Part shown: positions 1 to 64,000 of the stretch, one piece after another
Layout of the letters: each line of letters starts with the position of its first letter
Position numbering within the stretch: the first letter of the stretch is position 1
Assembly (NCBI GenBank): GCA_031458695.1
Contig: JAVKJW010000009.1
Location: 469-64,468, forward strand
Length of the DNA: 64,000 nucleotides
Source: Candidatus Thermofontivivens primus
Lineage (GTDB): Bacteria; Sysuimicrobiota; Sysuimicrobiia; Sysuimicrobiales; Thermofontiviventaceae
Direction of reading: 5' to 3'
Translations under genes and position numbers: made by a program
The notes under the pieces: generated by a model
Database searches by the model: none
The model's input: only the letters and a program-made list of their open reading frames with translations
Told to the model about the DNA's origin: nothing

Positions 1-791
1 ATCTCCTCACAGGGGCACTCCTGCGACGCCCCTTCCATGAGGCGGTGCCACCAGTGATCGCGGCCGGCCCTCATGGGGACAAGCGTCGCATCCATAACAC
101 CGCGGTGGAACACAACCACATTCTCAATGGAAGGAGCGCTTTCCAGCGCTTCGTCCACAAACCGCTTGAGGGGGACGATATTCCCCCGTCTCCACCCTCC
201 GTCTGCGGTGATCAGGAGCTTCGCCTGGGAGTCATTGATGCGATCCCGGAGAGCTTCGCTAGAGAAGCCACCAAAGACCACGCTGTGGATCGCGCCGATC
301 CGCGCACAGGCAAGCATGGCGATAGGGAGTTCGGGAACCATCGGCATGTAGATCGTGACGCGGTCTCCTTTCTTCACCCCTAAGGACTTCAGCACGTTGG
401 CCAACTTCGAGACTTCGCGGTGCAGATCCTGATAGGTAAGCACGCGCGAATCCCCAGGCTCCCCTTCCCAGACGATGGCTGCCTTAGTGCGGCGCCAGCC
501 CTGGAGGTGGCGATCGACACAGTTATAACAGGCGTTCAACTTCCCACCAACGTACCACTGGATCCATGGTGGCTTCGTCCCAGGTTTGGGAGGATTGAAC
601 TGTAGGACAGTTTCAAACGGCCGGAACCACGTGACATACTCGTTGGCCACCTGCCCCCAAAAACTTTCAAAGTCATGAGCGGCTTGTTCGTAGAGGCGAG
701 GATCCTGGATGAGGGCTTTCTCGCGGAATTCGGTGGGGGGCTCGATGAGGTGCTCATGAACTCTCAGCGCCTTCTCAGAAATCGACGCCAT
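1..791 (-). CDS. acs: Acetyl-CoA synthetase (AMP-forming), 5' portion; gene continues beyond the left edge
   Basis: Absent from the ORF track because it is open at the edge. Reverse complement from ATG 791-789 reads [84 protein letters not shown]..., a typical Acs N-terminus. GAGGGGTGGAG SD-like run immediately upstream. Confidence 0.8.
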
Positions 792-903
792 GGCTCCACC
801 CCTCACGACAGCAAATATGCACACTACCGATTTGGTAATATGGTACAGGGACGCCAGGCGGGTTGTCAAATGAAGCTCGCAGGATACGTGGCGTAATGAG
901 GTT

Positions 904-1995
904 TCACACGGCAAAGCGGAAGTAGATGATATCTCCGTCTTGCACGATGTAATCTTTCCCGACCAAGTGGACGAGGCCATGTTCCCGGGCTCTCTCTATG
1001 GACCCTGCAGCCACTAGGTCTGCAAAGTGAACTACCTCCGCCCGGATAAACCCCCTCTCCATATCCGAGTGGATCCGCCCCGCTGCCTGTGGCGCTAGGG
1101 TACCTCGCGGGATTGGCCAGGCTCGCACCTCCTGGGAGGCAGTGGTAAAGAATGTGACGAGGTTTAGCAATTTGTACCCTACATGGATAAGACGCACGAG
1201 TCCTGCTTCCTCAACCCCAAGCTCCTGAAGGAACTGCCGGGCCTCCTCCTCAGGCAGCTCTGCAAGTTCTGCCTCCAGCTTAGCGCAGATCGTAACGGCC
1301 TGAGCCCCTTCCTGCTCTGCCTTCCGGTGGACCGCCGCAGCCCAGGAACTCCCGTTCAGCCCTCCTTCATCGACGTTGGCGACGTATACCATAGGTTTGG
1401 CTGTCAACAGCTTCAAGCTATCGACAATCTTTCGTTCTTCCTGAGTGAGCTCAAGCATACGGACCGGCTGGCCTTGGTTCAGCACCTTGATGAGCTTCTC
1501 GAACAGAGCAACTTCCTCACTGGCTTTTCGATCCCCAGCCTTGGCCCGGCTTAGCGCTTTCTCCTTCGCCCTCTCCACGGAGCCTAAGTCGGCAAGAGCG
1601 AGCTCGGTATTCACAACCTCGATATCTCGGATAGGATCCACCTCCCCCATTACGTGGGGGATCTCCCCAATGGGGAAACATCGCACCACGTGGACGATTG
1701 CATCCACCTCGCGGATGTGTGCAAGGAATTGGTTCCCAAGCCCCTCCCCCCGGTGTGCCCCTCGGACGAGGCCGGCGATGTCCACAAACTGGATAGTGGC
1801 TGGTACGACCCGTTTGGGTTTTGTGATCCCCGCGATGACATCAAGACGAGGATCTGGCACGGGGACAACACCGACATTCGGGTCAACGGTGGTGAATGGA
1901 TACACGGCGATTTCTACCCTCGACCGGGTAAGGGCCGTAAACAACGTGGATTTGCCCGCGTTCGGGAGGCCCACGATGCCAAGTTGCAGCGCCAA
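904..1995 (-). CDS. ychF: Ribosome-binding ATPase YchF
   Basis: 363-aa ORF with P-loop [14 protein letters not shown], a YchF-type G domain and a TGS-like C-terminus ([13 protein letters not shown]). TTG start 5 nt after GGAGGGAG. Confidence 0.92.
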
Positions 1996-2022
1996 CCAAA
2001 CTCCCTCCTGGGGACGAGTTCG

Positions 2023-5000
2023 TCAGACTGGCCCCATCTCCTTTTGTGCCACAGCAACGCGATTACCCCCCATGTGCTTGGCGATGTACATCGCCTTGTC
2101 TGCTGCCTCGACAAGGGTTTCCGCTGTCCGCCCGTCTTCAGGGAAAGCGGCGACCCCGACGCTGACTGTCGCGGTCACGAATCGCTCCCTGATAGGGATG
2201 GGGTAGTGCGCAATGCTCCTCCGGATACGCTCGGCGATTTCATGGGCATCCCGCTTTGTGGTGTGGGGAAGGAGGAGAACGAATTCGTCTCCCCCATACC
2301 TGGCCACGATATCTGCACTCCGACTGTTCCTGCGCAGGAGGTTGGCGACGGTCTTGAGGATCTCGTCTCCACAAAGGTGGCCATAGGTGTCGTTGAAGGT
2401 CTTGAACCGGTCCACCTCGACGAGGATCAAAGAGAGGGGAAGCCGGTAACGGCGGGCCTGCTCGAGTTCCCGCTCGAAGGCCTCATGGAGGAAACGGTGA
2501 TTGTAGAGACCCGTGAGACCATCTGTGATTGCGAGGCGTTTGGTCTCCTCATAGAGACGCGCGTTCTCGATGGCGATGGTGGCGTAGCTCGCTAGGGAAG
2601 TGAGGATACGCAAGTCTCTCTCCCCGAACGCCCGGGGTCTCCTGCTTTCGATGTTGAACACACCAATGACCTTTCCCTCTAGGATCAGAGGAACGGCGAT
2701 CTCCGAGCGCGTGCCTTCCTCCAAGGTGACGTAATAGGGATCCCTGAGCACATCCCCGCTGATGTAGGGCTGACCGGTGTGCGCGACCCATCCCACGATC
2801 CCACGGCCGATCGCCTGGCGATACCCCACCACCTCTTTCCCATACCCATAGCTCGCCTCCAGGACAAGCTCTCCTGCGGGCTCATCCACGAGTAAGATCG
2901 CTCCTAGGTCGTAGTGAAATGCGCGGCAGACCGTAGAGACGATCGTGTTGAGAACTTCCCGAAGCGCCAGCGATGTCCCAATGACTTTTGTTGCTTCGTG
3001 GAGCGCCTCCAACTCATCCCGGGAAAGCCTTACTTCCTCGTAAAGCTGGGCATTGCGTAGGACGACGCCGATCTGCCGAGTCAAGGTGACAAGGAGCTCT
3101 TGATCCCGCTCGTCGAGTGCGGTGTGCCCAATACCCAGGACGGCAAACATTTGCACACCGATGGAGACCGGGACATAGACCTCTACCCACCCCTCCTTTC
3201 GCCAGAGCTGTGGTTCCTGGGTGGTCGCTGCAACTTGTGCCAATCCCTTCTTCTGGACAAAACTGCAGTGTTCTCGTTGCTTTCCGGCTTCCGCAGCGAC
3301 CTTGGCTTGGTGACCGTCTACGAGGTAAAGGGCAATCGACTGGTACCCCAAGACCTTCGCAATCTCTTCCACAATATAGCGCGGTAACTCTTGAGGATTG
3401 AGGATCGCACTGATGGCCGTGAGGATCCGGTTGATGGCTTCCATCTCGTGGGCACGGCGTCGGACATCGGCGACGAGTGTAGCGTTCCTGATCGCGATTG
3501 CGACGTGGTTCGCGAAGGTTTGGGCCAGGCGGAGATCTTCATCGGAATACTCCTGCACCTGGGTATGATAGAGTGTCAGAGCCCCGATGACCTTTCCGCC
3601 ATGGAGAAGGGGTATGACCATGATGGTATGGATCCCCTCCTGCCGTGCGGCCTCCCGCAGCACGATGGAGGGCTGGTCAATTTGGGCATCTCGGATGACC
3701 ACCGGCATCCTGGTTGTCCATACCTTCCACCCGAGGCCTTCCCGGATGAATCCCTGGACTGCCTGGATGTATCCCTCGGAGAGCCCGTGTGAGAGCGCTC
3801 TCTTGATACCCTCCTCAGGGATCCCCAGATAGAGGGCGCACTTGTCTGTTCCCAGCACGTCTCGGATGTGCTCAGCGATGAACCTGAAGACCTCCTCCAC
3901 ATCCAGGGCAGAGTTGATTCGGGCGGAGATCTCCTCAAGTGCCTGCATCCGGCGGAGTTGCCGTGCTTTGGACTCGTAAAGCTGAGCGTTCTTGATCGCT
4001 AGGGCCGCTTGATGGGCGAGGGTAGCAATGACCCTGAGGTGATATTCAGAGAAGTAATGGGCGATCCGTTTTACAAGAACAACAGCACCGATCACCTCGT
4101 TGCCTGTGGTCAAGGGGACGGCCAGGACAGACCGAGCTTTCCCCTCCCCTAATATCAACGCCTCTTGCTGCGTCCGGCGTGGGTCTTCTTGATAATCTCC
4201 AGTATGTACCGGCTTCCCAAAGCGGATGGCGAGTCCTGTGAGCCCTCCATCGATCTCTGGATGGACCGCTGCGAGGCGCTCAAGGGAAACACCACGGCCC
4301 AGCACATAACGGCGGCGGCCAGACGGCCAGTCGATGAGGACCAGGAAGAACGCGTCAGTATCCACGAGCTGCCTGAGGGCCCTCTCAACTACCTGGAGAA
4401 TCTCCTCGGTGGTCAGGTGGCGGCCCATTTCCTGAGCTGCTTGGAAGAGACGGGTCAAATCCCTCTGGGCGTTCTCCCGGCTCGTGTATAGGAGGAAAAC
4501 CAGCGCCATGAAGACGAGAGAGAACACCACGAACACAGCGTCAGGTGGAAGGCGCCCAGCGTAAACCAGAGCAATCGTCGTCCCGACCGCCCCTAAGAGG
4601 AATCCGTTCAGCGGAACCCAGGGGAGGTTCTGGAAGAGGATATGACGGAACTCCTCTCTCCGGTCAAAGGTAATCGCCAAGGAGATCAACGGGGTCCCGA
4701 TACCTTCGTAGAGAAGGATCGCAACAAGAGCCCCAAGAATAGTCCGGGCCGTGAGTGGCTCGGTAACCCAAGGCCCCGTGAGGGAATGACCAGAGAGGGA
4801 GACGAGGTGGAAGGCTGTTCCTGCGATCGTGGGGACGATGACAAAATGCGCCGCATTATACAGAACCCGCCGAACTGGGCGCCGGCGCAGGATCCCGTTT
4901 CCCACAACGACCCCGATAGCAGCCACGAGGACTGCCGTGAAGGTGCCATGCAGGGCCAGCGCGGCAAATATGACAGGCATGCTGACCGTCTGGTATCCCC

Positions 5001-5169
5001 CATGAGGGAGGGGAATAGCAATCCATGCGCCCAGGATGGCCAGGAAGGCTAGCAGGAGGAATGGTCCCACAGAGGGGAATGGGTGTGTAGTCCCTAACCA
5101 GATGAGGATCCCAGCTCCTATGAAGAGAACAAAAACAAGATAAATTGTGAACCACCGATTCTGCTGCAC
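2023..5169 (-). CDS. Membrane-anchored multi-GAF diguanylate cyclase (GGDEF)
   Basis: Track ORF 2023-5277 overlaps the DUF951 gene, so I trimmed it to GTG 5169 (AGGTG 5 nt upstream, 8 nt after the DUF951 stop). Hydrophobic multi-helix N-terminus, several GAF-like repeats, C-terminal GGDEF domain (ARYGGDEFVLLL) with RxxD I-site (RSAD) 5 residues upstream. Confidence 0.85.
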   Translation of the reverse strand: MQQNRWFTIYLVFVLFIGAGILIWLGTTHPFPSVGPFLLLAFLAILGAWIAIPLPHGGYQTVSMPVIFAALALHGTFTAVLVAAIGVVVGNGILRRRPVRRVLYNAAHFVIVPTIAGTAFHLVSLSGHSLTGPWVTEPLTARTILGALVAILLYEGIGTPLISLAITFDRREEFRHILFQNLPWVPLNGFLLGAVGTTIALVYAGRLPPDAVFVVFSLVFMALVFLLYTSRENAQRDLTRLFQAAQEMGRHLTTEEILQVVERALRQLVDTDAFFLVLIDWPSGRRRYVLGRGVSLERLAAVHPEIDGGLTGLAIRFGKPVHTGDYQEDPRRTQQEALILGEGKARSVLAVPLTTGNEVIGAVVLVKRIAHYFSEYHLRVIATLAHQAALAIKNAQLYESKARQLRRMQALEEISARINSALDVEEVFRFIAEHIRDVLGTDKCALYLGIPEEGIKRALSHGLSEGYIQAVQGFIREGLGWKVWTTRMPVVIRDAQIDQPSIVLREAARQEGIHTIMVIPLLHGGKVIGALTLYHTQVQEYSDEDLRLAQTFANHVAIAIRNATLVADVRRRAHEMEAINRILTAISAILNPQELPRYIVEEIAKVLGYQSIALYLVDGHQAKVAAEAGKQREHCSFVQKKGLAQVAATTQEPQLWRKEGWVEVYVPVSIGVQMFAVLGIGHTALDERDQELLVTLTRQIGVVLRNAQLYEEVRLSRDELEALHEATKVIGTSLALREVLNTIVSTVCRAFHYDLGAILLVDEPAGELVLEASYGYGKEVVGYRQAIGRGIVGWVAHTGQPYISGDVLRDPYYVTLEEGTRSEIAVPLILEGKVIGVFNIESRRPRAFGERDLRILTSLASYATIAIENARLYEETKRLAITDGLTGLYNHRFLHEAFERELEQARRYRLPLSLILVEVDRFKTFNDTYGHLCGDEILKTVANLLRRNSRSADIVARYGGDEFVLLLPHTTKRDAHEIAERIRRSIAHYPIPIRERFVTATVSVGVAAFPEDGRTAETLVEAADKAMYIAKHMGGNRVAVAQKEMGPV

Positions 5170-5177
5170 GTTCGCAC

Positions 5178-5417
5178 CTAGGGAGGTGCCTCGCGTTCTC
5201 CCTCCTCGACCTGGTGGACGAAGGCTTTGATGCGCCGTTCCAGTTTGACCCGTGGGATAAATACCCGGCGCCCGCATCCCAGGCAGCGGATGAAAACATC
5301 GGCCCCCAGCCGGAGGATCTCCCAGCGGTCATCCCCGCAAGGGTGGGGTTTTCGCAACCGGACGACATCACCAACGTGTAACCGCAGGACTCCTCCCATG
5401 GATGCACAACCCCCCAT
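5178..5417 (-). CDS. DUF951 family small protein
   Basis: 79-aa ORF. VGDVVRLRKPHPCGDDRWEILRLGADVFIRCLGCGRRVFIPR fits the DUF951 signature (xGDxVxxKKxHPCGxxxWEIxRxGADIxxKCxxC). Alternative ATG at 5399. Confidence 0.7.
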   Translation of the reverse strand: MGGCASMGGVLRLHVGDVVRLRKPHPCGDDRWEILRLGADVFIRCLGCGRRVFIPRVKLERRIKAFVHQVEEGEREAPP

Positions 5418-5452
5418 TTCCTATCATCGGCCATTTCCTTGAAATTTAGACC

Positions 5453-6979
5453 CTATGGGCTGGAAAGGAGAGAGTCTACCGGAGCGTAGTCGTCGGTGAG
5501 CACGGGGACATCATCGGTTGGGATGGGACTCAGGTAAAGATCTTGAACAACACGGAACCGGTACCCTGTGCTCTTGTATGCCTTTGCTAAGGAGGTGGCT
5601 CTCTTTTGCAGCTCCTCAGGCGTACGGGGCGCCCCGATGGTCCCCACCAGGATGATATTCCGTAAAGCCTCTTCACTCCCAGGAGACCACTGGACGGGGA
5701 AGGTATAAACAGCCGGGAACACCAGGGAAAACGTGCGGTAGGCTGCCCGGAAGAACCGGCTCCGGGGGCCTTCAAGAGCTCCGATAATATTGGTAGCGAC
5801 CACGCCGCCAGGAGCGAGGCGGGTGCGGACCTCTTGGAAGAATTCCCTAGTTGCCAGGTGGAATGGAATGGTATCAATGAGGTAAGCATCAAGGAGGATG
5901 ATGTCGTACTGCTCCCTTGTCTGCTTCACGAAGAGCCGGCCGTCCTGGGTGAAAATGCGGAGGCGCGGACTTTGAGGGAGAAAAAAGTATCGCTGGGCAA
6001 CCTCCGCGACGGCAGGATCCAACTCAACGACATCCATGGACAGCTGGGGATACGACTCATGGTACTGGAGGGGGATTGTCCCACCTCCGAGGCCAATGAG
6101 GAGAGCGCGCCTTGCATGAGGGGCAAACACAAGAGGGATATGCATATAGTCGGTGTAGGAGAACACGGACCGCAGCGGGTCATCCATGTCCAATGCGCTT
6201 TGCCAGTAGTTGTCAAGCTTCAGGTACCGGACGCGACCCTCATCCGTCACTGTAATCCGGTGGTAGACCGTGTCCCTCTCAAAGACTTTATACGAGGCTG
6301 AGCCGGTGGAGGATACTGTGACCATCGCCCCCGCAAGCACCAGGACCAGGAATGCAGCAACTGTAGCCTCTAAGCGCCGCGCTTGGAGCCAGCTGAGAAC
6401 CCCAAGGGCGAGGAGGAGCAAGCCGAGGAGGTGAATGATCAACCGCACCCCAGTGAGTTGAATGAGAACGAACGCTGCGAGCAGCGTCCCTGCAATACTT
6501 CCCACGGTGGAGAGGGCGTAGAGCCGTCCAGCCACATTCCCCATCGTTGCTACGGTCTTTGCCCGGAGACGCACAGCGTACGGGGAAATCGTCCCCATGA
6601 CAACAGAGGGAAGGGCAAAGAGGATGAACGCCGCAAGGAGAGGGTTCGCCCTTGGGCCGTAATCCCGGAGAGCGATGGTCTCCAGGACCGCCGGGGCGAA
6701 CAGGGGGATCGGGGTGACGAGCAGTCCTGCGAGGAAGACAACTCCCGAGAAGACCGCGAGGGAAGGCCATCGGTCGGCGATCTTCCCTCCCAGGTAGTAG
6801 CCCGCACTGAGGGCGCCCAGAAAGACGCTAATGAGACTCCCCCACACGTAGACGGAGTTGCCGAAATAAGGCGCGAGCACGCGGCTTGCGATAATCTCCA
6901 GGGCCAGCAGAACTCCCCCACTTGTGAAGACAACCACCTCGAGAACGAGAACCGCCTCCTTTCTGAATAGCGCCAACAA
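5453..6979 (-). CDS. Membrane-fused spermidine synthase-like protein
   Basis: 508 aa. N-terminal half is multi-TM; C-terminal half has the spermidine-synthase/SAM-MTase fold motifs (YHRITV..., LLIGLGGGT, VVELDP, YDIILLDAY). Confidence 0.75.
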   Translation of the reverse strand: MLALFRKEAVLVLEVVVFTSGGVLLALEIIASRVLAPYFGNSVYVWGSLISVFLGALSAGYYLGGKIADRWPSLAVFSGVVFLAGLLVTPIPLFAPAVLETIALRDYGPRANPLLAAFILFALPSVVMGTISPYAVRLRAKTVATMGNVAGRLYALSTVGSIAGTLLAAFVLIQLTGVRLIIHLLGLLLLALGVLSWLQARRLEATVAAFLVLVLAGAMVTVSSTGSASYKVFERDTVYHRITVTDEGRVRYLKLDNYWQSALDMDDPLRSVFSYTDYMHIPLVFAPHARRALLIGLGGGTIPLQYHESYPQLSMDVVELDPAVAEVAQRYFFLPQSPRLRIFTQDGRLFVKQTREQYDIILLDAYLIDTIPFHLATREFFQEVRTRLAPGGVVATNIIGALEGPRSRFFRAAYRTFSLVFPAVYTFPVQWSPGSEEALRNIILVGTIGAPRTPEELQKRATSLAKAYKSTGYRFRVVQDLYLSPIPTDDVPVLTDDYAPVDSLLSSP

Positions 6980-7021
6980 AAACCTTTGATGAAAGAGCCC
7001 CCAGGGGATAGCCTCGAAAGC

Positions 7022-9667
7022 TCAATGGATGGATTCACGTGCGGCGGCCGCAGAAGGACTCTTCCGGGTAAAACGAAGGTCCCCTGCCTGATAATCCACC
7101 ACCACCGTATCCCCTTCTCGGAGCTCCCCTGCGAGGAGCATCCGGGAGAGCCGATTCTCCAGGCTCCGCTGGATCAGACGCCGCAACGGCCGCGCGCCAA
7201 AATCAGGGTTATACCCCTCCCTGCTTAGGTATGCCTTGGCTTCCTCGGTGATCTCAAGGACGATGGAACGCTCCGCAAGGCGTTGGGAGAGGCTCTGAAT
7301 GTGTAACTCTACGATCCGTTTGAGATGTTCCTCAGAGAGGGGCCGGAAGACGATGATTTCGTCGATACGGTTGAGGAACTCTGGCCGGAAGTGCCCCCGG
7401 ACCTCTTCCAAGACCTGGATCCTGGCCATCTCAAAACCTGCTGCATCCTTGGGGTCAAGGTTCTGGAGGTAGGCGCTCCCCAGGTTGCTCGTCATGATGA
7501 GGATGGTGTTCTTGAAATCCACCACTCTCCCATGCCCGTCGGTAAGGCGCCCGTCTTCCAGGATCTGGAGGAGGAGGTTGAACACCTCTGGGTGGGCCTT
7601 CTCGATCTCATCGAAGAGAACCACCCGGTAAGGCCTTCGCCGTACCGCCTCGGTGAGCTGCCCTCCCTCCTCGTAGCCTATGTAGCCTGGGGGCGCACCA
7701 ATGAGCCGGCTGACCGTGTGTTTTTCCATAAATTCGGACATATCCAAGCGTACCATTGCCTCCTCGGAGTCGAACATGACCTCAGCCAGGGTCCTGGCGA
7801 GCTCCGTCTTCCCTACTCCCGTGGGACCGAGGAAAAGGAATGAGCCAATGGGTCGCTTGGGATCTTTCAAACCAGCCCGGGCGCGCCGGATCGCATCGCT
7901 TACCGCCTGGACCGCCTCCTCCTGATCCACAAGGCGCCTGTGGATCCTCTCCTCAAGGTAGAGGAGCTTCTGCATCTCCCCTTCCAGGAGCTTGGCCACA
8001 GGAATCCCTGTCCACTTCGCTACAACCTCGGCGATGTCCTCTGCGTCCACCTCCTCTTTCAGGAGCCGGGTTCCACCCTGAACTTCCTTTAACCTAGCTT
8101 CCTGCTCCTTGAGCTTGGCCTCCAGATCCCTAAGAACGCCGTACCGCAGGCGGGCAGCCGTCTCCAGATCCGCTTTCCGCTCGGCTTCCTCGATCTTGTG
8201 TCGGGTCTCGTTGATCTCCTGTTTGATCCTCCGGATGGCTAGGATTGCTTCCTTCTCTTGTTCCCATTGGACTCGCAACCTTTCGCTCTCCGCCTTCAGC
8301 CCGACCAGCTCCCCCTCTAGTTTCTCCAGCCTCTCCAAGGATGCAGAGTCGGTCTCCTTCTTCAAGGCCTCCCGTTCGATCTCCAGCTGCATGATCCGGC
8401 GGTCGATCTCATCGAGCTCTGCGGGCTTGCTATCGATCTCCATCCGGAGCCTAGCTGCGGCTTCGTCGATGAGGTCAATGGCCTTATCAGGAAGGAACCT
8501 GTCGGTGATGTACCGGTCCGAGAGCGTTGCCGCAGCGATGCAGGCAGAATCCGTGATGCGAACACCGTGGTGGACCTCATAGCGTTCTTTCAGCCCTCGG
8601 AGAATGCTGATGGTCTCCTCGACACTTGGTTCATCCACGTACACCGGCTGGAACCGCCGCTCCAGCGCTGCATCCTTCTCGATGTACTTGCGATATTCGT
8701 CCAGGGTTGTCGCCCCGATGCAGTGAAGCTCCCCCCGCGCCAGCATCGGTTTGAGCATATTGGCCGCATCGAGGGAGCCTCCTTCTGCAGCGCCTGCTCC
8801 CACCACTGTGTGCAACTCGTCGATGAACAGGATAACCTCTCCCTGGGACTCCTGGATCTCCTTGAGGACGGCTCGGAGGCGTTCCTCAAACTCCCCCCGA
8901 TACTTCGTCCCGGCCAGGAGGGCCCCGAGATCAAGCTGGATGAGGCGTTTCCCCTTTAGCCCCTCCGGCACGTCGTTGTTCACAATGCGCTGGGCAAGCC
9001 CCTCTACGATGGCTGTCTTCCCTACTCCCGGGTCCCCAACGAGGACGGGGTTGTTCTTCGTCCTCCGGGAGAGGACATGGATCACCCTCCGGATCTCTTC
9101 GTCCCGGCCGATCACAGGGTCAAGCTTCCCTTTGCGAGCCAGATCCGTCAGGTCTCGCCCGTACTTCTGGAGGGCCTGGTACTTCGTCTCCGGAGAGGGG
9201 TCCGTGACCCTCTGGCTCCCTCGCACCTCTGCCATAGCGGCATAGAGGCGTTCGCGATCTAGCCCCATCTCCAACAAGATCCGGCTAGAGGGCCCCTCGC
9301 GATCCTGGGCTGCCGCAATAAGGAGGTGCTCGGTGCTGATGTACTCGTCGCGCAACCTCTCAGCCTCCTCCTTAGCAATTTGGAGGAGGCGGCGGAATCT
9401 CGGAGTCACGTAGATCTGCCCCGTGGCAGGCACCCCATAAACTTTTGGTTGCCGCTCCAAGATGCCCTCGAGGCGGCGTGCTAGGAGGGACGGGTCAACA
9501 CCAGCGTGCCGGACGATCTCCGGGACAATCCCCCCGCTTTGTTCCAGGAGCGCCAGGAGAAGATGTTCCACATCCACTTGGCTGTGGTTGTACCGGGAGG
9601 CGAGCTCCTGGGCCAATAGGATCGCTTCCTGCGCTTTCTCTGTAAACCGTTCGTAGCTCATTGCCAT
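7022..9667 (-). CDS. clpB: ATP-dependent chaperone/disaggregase ClpB
   Basis: 881 aa with a Clp N-domain and two AAA modules ([15 protein letters not shown] and [15 protein letters not shown]) separated by a long coiled-coil middle domain. Confidence 0.95.
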
Positions 9668-9711
9668 CTTCCATTCACCCTTTGCAGATCACACCAGGTT
9701 TCCAGATGGAC

Positions 9712-10641
9712 TTAGCGGCACCCCAGGGAGGCGCGTGGATTCTCTTGCTTGACCCGGCGAAGGGCCTCGGCAAGCGTCTTTCGCTCCTCCGGGGAGAGCT
9801 TCGTGGGAAGGACGACTTTGATCCTCACGAGCTCATCTCCCCTCCCCCCATCTTTCCTTGGCATCCCCAGTCCCTTTAATCGGAAGATCTGGCCGTTCTG
9901 GGTCTCGGGAGGGACCCGCATCCTCACCTTCCCATCGAGGGTAGGCACTTCGATCTCCGCGCCAAGGACCGCCTCCGCCAAGGTTACCGGGACTTCGATA
10001 TAGAGATCGTCCCCCCTGCGCTCAAACAGGGGATGAGGCCTGATTCTCACTTTTGCGAAGAGTTCCCCGAGTCGTGGGACGGAGATGCGCACGCGGTCTC
10101 CATCGTTGATTCCTGCAGGGATAGAGACCTCCACGGGGTATAAACCGCTGTCCGCTCGGACCTCGAGGCGACGTCGTGTGCCCCGGAATGCCTCCTCAAG
10201 GGAAATCTCCACCTCTGTCTCCAGCGGCTCTCCCCATCCCGTTCGTGTCCTGACCCGCTCCCCGAGGTCCCCAAAAAACTCCCGGAAGAAGTCACTGAAC
10301 CCTGCAAACGGGTCCCCGAACAGGTCCCCGAGATCGCCGAAAATTGTCCACTCCCCTGTGGGTGTTCGGTATGTCCTTCCGCGGCGGAAAACCTCTTGCC
10401 AATCCACCCCACCGCGGGTGTAATAATCGTACATCTGGTCGTACCGTGCTCGCTTCTCTGGGTCGCTGAGAACCTGGTAGGCCTCGTTGATCTCCTTGAA
10501 CTTCTCCTCCGCGGCCTTGTTTCCCGGGTTGACGTCCGGGTGATACTGACGCGCAAGACGTCGATATGCCTGGCTGATGGTCTTTTGATCGGCATTCCTG
10601 TCTACGCCGAGAATTTTGTAGTAGTCCTTAAACTCCGGCAT
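9712..10641 (-). CDS. dnaJ: DnaJ co-chaperone, type II (no zinc-finger domain)
   Basis: J domain (DYYKILGV...YHPDVNPG), G/F-rich linker (GDLGDLFGDPFAGFSDFF) and C-terminal substrate-binding repeats. The protein has a single Cys, so there are no CxxCxGxG repeats. Confidence 0.85.
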   Translation of the reverse strand: MPEFKDYYKILGVDRNADQKTISQAYRRLARQYHPDVNPGNKAAEEKFKEINEAYQVLSDPEKRARYDQMYDYYTRGGVDWQEVFRRGRTYRTPTGEWTIFGDLGDLFGDPFAGFSDFFREFFGDLGERVRTRTGWGEPLETEVEISLEEAFRGTRRRLEVRADSGLYPVEVSIPAGINDGDRVRISVPRLGELFAKVRIRPHPLFERRGDDLYIEVPVTLAEAVLGAEIEVPTLDGKVRMRVPPETQNGQIFRLKGLGMPRKDGGRGDELVRIKVVLPTKLSPEERKTLAEALRRVKQENPRASLGCR

Positions 10642-10677
10642 CGGGATCTCCTCACTTGGTGCTCACCCAGGATTTGG

Positions 10678-11295
10678 CTACCGTGCTACCTTCACCCGCG
10701 CCGGCCTCAAGACCTCGCCGTTGATGGTGTAGCCTCGCTGGATCTCCTCTACCACAGTACCCGAGGCGTTTCCAGAAGACTCGGCAGGAACCGCCTCCAC
10801 GGCCTCACAGGTCCTTGGGTCAAAGGGCTGCCCAACGGTCTCAACGGGGCGCACGCCTAGGTTCGCGAGCGTCTCCAGGATCTGGCGGTGGGCCAACCGG
10901 ATCCCCTCGAGAATGGACTCCGCATTACCGGGGGTATCAGAATATCTGAGGGCGCGCTCGAGGGTATCCACGACCTCTAGGATAACCAGGAGGAGAGAAC
11001 GCTTGGTACGCTCCACAGCTTCCTGGAGGCGCCGCTGCGCCTCGCGTTTGTAGTTCTCTAGGTCGCTCGCCGCGTGGAGAAACTGGATCCAGTTGCGCTC
11101 CGCTTCCTCCTTGTATCGCTCAAGGTCCGCACGAAGAGCCTCGATGGTCGCTTCGAGAGACTCAGAAGACAGAGGTTCCGAGGAGGGTTCTCCTTCTTGG
11201 CCGGGTTCTATCTGGGAGGCCTGTGGACCCTCCTGGAACTCCGGGGACCCTTCGAGGTCGGGGGACGGAAGATGGCGTTCTTCAGAACAGGCCAT
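10678..11295 (-). CDS. grpE: Nucleotide exchange factor GrpE
   Basis: Track ORF extends to 11331 and overlaps the dnaK 3' end, so I trimmed it to ATG 11295 (GAGGTG 6 nt upstream, 10 nt after the dnaK stop). Coiled-coil N-terminus plus GrpE C-terminal domain (FDPRTCEAV...GYTINGEVLRPARVKV). Confidence 0.88.
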   Translation of the reverse strand: MACSEERHLPSPDLEGSPEFQEGPQASQIEPGQEGEPSSEPLSSESLEATIEALRADLERYKEEAERNWIQFLHAASDLENYKREAQRRLQEAVERTKRSLLLVILEVVDTLERALRYSDTPGNAESILEGIRLAHRQILETLANLGVRPVETVGQPFDPRTCEAVEAVPAESSGNASGTVVEEIQRGYTINGEVLRPARVKVAR

Positions 11296-11305
11296 CGTCA
11301 CCACC

Positions 11306-13198
11306 TCAACTGCTTGGCTTGTACTCGGCATCGATCACTTCCCCGTCCCCGCCTCCTCCCTTCTGCTGACCACCGCTCCCTGTGCCAGTCGCAGCTTTCT
11401 TGTACATCTCCTCTGCAAGGCGGTGGGAGGCCTGCTGAAGTTCCTCGGTGAGCCGCTTGACCTCTTCGATGCTCCCTCCCTTGAGGGCGTTGCGGAGGTT
11501 CTGGAGAACGGTCTCCACCCTGGCCCGTTCGTCGGAGGGGATGCGATCGCCTACCTCCCGAAGCATCCGCTCGACCTGGTAGGCAAGGCTGTCCGCGCGG
11601 TTCCTTGCCTCAGCCTCCTCCCTCTTGCGGCGGTCCTCCTCGGCAAACCGCTCGGCCTCCTTGATCATCCTCTCCACCTCTTCCTTACTCAAGGTGGAGG
11701 TACCAGTGATCTTGATGGACTGCTCCTTATTGGTAGCGAGGTCCCTGGCCGAGACGCTCAAGATCCCGTTCACATCGATATCAAAGGTCACCTCAATCTT
11801 GGGCACGCCACGTGGAGCGGGGGGGATCCCGTCAAGGATAAAGCGCCCGAGGGTCCGGTTGTCCCTGGCCATCGGCCGTTCTCCCTGCAGGACGTGGATC
11901 TCCACGCTCGTCTGGTTATCCTCCGCGGTGGTGAAGATTTCACTCTTGCGCGTGGGGATGGTGGTGTTCCTGGGGATGAGCACGGTCATGACCCCGCCTA
12001 AGGTCTCTACACCCAGGCTCAGCGGGGTTACATCCAGGAGAACAACCTCGCGAACCTCTCCAGCAAGGACACCTGCCTGGATAGCAGCGCCGACGGCGAC
12101 GACCTCATCGGGGTGGACTTCCTTGTTGGGTTCCTTCCCCGTGAGCCTTCGGACGAGCTCCTGGACCATGGGCATCCGCGTCGCGCCCCCGACGAGGATC
12201 ACCTCGTCAATGTCCTTCTCCGTCATCCGTGCATCTGCTAGGGCTTGCTTAAAGGGCCCGATCAATCGCTCCACCAGGTCGGCCGTAAGCTGTTCGAACT
12301 TCGCCCGCGTGAGCACCATATCCAGGTGCTTGGGGCCTGTCGCATCGGCCGTGATGAAGGGTAAGTTGATAGTTGTTTGGCTCAGGGTAGAAAGCTCAAT
12401 CTTGGCACGCTCGGCAGCCTCGCGGAGGCGCTGGAGAGCCTGCCGGTCCTGGCGGAGATCGATCCCGTGCTCTTTCTTAAACTCATCCGCAAGCCAGTTG
12501 ACAATGCGCTCGTCCCAGTCATCCCCACCGAGGTGGGTGTCCCCGGAGGTGGCTTTCACCTCAAACACTCCCTCGCCGATCTCCAGAATGGAGACGTCGA
12601 AGGTGCCCCCTCCCAGGTCGAAGACGAGCACCGTTTCGGCACCTTTCTTATCCAGACCGTAGGCCAAGCAGGCAGCGGTCGGCTCGTTGATGATGCGCAG
12701 GACCTCAAATCCGGCGATCTCCCCAGCGTGTTTGGTGGCGGTTCGCTGGGCGTCATTGAAGTATGCTGGGACAGTGATCACCGCTGCTTCGATCTTCTCC
12801 CCGAGGTAAGCCTCGGCATCGGCCTTGAGCTTCTGGAGGATCATCGCCGAGATCTCCTCTGGGGTGAACCGCCGGTTCGCTGCGGGGAGGTACACGACGG
12901 CCATCCCGTTCGGGCCCTCCTCCACCTTGTACGGGACCATCCGTCGCTCCGTCTCTACTTCAGAGAACCGCCGACCCATGAACCGCTTGATGGAGTACAC
13001 GGTGTTCTCTGAGTTCAACACGGCCTGTCGTTTTGCCATCTGGCCAACGAGGCGTTCCCCGGTCTTGGTGTACGCCACCACAGAGGGGGTCAAACGGCTT
13101 CCCTCCGCGTTGGGGATGACTGTAGGCTCACCCCCGATAATGGTGGCGATAACCGAGTTGGTTGTGCCGAGATCGATCCCTACGACCCTCTTCGCCAT
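11306..13198 (-). CDS. dnaK: Hsp70 chaperone DnaK
   Basis: 630 aa with [19 protein letters not shown] and the typical Hsp70 layout. Confidence 0.97.
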
Positions 13199-13223
13199 CT
13201 CAAGATCCCTCCTGGGTCAGTAC

Positions 13224-13574
13224 CTAGAATGTTCCTTCGTCTTTCCCAGCGGGGCGCTCCCCCTGTCCAGCGGGAGCCCGCTCCTCCCCTAAGATCCAAG
13301 CGAAGGCTTGATCCCCTGCACGCTCCTGGATCTCCAGGAGCAACTTCACTCCCGCCAGGTTCAGCCCCTTCTCCTGGGTGAGGTAGCGGATCATGCGAAC
13401 CCGCTGGATATCGCGCTCAGAATAGAGCCGGATGTTCTTCGCCGTTCGTGCCGGGCTGATCAGGCCCTTCGCTTCATAAATCCGTAGGGTTCGGGGGTGT
13501 AACCCCGTCAGGCTCGCAGCTACACTGATGACATAGACAGGTGTTTCCAGTGTTCGCTCCTTCACAAACCCCAC
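13224..13574 (-). CDS. hspR: MerR-family heat-shock repressor HspR
   Basis: 116 aa. MerR-type HTH (YVISVAASLTGLHPRTLRIYEAKGLISPARTAKNIRLYSERDI) sitting directly upstream of dnaK. GTG 13574 abuts the SD; the in-frame GTG at 13565 has better SD spacing. Confidence 0.8.
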   Translation of the reverse strand: MGFVKERTLETPVYVISVAASLTGLHPRTLRIYEAKGLISPARTAKNIRLYSERDIQRVRMIRYLTQEKGLNLAGVKLLLEIQERAGDQAFAWILGEERAPAGQGERPAGKDEGTF

Positions 13575-13603
13575 CCTCCTTCTTACCCCCTGCCGCTTTT
13601 TGT

Positions 13604-13632
13604 ATTGTATATGCTGCCAAAAATGCTGTCAA
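13604..13632 (-). promoter_or_regulatory. Sigma-70-type promoter of the hspR-dnaK-grpE-dnaJ-clpB operon
   Basis: Minus strand reads TTGACA (13632-13627), 17-nt spacer, TACAAT (13609-13604), about 30 nt upstream of the hspR start. Confidence 0.55.
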
Positions 13633-13682
13633 GTATCTTGCAAATTTCATTTATAAAAACCTAGACCTCACCTTGACAGCAT
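13623..13682. repeat. Perfect 11-bp inverted repeat ATGCTGTCAAG / CTTGACAGCAT with 38-nt spacer, overlapping the hspR -35
   Basis: Arms at 13623-13633 and 13672-13682 are exact reverse complements. A third ATGCTG copy lies at 13611-13616. Confidence 0.5.
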
Positions 13683-13752
13683 AGAGGGAATAGGGGAAGG
13701 GGGCTCTTTCGTTGAAACTACTGATGCGTGACCCATCGGGGAGGTGAAAGGG

Positions 13753-14685
13753 ATGGGGGACAGGAAACGTGTGATCATCCTCGGTTCGGGCCCAGCCGGC
13801 TTGACCGCGGCCATCTATACTGCTAGGGCAGGGCTTCACCCTCTCGTCATTGAGGGTTCTGCCCCAGGGGGGCAATTGATGCTCACAACCATGGTAGAAA
13901 ACTTCCCGGGTTTCCCGGAGGGGATCATGGGCCCTGACCTCATGAGCGCGATGCGGCAACAGGCAGAACGCGTGGGGGCCGAGTTCGTCACCGAGGATGC
14001 GGTCTCTGTAGACCTTACCCGGCGCCCTTTCACCGTGACCGTCCAGAGTGGGGAAAGGTACGAGGCGGATGCGTTGATCATTGCAACAGGGGCATCTGCA
14101 AAGATGCTCGGGTTACCCTCCGAGCAGGCCTTGCTGGGTCATGGCGTCTCCACGTGTGCGACCTGTGACGGGTTCTTCTTCAAGAACAAGCGCGTCGTCG
14201 TGGTAGGGGGAGGGGATTCTGCCATGGAGGAAGCTCTCTTCCTCGCAGAGCTCGCGAGCTCGGTCACGGTGATCCATAGAAGGGACCAACTGAGAGCTTC
14301 CAAAATTCTCCAGGACCGTGCAATGGCTCATCCAAAGATCTCCTTCATCTGGAACAGCGTGGTCGAAGAGATCCTTGATCCAGAGGCCAAAAGGGTGCAG
14401 GCGGTTCGAATCCGCAACGTGGTAGATGGAACGGTAACGACCTATCCAACCGACGGTGTCTTCATCGCCATTGGGCATGTTCCCAACACGCAGATCTTCC
14501 GTGGCCAGCTGGAACTCGATGAGAAGGGATACATTGTCCTGCGGGAACGCACGATGACCAGTGTTCCAGGTGTATTCGCGGCTGGGGATGTCCACGACCA
14601 CGTGTACCGACAGGCTGTGACAGCTGCAGGGTTTGGATGCATGGCAGCCATCGACTGCGAGCGGTGGTTGAAGACACAGGGATAA
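13753..14685 (+). CDS. trxB: Thioredoxin-disulfide reductase
   Basis: FAD motif GSGPAG, redox centre CATCDG, NADPH motif GGGDSA. ATG 13753 follows GGAGGTG (13739-13745); the track start 13744 is a GTG inside the SD. Confidence 0.93.
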   Translation: MGDRKRVIILGSGPAGLTAAIYTARAGLHPLVIEGSAPGGQLMLTTMVENFPGFPEGIMGPDLMSAMRQQAERVGAEFVTEDAVSVDLTRRPFTVTVQSGERYEADALIIATGASAKMLGLPSEQALLGHGVSTCATCDGFFFKNKRVVVVGGGDSAMEEALFLAELASSVTVIHRRDQLRASKILQDRAMAHPKISFIWNSVVEEILDPEAKRVQAVRIRNVVDGTVTTYPTDGVFIAIGHVPNTQIFRGQLELDEKGYIVLRERTMTSVPGVFAAGDVHDHVYRQAVTAAGFGCMAAIDCERWLKTQG

Positions 14686-14839
14686 TGAAGGTTTTTGGCG
14701 GCTTGGTGTGGGCTTCGCCCTTGATTCCCGGGGGTGCTTCAGCGCTCCCAGCGGGTTCTATACGATGTTTACTGGAGACCCAACTCCCATCCTGTAAGGG
14801 AGGGAGGCGGCAAAGGCTTTCGATGTTTGCCAAGGGTGG

Positions 14840-15181
14840 TTAAGAGGCGTCGGTATTGAGGGCTTTCTCAATCCGGCGCTTGAGCTCGGCCTTGGGCATG
14901 TACCCCACAATGCGGGCCACCATCTCTCCGCCCCGGAAAACGCCGACTGTGGGGATGCTCATAATCCCGTAGCGCTGGGCGAGACCCATGTTCTCGTCGA
15001 CATCTACCTTTGCTACCTTGATTTTCCCCTCATACTCCGCGGCAAGCTCCTCGATAATAGGTGCGAGGAGGCGACAGGGGCCGCACCACGCAGCCCAAAA
15101 ATCGACGATCGCAGGGGTCTCTGAGTGAATGATCTCACGATCGAAATTTTCTTCGCTCACGGAAATCGGCTTTCCAGGCAT
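14840..15181 (-). CDS. trxA: Thioredoxin
   Basis: 113 aa with WCGPC active site and the canonical thioredoxin length. Confidence 0.93.
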   Translation of the reverse strand: MPGKPISVSEENFDREIIHSETPAIVDFWAAWCGPCRLLAPIIEELAAEYEGKIKVAKVDVDENMGLAQRYGIMSIPTVGVFRGGEMVARIVGYMPKAELKRRIEKALNTDAS

Positions 15182-15311
15182 TCCTCAAAACCTCCCCTCC
15201 CCATGCGATCTCTCCCCCAGATGATTCGTGGACTCTCTCCCCCGACGGTTTGTGTCTCCGGGGACTCGGCAATTCAGAATCTGGTCTATTCATTCAACTC
15301 CTGGCGAGGCC

Positions 15312-15340
15312 ATTTTATTCCAGGAGTTCCCTTCCGTCAA
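15312..15340 (-). promoter_or_regulatory. Candidate trxA promoter
   Basis: Minus strand reads TTGACG (15340-15335), 17 nt, TAAAAT (15317-15312). This would give a leader of about 120 nt. Confidence 0.35.
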
Positions 15341-15381
15341 CGGAATCCCTCGCGCATGGCGATTTCCACTTTTCTGTGCCG

Positions 15382-15924
15382 CTATGTCGCCAGAAGTGCG
15401 AGGAGAAGACCCATGGCAAGAAGGACGAGAAACACCGGAAGGCACCCAAGGGGGCGCCGTCCCTCACCTCCATGGGGTTGGCGGAGAGATAGCCGGGTGG
15501 CCTTCTTAAACTCCGAAACCGCCAGGTCTATGCGACCTATGCGCTTGTAGGCAATGCCGAGGTTCTGATGAGCGATCCAGTAATTCGGATCAAGCTCGAT
15601 CGCCCGCTGGTAGGAGGCGATCGCCTCCTCCACCTTGCCCATCTCCAGGAGGACGTTGCCGATATTGCTATGGACGCTGGGAATTCGGGGATCCAATTGC
15701 TTCGCCCGTTCAAGCTCCCCAAGGGCCTCTTCATAGCGACCTTGGCGGGCATACACGACTCCGAGCTTGCTATGTGCCACAGCAGAGTCTGGGGCGCGCG
15801 CCACAGCCTCTCGGAAAGTCTCCATTGCCTTCTCCAGCTCCCCTTGCTGGAGGTAATCATCCCCCTCATCCAGGAGGGCTCGGATCGTGTCCGCATGGCC
15901 TGCCTTCCCTGTCACGACCTTCAC
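15382..15924 (-). CDS. TPR-repeat protein with C-terminal membrane anchor
   Basis: About four 34-aa TPR-like units (AHSKLGVVYARQGRYEEALGELERAKQLDP etc.) and a hydrophobic tail LGCLPVFLVLLAMGLLLALLAT. GTG start. Confidence 0.7.
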   Translation of the reverse strand: MKVVTGKAGHADTIRALLDEGDDYLQQGELEKAMETFREAVARAPDSAVAHSKLGVVYARQGRYEEALGELERAKQLDPRIPSVHSNIGNVLLEMGKVEEAIASYQRAIELDPNYWIAHQNLGIAYKRIGRIDLAVSEFKKATRLSLRQPHGGEGRRPLGCLPVFLVLLAMGLLLALLAT

Positions 15925-16096
15925 TCACCTCAATCCGGGGAAATCAAGAGGATTGCTGTAACCTGCTCCCTTCGTTTCAGTAGCCCTAGCAGCGTCAAAA
16001 GCTGTGGCCGGGCTACCTCCCAAAAATAACTTCGACAGACGCGGGCCTTCTCCCAACACCCTTCCCATTGTAGAGAACCGTGTCTTAGGCAGATGA

Positions 16097-16564
16097 TCAA
16101 CGCAGGGAGGCCCACAACGGAAGGTCATCAACCCTTGGAGGACTCGGGTTAAGCGCAGCATCCGCTGCAGAGAGTGCCTCCCGGTTTTGCTCGCGCGGGA
16201 TCGCCCGTACGGAGGACCTGCGAAAGGCGTTGAGCAGTGCCCTTACCTGCAAGTAGCTCCCAATGAATTCGGGGGTCACCTCCGCCAACCCGTTTACCTG
16301 CTCGACAACCGTGGTAAGGTCACAGAAGATCTCCACGTGCTTTGCTCCAAGCTTCCGTGCCCGCCATAACCCGTGAAGGATCGCCCGGTATCCTAGGGCC
16401 ACCTCTGACATCTTCCCCGAAGGCATGCTGGGTTGCGCTCCTTGAATGTCGAAGGTTCTCCCGAGACGACGGATTGGCTGCCCTACCTCATCCTTGAGGA
16501 CGAGGCCAATTGCACCCCTTCCATCTTCCTGGATCCCTGTGGCATAGATCGAAATTTTCATCAT
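16097..16564 (-). CDS. RNase H-fold (RNase HI / RVT_3-like) protein, possibly catalytically degenerate
   Basis: 155 aa. Layout resembles archaeal/bacterial type 1 RNase H (ISIYATG..., SEVALGYRAILHGL, HVEIFCDLTTVV, IPREQNREAL), but the first and last carboxylate positions look substituted. Confidence 0.6.
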   Translation of the reverse strand: MMKISIYATGIQEDGRGAIGLVLKDEVGQPIRRLGRTFDIQGAQPSMPSGKMSEVALGYRAILHGLWRARKLGAKHVEIFCDLTTVVEQVNGLAEVTPEFIGSYLQVRALLNAFRRSSVRAIPREQNREALSAADAALNPSPPRVDDLPLWASLR

Positions 16565-16616
16565 AGATGATCGGAAGATCCTCCGAAATTGGCGTAACTC
16601 GTTCAGGTCCGATCAA

Positions 16617-16645
16617 ATTATAGCGAACATTTGTTTGTATGTCAA
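16617..16645 (-). promoter_or_regulatory. Full-consensus sigma-70 promoter upstream of the RNase H-fold gene
   Basis: Minus strand reads TTGACA (16645-16640), exactly 17 nt, TATAAT (16622-16617). The -35 overlaps the gcvPB stop codon. Confidence 0.6.
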
Positions 16646-18102
16646 GTGGGTCTCCAGCGGAGGTTTGGATTGCGGGCTGCCTGGACCTCGTCGAGGCGTT
16701 TCACAGGGGTGGTGTGGGGAGCTGACCTCACCAGCTCGGGGTTGGTCGCGGCCTCCTCTGCAATGCGCCGCATAGCCTCAGCAAACGCATCCAGGGTCTT
16801 GCGGGTCTCCGTCTCCGTAGGCTCGATCATGATCGCTTCCTCAACGATCAGGGGGAAGTAAATCGTAGGAGCATGGTATCCGTAGTCCAGGAGGCGTTTG
16901 GCCATATCCCGGGTAGTGACCCCGTATTCCTTTTTCTGTCTCCGCCCCGAGAGAACGAACTCGTGTTTGCACAGGCGATTGTACGGAAGGTCGAAGTACG
17001 GCCGCAGGAGGGTGAGGAGATAATTTGCATTGAGGACTGCCGTTTCCGCCACCTGGCGAAGCCCTTCCCCTCCTAAGGCGCGGATATAAGCATAGGCACG
17101 CACAAGAACAGCAAAATTCCCATAGAAGGCCCGGATCTTCCCAATAGTCTTGGGACGGTTGTAGTTCAAGTAGAACCTCTCCCCCTCACGCTCCACTGTA
17201 GGAACAGGGAGGTAAGGGGCGAGGACATTCTTCACCCCAACCGGCCCTGCGCCTGGTCCTCCTCCCCCATGAGGGGTGGAGAATGTCTTGTGCAGATTGA
17301 AGTGCATCACATCAAACCCTTGATCGCCAGGCCGCGTGATTCCCAACATGGCGTTAAGGTTTGCCCCGTCCAGGTAAAGGAAGGCACCATATCCGTGAAC
17401 GATCTCTTCGATCTCCAGAATATGTTCCTCGAACAGGCCAAGGGTATTAGGGTTGGTGAGCATGAAGGCAGCAACTTGCTCGTCCATGACCTGGCGCAGG
17501 TGCTGGATATCCACATTCCCGCGATCATCGGACCGCACTACCACAACTTGGTATCCACACATCGCCGCGCTGGCAGGGTTAGTTCCATGGGCGCTATCTG
17601 GGACGACAACCTTGGTCCGCCTTTCCCCCCGATCCTCCAGGGCAGCCCGGATCATCATCAGTGCTGTGAGCTCCCCGTGGGCCCCCGCTGCAGGTTGAAA
17701 TGTGACCCTGTCCATCCCGCTGATTTCGCAGAGGAGTTGTTCAAGTTCCCACATGAGTCGAAGGGCTCCCTGGGCGAGCTCTTCTGGGGCATATGGATGG
17801 AGCCGGGAAAACCCAGGCAACCTGGCGGCGTCCTCGTTGATCTTGGGGTTGTACTTCATGGTACAAGACCCCAAGGGGTAAAAGCCAAGGTCAACCGCGT
17901 AGTTTCGCCTGGAAAGCCAAGTGAAATGGCGGACGACCTCAGGCTCGCTTACCTCGGGAAACTCCGGAGGCCTCTCTCGGAGATAGTCCTTGGGGATGAT
18001 CTCCTCGAGAGGAACGACGGGAACGTCAGGGTCTGGGAACCGCGTCGCCACCCGTCCAGGCACGCTTTCTTCAAAGATCAAGGGGACCTCCCGTGGATTC
18101 AC
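16642..18102 (-). CDS. gcvPB: Glycine dehydrogenase (decarboxylating) subunit 2
   Basis: PLP-dependent P-protein beta subunit. Trimmed to GTG 18102, which overlaps the gcvPA stop as GTGA and follows GAAGGAGGTG. The resulting N-terminus [13 protein letters not shown] fits the family. Confidence 0.93.
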
Positions 18103-19451
18103 GCTGCCACCTCCTTCACCAGGTCCACGAACCGATCGATCTCGTCCCTGGACCTTGCTTCGGTCACACATAGGAGCCACCCATCGGCGAGCTCAGGGTA
18201 GAACCTCCCAAGAGGTAACCCCCCAATGATCCCATGGGGCAGAAGCCTCCGATTCAGTTCCTCGGGTGGGAGGGGGCAGCGTACGACGAACTCATGAAAA
18301 GTAGGTGTCCGAAATGCCAGGGAGAAGCCTTGGATCTCTCTTATCCTGGTTTTCGCGTAGTGTGCCTTCCGGAGGTTCAGCTCCGCGACCTTCTGAATTC
18401 CTTGTTTCCCTAGGGCAACCATGTAGATGGCTGCAGCCAAGGCGTTGAGAGATTCGTTCGTGCAGATATTGCTTGTGGCCTTTTCCCTGCGGATGTGTTG
18501 TTCCCGCGTCTGAAGGGTGAGAACGAATCCCTTTCTCCCCTCCACATCCACAGTTGCGCCTACGAGCCGGCCTGGTATACGCCGTACATATTCTTGGCGC
18601 GTTGCCATCATTCCAAGGTAGGGCCCACCGAAGTTTAAGTGGTTCCCGAGAGGCTGGCCTTCCCCTGCCACAATATCCGCCCCATACTCCCCAGGTGGTC
18701 GTAAAATCCCCATGGCCAGAGGTTCTCCGATCCCCACGACGAGTAGAGCCCCGTGCCGGTGGGCTAGGTCGCTTGCAGTTTGCCCGTCCTCGATGCACCC
18801 GAAAAAGTTGGGGATCTGCAGGACCAGCGCGGCTACCTGCTCTGAAAGGAGATCCCTGGCGACATCGAGGTCTGTTACACCTTCCTGTAGGGGTACCTCC
18901 ACAATCTCCATACCGAGGTGCCGCGTATATGTCTGGATCACCTGCCGGTACTCTGGATGGACCGCGCGGGAGACCAGGATCCGGTTCCTCCGGGTGAGAT
19001 CACGCGCCATCACCGTCGCCTCTGCAAGCGCGCTTGCACCGTCGTACATCGACGCGTTAGCGACATCCATCGCCAGGAGTTCACAGAGCAACGTTTGGTA
19101 CTCGTAGATCGCCTGTAGCTCCCCTTGCATGATCTCCGCTTGGTAGGGGGTATAAGCAGTTAGGAATTCTCCACGGGACGCCAAGTGCCACACGACGCTG
19201 GGCACATAGTGATCATAGGCACCTGCGCCCAGAAAGCAGGTGTACCGGTCACAATGGCCGTTTTGATCTGCCAGCCCCCGTAAGAGGGCCCACAGTTCCA
19301 GATCAGAGAGGGGAGGTTCGATGTTCAGCGGCCTTTTGAGGCGCACAGCAGGAGGGATATCAGCGAACAAAGCCTCAATGGAGTCCACGCCAATGACCCG
19401 GAGCATCTCTTGACGTTCTTCCTCTGTCACAGGAATGTACTGGACGGGCAT
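18099..19451 (-). CDS. gcvPA: Glycine dehydrogenase (decarboxylating) subunit 1
   Basis: 450 aa. [17 protein letters not shown]... is the typical P-protein alpha N-terminus, and the gene sits within the gcv cluster. Confidence 0.93.
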
Positions 19452-19452
19452 C

Positions 19453-19833
19453 TCACGCCTCCCCGATAAGCTTTAGGTACTCGTCACGGCCTAGGAGTTT
19501 TTGTAGTTCGGAGAGATCGGTCGGTTCAATGACAACGAGCCATCCTTCGCCATAGGGATCCTGGTTGAGGATCTCGGGGTGGTCCTTGAGGGCCTCATTC
19601 ACTTCCACAACCTTCCCACTCACAGGCGCGTAGAGATCAGAGACGGCTTTGACCGACTCCACCACGCCAAAGGGCTGCATGAACTGTACCTCTGTACCCA
19701 CCGGTGGGAGCTCCACGAACACAACGTCGGAAAGTCGGTCAGCGGCGAACTTGGTGATCCCCACGCGCACCCGGCCATTCTCTAAACGCGCCCACTCGTG
19801 CTCTGTAGAATATCGCAGCTCCTCCGGGTACAT
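19453..19833 (-). CDS. gcvH: Glycine cleavage system H protein
   Basis: Lipoyl-lysine motif VESVKAVSD. ATG 19833 follows AGGAGGTG; the track start 19848 lies inside the SD. Confidence 0.93.
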   Translation of the reverse strand: MYPEELRYSTEHEWARLENGRVRVGITKFAADRLSDVVFVELPPVGTEVQFMQPFGVVESVKAVSDLYAPVSGKVVEVNEALKDHPEILNQDPYGEGWLVVIEPTDLSELQKLLGRDEYLKLIGEA

Positions 19834-19844
19834 TCCCCACCTCC

Positions 19845-20942
19845 TCATGCAGGACGCTTGTAGAAAGGCAACTTCACAACCTCCGCAGGCACCGGTCGCC
19901 CGCGGATTTCAATAGCCAAATGGGTCCCAGGCTCCGCCATACCGATGGGGACATATCCCATCGCAATGTTCTTGTCAAGGGTAGGAGCATATGACCCGCT
20001 GGTGACGTGACCAACGGGGCTTCCATTCTTGAGAATTTTGTATCCCGTCCGGGGGATGGCCCGCTCCACTGTCACCATTCCCACAAGACGGCGCTTCACG
20101 CCTTCCTCGCGCTGGGCCAGGAGTGCCGATCGGCCAATAAACTCTCCCTTCTCAAACTTCACCGTCCACCCTAGGCCGGCTTCGAGGGGTGTGGTCGTCC
20201 TATCCATATCCTGGCCGTAGAGCAGGTAACCCGCCTCAAGGCGCAGGGTGTCGCGCGCCCCCAGCCCTGCAGGGCGTACCCCTGCATGCCATCCTACTTC
20301 TAGAAGAGCCCCCCAGATCACGGGGGCATCCTCTGGGCGACAGAAGATTTCAAACCCATCCTCTCCGGTATACCCGGTCCGTGCCACCATCACAGGATAC
20401 CCAGCTACCCGGCAACTCGGGAGGAATCCGAACCTCGGGAGCGCAGAGAGCTCTCCATCACACAACTCCTGGAGGATAGCCAAGCTCTTGGGCCCCTGAA
20501 GAGCAAGGAGGGAGATCTCCTCCGACCGATTGACGACTGTGGTTCCGGGAAGGGCATGGTCCTTCATCCAGGCGTAGTCACCATCTGTGGTGGCAGCATT
20601 GACTACCACCAGAAAGCGCGCCTCCTCAACCATGTACACGATGAGGTCATCAACGATCCCCCCCTCTTCTGTGCACATGGGGGTGTAAAGCGCCCGACCA
20701 GGTCGGAGGCGTCCGAGGTCGTTGGTGATCAAGCGCTGGACGGTCTCAAACGCAGAAGGCCCGGTGAACTCGACCTCACCCATATGGGAGACGTCAAAGA
20801 GCCCCGCGTTCGTGCGCACTGCTCGGTGTTCTTCGACGATGCTCGTATACTGAAGAGGCATCGCCCAGCCAGCGAACTCCACCATGCGTGCGCCGAGGTT
20901 GCAGTGGGTTTCGTAGAGAGGGGTCCGCTTCGGCTCTCCCAT
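19845..20942 (-). CDS. gcvT: Aminomethyltransferase (glycine cleavage T protein)
   Basis: RTPLYETHCNLGARMVEFAGWAMPLQY... ATG 20942 follows GAGGAG and lies after the upstream gene's stop. Confidence 0.93.
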   Translation of the reverse strand: MGEPKRTPLYETHCNLGARMVEFAGWAMPLQYTSIVEEHRAVRTNAGLFDVSHMGEVEFTGPSAFETVQRLITNDLGRLRPGRALYTPMCTEEGGIVDDLIVYMVEEARFLVVVNAATTDGDYAWMKDHALPGTTVVNRSEEISLLALQGPKSLAILQELCDGELSALPRFGFLPSCRVAGYPVMVARTGYTGEDGFEIFCRPEDAPVIWGALLEVGWHAGVRPAGLGARDTLRLEAGYLLYGQDMDRTTTPLEAGLGWTVKFEKGEFIGRSALLAQREEGVKRRLVGMVTVERAIPRTGYKILKNGSPVGHVTSGSYAPTLDKNIAMGYVPIGMAEPGTHLAIEIRGRPVPAEVVKLPFYKRPA

Positions 20943-20950
20943 CGATCTCC

Positions 20951-21649
20951 TCACCACCCTGAGGCCTCTGGAAGTTCTCCATCCCTGGCATGCATCAACT
21001 CGTACCGCCGGCGTTCTAGAAGATCCAAGACCTCCGCGTCCTCGGTCTGGCGGAAATCTTCATAGAACTGCCCCACCGCGTAGAACAACACAGGGGTAGC
21101 CAAGCAAACCACATCGTCAGCCTCCTGACGAAGCCTCTCAACTCCCTCAGGAGGGGCAACGGGGATAGCAGCGACAAGCTTCTTGGGACGGACACCTCGG
21201 ATCGCTCGGAGCGCGACGATCATCGTGGAACCGGTGGCGATCCCATCGTCTACTACAATAGCACACCGCTCCTCCAGGGAAGGGAAAGGTCGATCGCCTC
21301 GATAGAGCGCCATCCGCCTGCGGATCTCTTCTTTTTGGGCCTCGACTTCCCTCAGTAGGTACTCTTCGTCAACTCCAAGCTCCCTCGCCAGCCTCTCGTC
21401 GAGGTAGATGCTTCCATCGTGCGCAACAGCCCCGATGGCCAGCTCAGGATTATGGGGCGCCCGGAGCTTCCGCGGAACAACGATGTCCAAAGGAGCATCG
21501 AGGGCAGCGGCAACCTCGTACCCAACCACCACACCCCCGCGTGGGATTGCCAGAATGTAAGGATTCTCGCTCTTGTACCGCAAGAGCGCCATCCCCAATC
21601 TTCTCCCCGCATCGCGCCGATCCCGGAACAGCATCGCCAGTACCCTCAC
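20951..21649 (-). CDS. Phosphoribosyltransferase-family protein
   Basis: 232 aa with PRPP-binding loop CAIVVDDGIATGSTM and N-terminal RDRRDAGRRLG...AIPRGGVVVG. The GTG start overlaps the upstream stop (GTGA). Confidence 0.75.
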   Translation of the reverse strand: MRVLAMLFRDRRDAGRRLGMALLRYKSENPYILAIPRGGVVVGYEVAAALDAPLDIVVPRKLRAPHNPELAIGAVAHDGSIYLDERLARELGVDEEYLLREVEAQKEEIRRRMALYRGDRPFPSLEERCAIVVDDGIATGSTMIVALRAIRGVRPKKLVAAIPVAPPEGVERLRQEADDVVCLATPVLFYAVGQFYEDFRQTEDAEVLDLLERRRYELMHARDGELPEASGW

Positions 21650-22134
21650 GACTCCGCTCTCTCTAAAGCGGCCCGTTCTTCCTCAGAAAGAGGGGAAGAA
21701 GACCGTCCACCTGTGATGGGCTTAGCATAGACTCTGGAATCCTCCCGCCCATTGAGCACACTCAGGATAATCCCATCCCGATGACCATCAAGGAGCGCAA
21801 GGCTAAAGCTCAGCTGACCTCCCATCTCCCGGAAGGCATCATAGCGGATGAACCCCATTCGTTGGAAACAGCGCTCCAGCTTCCCATGGATCTCTTGGAG
21901 CTCTCTCTGCATCCCTGCGAGCTGAGTCTGGACTTCCGCGAGGGTCTCCTGGTGTTTCTCCATCATCCTCGCCGCCTCGTATACACTCACCTTTCGGATA
22001 AGCCGATTCATTCGGTAGCTCAAGAAGCTAACCCCCACTACTGCGAAGAGTAAAATGACCTCCCCTACAAGGAGAATGGAAAAAGCCTCTTTGGAACCCA
22101 CTGCGGATCGCTTCCCTCCACACCAAGGATTCAC
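21646..22134 (-). CDS. DUF4446 family protein
   Basis: N-terminal TM helix, coiled coil, then GFIRYDAFREMGGQLSFSLALLDGHRDGIILSVLNGREDSRVYAKPI, the DUF4446 core. Start uncertain: GTG 22134 follows GAGGTGGA, and the track gives TTG 22212. Confidence 0.65.
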   Translation of the reverse strand: MNPWCGGKRSAVGSKEAFSILLVGEVILLFAVVGVSFLSYRMNRLIRKVSVYEAARMMEKHQETLAEVQTQLAGMQRELQEIHGKLERCFQRMGFIRYDAFREMGGQLSFSLALLDGHRDGIILSVLNGREDSRVYAKPITGGRSSSPLSEEERAALERAES

Positions 22135-22262
22135 TCCAAACTTTCCACCTCTTTGCAAATTTTTCCTTTCCAGATCACCTCCCTGCCCCTCATGAAACCC
22201 AAACCTCCACAATATCCAATATCTCTGGGATCTTGCTGGGGACCCATTCTTTCAAGAGGGAC

Positions 22263-22292
22263 CCCTGGCAAACGTCAAAGACCTTGCCAGGG
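22263..22292 (-). terminator. GC-rich hairpin after the DUF554 gene (possible terminator, no clear U-tract)
   Basis: CCCTGGCAA (22263-22271) and TTGCCAGGG (22284-22292) form a perfect 9-bp stem with a 12-nt loop. Confidence 0.3.
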
Positions 22293-22315
22293 CACTTCCT
22301 CGCTTTGCCAAGGCT

Positions 22316-23032
22316 TTAGGGGTGGAAGATCCGCGTAAGGGTCCCCAGAGCGGGCACCACTGCGGCTAGGATCGTGGCAATCACCAATGCCGGCAGGAGA
22401 TTCGCCACCCTGATCCTACGCAACTGAAGAAGGTTGATTCCAAGGCCCAGGATCAGTGCCCCCCCTGTTGCGGTCATCGCGTTCACCATTCCCTCTGTGA
22501 GAACTGCCTTGACTGCCGCAGCGGCAGCTGTGAGGAGACCTTGATACCCTAGAACTGTAAGGGCGGCGAAGGGAACACCAATTCCGAGGCCTGCCGCAAG
22601 GGCAACAGAAGCTGCTCCATCGAGAAGAGATTTTGTGTAGAGGAGTACAGGAGTCTGCCCGAGGCCATCCTGAATGGCTCCCAGAATGGTCATAGGTCCC
22701 ACACAGAAGAGAAGGCTTGCAGTAATGAATCCTCGCGCAAAGGCCCCGGCAGGTGCCTCTAACCCCAATCGACCCTCTGCCCACCGGCCCAGGCGCTCCA
22801 GGCCTTCCTCAATATGCAGTGCCTCTCCTACCGCCCCTCCCAGAGCGAGGCTGAAGATGACCAAGAGAAGGTTTTGTGCTTCCAGGGCCATCTTTAATCC
22901 GATGACTACAGTGGCCAGGCCTAAGGCATGGAGAAGTGTCTCTTGCATCTCCCCTGGGATCCGCTTGCGTAGGAGGATCCCCCCTAGCCCCCCAGCAATC
23001 ACGGTGATAGCATTGACAATGGTTCCTTCCAT
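22316..23032 (-). CDS. DUF554 family membrane protein
   Basis: MEGTIVNAITVIAGGLGGILLRKRIP... is the typical DUF554 N-terminus and the protein is hydrophobic throughout. ATG 23032 preferred over the track start 23071. Confidence 0.75.
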   Translation of the reverse strand: MEGTIVNAITVIAGGLGGILLRKRIPGEMQETLLHALGLATVVIGLKMALEAQNLLLVIFSLALGGAVGEALHIEEGLERLGRWAEGRLGLEAPAGAFARGFITASLLFCVGPMTILGAIQDGLGQTPVLLYTKSLLDGAASVALAAGLGIGVPFAALTVLGYQGLLTAAAAAVKAVLTEGMVNAMTATGGALILGLGINLLQLRRIRVANLLPALVIATILAAVVPALGTLTRIFHP

Positions 23033-23100
23033 GATCAATTTGTTTCCCCTGGCAAGGTACCTTGTGCCCACGAAAAGGTCTAAGTTTTCCTCGTGGCTCC

Positions 23101-23658
23101 TTAGAGGCCCAAGGTGGGGGCGATTTCCTGCATTGCGCCCAGGACGACTCCGATGTGCTCATCGAGGGAGATCCCGAGGAGTTCAGCACCCTTCAGGATA
23201 TCCTCCCGACGCACCGCCCGTGCAAACGCCTTGTCCTTGAGTTTCCTTTTCACTGAGTCCACATCCACTTCTGCGAGGGTTTTATTCGGTTTTACAAGCG
23301 CTACCGCCACAATGAATCCAGTGAGCTCATCGCAGGCGAAAAGGGCCCTTTCGAGCAGGGATTCGCGGGGAACCCCGGAGTAATCGGCGTGGGAGAGAAT
23401 GGCACGGCACAGCTCTTCAGGGAATCCAATGGACCGAAGGTACTCCACCCCGACGAAAGGATGACCTGCCTCTTGGGAGGGACAGCGCTCGTAGTCCAGG
23501 TCATGGAGGAGCCCAACGATCCCCCATGTCTCCTCGTCATCCCCAAACCGCCTGGCATAGGCCCGCATCCCCGCCTCCACAGCCAGGAGGTGCTTGCGGA
23601 GGTTTTCACCAGCAATCCAGCTCGTCACAATCTCCCATGCCTGTTCTCGGGTGAGCAC
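23101..23658 (-). CDS. HD-domain metal-dependent phosphohydrolase
   Basis: 185 aa with HD motif GLLHDLDY plus downstream H..D residues (LSHADY). The GTG start overlaps the parB stop by 1 nt and follows GGAGGGAGGG. Confidence 0.75.
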   Translation of the reverse strand: MLTREQAWEIVTSWIAGENLRKHLLAVEAGMRAYARRFGDDEETWGIVGLLHDLDYERCPSQEAGHPFVGVEYLRSIGFPEELCRAILSHADYSGVPRESLLERALFACDELTGFIVAVALVKPNKTLAEVDVDSVKRKLKDKAFARAVRREDILKGAELLGISLDEHIGVVLGAMQEIAPTLGL

Positions 23659-24551
23659 TACCCTCCCTCCCCCTTCAGGATCCTACCGGTGATCCTGTCA
23701 AGATCGCTTGATGAGTAAAACTCAATTAGGATTGCCCCCTTCTTCCTCCTTTGAATAATCCTCACTTGGGTCCCGAGGTAAGCGCGTAGCTCTTCTTCGA
23801 GAAGCGTGAGCTGTGGGTCGCGTCTTAATTGGGTTTTAGCTTTTGTTTCACGTGAAACACTCTGGACCCTCCGAACCAGGGACTCCGTCTCCCGGACCGA
23901 GAGCCCCCTTTTCTTCACCTCCCCCCAGACCTCAAGCATCCTCGTAGTATCGCCCAGTGTGAGAATTGCGCGGGCATGGCCCTCAGTAAGCTCGCCTGCC
24001 TCAAGGCTAGACTGGATCTCCTTTGGGAGCTGAAGGAGACGCAGGGTATTGGCAACTGCGGAGCGGCTCAGACCGATCCGACGGGCGATCTCCTCCTGGG
24101 TCATCTGGAACTCCTTGATCAGCCGGTCGTATGCCCGAGCACGCTCAAGCGGCGATAGGTCTAGCCTCTGGAGGTTTTCCACAAGAGCAACCTCCATGGC
24201 TTCCCTGTCCCCTAGGGGGCGGACCACGGCGGGGATGGTGGGAAGTCCTGCAGCCGCAGCGGCTCTCCACCTTCGCTCTCCCGCTACGATCTCATAGCCT
24301 TCCTCCCGTGGACGCACAAGGATTGGCTGCAGAATACCATGCTCCTTTACCGAGGCAACGAGCTGTTGGAAATCTTCACCTGGGGTTTCCGATCGTGGTT
24401 GAAAGGGCCCTGGAGAGATCAGCTCAATAGGGATCTCCTGAACCGCCTCCTCCCTGAGCTCGATTCCAGGAAAGAGGGCTGCAAGCCCCTTCCCCAACCC
24501 TCCCTTTTTTCGGCCGCCCCGATCAGGGGACTCGTGTGAGGAGACCGGCAC
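23658..24551 (-). CDS. parB: Chromosome partitioning protein ParB/Spo0J
   Basis: GLGKGLAALF and IVAGERRWRAA box, HTH, C-terminal dimerisation region. GTG 24551 lies 8 nt after AAGGAGGT and overlaps the parA 3' end by 29 nt. Confidence 0.92.
   Translation of the reverse strand: MPVSSHESPDRGGRKKGGLGKGLAALFPGIELREEAVQEIPIELISPGPFQPRSETPGEDFQQLVASVKEHGILQPILVRPREEGYEIVAGERRWRAAAAAGLPTIPAVVRPLGDREAMEVALVENLQRLDLSPLERARAYDRLIKEFQMTQEEIARRIGLSRSAVANTLRLLQLPKEIQSSLEAGELTEGHARAILTLGDTTRMLEVWGEVKKRGLSVRETESLVRRVQSVSRETKAKTQLRRDPQLTLLEEELRAYLGTQVRIIQRRKKGAILIEFYSSSDLDRITGRILKGEGG
23844..23859. other. parS centromere site TGTTTCACGTGAAACA
   Basis: Perfect 16-bp palindrome matching the Bacillus-type parS consensus TGTTNCACGTGAAACA, located inside the 3' part of parB. 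Confidence 0.8.
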
Positions 24552-25305
24552 GAGATTCTACCTCCTTTGCGAGGTTTCTATATGCCTCTGCCCCCCGGCA
24601 CGAAGAATCATAGAGGATGATCGGTTGCCCGTAGCTGGGGGCCTCTGCCAACCGGACGCTTCTGGGGATCACCGTCTCAAATACTTTCTCCTTGAAATAC
24701 CTCCGGACCTCGTCGACAACCTGTTGGGAGAGGTTCGTCCGCGCGTCGTACATCGTCAAGAGCACCCCTCCGATGCGAAGGTTGGGGTTGAGGTGCCGTC
24801 GGACGAGGGCAATGGAATCCACAAGCTGGGAGAGCCCTTCAAGGGCGTAGTATTCGCACTGGATTGGGATGATGGTCTCGTCCGCGGCGACAAGGGCGTT
24901 CACTGTCAATAGACCAAGGGATGGGGGACAGTCCACGAGGAGGAGGTCGTATTTCTCCCGCAGAGGAGACAACGCAGCTCGAAGCCTCCCTTCTCTCCCT
25001 GGGGCTGTGACAAGCTCCACCTCTGCCCCTGCTAGGTGGATGCTCGCCGGTGCGAGGTCCAGGTTCATCACGGGCGTTGGGAGAATGACCCCTTCCATGG
25101 GCTCACCGCGAATAAGGACATCGTACATCGAGACAACGACATCCCGTTTCCGCACCCCCACCCCGCTCGTCGCATTTGCCTGGGGGTCCATGTCGATGAG
25201 AAGGATCCGGTGGGACCGTTCAGCGAGGCAGGCTCCTAAGTTCACTGCCGTGGTGGACTTCCCCACCCCGCCCTTCTGGTTGACAATTGTTAGAACTATT
25301 CCCAC
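24523..25305 (-). CDS. parA: Chromosome partitioning ATPase ParA/Soj
   Basis: Deviant Walker A VNQKGGVGKSTTAVNLG. Start taken at GTG 25305 (VGIVLTIVNQKGG..., AGGGG upstream); the track start 25326 has no SD. Confidence 0.9.
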   Translation of the reverse strand: MGIVLTIVNQKGGVGKSTTAVNLGACLAERSHRILLIDMDPQANATSGVGVRKRDVVVSMYDVLIRGEPMEGVILPTPVMNLDLAPASIHLAGAEVELVTAPGREGRLRAALSPLREKYDLLLVDCPPSLGLLTVNALVAADETIIPIQCEYYALEGLSQLVDSIALVRRHLNPNLRIGGVLLTMYDARTNLSQQVVDEVRRYFKEKVFETVIPRSVRLAEAPSYGQPIILYDSSCRGAEAYRNLAKEVESRAGLLTRVP

Positions 25306-25367
25306 GGTTGGACCCCTAAGATGCACTTCTTCAAACCATTTCGCTAGAGTGGTGAAACATCCTGCCC

Positions 25368-26108
25368 TTACAGGGGTCTCCTGGATGGGATCCCAGGACG
25401 GCGGGGATACCCAGTCGGCGTGGAGGTAACCTTGGGAACGACGACAACTACACGCACGAGGTCTGTAAAAGGAAGCGCTACAGGGATCGACAAAGGGGGT
25501 CCCCCACCCAATATTTGCAAGGCCCTCCTTGCGCCCCTTATCTCCTCGTCTGCACGCTTCCCTTTAAGGAAGACGCCGATCCCCCCTACCTCCACGAAGG
25601 GAAGGCAAAATTCCAGAAGGACTCGGAGAGGAGCTACTGCCCTGGAAACCACGCGGGGGAATCGCTCCCTCCAGTTGAGGTCGTGGGCGATATCCTCCGC
25701 TCTCCCCCAGATCACCTGGAGGGGGACCTTCAGTGTCCAGGCGAGACGCTCAAGGAATGCAGCGCGCCGCCTGGACGCCTCTAGGAGGATCACCTGGATG
25801 TCGGGGCGTACAATCGCAAGAGGTACCCCCGGGAACCCTGCCCCTGATCCAACATCGAGGACCTCGGACCCGCTCGGGAAGTCTGTTCCTTTTAACACAA
25901 GAAGGGAATCAAGGAAGTGATGGATCACAATTTCTTCAGGGTCTGTCTGGGCCGTCAACCCAAGCCGGGGATTCCAAGTAAGGAGAAGCTCGATGTAACG
26001 TTGGAATTGTGCTTCCTGGTCGGGGAGGAGGGAGATGCCCAGTTCATAGGCGCCCCTGCGGAGAAGAGCAAGGGGGTCGCCTTCCCCACGGAAATCCGCA
26101 TGGAGCAC
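25368..26108 (-). CDS. rsmG: 16S rRNA (guanine527-N7)-methyltransferase RsmG (GidB)
   Basis: 246 aa with SAM motif VLDVGSGAGFPGVPLAI, in the conserved position between parA and jag. Confidence 0.9.
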   Translation of the reverse strand: MLHADFRGEGDPLALLRRGAYELGISLLPDQEAQFQRYIELLLTWNPRLGLTAQTDPEEIVIHHFLDSLLVLKGTDFPSGSEVLDVGSGAGFPGVPLAIVRPDIQVILLEASRRRAAFLERLAWTLKVPLQVIWGRAEDIAHDLNWRERFPRVVSRAVAPLRVLLEFCLPFVEVGGIGVFLKGKRADEEIRGARRALQILGGGPPLSIPVALPFTDLVRVVVVVPKVTSTPTGYPRRPGIPSRRPL

Positions 26109-26110
26109 GC

Positions 26111-26776
26111 TTACATCCCGCCTCCCTCACCTTGGTGAGGAGATGCCGTCTCCTTGTTGTGGGGTTTGGGGGCGATCACCACCCTTCGCTGTTCCCCAGC
26201 CCCCTCGCTATAGGTGTACACGCGGGGGTGATCCTGGAGGGTCATGTGGATGACTCTGCGATCCCTTGCACTCATGGGCTCCAAGGGAATCTCTCGCCCC
26301 TCCTGAACCACACGCCTTGCTACCCGCCTTGCCAAGACTGCCAGGGCTTTCCTCCTGCGTTCTCGATACCCCTCCACGTCCACCGTGACCTGAAGACGTT
26401 TCCCCGCGCGCCGGGAGAGGATCAGGGTGGTGAGGTATTCTAAGGCATCTAGGGTCTGGCCCCGCTTTCCAATGAGGACTCCAAGGTCTCTCCCCTCCAC
26501 ACTAACTTCGATGGACTCCCTCGACCTCTTGACCTGGATCTTCCCTTGGAATCCCATCTCTTTGATGATGCGCCCCACAATCTCTCCTGCAAGCTTTGCA
26601 TAGTCCTGGCGGACGCGGACGAGGACTCTCGCCTCCTTCCCGCCGAACCCGAAGACCCCACGGCTTCCTTCCTCCAGGACCTCCACATCTACCTCATCCC
26701 GGTCCACCCCGAGCGTGCGAAGGGCTTTCTCGACAGCCTCATCGACGGTCCGCCCGGTCTCTTCCAGCTCCTTCAC
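26111..26776 (-). CDS. jag: Jag/KhpB-like RNA-binding protein (Jag_N, KH, R3H)
   Basis: VKELEETGRTVDEAVEKALRTLGVDRDEVDVEVLEEG... (Jag N-domain), KH-like centre, R3H end (RRVIHMTLQ). GTG 26776 overlaps the yidC stop as GTGA; the track N-extension overlaps yidC. Confidence 0.85.
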   Translation of the reverse strand: MKELEETGRTVDEAVEKALRTLGVDRDEVDVEVLEEGSRGVFGFGGKEARVLVRVRQDYAKLAGEIVGRIIKEMGFQGKIQVKRSRESIEVSVEGRDLGVLIGKRGQTLDALEYLTTLILSRRAGKRLQVTVDVEGYRERRRKALAVLARRVARRVVQEGREIPLEPMSARDRRVIHMTLQDHPRVYTYSEGAGEQRRVVIAPKPHNKETASPHQGEGGGM

Positions 26777-27465
26777 GTTCGCCTCGCTCCTTTCTGTACA
26801 ACTCTCGCAGGAGCAGACCGCTGCGCCTGTAGCCGTGGCCGGCCAACCACGATGAGATATTCCACAAGGTAGGCCAGGGTGGAGACGATCCAATATACCG
26901 AGACACCGATGGGCATGAGGGTTGCGAAGTAGGCAACCATGAGGGGCATCAAAACAAACATGCGCGCTTGCGCTGGGTCTGTGACTGTGAGGTGCTGCTG
27001 TAGGTATGTCGTGGCTCCAACGAGAATGGGAAAGATCATCCAGATCGGGTGTTTCGTAAGTACTTCCACCGAGAGCCGCGGGACTGCGTCAAGGGGAATC
27101 CCAAAGATGGTTGCCCCGCTGAATAGTCCGGGGGTATAAAGTGCGCGAAAGAGCGCCCAGAGGACTGGAAGCTGGATTAGCATAGGGAGGCATCCTCCAA
27201 AGGGGTTTACCCCATGGGCACGGTAGAGCTGCATGAGCTCCTTGTTGAGACGCTGGGGATCATCCTTGTATTTCCGGCGGAGCTCCTCCATTTTAGGGGC
27301 GAGCATCTGCATCCCCTTCATGGACTTCAGTTGGGTACGGGTGAGAGGGTGGAGGATTAACTTGATTACAAGGGTAAGGAGGACAATGGCTAAGGCATAG
27401 CTCTTGGTGAAGCCATAAAAAAAGTGGAGTGCATTGGTGATTAGATGGACAAGACCTTGAAACAT
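26773..27465 (-). CDS. yidC: Membrane protein insertase YidC (short, Gram-positive type)
   Basis: Motifs LAPKMEELRRKYKDDPQRLNKELMQLYRAHGVNPFGGCLPMLIQLPV. ATG 27465 lies 6 nt after GAGGAG and downstream of the yidD stop. Confidence 0.9.
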   Translation of the reverse strand: MFQGLVHLITNALHFFYGFTKSYALAIVLLTLVIKLILHPLTRTQLKSMKGMQMLAPKMEELRRKYKDDPQRLNKELMQLYRAHGVNPFGGCLPMLIQLPVLWALFRALYTPGLFSGATIFGIPLDAVPRLSVEVLTKHPIWMIFPILVGATTYLQQHLTVTDPAQARMFVLMPLMVAYFATLMPIGVSVYWIVSTLAYLVEYLIVVGRPRLQAQRSAPARVVQKGARRT

Positions 27466-27475
27466 CGTGTACTCC

Positions 27476-27697
27476 TCATGGCACCGGATCGAATCCGCCC
27501 GGGTGGAATGGATGACACCGCAACAACCTCCGGAGGGCAAGCCACAAACCCCGGATGGCCCCGTACTTGCTCACCGCCTCAAGGGCGTACTGCGAGCAAG
27601 AAGGATAGAATCGGCAGGAGGGAGGTAGATAAGGAGAGAGAAACCTCTGGTAGCCGCGGATCGCCACGATGAGGATCTCCCGCAAGCTTAGCCGCAT
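27476..27697 (-). CDS. yidD: Membrane protein insertion efficiency factor YidD
   Basis: 73 aa with [26 protein letters not shown] signature. AGGAGGAAGT precedes the ATG. Confidence 0.88.
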
Positions 27698-27718
27698 ACT
27701 TCCTCCTATCCCCCTGGG

Positions 27719-28069
27719 CTACGCTTCCATGAGCAAGCCAGCCTGTGAAAGGACCTCAGCCAAGCTGCTCACGAAATCCGAAAACCGTTCCTTCCCTTCA
27801 ATGGCGCCGGCGCGGGGGATGATCACTACATCCGCTCCCTCTTTCAGGAATGGGGCGAGCCTCCGCACAGCCTCCCGAATCCTCCGTCGAAGTCTATTCC
27901 TTTCAACTGCCCCGCCATGCCGGTGGCCCACCACGATCCCGACCCGGAGACCTGCCCCCCCTCGGTCCAGCACGTAAACCAAGAAGGAATCGCCGCTATA
28001 CCTGCGCCCAAACCGGTAGGCCCGCTGGAAATCTCTGCTCTGGGAAAGCCGATCAAAGGGCTTTGACAA
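27719..28069 (-). CDS. rnpA: Ribonuclease P protein component
   Basis: SQSRDFQRAYRFGRR...AVERNRLRRRIREAVR is typical RnpA. Trimmed to TTG 28069, just after the rpmH stop; the exact start is uncertain (CTG 28072 adjacent). Confidence 0.85.
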   Translation of the reverse strand: MSKPFDRLSQSRDFQRAYRFGRRYSGDSFLVYVLDRGGAGLRVGIVVGHRHGGAVERNRLRRRIREAVRRLAPFLKEGADVVIIPRAGAIEGKERFSDFVSSLAEVLSQAGLLMEA

Positions 28070-28076
28070 CAGCCGC

Positions 28077-28214
28077 TCACACCGTAAGCCTCTTCCTCCC
28101 CTTGGCCCTCCTTCGCCGGAGGACATTGCGTCCTCCCGGCGTGGCCATACGGGCGAGGAACCCATGAACCCTCTTCCGTCGATGGCGCTTGGGTTGATAC
28201 GTCCGTTTAGGCAA
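28077..28214 (-). CDS. rpmH: 50S ribosomal protein L34
   Basis: [47 protein letters not shown] 28214 gives the canonical length of about 45 aa; the track ORF is over-extended to 28292. Confidence 0.9.
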
Positions 28215-28266
28215 TCCACTGACCCCTTTCCAAACGGGGATCTGGTAGCCCGAAATTTGCCTATCT

Positions 28267-28296
28267 ACTATACCATAAACCCTGCGGCACATTCAA
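28267..28296 (-). promoter_or_regulatory. Candidate rpmH-rnpA promoter with extended -10
   Basis: Minus strand reads TTGAAT (28296-28291), 18 nt, TGgTATAGT (28275-28267). Confidence 0.45.
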
Positions 28297-28330
28297 CCGC
28301 AACCGTGCCGTAACACCGTGATACCACTGA

Positions 28331-28590
28331 TGTGGATAGGCTGGGGATAAGCCAATGAATTATCCACATTTTCTTGGGCTGCCGACTGCCTTATCCCCAA
28401 TTCCTCGGAAGAACAGGTGAACTTTTAAGCGACCCCTTCGAGGAATCATTGCTGGTTATCCACAAGATTTTCCACACCTGTGGATAACCGGTACACCCCT
28501 CCCCGCATACAAGAATACGTCCCTATGTTCGACAGGGAACCTCGATGCCAGGAGCGAATGGAACGGCGCGCCTTTCCAAAGTTATCCACA
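28331..28590. other. oriC part 1: DnaA-box cluster between rpmH and the GHKL/wHTH gene
   Basis: Perfect boxes: TTATCCACA at 28360, 28456 and 28582; TGTGGATAA at 28479. One-mismatch boxes: TGTGGATAG 28331, TGGGGATAA 28342, TTATCCCCA 28391, TTTTCCACA 28468. Confidence 0.8.
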
Positions 28591-28683
28591 ACCACGATGT
28601 ATTCTTGAACTATCACAGAACGCGAACTTGGAAGGAGGTCCTTTGTGGGTCTTAGTAGGAGTTTTTGAGGAGGTGGCAAATTT

Positions 28684-29517
28684 ATGGAGGCGCACGCACG
28701 GGAGGACAGGTCCACCTTACAAGATCTTTTCCTCCGCCTCCTCCGCGACCGGGGGCGTCACCGCGAGGAGGAGATACCAGAAGGAGGTCCTGAAGTGCGT
28801 CTGGCGATTTACGACTCTCCCCAGGCCACCCCACAGGTTATCTCCCTCTCCTCGTCCGATTTCCATGAACTGGTCGGGGAGCTTGCCAGCAAAACGTATA
28901 ACTATTCCCGGGAGCGGGGGGGGCGCATCCCTTATGTCGTGATCCGGGAGATCATCGAGAACCTGATCCACGCCTACTTCCAGGATGCCGTGATCACCAT
29001 TCTTGAGGATGGAAACACTATCCGGATCTCCGATAGAGGTCCAGGGATTAAAGACAAAGAGAAAGCCTTCCTCCCTGGCTTTACAACAGCAACTAGGGAG
29101 ATGAAGCGGTTCATCCGAGGGGTGGGGTCTGGTCTCCCTGTTGCCAGGGAGCAACTGAGCTTCCTTGGTGGGACCATCACCATTGAAGATAATTTAGAGC
29201 ATGGTACTGTGGTGACATTACAGATGGAAAAGCGCCTTCCTCATGGCCGGATCGCTCCAGGGCTCCCTGCGTCACCCCCACCACACACGCACCGCTTGCC
29301 ACTCACACCGCGCCAGAAGAAGATCCTCCTCCTCATTGCCGAGCTCGGGTCGGTGGGCCCGACCACCCTCTCCAAGGAGCTTGGGATTAGCCACAGCACG
29401 GCTTACCGAGAACTCCAGATCCTGGAGAGCCTACAGCTAGTCACCACGAAAGGAGGAGGAAAACGCACTTTGACCGAGGAAGGCATCGCATACCTCGACG
29501 AGGTCTTTAAACCCTAA
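28684..29517 (+). CDS. GHKL (HATPase_c-like) ATP-binding domain fused to a C-terminal winged-helix HTH; function unknown
   Basis: 277 aa with ATG 8 nt after GAGGAGGTG. Bergerat-fold motifs occur in order: EIIENLIHA (N box), ISDRGPGI (G1), GVGSGLPVA (G2), GTVVTLQM. A Pro-rich linker leads to the HTH ILLLIAELGSVGPTTLSKELGISHSTAYRELQILESLQLV. No His-phosphotransfer domain and no TM. Confidence 0.7.
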   Translation: MEAHAREDRSTLQDLFLRLLRDRGRHREEEIPEGGPEVRLAIYDSPQATPQVISLSSSDFHELVGELASKTYNYSRERGGRIPYVVIREIIENLIHAYFQDAVITILEDGNTIRISDRGPGIKDKEKAFLPGFTTATREMKRFIRGVGSGLPVAREQLSFLGGTITIEDNLEHGTVVTLQMEKRLPHGRIAPGLPASPPPHTHRLPLTPRQKKILLLIAELGSVGPTTLSKELGISHSTAYRELQILESLQLVTTKGGGKRTLTEEGIAYLDEVFKP

Positions 29518-29562
29518 AATATCCGGCGCAGATCAGGGATTAGGTAGCCACAGCCAAATCTA

Positions 29563-29590
29563 TTCGCAAGGTTTGTTTGGGACTTAAAAT
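29563..29590 (+). promoter_or_regulatory. Candidate dnaA-proximal promoter
   Basis: TTCGCA (29563-29568), 16 nt, TAAAAT (29585-29590), about 25 nt upstream of the dnaA GTG. Confidence 0.35.
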
Positions 29591-29615
29591 AGGTTTGCCC
29601 AGGAGGGGGAGGAGC

Positions 29616-30962
29616 GTGAGCGTTTCCAACTTCGCTGTCGAGGATGTTTGGCAGGAAGCCCTTAAGAGGATGGAGGGACTCCTCAGCAAGCCAACCTATG
29701 AATCGTTTGTCAAAGCGGTGGAGCCGGTTGCGCTCGAAGGGGAGACATTCATCTTTGCCGTCCCCAGCAAGTTTGCCAAGGAATGGCTAGAGTCCCGCTA
29801 CATCGGGCTCATTACAAGCATCCTCCAAGGAATCCTCCAGCGGAGCGTAAAGGTCCAATTCAGCGTCGCAGCCGAGGAGCCCATACCCGTAACTACTGTG
29901 GCCGAAGCCCGGCGACCTGTCCGGGCGACAGAGGCAATCCCCTTGAACCCCAAGTATACCTTTGACACCTTTGTGGTTGGGACGGGAAATCGTTTCGCAC
30001 ACGCGGCGGCGGTCGCCGTCGCCGAAGCACCGGCGAAGGCTTATAACCCCCTCTTCATTTATGGTGGTGTGGGTCTCGGGAAGACGCACCTCCTCCAGGC
30101 CATTGGGCACCATGTTCTGCAAAATCGGCAGTATTACCGTGTTGTGTATGCCTCTTCCGAGAAGTTCACGAATGAGCTCATCAATGCGATTCGTGACGAT
30201 AAAACACTGGAATTTCGGAACAAGTACCGGAGTGTCGATGTCCTCCTCATCGACGACATCCAATTCCTTGCGGGGAAGGAGCGAACCCAGGAGGAGTTCT
30301 TCCATACTTTCAACTCTCTCCATGAGGCTGGTAAGCAGATTGTGATTACAAGCGACCGCCCCCCAAAGGAGATCCCCACGCTAGAGGACCGCCTTCGCTC
30401 GCGTTTTGAGTGGGGCTTGATCGCGGACATTCAGCCGCCTGACCTGGAAACAAGGATTGCCATTCTCAGGAAGAAGGCTGAGATCGACGCCATCAACCTC
30501 CCCGACGAGGTCGCGGAGTTCATCGCCAAACAAGTCCAAAGCAACATCCGCGAGCTAGAAGGGGCCCTTGTGCGGGTCGTCGCTTACGCTACCCACGCCT
30601 CACTCCCCCTCACTGTGGAGGTCGCAGCGGAAGCCCTAGCTGATATCCTCCCCCCCTCAAGGGTGAAACCTGTTACACTCGCGGCGATCCAGAAAGTCGT
30701 CGCCGAATACTTCGGCATCCGGGTAGAAGAGATGCGAGGGAAGCGGCGCACCAAAGGCGTGGCTTTCCCTAGGCAGGTAGCCATGTATCTCGCTAGAGAG
30801 CTTACTGACGCTTCACTCCCCCAGATCGGCCAGGAGTTTGGGGGTAGAGATCATACGACAGTGCTCCACGCGTGCGAGCGTGTGAAGGCTGTGATGAGCC
30901 AGGATCCACATCTTGCCGCCTCCATCAAGGCTTTGATAGAGCAATTCCGAAGAGGAGAGTAG
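29616..30962 (+). CDS. dnaA: Chromosomal replication initiator DnaA
   Basis: AAA+ Walker A GGVGLGKTHLLQA, domain IV DNA-binding end (GGRDHTTVLHACERV). GTG 29616 follows AGGAGGGGGAGGAG; the track TTG 29577 is probably too early. Confidence 0.95.
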   Translation: MSVSNFAVEDVWQEALKRMEGLLSKPTYESFVKAVEPVALEGETFIFAVPSKFAKEWLESRYIGLITSILQGILQRSVKVQFSVAAEEPIPVTTVAEARRPVRATEAIPLNPKYTFDTFVVGTGNRFAHAAAVAVAEAPAKAYNPLFIYGGVGLGKTHLLQAIGHHVLQNRQYYRVVYASSEKFTNELINAIRDDKTLEFRNKYRSVDVLLIDDIQFLAGKERTQEEFFHTFNSLHEAGKQIVITSDRPPKEIPTLEDRLRSRFEWGLIADIQPPDLETRIAILRKKAEIDAINLPDEVAEFIAKQVQSNIRELEGALVRVVAYATHASLPLTVEVAAEALADILPPSRVKPVTLAAIQKVVAEYFGIRVEEMRGKRRTKGVAFPRQVAMYLARELTDASLPQIGQEFGGRDHTTVLHACERVKAVMSQDPHLAASIKALIEQFRRGE

Positions 30963-30963
30963 T

Positions 30964-31200
30964 TGTGGATCTGGGGGAAACATGTGGATAAGTAGGAAAG
31001 ATGTCCACAGGAGGTGCTTGTGACTTCAGGATGTGTGGAAAGGGGAGAAGTTCCCCACAACCAATTCAATGATCTCCCACAGCTTCTTCTGTGGGTGTAT
31101 TTTCTCTATGAGGCACCCCCTCTTCTAAGAGAGCCTTTCTCCCCAGAGTACACAGGGACTACTACGCCTACGGTGAATCTATTTCTATGAAAATACTAGA
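30964..31200. other. oriC part 2: DnaA-box cluster plus AT-rich candidate unwinding element between dnaA and dnaN
   Basis: Perfect TGTGGATAA at 30983. Degenerate boxes at 30964, 31001, 31034, 31051, 31073 and 31090. CTA-CTA-CGC-CTA at 31159-31170, then the AT-rich GAATCTATTTCTATGAAAATACTAGA at 31175-31200. Confidence 0.65.
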
Positions 31201-31224
31201 GGGGGAGGAGTGGAGGATTTAGGG

Positions 31225-32334
31225 ATGCGAATTCGGAGTACCCAGAAGGACCTTGAGTGGGGGACTCAGCTTGTCTCCCGGGCCATTTCTACTAGGAGTA
31301 CGATGCCGATCTTAGGGACGATCCTCCTCCAAACCAGGGCCGAGGGAGTAAACCTTTCAGCCACGGACCTCGAAGTGGCGATCCAGGCGACGGTTCCCGC
31401 GTTTGTTGAGGAGGGAGGGGCGCTTGCCCTCCCAGCTAAGCTCCTTGTCGAGATCCTCAATAACCTCCCAAGCGATGAGGTGGAAATCCGGTCGGAGGTA
31501 GGGACAACCCAAGCAGAGATCATTTGTCGAAGAAGCTCCTTTGAGATCATGGGGATGGCCCCAGAAGATTTCCCCTCCATCCCTGAGGTGGGAGAAAAGC
31601 CCATCTGCCGTCTTCCTGCGGACCTCCTTCGTACAATGATCCGGCAGACTATCTTCGCATGCAGCACGGACGAGACACGCCCTCACCTTACAGGGATCAA
31701 CTTCGTTGTTTCTGGGCGGGATGCACGGATGGTGGCAACCGATGGGGGAAGGTTAGCGCTGAGGAAAACAACACTCTCTGAGGCCGCAGAGGGGTCGCTT
31801 AACGTGATTCTTCCGCAGAAGGCCATGCACGAACTAACGAGAGCCCTGGGAGGCATCCTTGGGGATGTAGAGGTCGCGATGGCCGGTGGGCAGGTAGCCT
31901 TCTTACTCCCCCGTGTGCGGATCCTCACAAGGACCATAGCCGGGACATTTCCCAATTATGAGCAGATCATTCCCCATGAGTACAAACAACGCATCCGCGT
32001 GGCCACAGGCGACTTCCTGGCAGCTGTCCGGCGGGCGAGTATCACCGCGAGGGATTCCAGCAATGTCGTGCAGATCCATACCGTTCAAAACACAATGATC
32101 GTCACATCGAACACACCTGAGGTAGGCAGGGCCCGAGAGGAGGTAGAGGTGGAATCGTCTGGAGAGCCTATCCAGGTTGCCTTTAACGCCAGGTATCTCT
32201 TGGATGCCCTGACGATCATCTCTTCTGAATATGTCTTCTTTGACCTCACTGGCCCATTAAGCCCTGGGGTATTGCGTCCTACCGACTTCGAGGATTATCT
32301 CTACATCCTCGCCCCTGTGCGGATCTATGCATAG
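31225..32334 (+). CDS. dnaN: DNA polymerase III beta sliding clamp
   Basis: 370 aa with the three-domain clamp layout, in the canonical position after dnaA. ATG 31225 follows GGAGGAGTGGAGG. Confidence 0.95.
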   Translation: MRIRSTQKDLEWGTQLVSRAISTRSTMPILGTILLQTRAEGVNLSATDLEVAIQATVPAFVEEGGALALPAKLLVEILNNLPSDEVEIRSEVGTTQAEIICRRSSFEIMGMAPEDFPSIPEVGEKPICRLPADLLRTMIRQTIFACSTDETRPHLTGINFVVSGRDARMVATDGGRLALRKTTLSEAAEGSLNVILPQKAMHELTRALGGILGDVEVAMAGGQVAFLLPRVRILTRTIAGTFPNYEQIIPHEYKQRIRVATGDFLAAVRRASITARDSSNVVQIHTVQNTMIVTSNTPEVGRAREEVEVESSGEPIQVAFNARYLLDALTIISSEYVFFDLTGPLSPGVLRPTDFEDYLYILAPVRIYA

Positions 32335-32542
32335 GGTTCTTATCCATACTCCTACGATTGAGCTGGGCCAATTCCTCAAGTGGGCCAGGATCGTCCAGAC
32401 CGGTGGACAGGCGAAAGTCCTCATTGCCCAAGGTTTTGTCCGGGTAAATGGGGAGGTAGAGCGCCGTCGTGGACGTACCCTATACCCAGGAGACATTGTG
32501 GAGGTAGAGGGCAGAGGGACGTATATCGTTTCCGTCCCTTGA
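32327..32542 (+). CDS. yaaA: S4-domain RNA-binding protein (YaaA-like)
   Basis: 71 aa. LGQFLKWARIVQTGGQAKVLIAQGFVRVNGEVERRRGRTLYPGDIVEV is an S4 fold. Occupies the dnaN-recF slot as in Bacillus and overlaps the dnaN stop by 8 nt. Confidence 0.8.
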   Translation: MHRVLIHTPTIELGQFLKWARIVQTGGQAKVLIAQGFVRVNGEVERRRGRTLYPGDIVEVEGRGTYIVSVP

Positions 32543-32580
32543 ATACCGAACAAAAGTTTGATATTATTAGGTGAGAAGAG

Positions 32581-33696
32581 ATGGCTACTCTCCTGGAATT
32601 CGAGGCCCAGGGGTTCCGGAACCTTGGCCATGTGCGAATAGATCCTGGGGAGGGGTTAAATTTCTTGATCGGGGGCAATGCCCAAGGGAAGACAAGTCTT
32701 ATTGAGGCCGTTTACATGGTGGCAACAGGAAGATCGCCGCGGGCACGAAAGGAGGCGGAGGTGATCAACTGCTTCCAAGAGCGCGCGCTCTTACGAGCCC
32801 GCGTCCGACACGGGACGCGTGAGGAATCCCTGGATGTTATGCTCTGGCGAGTGCCCGGCTTCTTTAAGGAGCTCCGCGTCAATGGGAAGGGAGTATCGCG
32901 TGGGGAATTCTTAGGGCACATCCCCGTGATCCTTGCATGGGCCCACGACCAGGAGGTCTTGCAGGGGGCGCCAGCTCTCCGCCGACGGCTCCTGGACGAG
33001 GCCCTGGTGCAAGTGAGTCGCCCCTACTATGGTACGCTCGTCCGCTACGGACGCGCTCTCCACCAAAGGAACTCCCTGCTCAGAAAGGGGTTTTTCCGAG
33101 AGCTCGAACCATGGGATGAGCAGCTTATTCTCCATGGGGTTGTCCTTACTGTACGAAGGCATGGCTTTCTGAGGCGCTTAGCTCCCCTTGTGAGCCAGGC
33201 CTATCAAGAGCTCACAGGAGGACAGGAGTCCCTTGAGGTGCACTTTCTTCCTTCTTGGGACGGCACCACCTCACAGGAGGTAGGAGAAGCTGGACGAGCT
33301 GCCCTAAAGCGATTCCGGAAGTTGGAGGAACAGCGTAGGTCAACGCTCACCGGCCCACACAGGGATGAGGTTGTATTCCGTGTGGGTGGGCTTGACTTGC
33401 GCGCCTACGGGTCACGAGGGCAACAGGTAGCAGCCATGCTTGCTTGGCGGCTTGGGGAGTGGGAAGTCTTCCGCCAGGAGCTTGGGGAGGAGCCCGTGCT
33501 CCTCCTCGATGACGTCCTTGCTGAACTTGACCTTAACCGCCAATCTGGGTTACTTGCGCGGGTCGCGCATGGTCCCCAGGTCTTGGTGACAGCAACCTCT
33601 CTCCCATCTCCAGCGCTGGAAGGACTCACGGCGAAGGTGTTTTCCATCCATGCAGGGAGGGTCTCCCAATGGGCCGGAGAAGGCGTTCGGAGCTAA
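32581..33696 (+). CDS. recF: DNA replication and repair protein RecF
   Basis: Walker A GGNAQGKTSLIEA, signature and Walker B (VLLLDDVLAELD). Confidence 0.93.
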   Translation: MATLLEFEAQGFRNLGHVRIDPGEGLNFLIGGNAQGKTSLIEAVYMVATGRSPRARKEAEVINCFQERALLRARVRHGTREESLDVMLWRVPGFFKELRVNGKGVSRGEFLGHIPVILAWAHDQEVLQGAPALRRRLLDEALVQVSRPYYGTLVRYGRALHQRNSLLRKGFFRELEPWDEQLILHGVVLTVRRHGFLRRLAPLVSQAYQELTGGQESLEVHFLPSWDGTTSQEVGEAGRAALKRFRKLEEQRRSTLTGPHRDEVVFRVGGLDLRAYGSRGQQVAAMLAWRLGEWEVFRQELGEEPVLLLDDVLAELDLNRQSGLLARVAHGPQVLVTATSLPSPALEGLTAKVFSIHAGRVSQWAGEGVRS

Positions 33697-33989
33697 CTCC
33701 CATTCAAGAAGTCCTTCGCCGCAGTGGACCTGGTCAGGAGTGGGCAAGGATTGCGGCTGCTGCGCTCGCGCAACACCTCTGGGAGGAAGTAGTTGGCCAG
33801 GAGGTAGCACGGGTTGCCTGGGCTCGATCTGTCCAAAACGGCGTCCTTATCGTGGTCACGAGCCACCCTGTCTGGGCGCAAGAGCTCTCCCTGCGTCGCA
33901 AAGAGCTCATAGAGGAAATCCATCGCAGGGTTGGAGCAAAGGTCCTTGAAGATATCCGGTTCGTCGTCGCGAGTAGGGAAGGGGAATAG
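33669..33989 (+). CDS. DUF721 protein (DciA-family, helicase-loading factor-like)
   Basis: 106 aa. LWEEVVGQEVARVAWARSVQNGVLIVVTSHPVWAQELSLRRKELIEEI fits the DUF721 pattern. Lies in the recF-gyrB slot and overlaps the recF 3' end by 28 nt. Confidence 0.75.
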   Translation: MGRRRRSELTPIQEVLRRSGPGQEWARIAAAALAQHLWEEVVGQEVARVAWARSVQNGVLIVVTSHPVWAQELSLRRKELIEEIHRRVGAKVLEDIRFVVASREGE

Positions 33990-34016
33990 CAGAGGGGAAC
34001 GAGGGGAGGTATGGAG

Positions 34017-36300
<2,284 letters not shown>

Positions 36301-36306
36301 GGGGTC

Positions 36307-36331
36307 CAGCAAATGCGTCATGTGTTTGCTG
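36307..36331 (+). terminator. Weak hairpin after gyrB (possible attenuator/partial terminator)
   Basis: CAGCAAA (36307-36313) and TTTGCTG (36325-36331), 11-nt loop, followed by TTGCTTCTC. Confidence 0.2.
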
Positions 36332-36454
36332 TTGCTTCTCAGGTTTTCCAGGCATTGGGAAGACTCCTAGAGAACCTCGAGAGGGAACAAAGAGAAGGCT
36401 TTCCAAAAGGGGACGGCGTGCCCTGAGAACCCAAGAAAACTGAGGGGAAGAGCA

Positions 36455-38902
36455 ATGGCAATGGAGGAGTCCAAGGTCATCCCGCGGCCCATCGAGGAGG
36501 AGATGAAAGCTTCCTACCTCGATTACGCCATGTCGGTGATTGTGAGCCGGGCACTCCCGGACGTGCGCGACGGTCTCAAGCCCGTTCAGCGCAGGATCCT
36601 CTACGGGATGCTGGAGTTAGGATTGCGCCCGGATGCCGCCTACAAGAAGTGCGCCCGTATCGTTGGGGATGTCATGGGCCGGTACCATCCTCATGGGGAT
36701 GCCCCTGTCTACGAAGCACTTGTGCGGATGGCCCAGGAGTTTTCCTTCCGGTACCCACTGGTGGATGGGCAGGGGAACTTCGGGTCTGTGGACGGGGACT
36801 CTCCTGCGGCGATGCGCTATACCGAGGCTAGGCTTTCTTCCATTGCCATGGAGATGCTGGCGGACATCGACAAAGAGACCGTGGACTTCATGCCCAACTT
36901 TGACCAGACCATGATGGAACCCACGGTGCTCCCGGCGCGCGTCCCCAACCTGCTCATGAACGGGGCAAGTGGGATTGCGGTGGGGATGGCTACGAACATC
37001 CCTCCCCACAACCTCTCCGAGCTGGTGGATGCCCTTGTCTACCTTGTGGACCGGTGGGACCCAGAGAAAGGCTATGCCGCAGATCCTGAGGACCTCTTGA
37101 AGATCGTCAAGGGGCCGGACTTCCCTACGGGAGGGCTCATCCTGGGGAAGGAAGGCATCCGGGATGCGTACCTGAAGGGGAAGGGTTCCATCCCCATCCG
37201 CGCAAAGGCCACCATTGAGGAGTTGCGGGGCGGACGAACGGCGATTGTGGTCACCGAGATCCCCTACATGGTCAACAAGGCGGCTCTTATTGAACGCATC
37301 GCGGGCCTCGTCCGGGAGAAGAAGGTGACGGGGATCACCGACCTCCGCGACGAGAGCGACCGTGAGGGGTTACGGATCGTCATTGAGCTCCGCCGGGATG
37401 CCAACCCCCAGATCGTTCTGAACCAGCTTTACAAACACACCCAGATGCAGACGAGCTTTGGGGCGATTATGCTCGCACTGGTGGACGGCATCCCGCGCAT
37501 CCTCACCTTGAAAGAACTGCTTACTCATTACCTCGAGCATCGGAGAGTGGTGACGGAGCGCAGGATTCGGCACGAGCTATCCAAGGCTGAGCAGCGCCTG
37601 CATATCGTGGAGGGTTTGCACATTGCGCTTCAGCATTTGGACGAGGTCCTTGCCCTCATCCGGAAGTCCAAGGATGTCCCTTCTGCGAGGAAAGGACTCG
37701 CCTCGAAGTTTGGTCTTTCGGAGGTCCAGGCCGACGCTATCCTGGAGATGCGCCTGCAGCGCCTGACGGCTCTCGAGCGGGAGAAGCTCGAAGAAGAGCA
37801 CCGCGAACTCCTTAAGCGCATCGCCTCCCTTCGCGAGATCCTTCTCGATCCCCGTAAGATCCTTGGGATCGTTCGCCAGGAGCTCTTGGAGATCAAGGAG
37901 AGGTACGGGGACGAGCGACGTACGCGAATCCTGGCCAAGGAAGCAGAACTGGAGGCAGAGGACCTCATCGCTGACACGCCTGTGGTGGTCACCCTGACGC
38001 GCTTCGGGTATATCAAGCGGCAGCCCCTTGATGTCTACCGTAGCCAGCGTCGTGGCGGGAGGGGCATCATGGGGATGGAGACCAGGGAGGAGGATGTGGT
38101 GGAACATGCCGTCGTGACCACCAACCATAGCTTCCTCCTCTTCTTCACAGATCGCGGGAAGGTATACCGTCTCAAGGCCTATGAGGTCCCAGAGGCAGGA
38201 CGCACTGCGCGGGGGGTTGCGCTGTCAAACCTCGTGGGAATCTCAGGAGGAGAACGCGTCAATGCGGTCATTGGGCTGCGCAGCTTTGAGGAGGCTGGTC
38301 ATCTTTTCATGGTGACCAAGTATGGGTTTGCTAAGAAGACGGGTCTCATGGAGTTCATCCATGCCAGACGGGCAGGGGTGATCGCTGTGGCCCTTGACGA
38401 GGGGGATGAGCTGGTAGGGGTACGCCACACAGATGGGACAAAGGAACTGGTGCTCGCAACGCGTCTGGGACAGGCCATCCGCTTCCACGAGAAGGACATC
38501 CGGGAGATGGGACGGGCCGCTCGGGGAGTGAGGGCCATCCGGCTGCGCCAGGGGGATGAGGTTGTCGGCGTCGCCGAGGTCCATGAAGGGAGGACGTTGC
38601 TCACAGTTACCGATCTGGGATACGGCAAGCGGACCCCCGTGGAGGCGTATCCACTCCAGCGCCGCGGCGGCAAGGGTGTCCGAAATATCCGGATCGGGAG
38701 GAAGAACGGACACGTTGTGACCATCCGCGCCATTGACGACGAGGACGAGATCCTCATTGTCACGACCAAAGGGATTGTATTCCGGTGTCCCGGCAAAGAT
38801 CTCTCGATCATGGGTCGCAACGCCCAGGGTGTGCGGATCATCAAGGTTGGCGAAGATGATAGGGTAGCTGCCGTCGCCAAGGTTTCGGGAAAGGAGGAGT
38901 AA
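36455..38902 (+). CDS. gyrA: DNA gyrase subunit A
   Basis: 815 aa with active-site region [13 protein letters not shown] and a C-terminal beta-pinwheel repeat region. Confidence 0.97.
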
Positions 38903-38913
38903 TCAAGGGAAGT

Positions 38914-39858
38914 ATGTGCCCTCCAGCTCTTCTTCAAGAGAGGGTTCAGGGCACAGTGGTCAAGGTGGTTGGTGGGTTCTGTTTTGTGTACACTGGCGGG
39001 AGAACGGTCCAGTGCGTGCTGCGCGGGCGCGTGAAAAGGGAACGTCGCATGGAGACAAGTCCCGTGGTTGTGGGCGATCACGTGACGATCACTCTGCTGC
39101 CGGATGGGACGGGGGTGATTGAGGAGATCCTCCCACGCGCTTCTACCCTTTCGAAGGCCTCCCCACGCAACCCGAAGATCCGCCAAGTACTCGCCGCGAA
39201 CGTGGATCAGGCAGTGGTCGTGTTTGCTGCTCGTGCTCCTGATCCTTCACCTGCCTTCATCGACCGCTTCCTTGTCCTTGCAGAGGCTGAGGGTTTGGTG
39301 CCCATCCTGTGTCTGAACAAGGTCGACCTTGGCATCCCGGAAGAGCTCGCAGCGCGCTACCGTGCCATAGGCTATCAGGTTGTATTCACGAGCGCGCGCA
39401 CCGGAGAGGGGTTGGACCACCTGAAAGCCATCCTCCGGGATCGCATCTCCATCCTCGTGGGTCCTTCGGGGGTGGGAAAGAGTAGCCTACTCAACGCCAT
39501 CCAGCCTGGGCTCGGCCGGCGTGTTGGGGAGATCAGCGCGCGCGCACAAAAAGGGCGGCATACTACAACAACGGCTGAGTTGCTCCCTCTCAGCTCTGGA
39601 GGCTTTGTTGTGGACACACCCGGGGTCCAAGTTCTTGAGGTCCTCCACATCCCCCGCGAAAGGCTCCAAGACCTCTTCCCGGAGATCCGAGCTCTTCGGG
39701 GCTCCTGCACCTTTCCCGATTGTTTGCATGTCGCCGAGCCTGGGTGTGCTGTAAAGCGAGGGGTTGAAGAAGGAAAGGTTCACCCAGAGCGGTATGCCAG
39801 TTACTTGGCGATCTTGGCCGAGCTCGAGCGTGCCCCACAGCTCTTCTTGAAGGAGTAA
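38914..39858 (+). CDS. rsgA: Ribosome small-subunit-dependent GTPase A
   Basis: Circularly permuted GTPase: NKVDL, then GPSGVGKSSLLNA. Zinc cluster CTFPDCLHVAEPGCAV. N-terminal OB fold. Confidence 0.88.
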   Translation: MCPPALLQERVQGTVVKVVGGFCFVYTGGRTVQCVLRGRVKRERRMETSPVVVGDHVTITLLPDGTGVIEEILPRASTLSKASPRNPKIRQVLAANVDQAVVVFAARAPDPSPAFIDRFLVLAEAEGLVPILCLNKVDLGIPEELAARYRAIGYQVVFTSARTGEGLDHLKAILRDRISILVGPSGVGKSSLLNAIQPGLGRRVGEISARAQKGRHTTTTAELLPLSSGGFVVDTPGVQVLEVLHIPRERLQDLFPEIRALRGSCTFPDCLHVAEPGCAVKRGVEEGKVHPERYASYLAILAELERAPQLFLKE

Positions 39859-41168
39859 AGTTCCTTCTCTGGATAGCGAAGGAATACAATCGCTCCAGTG
39901 GCAACAAACGCGGCGGCTACCATCGGGACCGCCCGGAGGCCAAGCGCATGTGGTGGTGCGTACCCAAGCACCTGGAGGATTCCCCCAAGGGTTGCCGCTG
40001 CGAGGCTTGTCGTTCCGTTGAATACAAGTCCCTGGAACGCAAAGAAGAGAGCTTCGTGTCGCACCCCACGAGTCTTACCGTGATCCTCAGCGATGTCTGC
40101 GAGGAGAGCATTGGGGAGGACGAAAAGAACTGCGAGAGGAAGCCCTGATGCCGCGACGAGAAGGTACCCCTGCACGGCAGGGCTGAGGGGGAAGGGCCAC
40201 AGCCCAAGCGTAGAGAGCAAAGGCAAAACAAACAAGATGACCCCAAGGGCCGCAAGGAGGGTCCTGCGTTTCCCCAAGGTTTTGACGGTCCAGGGAACAA
40301 GGGGTGTCCCCGCAAGGGTGCATAGGAGGGAGACCGCCAGCACATGACCTGTCTTTTCTTTGGGGAGACCCATGAGGATGGTAATGAAGTAGACGAGGGA
40401 GAGGTTGACCATGCTCAGCCCGAACCACATCAAACTCAGTCCTACAAGGTAGATCTGGAAGCTCTTCATCGCGAGGACCTCTCGGATAACTTGCCTAACC
40501 TGCCGGATTCCCCATGCACCTTCCGCGAGCTCTTCCTCCCGTACGCTTCCTGCGGCCCACAGGGCGAGAAGGGCAAGGCCACCGAGGATGAGAGCCATGC
40601 GGGGGAATCCATATCTCATAGAGAGCCAAGAAGAGAGCACAAAGGCTCCGCCGACACCGATAAGGTTGAACGCTGCCTGCCATGCCGCGGTGGTAACTCT
40701 CCCTCTCCCTCCCGCGGTGATCTCAGGGAGGAGCGCTGCATACGGGTTCATGACCAGCGTGAACAGGAAGAAGAAGGAGGACAGAAGGAGCGTCAGGTAG
40801 AGAAAGTTCTCGAGAGCGAGGTGGGGTTTTGGCGGGGACCAGAGGAGGAAAAAACTCAGGACGAGAAAGGGAGAGCCCAAGACGATGAATGGCTTGCGCC
40901 TTCCCCACCTTGTCCTCACCCGGTCGCTCCAAAACGCCACAGGCAAATCGGCAAGAGCGTCGATGAGACGTCCTGCCGCCATTGCCACCCCTACGAGGCC
41001 CGGAGCTACACGTGGCGGAAGCCCTGAACCTGGAGGTGGAGAATAGTAGAAAAAGATCCAGAGGAGGACTGTCTGGAGCAAAAGGCTTCCCCCAAGGCTC
41101 CCGAGGCCGTAGAGAACCCGGGTGATCCCATGGTGTGGTGTCTGGACCTTCGCGAGGGTTCCCATCAT
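39801..41168 (-). CDS. MFS transporter, GPH (glycoside-pentoside-hexuronide)-like
   Basis: About 12 TM helices and the loop motif WSDRVRTRWGRRKPFIVLGSP typical of MFS_2/GPH. Start set at ATG-ATG 41168 because the track N-extension covers the divergent aro promoter; the start is uncertain. Confidence 0.8.
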   Translation of the reverse strand: MMGTLAKVQTPHHGITRVLYGLGSLGGSLLLQTVLLWIFFYYSPPPGSGLPPRVAPGLVGVAMAAGRLIDALADLPVAFWSDRVRTRWGRRKPFIVLGSPFLVLSFFLLWSPPKPHLALENFLYLTLLLSSFFFLFTLVMNPYAALLPEITAGGRGRVTTAAWQAAFNLIGVGGAFVLSSWLSMRYGFPRMALILGGLALLALWAAGSVREEELAEGAWGIRQVRQVIREVLAMKSFQIYLVGLSLMWFGLSMVNLSLVYFITILMGLPKEKTGHVLAVSLLCTLAGTPLVPWTVKTLGKRRTLLAALGVILFVLPLLSTLGLWPFPLSPAVQGYLLVAASGLPLAVLFVLPNALLADIAEDHGKTRGVRHEALFFAFQGLVFNGTTSLAAATLGGILQVLGYAPPHALGLRAVPMVAAAFVATGAIVFLRYPEKELYSFKKSCGARSSSAKIAK

Positions 41169-41230
41169 CCCATGGTCAGATTCCACAGCTCCCCAGTCGA
41201 CCCCTGGGAGTTTCCTCACAGAAGGCGAGG

Positions 41231-41259
41231 TTGCGAAGCCTGTGGGGTTTGCATATAAT
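41231..41259 (+). promoter_or_regulatory. Sigma-70-type promoter of the aro operon
   Basis: TTGCGA (41231-41236), 17 nt, TATAAT (41254-41259), 56 nt upstream of the aroE ATG. Confidence 0.55.
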
Positions 41260-41315
41260 CGAAACAACCCAGAGATCGTCCTGATCGTAGGAAGGCAAGG
41301 TTCTCAACGCTAGCC

Positions 41316-42206
41316 ATGATGGGAATACCTGAGCATTGGAGGATCGATGGAGAGACGAGGGTCGTGGGGATCATTGGGGATCCTGTCTCGCACAGCCTCT
41401 CCCCACCCATGCACAACGCTGCGTTCGCGCACTACGGCATGAACTGGTGTTATCTTCCATTCCCCGTGTCCCCTTCCTTGTTACCAGATGCCATCCGTGG
41501 TTTGCGGGCGCTCGGTGTCGTGGGGGTGAATGTGACAATTCCCCATAAAGAGCCTGTCTTGCCCCTCCTCGATGAGGTGGAGGAGGAGGCAAAAATGATC
41601 GGTGCTGTGAATACGATCCACATCGTGGAGGGGAAGTGTTTGGGGTACAACACCGATGTGAGTGGCTTTCGCGAAGCGCTGCGCTCGGAAGCGCGGTTTG
41701 TCCCAACGGGGCGGAGAGTTGCAGTCTTGGGGGCGGGTGGAGGTGCGAGGGCGGTGTGTGCAGCCGTGGCGCGGGAAGGCGCAGAGGAGGTAATCATCCT
41801 GAACCGTACCCTCGCGCGGGCCCGGCGGCTGGCAGATGATCTGGCGAGGTTGTTCCCACAGGTCCGATTCTTCTTCCTCCCCCTCGAAGGAAAGCAAGTG
41901 AAGGAGCTGCTTCCCTCCTGCGACCTCGTTGTGCAGGCTACAAGTCTTGGGATGAAGGGGGAAGGGTCCCCGTTGCAGGATCCTACCGTCTTCCATGAGG
42001 GGATGGTGGTCGTGGACCTCGTCTATCACCCTCCTGAGACGCCGTTCCTGCGAATGGCGAGGGAGCGGGGGGCGAAAACGGTGAACGGCTTGTCGATGCT
42101 CGTCTACCAGGGGGCGAGAAGCTTTGAGATCTGGACGGGGCGCCCTGCCCCTATCGCTGTGATGAAGCAGGTGGTTGGCCTTTGGGCACACCAAAGGGAG
42201 GAGTAG
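41316..42206 (+). CDS. aroE: Shikimate dehydrogenase
   Basis: [29 protein letters not shown], Rossmann GAGGGARAV. Confidence 0.9.
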
Positions 42207-42210
42207 AGGG

Positions 42211-43329
42211 ATGCTTCGCTTCTACACCGCTGGGGAGTCGCACGGGAAAGGTCTTATCGCGATCCTAGAGGGCATGCCCGCGGGTGTGCCCATCCACGAA
42301 GAGTACATTCATGTCCAACTCAAGCGACGCCAACTGGGATATGGGCGTGGGGCGAGGATGAACATCGAACAGGACCGTGCAGAGATCCTCTCCGGCGTGA
42401 TCCGGGGAGAGACCAGCGGTGCTCCCATCGCCTTGTGGATAGCCAACCGGGATTGGCGTCCAGATGAACCCGATATCACAAGGCCGCGGCCTGGTCACGC
42501 AGATCTCACAGGTGCATTGAAGTACAACTTTCGGGATGTGCGCCGGGTCCTGGAACGGGCGAGCGCTAGGGAGACGGCCGCGCGGGTGGCGGCCGGAGCT
42601 GTCTGTCGACGGTTCCTGGAGGAGTTAGGGATCTCGATTTTGAGCCACGTTACAGAAATTGGTGGAGTGGCAGCAACATGGCGCCCAAAGCGCTGGGAGG
42701 AACTCCGCGAGGCGGCAGAGGCTTCGGAGGTGCGCTGTGCCGATCCGAACGCAGCTCGCCAGATGATGGCCGCGATCGACGTCGCGAGGGAAAGAGGAGA
42801 TACGCTGGGAGGCATTGTGGAGGTAGTTGCCCTGGGCGTCCCCCCGGGGTTAGGGAGCTACGTGCACTGGGATCGGAAGCTCGATGCACGGCTCGCTATG
42901 GCCTTGATGTCCATCAACGCCATCAAAGGGGTGGAAATTGGTCTTGGGTTCGCCGTGGCACGCACACCGGGCTCGCAAGCTCATGACGAGATCTTCTGGG
43001 AGGAGGGAGTGGGGTTTTACCGCGGGACGAACCGGGCGGGGGGAATCGAAGGTGGAATGAGCACCGGGGAGCCCATCGTTGTCCGCATCGCCATGAAACC
43101 CCTCTCTACTCTGCTACAGCCGCTGCGCTCGGTGGACCTCATCACGAAGGAACCTGTCGAGGCGGTCGTCGTGCGCAGCGACGTGTGCGCGGTTCCTGCA
43201 GCAGGAGTTGTGGCCGAGGCAATGGTTGCCATTGTCCTTGCCGATGCGGTGCTGGAGAAGTTCGGTGGCGATCACCTTTCTGACATCAAAAAGAGTTACG
43301 AGGAGTATAGGCAACGGATCAAAGAATGA
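42211..43329 (+). CDS. aroC: Chorismate synthase
   Basis: [16 protein letters not shown]-terminus, RPGHAD, later conserved blocks. ATG 42211 follows GGGAGGAG. Confidence 0.95.
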
Positions 43330-44930
43330 GAAACATCGTTCTTATCGGGTTCATGGGAACAGGGAAGACCGCGGTGGGGGAGAGGCTTGCTGGGCGCCTT
43401 GGGTGGGCTTTTGTGGATACGGACGGCTTGGTAGAAGCAAGGGAGGGGCGAACGATCCCGGAGATCTTTCAGAGTCAAGGGGAGGCGTATTTCCGTCACC
43501 TGGAATCCCAGGTCGTTGGGGAGGTCTGCCTGGGAGAGAGGCAGGTCATCGCCACAGGAGGAGGGGTAGTCCTGCGCCCAGAGAACCGGAAACTTCTCCG
43601 GGAGGCAGGGGTCGTGATCTCCCTTGTTGCTGAGCCAGAGGCGCTCCTTGCACGCCTGGGAAGCGCGGAGGGGAGGCCTCTTTTGGCCGGAAACGTCCAA
43701 GGAAACCTATTGCGCCTTCTCCGAGAGAGGGAGCCGCTCTATCGGGATGCCGATATCGTCCTGGATGTAACAGGGAAAGAACTGGAGGATGTCGTCAACG
43801 AGTGCCTTGACCGCCTTGGCGAAAGGGTGTGCGAGACGCTCACCGTGCGCACCCGGGAACGAGTCTACCCCGTGCACGTCGGAGAGGGAATTGTGAGCTT
43901 GCTCGGCTGGGCGTTGGGGAAAATCGCCTCTGGGCGGAGAGTAGCTCTCCTCACCCATCGAGATCTCCATGCCCGCTATGGAGAGATGGTGGTGAGAGCT
44001 CTGGAGGCCTCGGGATACGAAGTGACGGTGATCACAATCCCCTCTGGGGAAAGGACCAAGAGCTTACGTACAGCGCAGCGCCTCTATGATTGCCTTGCCT
44101 CTTCCCGCATAGATAGGAGCTCCATCCTTGTCGCAATGGGCGGAGGCGTCATCGGAGATGTGGGGGGATTCGTCGCTTCGACCTATATGCGGGGGATCCC
44201 CCTCGTGCATCTTCCTACCACCCTCCTCGCTCAAGTGGACAGTAGCATTGGGGGGAAGACAGCGGTCAACCATCCTAGAGCCAAGAATCTCGTGGGAACG
44301 TTCTACCAACCCCACATGGTGATGGCGGATGTAGCCTTCCTCCGCTCGCTCCCGAAGAGGGAAGTTCGTGCAGGCTTGGCGGAAGTGGTCAAGGCAGGGG
44401 TAGTCGGCGACCCTGACCTTTTCCTCCACCTGGAGCAGAACCATCGCCGGATTCTCTCCCTTGAGACCAACCCGCTGGTCGAGAGCATAAAGCGAGCTGT
44501 TGCTGTGAAAGTTCATGTCGTCGAGGAGGATGAGCGGGATCAAAACAAAAGGATGGTCCTAAACTATGGGCACACCATCGGGCACGCGCTTGAGGTTGCC
44601 GCGGGATTCCGGTACAGGCACGGGGAGGCCGTTGCCATTGGGATGGCCTTAGAAGCAGAGGTTGCAAGGCGAATGGGGCTCTTCCCTGAGGAAAGTGCCC
44701 GTCGTCAGGAGGAGCTCCTGCGTCACATAGGTCTCCCCACAAGGCCCAGAGCCGTCGAGCCTATGAAAGTACTCGAGGCGATGGCCCTGGATAAGAAGGC
44801 ACGTGGGGGGAAGCTCCGGTTCGCTTTGCCTGTAGCCATTGGGCACGTGGAGATCGTCGAAGACGTTCCTACCTCAATCCTTGAGGAGGTCCTGAGGGAT
44901 GGCGAGGATCCTTGTGGTACATGGTCCTAA
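43326..44930 (+). CDS. aroKB: Bifunctional shikimate kinase / 3-dehydroquinate synthase (AroK-AroB fusion)
   Basis: Single 534-aa ORF. N-terminal roughly 165 aa are shikimate kinase ([13 protein letters not shown]). The remainder is DHQ synthase ([53 protein letters not shown]). ATGA overlap with aroC. Confidence 0.9.
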
Positions 44931-45345
44931 CCTGAACCTCCTGGGAGAGCGCCAGCCGGAGATCTATGGAGGGCAGACCCTTGAGGAGATCAACCAGAGT
45001 CTCCTGGCTCTTGCGGCGGCCGAGGGCGTAGAGGTGGAGTTCTTTCAGAGCAACCACGAAGGTGCCATCATTGACCGCCTCCACCAGGCCAGGAATGTTG
45101 TGGATGCTGTTGTCATCAATCCCGGAGCGTTAGGGCACTATAGCTACGCGCTCAGGGATGCCATCGCGAGCCTTTCCATCCCTGTGGTCGAAGTTCACTT
45201 GAGCAACCTTCACGCACGGGAGGAGTTCCGTCACAGGCTTGTCCTGTCTCCGGTATGCAGGGGACAAGTGATGGGGTTCGGTCCATACAGCTACCTCTTG
45301 GGCCTGCGTGCAGCGATCCATTTGATCAGGGAGGGAGCAAGGTAG
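44899..45345 (+). CDS. aroQ: Type II 3-dehydroquinate dehydratase
   Basis: [42 protein letters not shown]. Confidence 0.93.
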
Positions 45346-45348
45346 GAC

Positions 45349-45723
45349 ATGAAGGGGGCAATGGAGATGCGAGGGATTCGAGGTGCCACCGTCGCATCAG
45401 AGAATACAGAGGAGGCCATTCTCTCCGCGACCAAAGAGCTCCTTCAAGAGATGGTCAAGGCGAATGGGATCCACGCGCGGGACATTGCCGCGGTGATCTT
45501 CACAGCAACTCCAGATCTTGATGCCACATTTCCGGCGGAGGCAGGCCGTGCCCTCGGGTGGGTGACCGTTCCACTCCTTTGCGCACAGGAGTTGGATGTT
45601 CCAGACGCCCTCCCTCGCTGTATCCGGGTTCTCATGCTGGTGAACACGACGAAGTCCCAGGAGGAGATCGTCCACGTGTACCTGCGAGGAGCGGAGGTCC
45701 TCCGACCAGACCTCAACGCATAA
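45349..45723 (+). CDS. aroH: Chorismate mutase, AroH class
   Basis: [19 protein letters not shown]...[12 protein letters not shown]...[10 protein letters not shown]...[15 protein letters not shown] parallels Bacillus AroH. The real start may be ATG 45367. Confidence 0.85.
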
Positions 45724-45792
45724 GTACCCCGGCAAACGTCTCTAGACGTTTGCCGGCTCCCCGAAAATAGCCAGGAGGACGAAAAGGACGAA

Positions 45793-47076
45793 ATGGATCT
45801 CGTAGTTACCCCTGCGCCTAGGCTGCGCGGGCGCATCTTCCCCCCCGGAGATAAATCCATCTCTCACCGCGCGGTTATGCTCAGTGCCATTGCAGAAGGG
45901 GAAACGGTGGTGGAAGGGTTCTTGTGGGCTGCGGACTGCATCCAGACGGTTCGCTGTATGCGACGCTTGGGGGTTCCCATCGAGGAGGAGGCACATCGAC
46001 TGGTCGTCCACGGGGTAGGCCTTCGTGGTCTCAGGGAGGCGGAGGATGTTCTGGATGCAGGGAACTCCGGGACGACCATGCGTCTCCTCTGCGGGATCCT
46101 TGCGGGCCAGCCATTCTACACAGTGATGACCGGTGATGCCTCCCTGCGGAGACGGCCCATGGATCGTGTCGTGGTTCCCCTGCGGGAGATGGGTGCGAGG
46201 ATTGAAGGGAGGATGGGGGGTAAGTATGCCCCTCTCTCGATCCACGGGGGAAACCTCCGTGGCATTGACTACTCCCTCCCTGTTCCCAGCGCCCAGGTCA
46301 AGTCTGCGGTGCTTCTCGCGGGGCTCTACGCGGAGGGTTCTACAACCATCAGAGAGTCTATTCCCTCCCGGGATCATACTGAGCGGATGCTCACGGTTTT
46401 TGGGGCAGAGGTGTCCCGGGGCACGCAGTGGGTTACAGTGAAACCACCAGAAAGGCTATACGGTACGAAGATTCAGGTACCTGGAGACTTCTCCTCTGCA
46501 GCGTTCTTCATCGTTGCCGCGGCCGCGCATCCCAGAGCGGAAGTGGTGATTCAGAATGTCGGATTGAACCCCACAAGGACCGGGGCTTTAGAGGTTCTGC
46601 GAGAGATGGGTGCCCAGGTTGAGGTGATCCCCCATGGGGAGGTCGGTGGTGAACCAGTGGGTGAGATCTTCGTGCGCGGGGGTCCCCTCAGAGGGGTACG
46701 CATTGAGGGGGATCGGATTCCCCGGTTGATTGACGAGATTCCTATCCTGTGCATCGCTGCTGCTGTCGCGGAGGGGGAGACGGTGATTGAAGGGGCCGGC
46801 GAGCTGCGGGTAAAGGAGTCAGATCGCCTCGCGGCGATCGCTATAGGTCTGAGGGCCCTTGGGATCACCGTGGAGGAACTTCCTGAAGGCTTAGTCATCC
46901 GGGGAGGACGCTTCCGCGGAGGGAGGGTCCACAGTTTCGGCGACCACCGTATCGCTATGGCCTTTGCCATTGCAGGTTTGCTGAGCGAGGAACCCGTGAT
47001 GATAGAGGAGACCGACTGCATCGTGATCTCCTTCCCTGGGTTCAAAGAGGCCCTCCAACAGCTTATCCTCTCTTGA
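45793..47076 (+). CDS. aroA: 3-phosphoshikimate 1-carboxyvinyltransferase (EPSP synthase)
   Basis: 427 aa with PGDKSISHRA, LDAGNSGTTMRLL, RVKESDRL, DHRIAMAFA. Confidence 0.95.
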   Translation: MDLVVTPAPRLRGRIFPPGDKSISHRAVMLSAIAEGETVVEGFLWAADCIQTVRCMRRLGVPIEEEAHRLVVHGVGLRGLREAEDVLDAGNSGTTMRLLCGILAGQPFYTVMTGDASLRRRPMDRVVVPLREMGARIEGRMGGKYAPLSIHGGNLRGIDYSLPVPSAQVKSAVLLAGLYAEGSTTIRESIPSRDHTERMLTVFGAEVSRGTQWVTVKPPERLYGTKIQVPGDFSSAAFFIVAAAAHPRAEVVIQNVGLNPTRTGALEVLREMGAQVEVIPHGEVGGEPVGEIFVRGGPLRGVRIEGDRIPRLIDEIPILCIAAAVAEGETVIEGAGELRVKESDRLAAIAIGLRALGITVEELPEGLVIRGGRFRGGRVHSFGDHRIAMAFAIAGLLSEEPVMIEETDCIVISFPGFKEALQQLILS

Positions 47077-47109
47077 GGGAAGGTACTTCTTCATCCGATT
47101 CTTCGGGTT

Positions 47110-48873
47110 TTGGGCGAAGACCCAAACCTGGGAAAAACTCCTGTGAGAGGCGGTGTCGTGCGCGTGGGAGATCCAAGGAAATCGTTCCCTCGCAGATTCG
47201 TCCCCCCTGACGCGGAGATGGGGCGATGGGAGGAAATCGAGCGGGTGGGCCAGATCCTTCTGGCTACCCAGCCTGATTCGGTGGAAGCATTGGAGCGGTG
47301 GCTTGAGGATGTAAGCGAGCTTATGGCGTGTGTGGCTGAAGAGCGGACACGCCGCTACATCGCCATGACCTCTCAGACTGACGATCCCGAGCGAGAACAA
47401 GCTTACCTTACATTTGTCCGCGAGGTTGAACCAAAGGTCAAACTCCTGTGGCATCGCCTGGAGGAAGTCTATGTACAAAACCCACACCGGCGGAGCCTTC
47501 CAGAGCGGTACCGCCTCCTCGACAGAAAGATGGAAAACCGCGTTGCCCTCTTTCGCGAAGAGAACATCCCTCTGGAAATCCAGGAGGCCGAGCTGAAACA
47601 ACGCTACCAGAAGATCACCGGGGGGATGACGGTGATTTACCGAGGGGAGGAGCGAACACTCCAGCAGATCGCCAAGGTCTTAGAGGATCCGGACCGCTCC
47701 ACCCGCCAGGAGGCCTGGGGACTGATCACTGGACGCTGGCTCCAGGAGAGAGAAGCGCTGGAAGCGATCTTTGAGGATCTTCGAAAAGTGCGACAGCAGA
47801 TTGCAGAGAACGCCGGGTTCCTCACCTACCTGGAGTACGTCTTTCGTCGTTATGAGCGATTTGACTATACCCCGGAGGACTGCCTCCGCTTCCACGCCGT
47901 CGTGGAGAACCACGTCGTCCCGAGGGTAGAGAGACTCCTGCGAGAACGGCAGGCTCTCCTCGGCGTCGAGGACTTGCGGCCATGGGATCTCGATGTTGAT
48001 CCCTTAGGACGTCCGCCGCTCCGTCCCTTTAGGCAAGTCAGAGAACTCCTGGACAGCGCGGAAGAGGTGTTTCGCCAGATCGACCCTGAGTTCGCGGCGT
48101 ATTTCCGGTTTATGCGCGAGCAGGGCCTGCTGGATCTAGAGACCCGAAAAGGGAAAGCTCCAGGAGGATACCAGAGCGAGCTCTCCGAGCGCCGGTGGCC
48201 CTTTATCTTTATGAACGCCGCAGGCCTCGATCGTGATGTGCGCACCCTCCTCCACGAGGCGGGGCACGCGATTCACACATTCCTCACGCGAGAAGAACCA
48301 TTGCTTCCCTACCGCCATGCACCTCTTGAATTTGCCGAGGTTGCCTCTATGGGGATGGAACTACTGGCAGCGCCGTACTTCCATATGTTCTATCCGAACC
48401 CAGGGGATGCCCGCAGGGCTTACCGGTACCGCCTGGAGGAGATCTTCCTCCTTTTGCCTGTCGTCGCAATGGTCGACGCCTTCCAGCACTGGATATACAC
48501 ACATCCAGACCATACTTCCGAGGAGAGGAAGAGAGCGTGGAGAGAGATCCACTCACGGTTCTGGCCAGTGGTAGACTGGAAAGGGTATGAGGAAGCGCGG
48601 GACTTCTGGTGGCATCGCTGGCGCCACATTTTCCTCTATCCCTTCTACTTCATTGAGTACGGAATCGCCCAGCTCGGCGCCTTGCAAGTGTGGTTGAGAT
48701 CACGCGAAGACTATCGAGATGCCGTATCTCGCTACCGGGAAGCTTTAGCGCTGGGAGGGACGTGTCCACTCCCAGCGCTCTTTGCAGCGGCGGGCGGGCA
48801 ATTTTCTTTTGAGGAGGAGGTGGTGGTCCCCCTCCTCGATGCTCTCTCTGCCGAGCTCGAAACATTCCGTTAA
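47110..48873 (+). CDS. pepF: M3-family oligoendopeptidase (PepF-like)
   Basis: Zinc motif HEAGHAIH plus downstream E, about 580 aa as for M3B. The exact start is uncertain (track TTG 47110). Confidence 0.85.
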   Translation: MGEDPNLGKTPVRGGVVRVGDPRKSFPRRFVPPDAEMGRWEEIERVGQILLATQPDSVEALERWLEDVSELMACVAEERTRRYIAMTSQTDDPEREQAYLTFVREVEPKVKLLWHRLEEVYVQNPHRRSLPERYRLLDRKMENRVALFREENIPLEIQEAELKQRYQKITGGMTVIYRGEERTLQQIAKVLEDPDRSTRQEAWGLITGRWLQEREALEAIFEDLRKVRQQIAENAGFLTYLEYVFRRYERFDYTPEDCLRFHAVVENHVVPRVERLLRERQALLGVEDLRPWDLDVDPLGRPPLRPFRQVRELLDSAEEVFRQIDPEFAAYFRFMREQGLLDLETRKGKAPGGYQSELSERRWPFIFMNAAGLDRDVRTLLHEAGHAIHTFLTREEPLLPYRHAPLEFAEVASMGMELLAAPYFHMFYPNPGDARRAYRYRLEEIFLLLPVVAMVDAFQHWIYTHPDHTSEERKRAWREIHSRFWPVVDWKGYEEARDFWWHRWRHIFLYPFYFIEYGIAQLGALQVWLRSREDYRDAVSRYREALALGGTCPLPALFAAAGGQFSFEEEVVVPLLDALSAELETFR

Positions 48874-48952
48874 ATGTCTGAATGGTTGCCGGGGATCCCC
48901 TGAGGATATCCTCCGACTGGCTGGAGAATGGTGTACAATAGAATCGCAGGCT

Positions 48953-50023
48953 ATGGTGACGCGGACGGCTCGTCTGAGAACCCTGGCGGATCTCCTTGAT
49001 GGGCTCACTCGGCCTGGGGAGCTTTACGACTCCCTGCCGGAGGGAAAAGTGCGGTGTTACGCATGTGGCCATCGATGCGTGATCTTTGATGGGAACCGGG
49101 GGATCTGCAAGGTACGGTTCAATCGTGGAGGCACCCTCTACGTCCCCTGGGGATACGTCGCTGCCCTCCAGTGCGACCCCACAGAGAAAAAGCCTTTCTT
49201 CCACCTCCTCCCGGGTTCCCAAACGCTCACCTTCGGAATGCTCGGTTGCGACTTCCATTGCTCCTTCTGCCAGAACTGGCTGACCAGCCAAGCGTTAAGG
49301 GATCCTATCGCCGGGGTTGAGCCTGTAGAGATTTCGGCTGAGCAGATCGTTCAGTTCGCAAAGCGATATGGGGCACAAATTGTGGGCAGTTCCTACAACG
49401 AGCCCCTTATCACCACGGAATGGGCGGTAGAGATCTTCCGCCTGGCCAAGCGGGAGGGTCTTAGGGCTCTCTATGTGAGCAACGGCAACGCCACGCGAGA
49501 GGTCCTGGAGTACCTTCGTCCCTGGTGCGATGGCTACAAGATCGATTTAAAGACAATGAACGATCGGAATTACCGCACTCTTGGCGGGACCCTGGAGAAC
49601 GTCCTGAATACCATCAAGATGGCTTATGAGATGGGGTTTTGGGTAGAGGTGGTCACCCTCGTGATCCCTGGCTGGAATGACTCTGACCAAGAACTTCGTG
49701 CTGCCGCGGAGTTCATCGCCTCTGTCTCCCCGGACATCCCCTGGCATGTCACTGCCTTCCACAAGGACTATAAGATGACTGACCCAGAGAACACCCCTCC
49801 GGAAACCCTCATCCGGGCCGCCCGTATCGGGCAAGAGGCGGGGTTGCGCTATGTCTATGCGGGCAATCTTCCGGGGATGGTCGGGGAATATGAAAACACC
49901 TATTGCCCTCACTGCAAGACCCTCCTGATTCGGCGATGGGGGTATCACATTCCTCTCAACCGCCTCAGCCCCCATGGGAAGTGCCCAACCTGTGGAGCCA
50001 CCATCCCAGGCATCTGGAGTTAG
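48953..50023 (+). CDS. AmmeMemoRadiSam-system-type radical SAM enzyme (PflA-like activase fold)
   Basis: GKVRCYACGHRCVIFDGNRGICKVRFNRGGTLY...DPTEKKPFFHLLPGS...GCDFHCSFCQNW (CxxxCxxC) and C-terminal CPTCG. ATG 48953 avoids a 92-nt overlap with pepF. Confidence 0.8.
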   Translation: MVTRTARLRTLADLLDGLTRPGELYDSLPEGKVRCYACGHRCVIFDGNRGICKVRFNRGGTLYVPWGYVAALQCDPTEKKPFFHLLPGSQTLTFGMLGCDFHCSFCQNWLTSQALRDPIAGVEPVEISAEQIVQFAKRYGAQIVGSSYNEPLITTEWAVEIFRLAKREGLRALYVSNGNATREVLEYLRPWCDGYKIDLKTMNDRNYRTLGGTLENVLNTIKMAYEMGFWVEVVTLVIPGWNDSDQELRAAAEFIASVSPDIPWHVTAFHKDYKMTDPENTPPETLIRAARIGQEAGLRYVYAGNLPGMVGEYENTYCPHCKTLLIRRWGYHIPLNRLSPHGKCPTCGATIPGIWS

Positions 50024-50089
50024 GTACCCAGAAAACGCCGTTTGACCTATGCCGGTGCCTATTTGGGAGAACCATGGAAGGCTCCTGCC

Positions 50090-50118
50090 TTGCAACCCGC
50101 AACCTCGAGTGTTATCCT
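50090..50118 (+). promoter_or_regulatory. Candidate proBA promoter
   Basis: TTGCAA (50090-50095), 17 nt, TATCCT (50113-50118). Confidence 0.3.
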
Positions 50119-50176
50119 AATGGCTAACCACGAGATCCTTTGCACAAGTGCAGCAAGGAGGGCGGCTTTTGGGTAC

Positions 50177-51346
50177 ATGGATCATCGCACGTGGTGTACC
50201 AAGGCAAGGCGCGTTGTCGTCAAGGTGGGGACGAGCACCCTGACGGGGGGTGGCAGGGAACCCAATCGTTCCCGCCTTTCTGCCATCGCTGCGGATGTTG
50301 CCGCGGTTCACCGCCAGGGTCGGGAAGTCGTGCTGGTCTCTTCTGGGGCTATTGCCACGGGTGCCGCTCATGTTGGTCTTTCCCTCCCCGTGCGAGGCAT
50401 TTCCCTCCGCCAGGCCCTCGCTGCCATTGGGCAGCCAATCCTGATGGCCGCCTACGGACGAGCATTCGCCAAATTTGGCATTCCCATAGCTCAGGTCTTG
50501 CTGACACGGGAGGACGTGGAGGACAGGCGGCGCTACCTCAATGCAAGGAACACGCTCCTCACCCTTCTCCGGAGAAGGGTTCTCCCCATCGTGAACGAGA
50601 ACGATGCCGTCGCCACTGAGGAGATCCAAATCGGAGACAATGACAACCTCTCCGCCCTCGTGGCGAGCCTCATCGATGCCGACCTCCTGGTGATCCTCTC
50701 GGATGTCGATGGCCTCTACAATGATGACCCCAGGAGGAACCCAAAAGCCTCTCTGATCCCTCTGGTCGAGCGCATCGATAAGGCGATCGAGCAGCTGGCC
50801 CACAAGACACGCTCTCCCATAGGCGTTGGCGGGATGCTCACGAAGATCCAGGCTGCGCGCATCGGGACGGAATCGGCAGTAGCCGTTGTGATCGTGAACG
50901 GCGACACATCCCAGCCTGTTCAGAGGGTTCTCGCTGGGGAACCTCTGGGGACACTGTTCCTCCCCACGGGAAGGAGGTTGGCGAGCCGGAGGCGCTGGCT
51001 GGCATTTGGCGCGACTCCAAGAGGGACGGTGATAGTAGACCCAGGCGCGGTGGCTGCCCTTCACCGGGGGAAGAGCCTCCTCCCCTCGGGGATCAAGGAG
51101 GTACTGGGGGACTTCCAGTCTGGGGACCTGGTGGTCATTGCGGATCTGGAGGGGAGGGAGGTCGCACGGGGGCTTGTGAACTATAGCAAGGCGGAGCTGG
51201 AACGCATCAAGGGCCTACGGACCTCCCAGATTGAAGCCTTCCTGGGCTACAAGGGACATGAGGAGGCTGTCCATCGCGATAACATGGTGGTCCATCGATC
51301 CCTCATGGAGGAGAGGGGAGGGGGAAACAGTGCGCGATCCCGTTGA
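50177..51346 (+). CDS. proB: Glutamate 5-kinase (with PUA domain)
   Basis: RRVVVKVGTSTLT, AAK fold, C-terminal PUA (GTVIVDPGAVAAL...GDLVVI). ATG 50177 chosen; the track start 50042 adds 45 non-conserved residues. Confidence 0.92.
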   Translation: MDHRTWCTKARRVVVKVGTSTLTGGGREPNRSRLSAIAADVAAVHRQGREVVLVSSGAIATGAAHVGLSLPVRGISLRQALAAIGQPILMAAYGRAFAKFGIPIAQVLLTREDVEDRRRYLNARNTLLTLLRRRVLPIVNENDAVATEEIQIGDNDNLSALVASLIDADLLVILSDVDGLYNDDPRRNPKASLIPLVERIDKAIEQLAHKTRSPIGVGGMLTKIQAARIGTESAVAVVIVNGDTSQPVQRVLAGEPLGTLFLPTGRRLASRRRWLAFGATPRGTVIVDPGAVAALHRGKSLLPSGIKEVLGDFQSGDLVVIADLEGREVARGLVNYSKAELERIKGLRTSQIEAFLGYKGHEEAVHRDNMVVHRSLMEERGGGNSARSR

Positions 51347-52589
51347 AGAGGTGTTGATCAAAGGGAGGGCTGCTCGCGAGGCAGCAAATCTCTTGCGCGC
51401 GGCGTCTACGGCGGCAAAGAACCAGGCCCTCCTTGCCATGGCCGACGCCCTAGAGGCTCAACAAAAGCGGATTCTCGAAGCGAATGCTCAGGACATTCAG
51501 CGGGCCGAGCGCTCCGGGGCAAGCAAAGCGTTTGTTGATCGGTTACGTCTCACCCCGGAGCGGATCCAGGGAATGGCTACTGGGCTACGCCAGATTGCTG
51601 CGCTGGAAGACCCAGTGGGGAAGATAGAAGGAATGTGGCGCCGTCCTAACGGGATGTGGGTCGGCAGGATGCGCGTGCCCATCGGCGTCATCGCCATGAT
51701 CTATGAGGCAAGGCCGAACGTCACAGTGGACGCAGCTGGTCTCTGCGTGAAGGCGGGCAATGCTGCGATCCTCAGGGGAGGGAGCGAGGCGGTGCACTCG
51801 AATCGCATGCTGGTGCAGCTCCTTTCTGATGCTCTTGCGACGTCCGGTCTGCCTGCCAGCGCCGTTCAGACGCTTGAGACAACGGACCATGCGGCGGTGA
51901 TCGAACTTGCCCGGCACCCCGAGTACATTGACCTAGTTATCCCACGAGGGAGCGAGGCATTGATCCGTGCCGTGGTGGAGAACGCCAGGGTCCCTGTCCT
52001 TAAACACTTCAAAGGGGTCTGTCACGTTTATGTGGACAGGGAAGCCGATCAGGAGAAGGCTCTCCGTATTGTGCTGAATGCCAAAGTGCAACGCCCGAGC
52101 GTTTGCAATGCCATGGAGACGCTCCTCGTGGATCAGGCAATCGCGCAAGAGTTCCTCCACCGCGTTATCCCAGAACTGGAGGCGGCTGGAGTGGAGGTCA
52201 GGGGCTGTCCACGGACACGCGCCGTTACCCCCCACGTGAAGGAAGCCACCGAAGATGACTGGTCCGCCGAATATCTGGACCTAGTCCTGGCAGTGCGCGT
52301 GGTGGACGGTCTTGAGGAGGCCATTGCCCACATCCAGCGCTACAGCACTGGCCTTGCTGATGCCATCGTTACAGAGAACTACGGGCGGGCCATGCGATTC
52401 GTCTATGCCGTGGATAGCGCTGCTGTCCTGGTAAATGCGAGCACCCGCCTTGTGGATGGAGGGGAGTTTGGCCTGGGGGCAGAGATCGGGATCAGCACCG
52501 ACCGGCTCCATGCCCGCGGTCCCATGGGTCTGGAGGAGTTAACCACAAAGAAGTTTGTTGTCCTTGGCTCCGGCCAAGTGCGGGAATAG
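51330..52589 (+). CDS. proA: Gamma-glutamyl phosphate reductase
   Basis: Catalytic-Cys block RPSVCNAMETLLVD and an aldehyde dehydrogenase fold. GTG 51330 follows GGAGGAGAGGGGAGGGGG and overlaps the proB end by 17 nt. Confidence 0.93.
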   Translation: MRDPVEEVLIKGRAAREAANLLRAASTAAKNQALLAMADALEAQQKRILEANAQDIQRAERSGASKAFVDRLRLTPERIQGMATGLRQIAALEDPVGKIEGMWRRPNGMWVGRMRVPIGVIAMIYEARPNVTVDAAGLCVKAGNAAILRGGSEAVHSNRMLVQLLSDALATSGLPASAVQTLETTDHAAVIELARHPEYIDLVIPRGSEALIRAVVENARVPVLKHFKGVCHVYVDREADQEKALRIVLNAKVQRPSVCNAMETLLVDQAIAQEFLHRVIPELEAAGVEVRGCPRTRAVTPHVKEATEDDWSAEYLDLVLAVRVVDGLEEAIAHIQRYSTGLADAIVTENYGRAMRFVYAVDSAAVLVNASTRLVDGGEFGLGAEIGISTDRLHARGPMGLEELTTKKFVVLGSGQVRE

Positions 52590-52597
52590 CGACTTGC

Positions 52598-53263
52598 CTA
52601 GATCCCCGTCAGTTTGATCCCAATAGCCCGGCGCTTGTAGAGAAGGTTAAGGCCGATGAGCAGGCCGCCGAGGTGTTCAAGTACCCCGGCGTTCCGGAGA
52701 GGCCCGACGTTGAAGCCCCTTGCCCCAAGGTCCTGGGCAAGAGCGATCACTTCTTGCTTGGCCTCCTCTGCATCTCCACAGATCAAGACGTCTCCCTCGA
52801 GAGGTTCATCGAGGCGGGAGAGGAGGTAACCGCTCACTGTGTGGAACCCAGAGACGAGTTGGACCTCTTCTCCGAGCAGCTGCTTGGCCCGTTCGGCTGC
52901 GGACCCTGCCGCTGGCCGGTCGACCACCAAAGGGCGTTTGGAGAGGAGCGGGACCGTGACATCAACCACGATCTTCCCACGGACAGCTTCGCGAAGGGCT
53001 GGCAAGATTCCCCCCTGGGCGCTATAGGGTATGGTGAGAACAACGATCTCGGCTTGTTCTGCCGCCTGCTCGTTGGGGAGGCCTTGAACTTGAGCACTGG
53101 GGATGAGCGAGAGGAGTCTTCGAGTTGCATCCTCAGCTCGGTGTGGGCTGCGGGAGCCTATGAGAATCCGATGTCCTGCTCTGGCCCAGCGGAGGGCCAG
53201 TCCGAACCCTTCCTGTCCCGTCCCCCCGATGATGGCGATCCGTTTGCGTCGCATGAGGGGCAA
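52598..53263 (-). CDS. NADPH-dependent F420 reductase-like oxidoreductase (Fno/NpdG family)
   Basis: IAIIGGTGQEGFGLALRWARAGHRILIGSR, VVLTIP, KIVVDVTVP, SAAERAKQLL, VSGFHTV, DVLICGDAEEAKQEV, GPLRNAGVLE parallel archaeal Fno block by block (by eye). TTG 53263 lies 5 nt after AGGAGGT. Confidence 0.7.
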   Translation of the reverse strand: MPLMRRKRIAIIGGTGQEGFGLALRWARAGHRILIGSRSPHRAEDATRRLLSLIPSAQVQGLPNEQAAEQAEIVVLTIPYSAQGGILPALREAVRGKIVVDVTVPLLSKRPLVVDRPAAGSAAERAKQLLGEEVQLVSGFHTVSGYLLSRLDEPLEGDVLICGDAEEAKQEVIALAQDLGARGFNVGPLRNAGVLEHLGGLLIGLNLLYKRRAIGIKLTGI

Positions 53264-53275
53264 GGAGTACCTCCT

Positions 53276-54214
53276 TCACGGCAGGATGCGCGTTCCCGCC
53301 TCTCCCTCAAGCGCCTTTCCAATTGCCGAAGGAGAAGTGATGAGAACCATCTTGCCTCCCGCCTCCAGATACTGAATGGCTGCCTCAATCTTAGGGCCCA
53401 TGCTTCCTGGAGGGAAATGCCCTTCGTGGAGATAGCGGCGTGCCTCATCCACGGTCATCTCGGTGAGCCAGCGCTCCTGTGGCGTCCTGTAATGGATGGC
53501 GACCTGGTCGACAGCCGTTGAGATAAGGAAGAGGTCCGCGCGCAAGCCGATGGCGAGAAGGCTTGCTGTTAAATCCTTGTCAATGACAGCCTCTACTCCT
53601 TTCAGAGCTCCTCCCTCTTCGCAGATCACCGGAATCCCTCCCCCTCCCGCCGCGATGATCAGGAATCCCGCGCTTTGGAGGGCTCTAATGGCATCCATCT
53701 CCAGGATCTCCCGGGGGCGGGGAGAGGGGACGACGCGACGCCAGCCCCTCCCAGCGTCCTCCATCACCGCCTTTCCTTCCTTCCGGTACTGTTCCGCCCG
53801 CTCCCTGGTGAGAAAGGGACCTACAGGCTTCGTTGGGTTGAGGAAGGCGGGGTCATCACGGTCCACCAGGACCTGGGTCACGACCGTAACGATGGATCGT
53901 CGGATCCCAAGGCGCAATAGGTTATTACGCAGGGCCTGCTGGATCATGTAGCCAAGCGATCCCTGAGTATCCGCGACGCACAGGTCCAGGGGGACAGGAT
54001 GCAGGAGATCGCTGGCAAGTTCCGCGCGCAAGAGGGCAAACCCCACTTGAGGTCCGTTGCCATGGGTGATGACGATGTCCCATCCTGCTGCAATCATTGC
54101 CGCGAGATGTCCACACGTCTCTCCAATTGCTCCCCACTGGTCGGGGACGGTTTGATGGGCTTCGTTCCTGATGAGCGAGTTCCCTCCAATCGCGACTACC
54201 GCAAGCTTGTGCAT
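53276..54214 (-). CDS. arcC: Carbamate kinase
   Basis: 312 aa with VVAIGGNSL, ITHGNGPQVG, IIAAGGGGIPV. Confidence 0.9.
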   Translation of the reverse strand: MHKLAVVAIGGNSLIRNEAHQTVPDQWGAIGETCGHLAAMIAAGWDIVITHGNGPQVGFALLRAELASDLLHPVPLDLCVADTQGSLGYMIQQALRNNLLRLGIRRSIVTVVTQVLVDRDDPAFLNPTKPVGPFLTRERAEQYRKEGKAVMEDAGRGWRRVVPSPRPREILEMDAIRALQSAGFLIIAAGGGGIPVICEEGGALKGVEAVIDKDLTASLLAIGLRADLFLISTAVDQVAIHYRTPQERWLTEMTVDEARRYLHEGHFPPGSMGPKIEAAIQYLEAGGKMVLITSPSAIGKALEGEAGTRILP

Positions 54215-54423
54215 CGGTTGACACTCCTGTGATCACCGGTATGGGGAATATCCTTGTCCACAAGAAGACAAACACTCCGTTCGCCGCCTCTCTACAGAGT
54301 CCTCTCTATGCTTCCGAGGGGGTTCAGCTTCCCATAGGGCCAAAAAGGCGAACAAATCCTTGCCTCCCTGATCCATGCAAAACAGGGAAATCGTCAGATC
54401 CTTGAGAACACAAGGTTTTTCTC

Positions 54424-54452
54424 TTGCCAGGGGGATCTTTCTATGCGAATAT
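54424..54452 (+). promoter_or_regulatory. Candidate promoter of the BMP-type ABC transporter operon
   Basis: TTGCCA (54424-54429), 17 nt, GAATAT (54447-54452); AATATA at 18 nt is an alternative. Confidence 0.3.
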
Positions 54453-54524
54453 AGAAACGGGAAGGATCGGTTAGTGTTCGACTAATACGAACAATTCTTG
54501 TAAGGGGGAAGTCCTTCGAAAAGG

Positions 54525-56075
54525 ATGACGCGCGTGTCCAAACCTATTTACCAGGATCCCCCGCTCGTCCAAATGGTCGGCATCACCAAGCGATTTCCCG
54601 GGGTCGTGGCGAACGACCGCGTCTCCTTTGAGGTGCGACGGGGGGAGATCCATGCCCTGCTGGGGGAGAACGGTGCAGGGAAGAGTACCCTCATGAAGAT
54701 TCTGTATGGTTTCTACCGTCCCGACGAGGGAGAGATCTACCTTGATGGCCGCCGTGTTGTCTTCCGATCCCCCCGGGATGCCATCGCCCACGGGATTGGG
54801 ATGGTCTTCCAGCACTTCACGCTTGTCCCTTCTCTCTCCGTGATGGAGAACCTCCTCATGGGGATGGACTCCTGTCCTTTTGTGCTTCGTCAGGATCTTG
54901 CCCGGAGGATCGAGGAGCTCTCCCGGCGGTACGGGCTTCAGGTAGATCCGAGAGCCAAGGTCTGGCAGCTCAGTGTCGGGGAACAACAACGCGTGGAGGT
55001 CTTAAAACTTCTTTACCGGGAGGCGAGGATTCTCATCCTCGATGAACCTACTTCTGTCCTGACGCCTCTCGAGGTGCGGAACCTGTTTAGCACCCTCAGG
55101 CAACTTGCTTCGGAGGGGCGATCCATCGTCTTGATTACGCACAAGCTGGACGAGGTAATGGCTCTAGCTGACCGTATCACGGTCCTGCGTGCAGGTCGAG
55201 TTGTGGGGACCTTGGAACGGGCGCAAGCAACGAAAGAGGAGCTTGCCAGGATGATGGTAGGGAGAGAGACATCCCTCCAAACCACTCGGGACCCGGTTCC
55301 CCCTGGTCCCGTGGTTCTCGAAGTAGAGAACCTCCAGGCACGAAACGACCGGGGCCTGCCTGCGCTGCGGGGGATCTCTTTTGAGGTACGTGCGGGGGAA
55401 ATTTTTGGCATCGGCGGAGTCGCTGGCAATGGACAGCGAGAGCTTGGGGAGGTGATCATGGGCCTGCGACCCGCTACGAGTGGTCGCGTGCGTATCCTTG
55501 GACGCGATGTCACCAACCGTTCACCTATGGAGATCCTTCGCTACGGGGTCAGCTACATCCCTGAGGACCGGCTGAAGATGGGGGTAGCTCCCGGCCTGAG
55601 CGTGAGAGAGAACCTTCTGCTCAGGTACTACAATACCCCTCCCTACTGCCGAGGACCCCTCCTGGACTTCGCCGCGGCACGCAGCCTTGCGGACCATCTC
55701 ATCGCCCAGTTTGGTATCCTCGTCCCGGACAGGGAGGTTCCTGTCCGATTCCTCTCTGGAGGGAACCTCCAGCGACTGATCCTGGCCCGGGAGATCCATA
55801 TCGCTCCCCGCTTGATTGTGGCGTTTCACCCTACGCGCGGACTCGATGTGGCTGCCACGGAAGCGACGCACCGGATCTTGATGGAGCAAAGGAAGGCCGG
55901 AACGGCGATTCTGCTTATCTCGGAGGACCTTGACGAAATCCTGACCCTGAGCGACCGTATTGGCGTGATGCACGAGGGCGAGATAGTGGGAGTCTTTCCA
56001 AGGGAAGGGGTAGACTTAGAGGAAATTGCCCTTCTCATGGCAGGAGAACGAAGGATCCCGGCAAGAGTCTTTTGA
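54525..56075 (+). CDS. ABC transporter ATP-binding protein, duplicated ATPase (BMP/nucleoside-type uptake system)
   Basis: Two NBDs: GENGAGKST ... LSVGEQQRVEV ... ILILDEPT, and GVAGNGQRE ... LSGGNLQRL. Confidence 0.9.
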   Translation: MTRVSKPIYQDPPLVQMVGITKRFPGVVANDRVSFEVRRGEIHALLGENGAGKSTLMKILYGFYRPDEGEIYLDGRRVVFRSPRDAIAHGIGMVFQHFTLVPSLSVMENLLMGMDSCPFVLRQDLARRIEELSRRYGLQVDPRAKVWQLSVGEQQRVEVLKLLYREARILILDEPTSVLTPLEVRNLFSTLRQLASEGRSIVLITHKLDEVMALADRITVLRAGRVVGTLERAQATKEELARMMVGRETSLQTTRDPVPPGPVVLEVENLQARNDRGLPALRGISFEVRAGEIFGIGGVAGNGQRELGEVIMGLRPATSGRVRILGRDVTNRSPMEILRYGVSYIPEDRLKMGVAPGLSVRENLLLRYYNTPPYCRGPLLDFAAARSLADHLIAQFGILVPDREVPVRFLSGGNLQRLILAREIHIAPRLIVAFHPTRGLDVAATEATHRILMEQRKAGTAILLISEDLDEILTLSDRIGVMHEGEIVGVFPREGVDLEEIALLMAGERRIPARVF

Positions 56076-56154
56076 CCTGGCCTCCGGTGAAACCTCAGTC
56101 AGAAGGTTTCGCTGGGAACTACTTCGATGTTCCCTCGGTTGTCGGTGGAGAGAT

Positions 56155-57180
56155 ATGTGGAAAGTTTGGATCGTACTGCGTCCAGCACTCTCCCTGCTCC
56201 TCGCCTTCACGGTGGGCGCGGCATTTTTGGCCATCGCCGGGCTCAACCCCATAAAGGCATACGTGGTAATGCTGGAGGGTCCCTTCGGGAGCTGGTGGGG
56301 AGTCACAGAGACCGTCGTCAAGGCTACACCTCTGATCTTGACCTCCCTTGCCGTGCTTCTCCCGGCGAAGATGCAGCTTTGGAACATCGGTGCAGAAGGC
56401 CAGCTTCACCTCGGGGCCATTGGGGCCACCTGGGTCGCCCTGTTCTTTCCTTTCCGGCAGGAGCCACAATGGGTGATCCCCTTGATGATCACCGCTGGGT
56501 TCGTTGCAGGAGCGCTTTGGGCAGGGATCCCTGGTGTGTTGCGCGCGTACCTCAATGTGAACGAGGTGATCACCACACTCATGCTCAACTATGTGGCCGT
56601 CCTCTGGGTAGACTATCTCATCTATGGTCCATGGAAGGACCCGGTGAGTTTGGGGTTCCCTCTCACCCCGCTCTTCCCGGGGTCGGCTCGGTTTCCGACA
56701 ATCCCAGGGACACGGATCCACCTTGGGCTTCTCCTGGGGCTCGTTGGAGTATTCCTGGTCTCCCTGATCCTCGGGAGGACACGGTGGGGGTTTGAGATCC
56801 GGGTGATCGGGGACAACCCTTCCGCCGCGCGTTACGCTGGGATGAACCTGGCTAAGAATATCCTTCTTACCATGGTGGTCGCTGGCGGGCTTGCTGGCCT
56901 AGCAGGGGTTGGAGAGGTTGCAGCAATTCAGGGGCGGTTGCAGCGAGGGATCTCTCCGGGGTACGGGTACACAGCGATCCTTGTCGCCTGGCTTGCTAGG
57001 TTGAATCCCTGGGCTACAGTTTTGGTCTCCTTTCTCCTGGGGGGACTCCTTCTGGGAGGGGACTCCTTACAGATCGCCATGGGAGTCCCTGTCTCCGTGG
57101 TATACCTCCTCCAAGGATTGATCTTCTTCTTCGTGCTGGGGGGCGACGCCCTGATGCGCTCCAATGGAGTGGCTAAGTGA
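56155..57180 (+). CDS. ABC transporter permease (BPD_transp_2 type)
   Basis: Hydrophobic, about 9-10 TM, WNIGAEGQLHLGA motif. ATG 56155 follows GGTGGAGAG. Confidence 0.88.
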   Translation: MWKVWIVLRPALSLLLAFTVGAAFLAIAGLNPIKAYVVMLEGPFGSWWGVTETVVKATPLILTSLAVLLPAKMQLWNIGAEGQLHLGAIGATWVALFFPFRQEPQWVIPLMITAGFVAGALWAGIPGVLRAYLNVNEVITTLMLNYVAVLWVDYLIYGPWKDPVSLGFPLTPLFPGSARFPTIPGTRIHLGLLLGLVGVFLVSLILGRTRWGFEIRVIGDNPSAARYAGMNLAKNILLTMVVAGGLAGLAGVGEVAAIQGRLQRGISPGYGYTAILVAWLARLNPWATVLVSFLLGGLLLGGDSLQIAMGVPVSVVYLLQGLIFFFVLGGDALMRSNGVAK

Positions 57181-57214
57181 GACCAGCGTACTACGGACAT
57201 TGGGTGACGTCGAG

Positions 57215-58144
57215 ATGGAAATCGCTGCTCTCCTTATACCAGTCCTTACAGCTGCTGTCCGGGCGGGTACGCCCGTTCTCTACGCGACCCTTGGGGAGAT
57301 CTTCGCAGAACGGAGTGGCGTACTCAACCTAGGGGTAGAGGGGATGATGCTCGTAGGAGCCCTCATGGCGTTCGTGGTAACCCACATGACGGGGATCCCA
57401 TGGCTTGGCGTCCTTGCAGCCCTTCTGGCTGGAGGCCTCGTCAGTCTTATTCACGGGCTTCTCTCGATCACACTACGGGCGAACCAAGTTGTGAGCGGGC
57501 TAGCCCTCACGATCTTTGGGACCGGCCTGAGCGGGTTCTTGGGTAAGCGCTACATCGGCGTGCCGGCGGAGAGCTTTCGACCCTTCCCCTTGCCCGTTCT
57601 CAACGATCTCCCCGTTCTCGGTCCCGTTCTCTTCCGCCAGGATATCTTGGTGTACCTCACCTACCTGCTTATTCCCTTGGCTTCCTGGGTTCTGTACCGG
57701 ACGCGGTGGGGTCTATACATCCGGGCAGTTGGGGAGCACCCCGAGGCCGCCGATGCGATGGGCGTGAACGTTGAAGGCGTGCGGTATGCCTGTGTTACAC
57801 TTGGGGGGATGCTGGCGGGGTTAGGAGGGGCTTACCTTTCCACGGCATATACAGCGATGTGGATCGAGAATATGACCGCAGGCCGTGGCTGGATCGCAGT
57901 AGCCCTCGTTATCTTCGCCACATGGGACCCTCTCAGAGCGATGGGAGGGGCCTACCTGTTTGGAGGCGTAAACGCCCTCCAACTTCATGTCCAGGCGATG
58001 GGAAGCGCGTTGCCCACCTACCTGTTGTTGATGACGCCGTATCTCTTTACCATTGTGGTCCTCATCCTGGCGACGCGGGAAACAGCACGCAAGCGGCTTG
58101 GGGCTCCAGCCGCCCTGAGCATTCCCTACACGCGGTCAGGATGA
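57215..58144 (+). CDS. ABC transporter permease (BPD_transp_2 type)
   Basis: GEIFAERSGVLNLGVEGMMLVGA motif, multi-TM. ATG 57215. Confidence 0.88.
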   Translation: MEIAALLIPVLTAAVRAGTPVLYATLGEIFAERSGVLNLGVEGMMLVGALMAFVVTHMTGIPWLGVLAALLAGGLVSLIHGLLSITLRANQVVSGLALTIFGTGLSGFLGKRYIGVPAESFRPFPLPVLNDLPVLGPVLFRQDILVYLTYLLIPLASWVLYRTRWGLYIRAVGEHPEAADAMGVNVEGVRYACVTLGGMLAGLGGAYLSTAYTAMWIENMTAGRGWIAVALVIFATWDPLRAMGGAYLFGGVNALQLHVQAMGSALPTYLLLMTPYLFTIVVLILATRETARKRLGAPAALSIPYTRSG

Positions 58145-58162
58145 AAACGCGAGAGAGGAGGG

Positions 58163-59245
58163 ATGCAGATGAAAGAATGGAAGTACGCCATTGTCCTTCT
58201 TCTCGCCGGGATGCTGCTTGTGCCCGGCGCACTTTTCGCCCAAGGTGCGAAGCTAAAGGTCGGATTCGTCTATGTCGGCCCAATTGGCGATGATGGATGG
58301 ACCTTTTCCCATGACCAGGGGAGGAAGTACCTGGAGCGGACTTTGCCGTATGTCGAGACGACCTTTGCGGAGAGTGTCGCAGAGGCTGATGTGGAGCGTG
58401 TTATGGAGGAGATGATCCGGCGCGGGGTTAAGGTCATCTTCGCAACGAGCTTTGGGTACATGGACGCCGTGTTGAAAGTAGCAGCCAGGCACCCCGACGT
58501 CATCTTCGAGCACGCCACAGGATTCAAACGGGCGAAGAACGTGGGAACCTATATGGGCAAGCTGGAGGAACCATTCTATCTCGCCGGGCTTGTCGCCGGG
58601 AGGATGAGCAAGAAGGGGGATATCGGGTTCGTAGCCCCGGTTCCGATCCCGGAGGTCATCCGCATCGTCAATGCGTTCACCCTGGGGGTGCGGGAGACCA
58701 ACCCGAAGGCCAAGGTCCGGGTGGTATGGGTCAACAAGTGGTTTGATCCTGCGCATGAGCGAGAGGCGGCACAGAGCCTACTGAATGTGGGGGTGGATCT
58801 CCTTGCCCACTACCAGGACTCCGCTGCCACGGTTCAACTCGCCGCGCAGAACAATGTCTACGTTGTGGGCGCGAACTTTGACCAAAGCAGGTTCGGCCCT
58901 AAGGTCCACCTCACAGCGGCCGTGTGGAATTGGGGCCCCCTTTATGTCGAGATCGTCAGGCGCGTCCGGGCGGGTACGTGGAAGAGTGAGGATATCCTTT
59001 GGGGGATGAAGGAAGGGATCGTTGCCCTCGCGCCACTTGGACCAATGGTTCCCACCGATGTCCGGAAGCTGGTGGAACGCCGCAAGCAAGAGATCATCTC
59101 CGGGAAGAGGCTAGTTTTTACCGGACCGATTAAGGACCAGAGCGGGAAGGTGCGTATCCCTGCAGGCAAGGCCATGCGCATCGAGGAGCTCATGGGCATG
59201 GACTGGTTCGTGGAAGGGGTGGTAGGGCAGATTCCCAAGAAGTAG
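58163..59245 (+). CDS. BMP-family (PnrA/Med-like) ABC substrate-binding protein, paralogue 1
   Basis: Signal peptide without Cys (LLLAGMLLVPGALFAQG), KVGFVYVGPIGDDGWTFSHDQG and the rest of the BMP fold. Confidence 0.88.
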   Translation: MQMKEWKYAIVLLLAGMLLVPGALFAQGAKLKVGFVYVGPIGDDGWTFSHDQGRKYLERTLPYVETTFAESVAEADVERVMEEMIRRGVKVIFATSFGYMDAVLKVAARHPDVIFEHATGFKRAKNVGTYMGKLEEPFYLAGLVAGRMSKKGDIGFVAPVPIPEVIRIVNAFTLGVRETNPKAKVRVVWVNKWFDPAHEREAAQSLLNVGVDLLAHYQDSAATVQLAAQNNVYVVGANFDQSRFGPKVHLTAAVWNWGPLYVEIVRRVRAGTWKSEDILWGMKEGIVALAPLGPMVPTDVRKLVERRKQEIISGKRLVFTGPIKDQSGKVRIPAGKAMRIEELMGMDWFVEGVVGQIPKK

Positions 59246-59290
59246 CGATGCATACTTCTTGCAAGGAGAGCAACAGAAGGAGGGAGAGGG

Positions 59291-60376
59291 ATGGGGGTAG
59301 GATGGCAACGGATTTTTGGAGGGTTCCTCGTCCTCTTGCTCTTGGCATTATTCCTTCCTCTTCCAGGGGTGGGCCAAGGGAAACTCCGTGCAGCGTTCGT
59401 GTATGTGGGTCCCGTAGGTGATGCAGGGTGGACCTATGCTCACGATCAAGGCCGTCGGTGCGCAGAGAAGCAGGTGAAAGGTGTGGAGACTACGTACGTG
59501 GAGAACGTTTCGGAGGCCGATGCGGAGCGCGTGATCGTCGATCTCGCACGCCGCGGGTACAAGGTCATCTTCACGACCAGTTATGGGTATATGGATGCGA
59601 CCATTGCAGCTGCACGGCAGTTCCCCAATACCATCTTTGAGCACGCTTCAGGGTTCAAACGCGCAAAGAACGTGGGGACTTACTTCGGCCGCATCGAGCA
59701 AGCCAGGTATCTCACAGGGCTCGTAGCTGGGAAAATGACAAAGACGCACCTCATCGGCTATGTCGCCGCCCACCCGATCCCGGAGGTCGTGCGAGGAATC
59801 AACAGCTTTACCCTCGGTGTTCGGGCGGTCAATCCCAAGGCGAAGGTGCATGTCGTGTGGACAAATACGTGGTACGACCCTGGGACCGAGCGCGAAGCTG
59901 CAGAGAGCCTTCTCAACCTTGGGGCCGATGTGCTGGCCCAGCACCAGGATTCACCGGCCGCAGTCCAGGCGGCCAGCAAGCGCGGCAAGTACGCCATCGG
60001 CTATCACTCGGACATGAGCAAATTTGGGGGTAGGAACCACCTCACAGCGGCCGTGTGGAATTGGTGTCCCCTCTATGTCTACATCCTCGAACACGTTCGC
60101 GCCGGGACCTGGAAGAGCGAGGACCTCTGGTGGGGGATGGAGAGAGGGGTTGTGGATATCGCCCCCTTTAGCCCTTTAGTTCCCGCGTCCGTTCGCCAGC
60201 TCGTGGAAGCAAGGAGAAAGGCCATTGTACAGGGGAAATTCGACTTCTTTGCTGGTCCCATTAAGGATCAGGAAGGGAGGGTGCGAATTCCTCAGGGTTC
60301 TCGCCTCTCCGATGAGCAGCAACTGTCCATGGACTGGTTCGTGGAAGGGGTGGTAGGACAAATTCCCAAGAAGTAG
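59291..60376 (+). CDS. BMP-family ABC substrate-binding protein, paralogue 2
   Basis: Colinear with paralogue 1 (FVYVGPVGDAGWTYAHDQG ... MDWFVEGVVGQIPKK). Signal peptide without a lipobox Cys. Confidence 0.88.
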   Translation: MGVGWQRIFGGFLVLLLLALFLPLPGVGQGKLRAAFVYVGPVGDAGWTYAHDQGRRCAEKQVKGVETTYVENVSEADAERVIVDLARRGYKVIFTTSYGYMDATIAAARQFPNTIFEHASGFKRAKNVGTYFGRIEQARYLTGLVAGKMTKTHLIGYVAAHPIPEVVRGINSFTLGVRAVNPKAKVHVVWTNTWYDPGTEREAAESLLNLGADVLAQHQDSPAAVQAASKRGKYAIGYHSDMSKFGGRNHLTAAVWNWCPLYVYILEHVRAGTWKSEDLWWGMERGVVDIAPFSPLVPASVRQLVEARRKAIVQGKFDFFAGPIKDQEGRVRIPQGSRLSDEQQLSMDWFVEGVVGQIPKK

Positions 60377-60489
60377 CAGAGACCCCAGGCATCACGTGAG
60401 GGCCTTGGGAGTAGCCTATTCACGACATCCGACCCCGAGGTCTCCTTGCCCAAATCCACAAAACGGATTTTGAGAGGAATCCGCTTCCA

Positions 60490-60518
60490 TTGACCCTTCT
60501 CAGCGTGCGCCCTATAAT
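60490..60518 (+). promoter_or_regulatory. Near-consensus sigma-70 promoter upstream of clpP
   Basis: TTGACC (60490-60495), 17 nt, TATAAT (60513-60518). Implies a leader of about 150 nt. Confidence 0.6.
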
Positions 60519-60675
60519 GGGGAGGCGGGCCTCCTGCTCCGGTTGTCCTTATCTCCTGGTCGCTCCAGCGAATTCTTTTGGTAAGGTCTCGCTGGGAGGC
60601 ATGGGTATTCTGTGCCCAGCAAACACGTATATCCCGAGGATATAGGGATGTTGTGTACCAAGGAGGCATGAGAGG

Positions 60676-61284
60676 ATGACGCTGATCCCCATTGTAGTGG
60701 AACAGACACCTCGTGGGGAACGTGCGTACGACATTTACTCACGACTCCTGAAGGAGCGCATCGTCTTCCTAGGCGGCCCTATCGACGATGCGACAGCCAA
60801 CGTGGTAATTGCCCAGCTGCTCTTTCTGGAGAGCGAGGATCCCGAAAAGGACATCCAATTGTACATCAACAGCCCCGGGGGGGTCGTGACAGCAGCCCTA
60901 GCGATCTACGACACCATCCAATACCTTCGCCCAGATGTCTCCACGATCTGCGTGGGTCTTGCTGCCAGCGTGGCCGCGGTCATCCTCGCGGGAGGGGCAA
61001 GGGGGAAGCGCTTCGCTCTTCCTTACTCGCGCATCATGCTCCATCAGCCCTGGGGTGGCGTCCGAGGAAGTGCGGTAGACATCAGCATCGAGGCGCAGGA
61101 AGTCCTCACCCTCCGGCGGTTCCTGCAAGAGATCCTCGCGAAGCATACCGGCCAGCCACTGGAGCGCATTGAGCGAGATACAGACCGTGACTTCTGGATG
61201 GGGGCAGAGGAGGCCAAGAGCTACGGGATCATCGACGATGTTATCCGTCCCCGCAAGGTCAAAGTGGAGACGATAGGAGGATAG
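60676..61284 (+). CDS. clpP: ATP-dependent Clp protease proteolytic subunit
   Basis: [21 protein letters not shown], Ser block GLAASVAA, His block [15 protein letters not shown] 9 nt upstream of the ATG. Confidence 0.95.
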
Positions 61285-61286
61285 AG

Positions 61287-62393
61287 ATGGAGAACCGGTA
61301 CCTAGAGAAGTGGGCGAAGGTCCTCGTACACTACTCCCTGCGCCTTCAGAAGGGGGATCTCCTTCGAATCGGGGGGACAACCCTGACCGCTCCCCTCATT
61401 CTTGCCGTCTACCGGGAGGCACTCGAGGTTGGTGCACACCCTTATACCCGCGTGGCCATTGAGGGCATCGAGGAGACCTATTACCGGTATGCCTCCGAGG
61501 AGCAGCTCAGGTTCGTCTCCGAGGTGGAGAAGTTCGAGATGGAAAAGGTGGATGCGTACCTGACGATCCTGGGATACTGGAACACTCGGAGCCTTTCCAA
61601 TATTGACCCGGCACGCCTCGCAATCCGGCAGGAGGCCACCCGAGATCTCAGCCAGAGGTTCCTGGAGCGGTCGGCCAAAGGGGAGCTACGGTGGTGCGTC
61701 ACCCAGTTCCCCACAAACGCCGATGCGCAAGAGGCCGACATGTCCCTGCGGGACTACGAGGAGTTTATCATCCGCGCCTGCCTCCTGGAGCACGACGACC
61801 CCATCACAGCGTGGGAGCAGGTGAAGGCCCGCCAGGACCGCATCGCCAGGTTTCTGGAGAAGATCCGCACCTTCCGCATCGTCGCTCCAGATGTCGACCT
61901 GACCATCTCTACGGAGGGGCGGCGATGGATCAATGCCTTCGGGGATAAAAACTTTCCCGATGGGGAGGTCTTTACCGGTCCTGTGGAGGATTCAGCGAAT
62001 GGGCACGTCCGGTTCACCTTCCCGGCGATCTTCCACGGGCGTGAGGTGATCGATGTCCGGCTCTGGTTCGAGTCTGGCCGGGTAGTGAAGGCGGAGGCGT
62101 CCAAAGGAGAAGAGCTTTTGCACTCCATGCTCGATACCGACCCAGGGGCAAGATACGTGGGCGAGTTTGCCTTTGGACTTAACGATGGGATTCAGCGCTT
62201 CACCAAGAACATTCTCTTCGATGAGAAGATCGGAGGGACGTTCCACCTGGCGCTCGGGAGTGGTTACCCTGAAACAGGCTCCCGGAATATCTCAGGGCTA
62301 CACTGGGACATGATCTGTGATCTCCGACGGGGAGGGGAGGTCTACGGGGACGGAGAGCTCATTTACCGGGACGGGAGGTTTCTGATCGCTTAG
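61287..62393 (+). CDS. M29-family aminopeptidase (AmpS/aminopeptidase T-like)
   Basis: 368 aa. The N-terminus LEKWAKVLVHYSLRLQKGDLLRI and the C-terminal block GEFAFGLN...GGTFHLALG...HWDMI are typical of thermophilic M29 aminopeptidases. Confidence 0.85.
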   Translation: MENRYLEKWAKVLVHYSLRLQKGDLLRIGGTTLTAPLILAVYREALEVGAHPYTRVAIEGIEETYYRYASEEQLRFVSEVEKFEMEKVDAYLTILGYWNTRSLSNIDPARLAIRQEATRDLSQRFLERSAKGELRWCVTQFPTNADAQEADMSLRDYEEFIIRACLLEHDDPITAWEQVKARQDRIARFLEKIRTFRIVAPDVDLTISTEGRRWINAFGDKNFPDGEVFTGPVEDSANGHVRFTFPAIFHGREVIDVRLWFESGRVVKAEASKGEELLHSMLDTDPGARYVGEFAFGLNDGIQRFTKNILFDEKIGGTFHLALGSGYPETGSRNISGLHWDMICDLRRGGEVYGDGELIYRDGRFLIA

Positions 62394-62435
62394 ATACCTC
62401 ACGAAACTTCGGTTGGTGTGTGCTTTGGGGGGTCC

Positions 62436-62708
62436 TTAGCCCCGTTCGTATTCGGCGATGAGCTCTTCGAACAACCGCTGTGTTTCCTCGCTGACATGCT
62501 CGGCCATTTCCGCGTAGGCTGGGCTCTCCATGGCTTTCAACTGAATGTTCTGGAGCATGTTCCCCTCAATCCAACGGAGGAAGTCCACGACTTCCTCTCT
62601 CCGGAACTCCCCGAACTCGCCAGCCTTGAGCCTACGAACGAATTCATGGAGAGGCCGATACTCCACGAGGCAGAGCTGCTCATAGATCTCCCACAACCGC
62701 TCATGCAT
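62436..62708 (-). CDS. Hypothetical 90-aa acidic helical protein
   Basis: ATG preceded by GGAGGG at 5 nt. Codon usage resembles its neighbours. I recognise no family. Confidence 0.5.
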   Translation of the reverse strand: MHERLWEIYEQLCLVEYRPLHEFVRRLKAGEFGEFRREEVVDFLRWIEGNMLQNIQLKAMESPAYAEMAEHVSEETQRLFEELIAEYERG

Positions 62709-62800
62709 CGCAGCCCTCCGAGGTGCGGTTGTATTGCCATTTTCTCTTTTCCCCGCCCGATCCCTTCCCGGTGGTGGTCCAGGATTTCTTTTCTTTCCCT

Positions 62801-64000
62801 CTAAGTACGGCGAGGCCCGCGCACGCGATGGAGCTTAATGAAGTTCGTCCTCCCTCGTGCGATGATGGGAGCCGAGCCGACTAAGACGATGGTTTCTCCG
62901 GGGTTCACGAGGCCACGAGTGACGAGCTCCCTTTCCACATGGGCGATCATCGTATCCGTGTCGCGTTGGAATGCGGTCAGAACCGGCTGAACCCCCCACC
63001 ACAGGGAGAGGCGCCTGGCTACCGCGAGAGTTTCCGTGAAGGCGATGAGGGGTTGGCGTGGGCGATTGGTGGAGATCATCTCTGCGGTCCTTCCAGACCG
63101 GGTGATGACTACGATGGCCTTAACGTCGAGTTCCTCGGCAAGATGACAGGCTGCCTGCCCGACAGCAAAGGCATGGGTGATCCGTTGCGGATCTGCCCGT
63201 CTGCCGTAGCGGTATTCGGGGCTTGCTTCCACAGCACGGGCGATCCGGTCCATCATCTGGACCGCCTCCACTGGATAGTTCCCTGTCGCTGTCTCTGCCG
63301 AGAGCATGACTGCATCGGTTCCGTCAAGGATGGCGTTGGCCACGTCTGAGGTTTCCGCTCGGGTAGGGCGAGGATGGTGGACCATGGACTCCAGCATTTG
63401 GGTAGCGGTGATCACAGGGATCCCGACTTGGTTGGCCTTGCGGATAATGACCTTCTGGAGGATGGGGATGCGCTCTGGATCCAGCTCCACCCCAAGATCT
63501 CCTCTCGCCACCATAACCCCATCGGCTGCTTCCACGATCTCATCGAGGTTTTCGATGGCCTCCGCCCTCTCAAGTTTGGCAATGAGCCGGACCTCAAGAG
63601 CGCCAAGGGACCGGAGGATACGTCGCACGTGAAGGAGATCCTCGGCCCTTCGCACGAAGCTCAGCGCGACGTAGTCTACCCCCATCCCCAAGCCGAACTG
63701 TAAATCAGCAATGTCCTTCTCAGTCAAGGAGGGGAGGCGGAGGCGAGTGTCAGGGAAGTTCACTCCCTTATGGCTGGAAAGGGGTCCACCACGGATAACC
63801 CGACATTGGACCGTATCCTCCCCGCAAATTTCCACGACCAGCTCCAGGTTCCCGTCATCGAGGAGGATGCGATCTCCCGGCTTGACGTCTTGGGATAGGG
63901 AGGGATAGAGGAGTGGGATCACATCAGCGGAACCGGGGACCGCGCGCGTCGTCAGGCTGACCGTCGTTCCCGCTGGTATGAACACAGTACCATTCGGAAA
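62801..64000 (-). CDS. pyk: Pyruvate kinase, 3' portion; N-terminus lies beyond the right edge
   Basis: GVNFPDTRLRLPSLTEKD, VDYVALSFVR, IIAKLE-like IAKLERAEA, MVARGDLGVE, ATQMLESM. The frame stays open to position 64000, and the track M at 63985 is an internal GTG. Confidence 0.9.
   Translation of the reverse strand, partial: FPNGTVFIPAGTTVSLTTRAVPGSADVIPLLYPSLSQDVKPGDRILLDDGNLELVVEICGEDTVQCRVIRGGPLSSHKGVNFPDTRLRLPSLTEKDIADLQFGLGMGVDYVALSFVRRAEDLLHVRRILRSLGALEVRLIAKLERAEAIENLDEIVEAADGVMVARGDLGVELDPERIPILQKVIIRKANQVGIPVITATQMLESMVHHPRPTRAETSDVANAILDGTDAVMLSAETATGNYPVEAVQMMDRIARAVEASPEYRYGRRADPQRITHAFAVGQAACHLAEELDVKAIVVITRSGRTAEMISTNRPRQPLIAFTETLAVARRLSLWWGVQPVLTAFQRDTDTMIAHVERELVTRGLVNPGETIVLVGSAPIIARGRTNFIKLHRVRGPRRT

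Follow-up and report, generated by a model that had tools for sequence, protein, structure and literature searches.

A conserved gene preceding dnaA encodes an ATP-binding, winged-helix protein that is a candidate regulator of replication initiation

In Candidatus Thermofontivivens primus a gene that we call X lies between rpmH and dnaA, where the canonical layout of the model organisms has no gene. It encodes a soluble protein in which an ATP-binding domain of the histidine-kinase type, with its motifs intact, is connected by a linker to a C-terminal winged helix. The gene is strictly syntenic with dnaA, from which it is separated by a short gap or with which it overlaps. On the basis of this architecture and synteny we regard X as a strong candidate for a hitherto undescribed regulator of the initiation of replication. 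We think it somewhat more likely than not that X, as the conserved leading gene of an operon with dnaA at a bipartite origin, encodes a protein that depends on nucleotide and is dedicated to DnaA as its partner or regulator.

Results

The locus and the reading frame of X

The DNA analysed (here termed the window) is a stretch of 64,000 nt, and the features of the region of interest are collected in Table 1. The preliminary description of this DNA had noted a 277-codon open reading frame with its ATG 8 nt after GAGGAGGTG, and dnaA beginning 98 nt after its end. All this is borne out, the frame by the list of open reading frames (plus strand), the first distance by GAGGAGGTG at 28667-28675 and the second by the GTG of dnaA at 29616. 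The ATG that is used in most relatives reads AGG in the window, so that the upstream ATG at 28684 is likely to be the start of X. The closest relative (L092) has the corresponding start, likewise with a protein of 277 aa.

The listed rpmH reading frame extends to 28292 (71 aa), but the L34 domain comprises only its last 43 residues (29-71). There is a promoter-like site TTGAAT-18-TATAGT with TG at 28296-28267 on the minus strand, assigned to rpmH. The conserved block in these loci is parB-parA-rsmG-jag-yidC-yidD-rnpA-rpmH / dnaA-dnaN-recF-dciA-gyrB, several genes of which are unrelated to initiation; the parA and parB genes of the window lie at 24523-25326 and 23658-24551. Scanning the window for Rfam families and tRNAs gave no match. 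Repeats, integrase and tRNA genes are all absent from the vicinity of X, as judged by the gene list of the window and the tRNA scan.

Table 1. Coordinates of features around gene X in the window.
Feature	Position	Strand	Description
rpmH (ribosomal protein L34)	28077-28211	-	Divergent from X; Pfam Ribosomal_L34, E 2.3e-22
rpmH-side DnaA-box cluster	28331-28590		4 perfect and 4 one-mismatch boxes; layout kept upstream of X in relatives
Three-DnaA-box composite	28456-28487		TTATCCACA-n3-TTTTCCACA-CC-TGTGGATAA; conserved
Single perfect DnaA box	28582-28590	+	About 100 nt 5′ of X start
Gene X	28684-29517	+	277 aa, soluble; HK-type ATP-binding domain, linker and winged helix; first of the X-dnaA pair
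Family-specific N-terminal elements	28711-28914	+	Helix 10-25, beta-hairpin 37-56, helix 60-77 (AF2)
Bergerat-fold ATP-binding core	28933-29226 (residues 84-181)	+	Pfam HATPase_c; Foldseek to HK CA domains
Disordered Pro-rich linker	29236-29298 (residues about 185-205)	+	pLDDT <50 at 185-203; sequence variable
C-terminal winged helix-turn-helix	29302-29505 (residues 207-274)	+	wHTH Pfam matches; pLDDT 90-96
X-dnaA spacer	29518-29615 (98 nt)	+	No DnaA box, no terminator-like site; weak promoter-like site and dnaA RBS
dnaA	29616-30962	+	448 aa, GTG start; Pfam DnaA_N, Bac_DnaA, Bac_DnaA_C
dnaN-side origin half	30964-31200		Boxes, DnaA-trio-like run, then AT-rich stretch

X is a conserved neighbour of dnaA

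The order rpmH (minus strand), DnaA boxes, X and dnaA (both plus strand) is found in about 90 loci. Within genome contigs all 80 species-level loci have the arrangement rpmH(-) / X(+) dnaA(+) dnaN; dnaA is visible directly 3′ of X in 78 of these, and the other two end at the edge of the contig. Among the loci are those of Sysuimicrobiota or CSP1-3-like MAGs, of Aquicultoria and other Actinomycetota, of Coriobacteriia (including Collinsella), of a Clostridia MAG and of UBP13, and the order persists in lineages in which the identity of DnaN falls to about 30%. Among the loci with both flanks readable none has X placed elsewhere. The gap between X and dnaA has a median of 39 nt and does not exceed 15 nt in 20 of 85 loci; in three loci the genes overlap by 2-4 nt. 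These values omit L018 (840 nt) and L052 (897 nt), which are artefacts arising from a frame problem at the start of the alignment. The same gene order is seen with gaps of 10 nt in a Coriobacteriales genome, 12 nt in the Clostridia MAG and 11 nt in an AT-rich contig.

Homologues of X are not scattered at random. In every case where the contig is long enough to include the neighbouring genes, X lies between rpmH and dnaA, co-oriented with dnaA. No close relative without X was found; most X loci were retrieved using X itself, and the four that were selected through DnaA (95-70% identity), all from the clade of the window, have X directly upstream in every case. X had been described as inserted in front of dnaA. 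Its position from rpmH to dnaA stands, but the term insertion is misleading for a gene that is a conserved partner in the relatives.

The X family is large, with 364 clusters at 50% identity (E <= 1e-30). They stand apart from the 3906 clusters obtained at E <= 1e-3, the majority being presumably generic HATPase_c proteins. In the source databases members are labelled just 'ATP-binding protein', and JGI names some of them 'anti-sigma regulatory factor (Ser/Thr protein kinase)'. An equivalog for X does not exist in NCBIfam, and no paper describing a protein of this type was found in the literature outside most subscription journals. The earlier impression that X belongs to no described origin-associated family agrees with the results from all three sources.

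Compared with L092, X has dN/dS of 0.041 at dS 0.78. Over 69 loci the mean identity to the protein of the window is 60.6% for X, 63.1% for DnaA and 47.2% for DnaN, and the identities of X and DnaA are correlated (r = 0.88). These comparisons indicate that X is under strong purifying selection, is inherited vertically, and is about as conserved as DnaA. Taken with the gene order, they point to X as a long-standing, vertically transmitted partner of dnaA within one operon in these lineages.

A recent incidental insertion, or a mobile or defence gene that has entered the rpmH-dnaA spacer, might be suggested by the canonical layout and by a weak resemblance of the winged helix to the CRISPR-associated Csa3/CasR regulators. 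We regard this reading as already refuted. None of the relatives examined lacks X, and this is true also of the loci selected through DnaA; its divergence follows that of DnaA under a low dN/dS (0.04), and repeats and integrase or tRNA genes are lacking nearby. No homologue was found in plasmid and phage collections, and the PADLOC matches (CasR, E 1.1e-7) span the winged helix alone.

We consider it very unlikely that X is a passenger unrelated to replication, i.e. a nucleoid-associated, chromosome-organizing or general regulatory protein that is kept near oriC for reasons of dosage or timing, or is frozen in an ancient rnpA-rpmH/dnaA-dnaN block. It is true that the whole block from parB to gyrB is conserved, including the genes that have no role in initiation, and a conserved position near oriC alone is no proof of a role in replication because rpmH and rnpA are equally syntenic and are unrelated to initiation. 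However, X is always the immediate upstream neighbour of dnaA on the same strand, across a gap of a few to a few tens of nt that contains a DnaA box in none of the loci compared and, in the window, no terminator-like site. That adjacency survives in the lineages with the most divergent DnaN, and no readable locus has X at another site.

The origin region

The sign of the GC skew changes at 28-32 kb in the window, and therefore the origin of replication is placed here. There are 26 DnaA boxes with one mismatch or fewer in the whole window, compared with 7.0 ± 2.3 expected, and this number was reached in none of 100 shuffles. The four perfect and four one-mismatch boxes that had been reported upstream of X were all recovered, the perfect TTATCCACA boxes starting at 28360, 28456, 28479 (minus strand) and 28582 and the one-mismatch boxes at 28331 and 28342 (both minus strand), 28391 and 28468. 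The last two boxes of the composite are arranged head-to-head, creating a near-palindrome. Its 10-mers occur in 28-30 of 71 upstream regions, compared with about none in shuffled sequences. A DnaA box at about -100 to -140 relative to X keeps its position in most Sysuimicrobiota-like relatives, and there are 2-8 boxes upstream of X in every locus except the scaffold-gapped L089, which has none. We suggest that the rpmH-side cluster is an incAB-like half of a bipartite origin, the operator of an X-dnaA operon, or both.

On the dnaN side there are one perfect and five two-mismatch DnaA boxes at 30964-31145, and these are followed by the DnaA-trio-like run CTACTACGCCTAC at 31158-31170 (TAG repeats on the minus strand); the consensus of the DnaA-trio is 3′-GAT-5′ (PMC10721633). 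In the relatives the spacers between dnaA and dnaN are enriched in the sequence TAGTAGTAG lying next to a DnaA box. The origin is probably bipartite and of the B. subtilis type, with X as the first gene of the X-dnaA pair.

The ATP-binding module

Bergerat-fold motifs had been recognized in X in the expected order, and they are found as EIIENLIHA (residues 89-97), DRGPGI (117-122), GVGSGLPVA (146-154) and GTVVTL (174-179). The core contains an N box (E89..E92-N93..H96-A97), a G1 box (D117-x-G-P-G-I), K125, a G2 box (G146-x-G148-x-G150) and G174-T175. The lid of X, PGF(T/S)xA or PGF(S/T)T, is like that of histidine kinases and CheA. All the ATP-binding residues are invariant in 36 diverse members of the family.

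Profile searches and structure prediction agree that the Bergerat/GHKL fold is genuine. Residues 84-182 match Pfam HATPase_c with E 1.5e-12 (48.4 bits against a cut-off of 26.4). In the AF2 model the pLDDT of the GHKL block is mostly 83-96, and its best structural neighbours (Foldseek) are the CA domains of histidine kinases (E about 1e-6), which are also the best matches in a PDB profile search (E about 2e-5). The hairpin that precedes the core bears a signature R39/A41 and (Y)D44...P50; R39, A41, D44, P50 and G79 are invariant in the same 36 members.

It had also been stated that X lacks a DHp helix, a TM segment and a receiver domain. Pfam gave no match to HisKA or to a receiver, and the highest mean hydropathy over 19 residues (Kyte-Doolittle) is 0.95, so no TM segment is indicated. 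The sole invariant histidine is H96, within the N box, while H61 in helix 60-77 is not conserved. A histidine kinase was ruled out by the lack of a DHp or H box and of a response regulator. A GHL (MutL-like) ATPase was also ruled out, since the structural matches favour CA domains of the histidine-kinase type and there is no transducer domain. The MutL motif is ELVENSLDA, which the N box EIVENLIHA resembles; the MutL match in the PDB profile search (E 0.01-0.25) covers the N-box region only.

X could instead be a protein kinase or 'anti-initiator' in the manner of SpoIIAB and RsbW, which phosphorylates DnaA or another initiation protein on Ser, Thr or His while the winged helix keeps it at the origin. 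Its nearest structures and profiles are those of kinase-type GHKL proteins (HK CA, CheA P4, BCK and SpoIIAB), the N-box glutamate lies four residues before the Mg-binding asparagine (E89...N93), and the invariant G1 and G2 boxes, the lid and the JGI label of some members fit such an enzyme. We nevertheless judge this improbable. The SpoIIAB model (TIGR01925) scores 24.5 against a cut-off of 135 bits, a gene for a STAS or sigma partner is absent from all loci with called genes, and no acceptor residue can be named. To our knowledge phosphorylation of DnaA is not an established mechanism of control.

The linker and the winged helix

A proline-rich linker followed by a helix-turn-helix had been proposed for the C-terminal part, and these are confirmed at residues 192-209 and 214-253. 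Across the lineages the linker is about 20 residues long at its shortest and can exceed 200, with long low-complexity examples in P0128, P0209, P0144 and P0240, and the substitutions in X relative to L092 cluster within it. In the winged helix both the recognition helix S-x-S-T-A-x-R-E-L and the wing G-K-R-T-L-T are strongly conserved. The Pfam matches in this region (HVO_A0261_N, HTH_11, DeoR, TrmB, IclR and MarR) are all below cut-off; the best score is for the Csa3-type TIGR01884 (E 8.9e-8, 31.7 against 60.2 bits). Since the linker is disordered and very variable in length, a tethered two-module protein is a better fit than a rigid allosteric sensor coupled to a helix-turn-helix.

Transcription of X and dnaA

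A weak promoter TTCGCA-16-TAAAAT had been proposed in front of dnaA. The site is present at 29563-29590 and agrees at 9 of 12 positions, but it is not conserved in L092 (95% identity in DnaA), where the RBS is the only part of the X-dnaA spacer that is conserved. Transcription of dnaA from upstream of X is therefore more likely, and the spacing suggests that the two genes are co-transcribed.

The interval before X is about 400-980 nt long. Analysis of k-mers in 71 upstream regions shows enrichment of DnaA-box variants and the rpmH promoter only. When DnaA boxes were masked in 19 divergent loci, a crude search with ungapped k-mers (two mismatches or fewer) gave no X-specific operator in the rpmH-X interval; the -35 and -10 elements of rpmH were alone in exceeding the shuffled controls. 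The Sysuimicrobiota-like clade has conserved blocks CGTGAAA, GGTAGGAGT and GCGGCCAA near the start of X. They were considered as promoter elements but could not be so assigned; in the window there is no room for a promoter at these blocks because of the upstream ATG.

These data bear on the possibility that X is a one-component transcription factor only. The ATP domain would sense adenylates or energy status and the winged helix would control the X-dnaA promoter, and possibly that of rpmH, setting the dosage of DnaA with no contact to the DnaA protein or effect on unwinding of the origin. Such a protein would combine a sensor-like nucleotide-binding domain with a winged helix resembling those of the ligand-controlled Csa3, TrmB, MarR and IclR, and X is the first gene of its operon, downstream of a long regulatory interval; autoregulated regulators are common in that position. 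Yet a conserved operator other than DnaA boxes was not found in the interval, the disordered linker of variable length speaks against direct allosteric coupling of the domains, and conservation at the level of DnaA across phyla together with the overlap of stop and start codons with dnaA in some lineages exceeds what is usual for a local repressor. On these grounds we think it rather unlikely that X does nothing more than this.

Discussion

A possible function in initiation

The function that we favour for X is that of a dedicated partner or regulator of DnaA. In this mechanism the winged helix would hold X on DNA in the region of the origin or the dnaA promoter, and the flexible linker would allow the ATP-binding module to reach a partner close by, for which DnaA itself or another molecule of X is the most plausible candidate. 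Binding and turnover of ATP could then act as a switch on the assembly of DnaA, on transcription of the X-dnaA operon, or on both. If X and DnaA are translated from one transcript under the control of DnaA boxes, the amount of X would track the synthesis of DnaA. We note that CA domains of the histidine-kinase type are normally kinases rather than switches, which counts against this part of the proposal. From architecture and synteny we infer a regulatory role, and with it binding to origin DNA, dependence on ATP, contact with DnaA and the sign of the effect on initiation.

A stronger version is possible, though we hold it tentatively. X might be an obligatory co-factor of initiation in much of the Bacillati/Terrabacteria (Sysuimicrobiota, basal Actinomycetota, Coriobacteriia and some Clostridia), i.e. 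an ATPase or kinase of the GHKL fold, tethered to DNA, whose direct effect on DnaA at the rpmH-side half of the bipartite origin would be to load, license or restrain it. This would constitute a class of initiation control without parallel in E. coli, B. subtilis or Caulobacter. The order rpmH / boxes / X-dnaA / boxes and trios / dnaN could then be ancestral, and the layout of the model organisms would have arisen by loss of X.

The control of DnaA has been studied in detail in only a few model bacteria, each of which uses unrelated, lineage-specific factors. X provides a concrete candidate that spans several poorly studied phyla. Its carriers include abundant Coriobacteriia of the human gut (such as Collinsella and Atopobiaceae), and cultivation is possible for some of these. 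If DnaA is indeed acted on by X, an ATPase of the GHKL fold would join the short list of nucleotide switches for origin firing, there would be an explanation for a gene that is conserved in the best-known synteny block of bacteria and has yet been overlooked, and X would offer a lineage-specific target. Even the modest reading of an ATP-sensing autoregulator of the dnaA operon would tie energy status to the dosage of the initiator in a new way. Programs that find oriC by taking the rpmH-dnaA spacer to be intergenic would mis-describe origins that carry X.

Comparison with known systems

The sensor histidine kinases (HK853, CpxA, WalK and PhoQ) and the P4 domain of CheA share with X the Bergerat fold and the N, G1, F-like and G2 boxes. 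Histidine kinases have a DHp/HisKA domain with a phospho-acceptor histidine, whereas X has neither of these and no sensor or TM region. They also have a cognate response regulator, while the neighbours of X are rpmH and dnaA in all loci. In addition X has its own N-terminal helix and beta-hairpin (R-x-A-x-(Y)-D...P) and its C-terminal winged helix. X lies outside the subfamily of the anti-sigma kinases SpoIIAB and RsbW; anti-sigma F appears in the PDB profile search at E about 0.01, behind histidine kinases and CheA, and there is no gene for a sigma factor or STAS anti-anti-sigma factor in the locus of the window or in the fetched loci with called genes. In the GHL ATPases (MutL, GyrB, Hsp90 and MORC) the core is followed by an S5-fold transducer with a catalytic lysine and the N-terminal part dimerizes in a manner driven by ATP, whereas the core of X ends at about residue 181 and gives way to the linker and winged helix.

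The COG2865 proteins with AlbA_2, HATPase_c_4 and winged-helix domains (DIP2311, PDB 3lmm) have, like X, a GHKL-like domain followed by a C-terminal winged helix, and Foldseek aligns X with 3lmm over both parts (E 6e-5, TM to query 0.37). This similarity is at the level of the fold only, with no AlbA_2 or HATPase_c_4 match to X in Pfam. These proteins are not linked to dnaA as far as we know, and are themselves uncharacterized. The Csa3-type regulators (CARF and winged helix) likewise join a domain that binds a nucleotide ligand to a winged helix, but X lacks a CARF domain and does not lie in a CRISPR context. X would qualify as a one-component regulator by its architecture, having an input domain (HATPase_c, 84-182) and a helix-turn-helix (207-274) in a single soluble protein.

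Searches of Pfam, NCBIfam and PDB profiles gave only HATPase_c and winged-helix matches, with no homology to YabA, SirA, Soj, Hda, DiaA, HobA, SeqA or DnaD/DnaB. Soj/ParA of B. subtilis is an ATP-dependent DNA-binding switch in the origin region that acts on DnaA. X may resemble it in logic only; Soj is a Walker-type ParA protein, in contrast to the GHKL fold of X, and X, which lies within the probable dnaA operon itself, is separate from the parA-parB pair of the window. DnaA (AAA+ with the helix-turn-helix of domain IV) and the archaeal Orc1/Cdc6 (AAA+ with a C-terminal winged helix) have the same order of modules as X and are likewise encoded at the origin. The ATPase of X is GHKL and not AAA+, and this comparison lends no support to oligomerization or DNA melting by X. 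Beside X the locus has an ordinary DnaA together with DnaA boxes and DnaA-trio-like repeats.

Conservation of the gene upstream of dnaA

The 277-codon gene that we call X lies between the DnaA boxes on the rpmH side and dnaA. A genomic scan using one genome per GTDB species gave 138 confirmed relatives, and in all of the best 80, which were retained, X is located between rpmH, rnpA and yidC on the opposite strand and dnaA, dnaN and recF on the same strand. dnaA is seen directly downstream in 78 of these loci; in the other two the contig ends within or just past X. Thus the occupation of the rpmH-dnaA interval noted in the preliminary description is maintained in relatives. Because loci retrieved through X itself form a biased sample, a second look-up was made starting from DnaA. 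All four hits checked (DnaA identities of 95, 72, 70 and 70%) carry X directly upstream of dnaA, with gaps of 74, 38, 33 and 10 nt. Close relatives lacking X, which would have indicated an incidental insertion, were therefore not encountered among these four, and recent insertion is effectively refuted.

From sequence-record labels and NCBI taxonomy, X loci are present in Candidatus Sysuimicrobiota (the CSP1-3 lineage; Fervidifonticultor, Geohabitans and Tepidifontimicrobium), in look-alike MAGs labelled Armatimonadota, Bacillota or ANGP1, and in UBP13 and Actinomycetota (including Candidatus Aquicultor). The same arrangement is found in a distant Coriobacteriales genome (X-dnaA gap 10 nt), a distant Clostridia MAG (X of 428 aa, gap 12 nt) and an AT-rich contig with a distant X (gap 11 nt), and X clusters of Coriobacteriaceae and Atopobiaceae are abundant in public data. 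At the Collinsella vaginalis locus L089 (LT838842.1, 6001-6641) X adjoins rpmH, is truncated to 214 aa and marked 'partial', and has unrelated genes after it in the place of dnaA; the most likely cause of this break is a scaffold join or an assembly gap, not a genuine rearrangement. We note implausible taxon labels (Nitrosymbiomonas, Bryobacteraceae, Slackia heliotrinireducens, Roseiflexaceae and Bacteroidales) on loci L010, L043 and L071 and proteins P0405 and P0546, suggesting that such MAG contigs are mis-binned or mislabelled.

More than 2000 matches to X were found among 5.8 billion proteins. The best 120 are 61-73% identical and ~260-290 aa in length, and none has a name more specific than 'ATP-binding protein'. 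An exhaustive profile search, covering 1.84 billion representatives, yielded 364 clusters (50% identity) at E <= 1e-30; they stand apart from the 3906 found at E <= 1e-3, the majority of these presumably being generic HATPase_c proteins. Family members range from 205 to 492 aa; the long ones keep both conserved modules, with a low-complexity linker between them that can exceed 200 residues.

Against the closest relative (85% nucleotide identity) the dN/dS of X is 0.041 (dS 0.78) and that of dnaA 0.016, and the amino acid changes in X are concentrated in the linker. Compared with the proteins of the window, X is on average 60.6% identical at 69 loci, DnaA 63.1% and DnaN 47.2%, and the identities of X and DnaA are correlated (r = 0.88). 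The pattern of evolution is therefore that of a core housekeeping gene, with X vertically inherited along with dnaA. We consider it very unlikely that X is a passenger locked into the synteny block. No homologue was found in 72,556 plasmids or 50,697 phage records, and matches of X to defence models arise through the winged helix (wHTH) only.

Structure of the X protein

In Pfam, residues 84-182 match HATPase_c (E 1.5e-12, above cut-off), and Foldseek against the PDB matches class-I histidine kinase and CheA catalytic domains (E ~1e-6), bearing out the GHKL-type fold read from the motifs. The profile of X matches CheA P4 (2e-5), KinB, BCK, WalK and HK853 in the PDB, with SpoIIAB and MutL weaker. 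As originally described, X contains no HisKA or receiver domain and no TM segment; apart from HATPase_c and the winged helix, Pfam shows no other domain. The C-terminal winged helix proposed at the same time is matched by several Pfam families at residues 207-274, every one under its cut-off, but is predicted confidently by AF2 (209-274); in the family alignment its recognition helix is conserved and its wing basic. There is no NCBIfam equivalog for X; its best matches, to a Csa3-type wHTH and to the ATP-binding ends of numerous kinases, all score far under the cut-offs.

The first AF2 model (18 sequences, mean pLDDT 76) has a helix at 12-26, a β-hairpin at 38-55, a helix at 57-77, the Bergerat core at 84-181 and a disordered linker at 185-203. 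A second, of residues 1-189 from 36 diverse sequences, gave pLDDT 82.5 and pTM 0.73. Residues E89, E92, N93, D117, G119, G121, K125, G146, G148, G150, G174 and T175 are invariant in 36 diverse members, and no His outside the N box is conserved among the members aligned. Judged from its sequence, X is soluble and its ATP site is intact. It combines an orphan ATP-binding domain of the histidine kinase type with N-terminal elements peculiar to X, a flexible tether and the winged helix.

The ATG used as the start by most relatives reads AGG in the window (alignment over 28684-28730). Here and in the closest relative (L092) X starts ~11 codons further upstream, at an in-frame ATG that has a GAGGAGG RBS of its own, making the N-terminus slightly longer.

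The origin region and transcription of X

Features of the dnaA region in the window
Feature	Position or length	Strand	Remark
parB, parA, rsmG, jag/khpB, yidC, yidD, rnpA, rpmH	block ends ~28211	-	
rpmH-X interval	470 nt		holds DnaA boxes
Three-box composite	28456-28487		
Short conserved blocks	28620-28680		
X	28684-29517	+	
dnaA	29616-30962	+	
dnaA-dnaN spacer	262 nt		
Spacer DnaA boxes, trio-like run and AT-rich stretch	30964-31200		
DnaA-trio-like CTACTACGCCTAC	31158-31170	-	TAG repeats read on the - strand
dnaN, S4-domain gene, recF, dciA, remA-like gene, gyrB		+	after spacer
dciA	33669-33989	+	after recF
remA-like gene	34011-34307	+	between dciA and gyrB
gyrB, mechanical ORF	34120-36300	+	TTG start

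The sign of the GC skew switches at 28-32 kb, placing the chromosomal origin here. The window contains 26 DnaA boxes (up to one mismatch), where 7.0 ± 2.3 are expected by chance. A box scan found the four perfect and four one-mismatch boxes of the rpmH-X interval exactly where the preliminary description had put them, and the RBS, ATG and motif strings of X, the 98-nt X-dnaA spacer and the weak promoter-like site within it were likewise as described. The dnaA-dnaN spacer has one perfect and five degenerate (two-mismatch) boxes, followed by the trio-like run and an AT-rich stretch; in relatives this spacer is enriched in a DnaA box then TAGTAGTAG, the motif being TCCACAGGTTCTACTACTAC. With boxes in both intervals the origin is bipartite, resembling that of B. 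subtilis, where the order is rpmH-incAB-dnaA-incC-dnaN, and X is flanked by the incAB-like cluster and dnaA. The elements of the spacer point to a basal unwinding system of the B. subtilis type, so that unwinding most likely occurs on the dnaN side.

Upstream of X there are 2-8 DnaA boxes in all loci except the scaffold-gapped Collinsella (none). A composite TTaTCCACA-n3-TTtTCCACA-cC-TGTGGATAAC is conserved ~205-235 nt upstream, and a single box ~100-140 nt upstream. In the window the composite comprises three boxes, two of them head-to-head as a near-palindrome TCCACAcCTGTGGA, kept in ~30 of 71 relatives; Actinomycetota loci have instead a convergent box pair 23 nt apart. Besides DnaA, a dimeric protein could bind at the composite. 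Sysuimicrobiota-like loci share the short blocks CGTGAAA, GGTAGGAGT and GCGGCCAA, which lie 30-100 nt ahead of the X start and may be promoter elements or a feature of the leader.

At 85 loci the median X-dnaA gap is 39 nt (range -4 to 177); it is 15 nt or less in 20 loci, and in three the genes overlap by 2-4 nt, which suggests translational coupling in some lineages. No DnaA box (up to one mismatch) lies in the gap at any of the 85 loci, and no terminator-like site separates X from dnaA in the window. The weak promoter-like site is not kept in the closest relative, only the dnaA RBS being common. From the tight gaps, the boxes confined to the upstream side, the lack of a terminator and the unconserved promoter-like site we infer that X and dnaA are probably co-transcribed from a DnaA-box-controlled promoter upstream of X.

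Beyond recF, the DciA gene (helicase-loader-type; PF05258, E 1.1e-18) is also found in L001, L004, L088, L090 and L092-L095 and is missing from L091, among the X loci in which genes past recF are called. On this basis these lineages appear to use DciA rather than DnaC/DnaI. The small RemA-like gene (PF04025, E 3.7e-7) keeps its place in L001 and L004. The TTG of the mechanical gyrB ORF is far upstream of the conserved GyrB N-terminus, and the true start is probably near 34400.

Proposed function

X is always first, immediately upstream of dnaA and behind the DnaA boxes, while the length of its tether is unconstrained. Together with the ATP site and winged helix, these features lead us to propose that X would be produced with DnaA and under its control, that it may bind DNA in the origin or promoter region through the winged helix, and that ATP binding, hydrolysis or phosphotransfer might serve as the switch through which it acts on DnaA, on the operon promoter or on both. 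Since the linker is variable and disordered, a tethered effector or an ATP-driven dimer/avidity mechanism is favoured over rigid allostery.

A functional tie to DnaA, oriC or dnaA expression is likely. That X is a regulator of DnaA or the origin in the terms just proposed has a little better than an even chance, and its individual sub-mechanisms less. An ATP site joined to a winged helix might also make a purely transcriptional autoregulator that senses ATP, which we think unlikely, and a SpoIIAB-type kinase or anti-initiator is less likely again.

Relationship to known systems

No curated family for X was found, sources name it only 'ATP-binding protein' or by generic JGI domain labels, and the literature searched, mostly outside subscription journals, contains no description of X or of its link to dnaA; the earlier view that it is not a described origin-associated family therefore stands. 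The novelty lies in the family and in how strictly it is associated with dnaA; the component domains, and the idea of lineage-specific DnaA regulators, were already known. There is a substantial, though less than even, chance that X represents an initiation factor of a wholly new class. The link is unusually clean across several phyla, including cultivable gut bacteria, so that initiation control outside model organisms becomes directly testable through X.

By fold the ATP module is nearest to the CA domains of histidine kinases, yet X has no H box/DHp and no response regulator, and fails the defining tests of a histidine kinase. As an anti-sigma kinase it scores far below cut-off and has no sigma or STAS partner; it lacks the transducer domain of GHL ATPases and the AlbA_2 and HATPase_c_4 domains of COG2865 proteins, and has no homology to any tested family of DnaA regulators. 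The likenesses are in logic, not membership: to Soj, an ATP switch with DNA binding that acts on DnaA; to DnaA and Orc1/Cdc6, where an ATPase is followed by a (winged) HTH; and to Csa3 as a one-component regulator.
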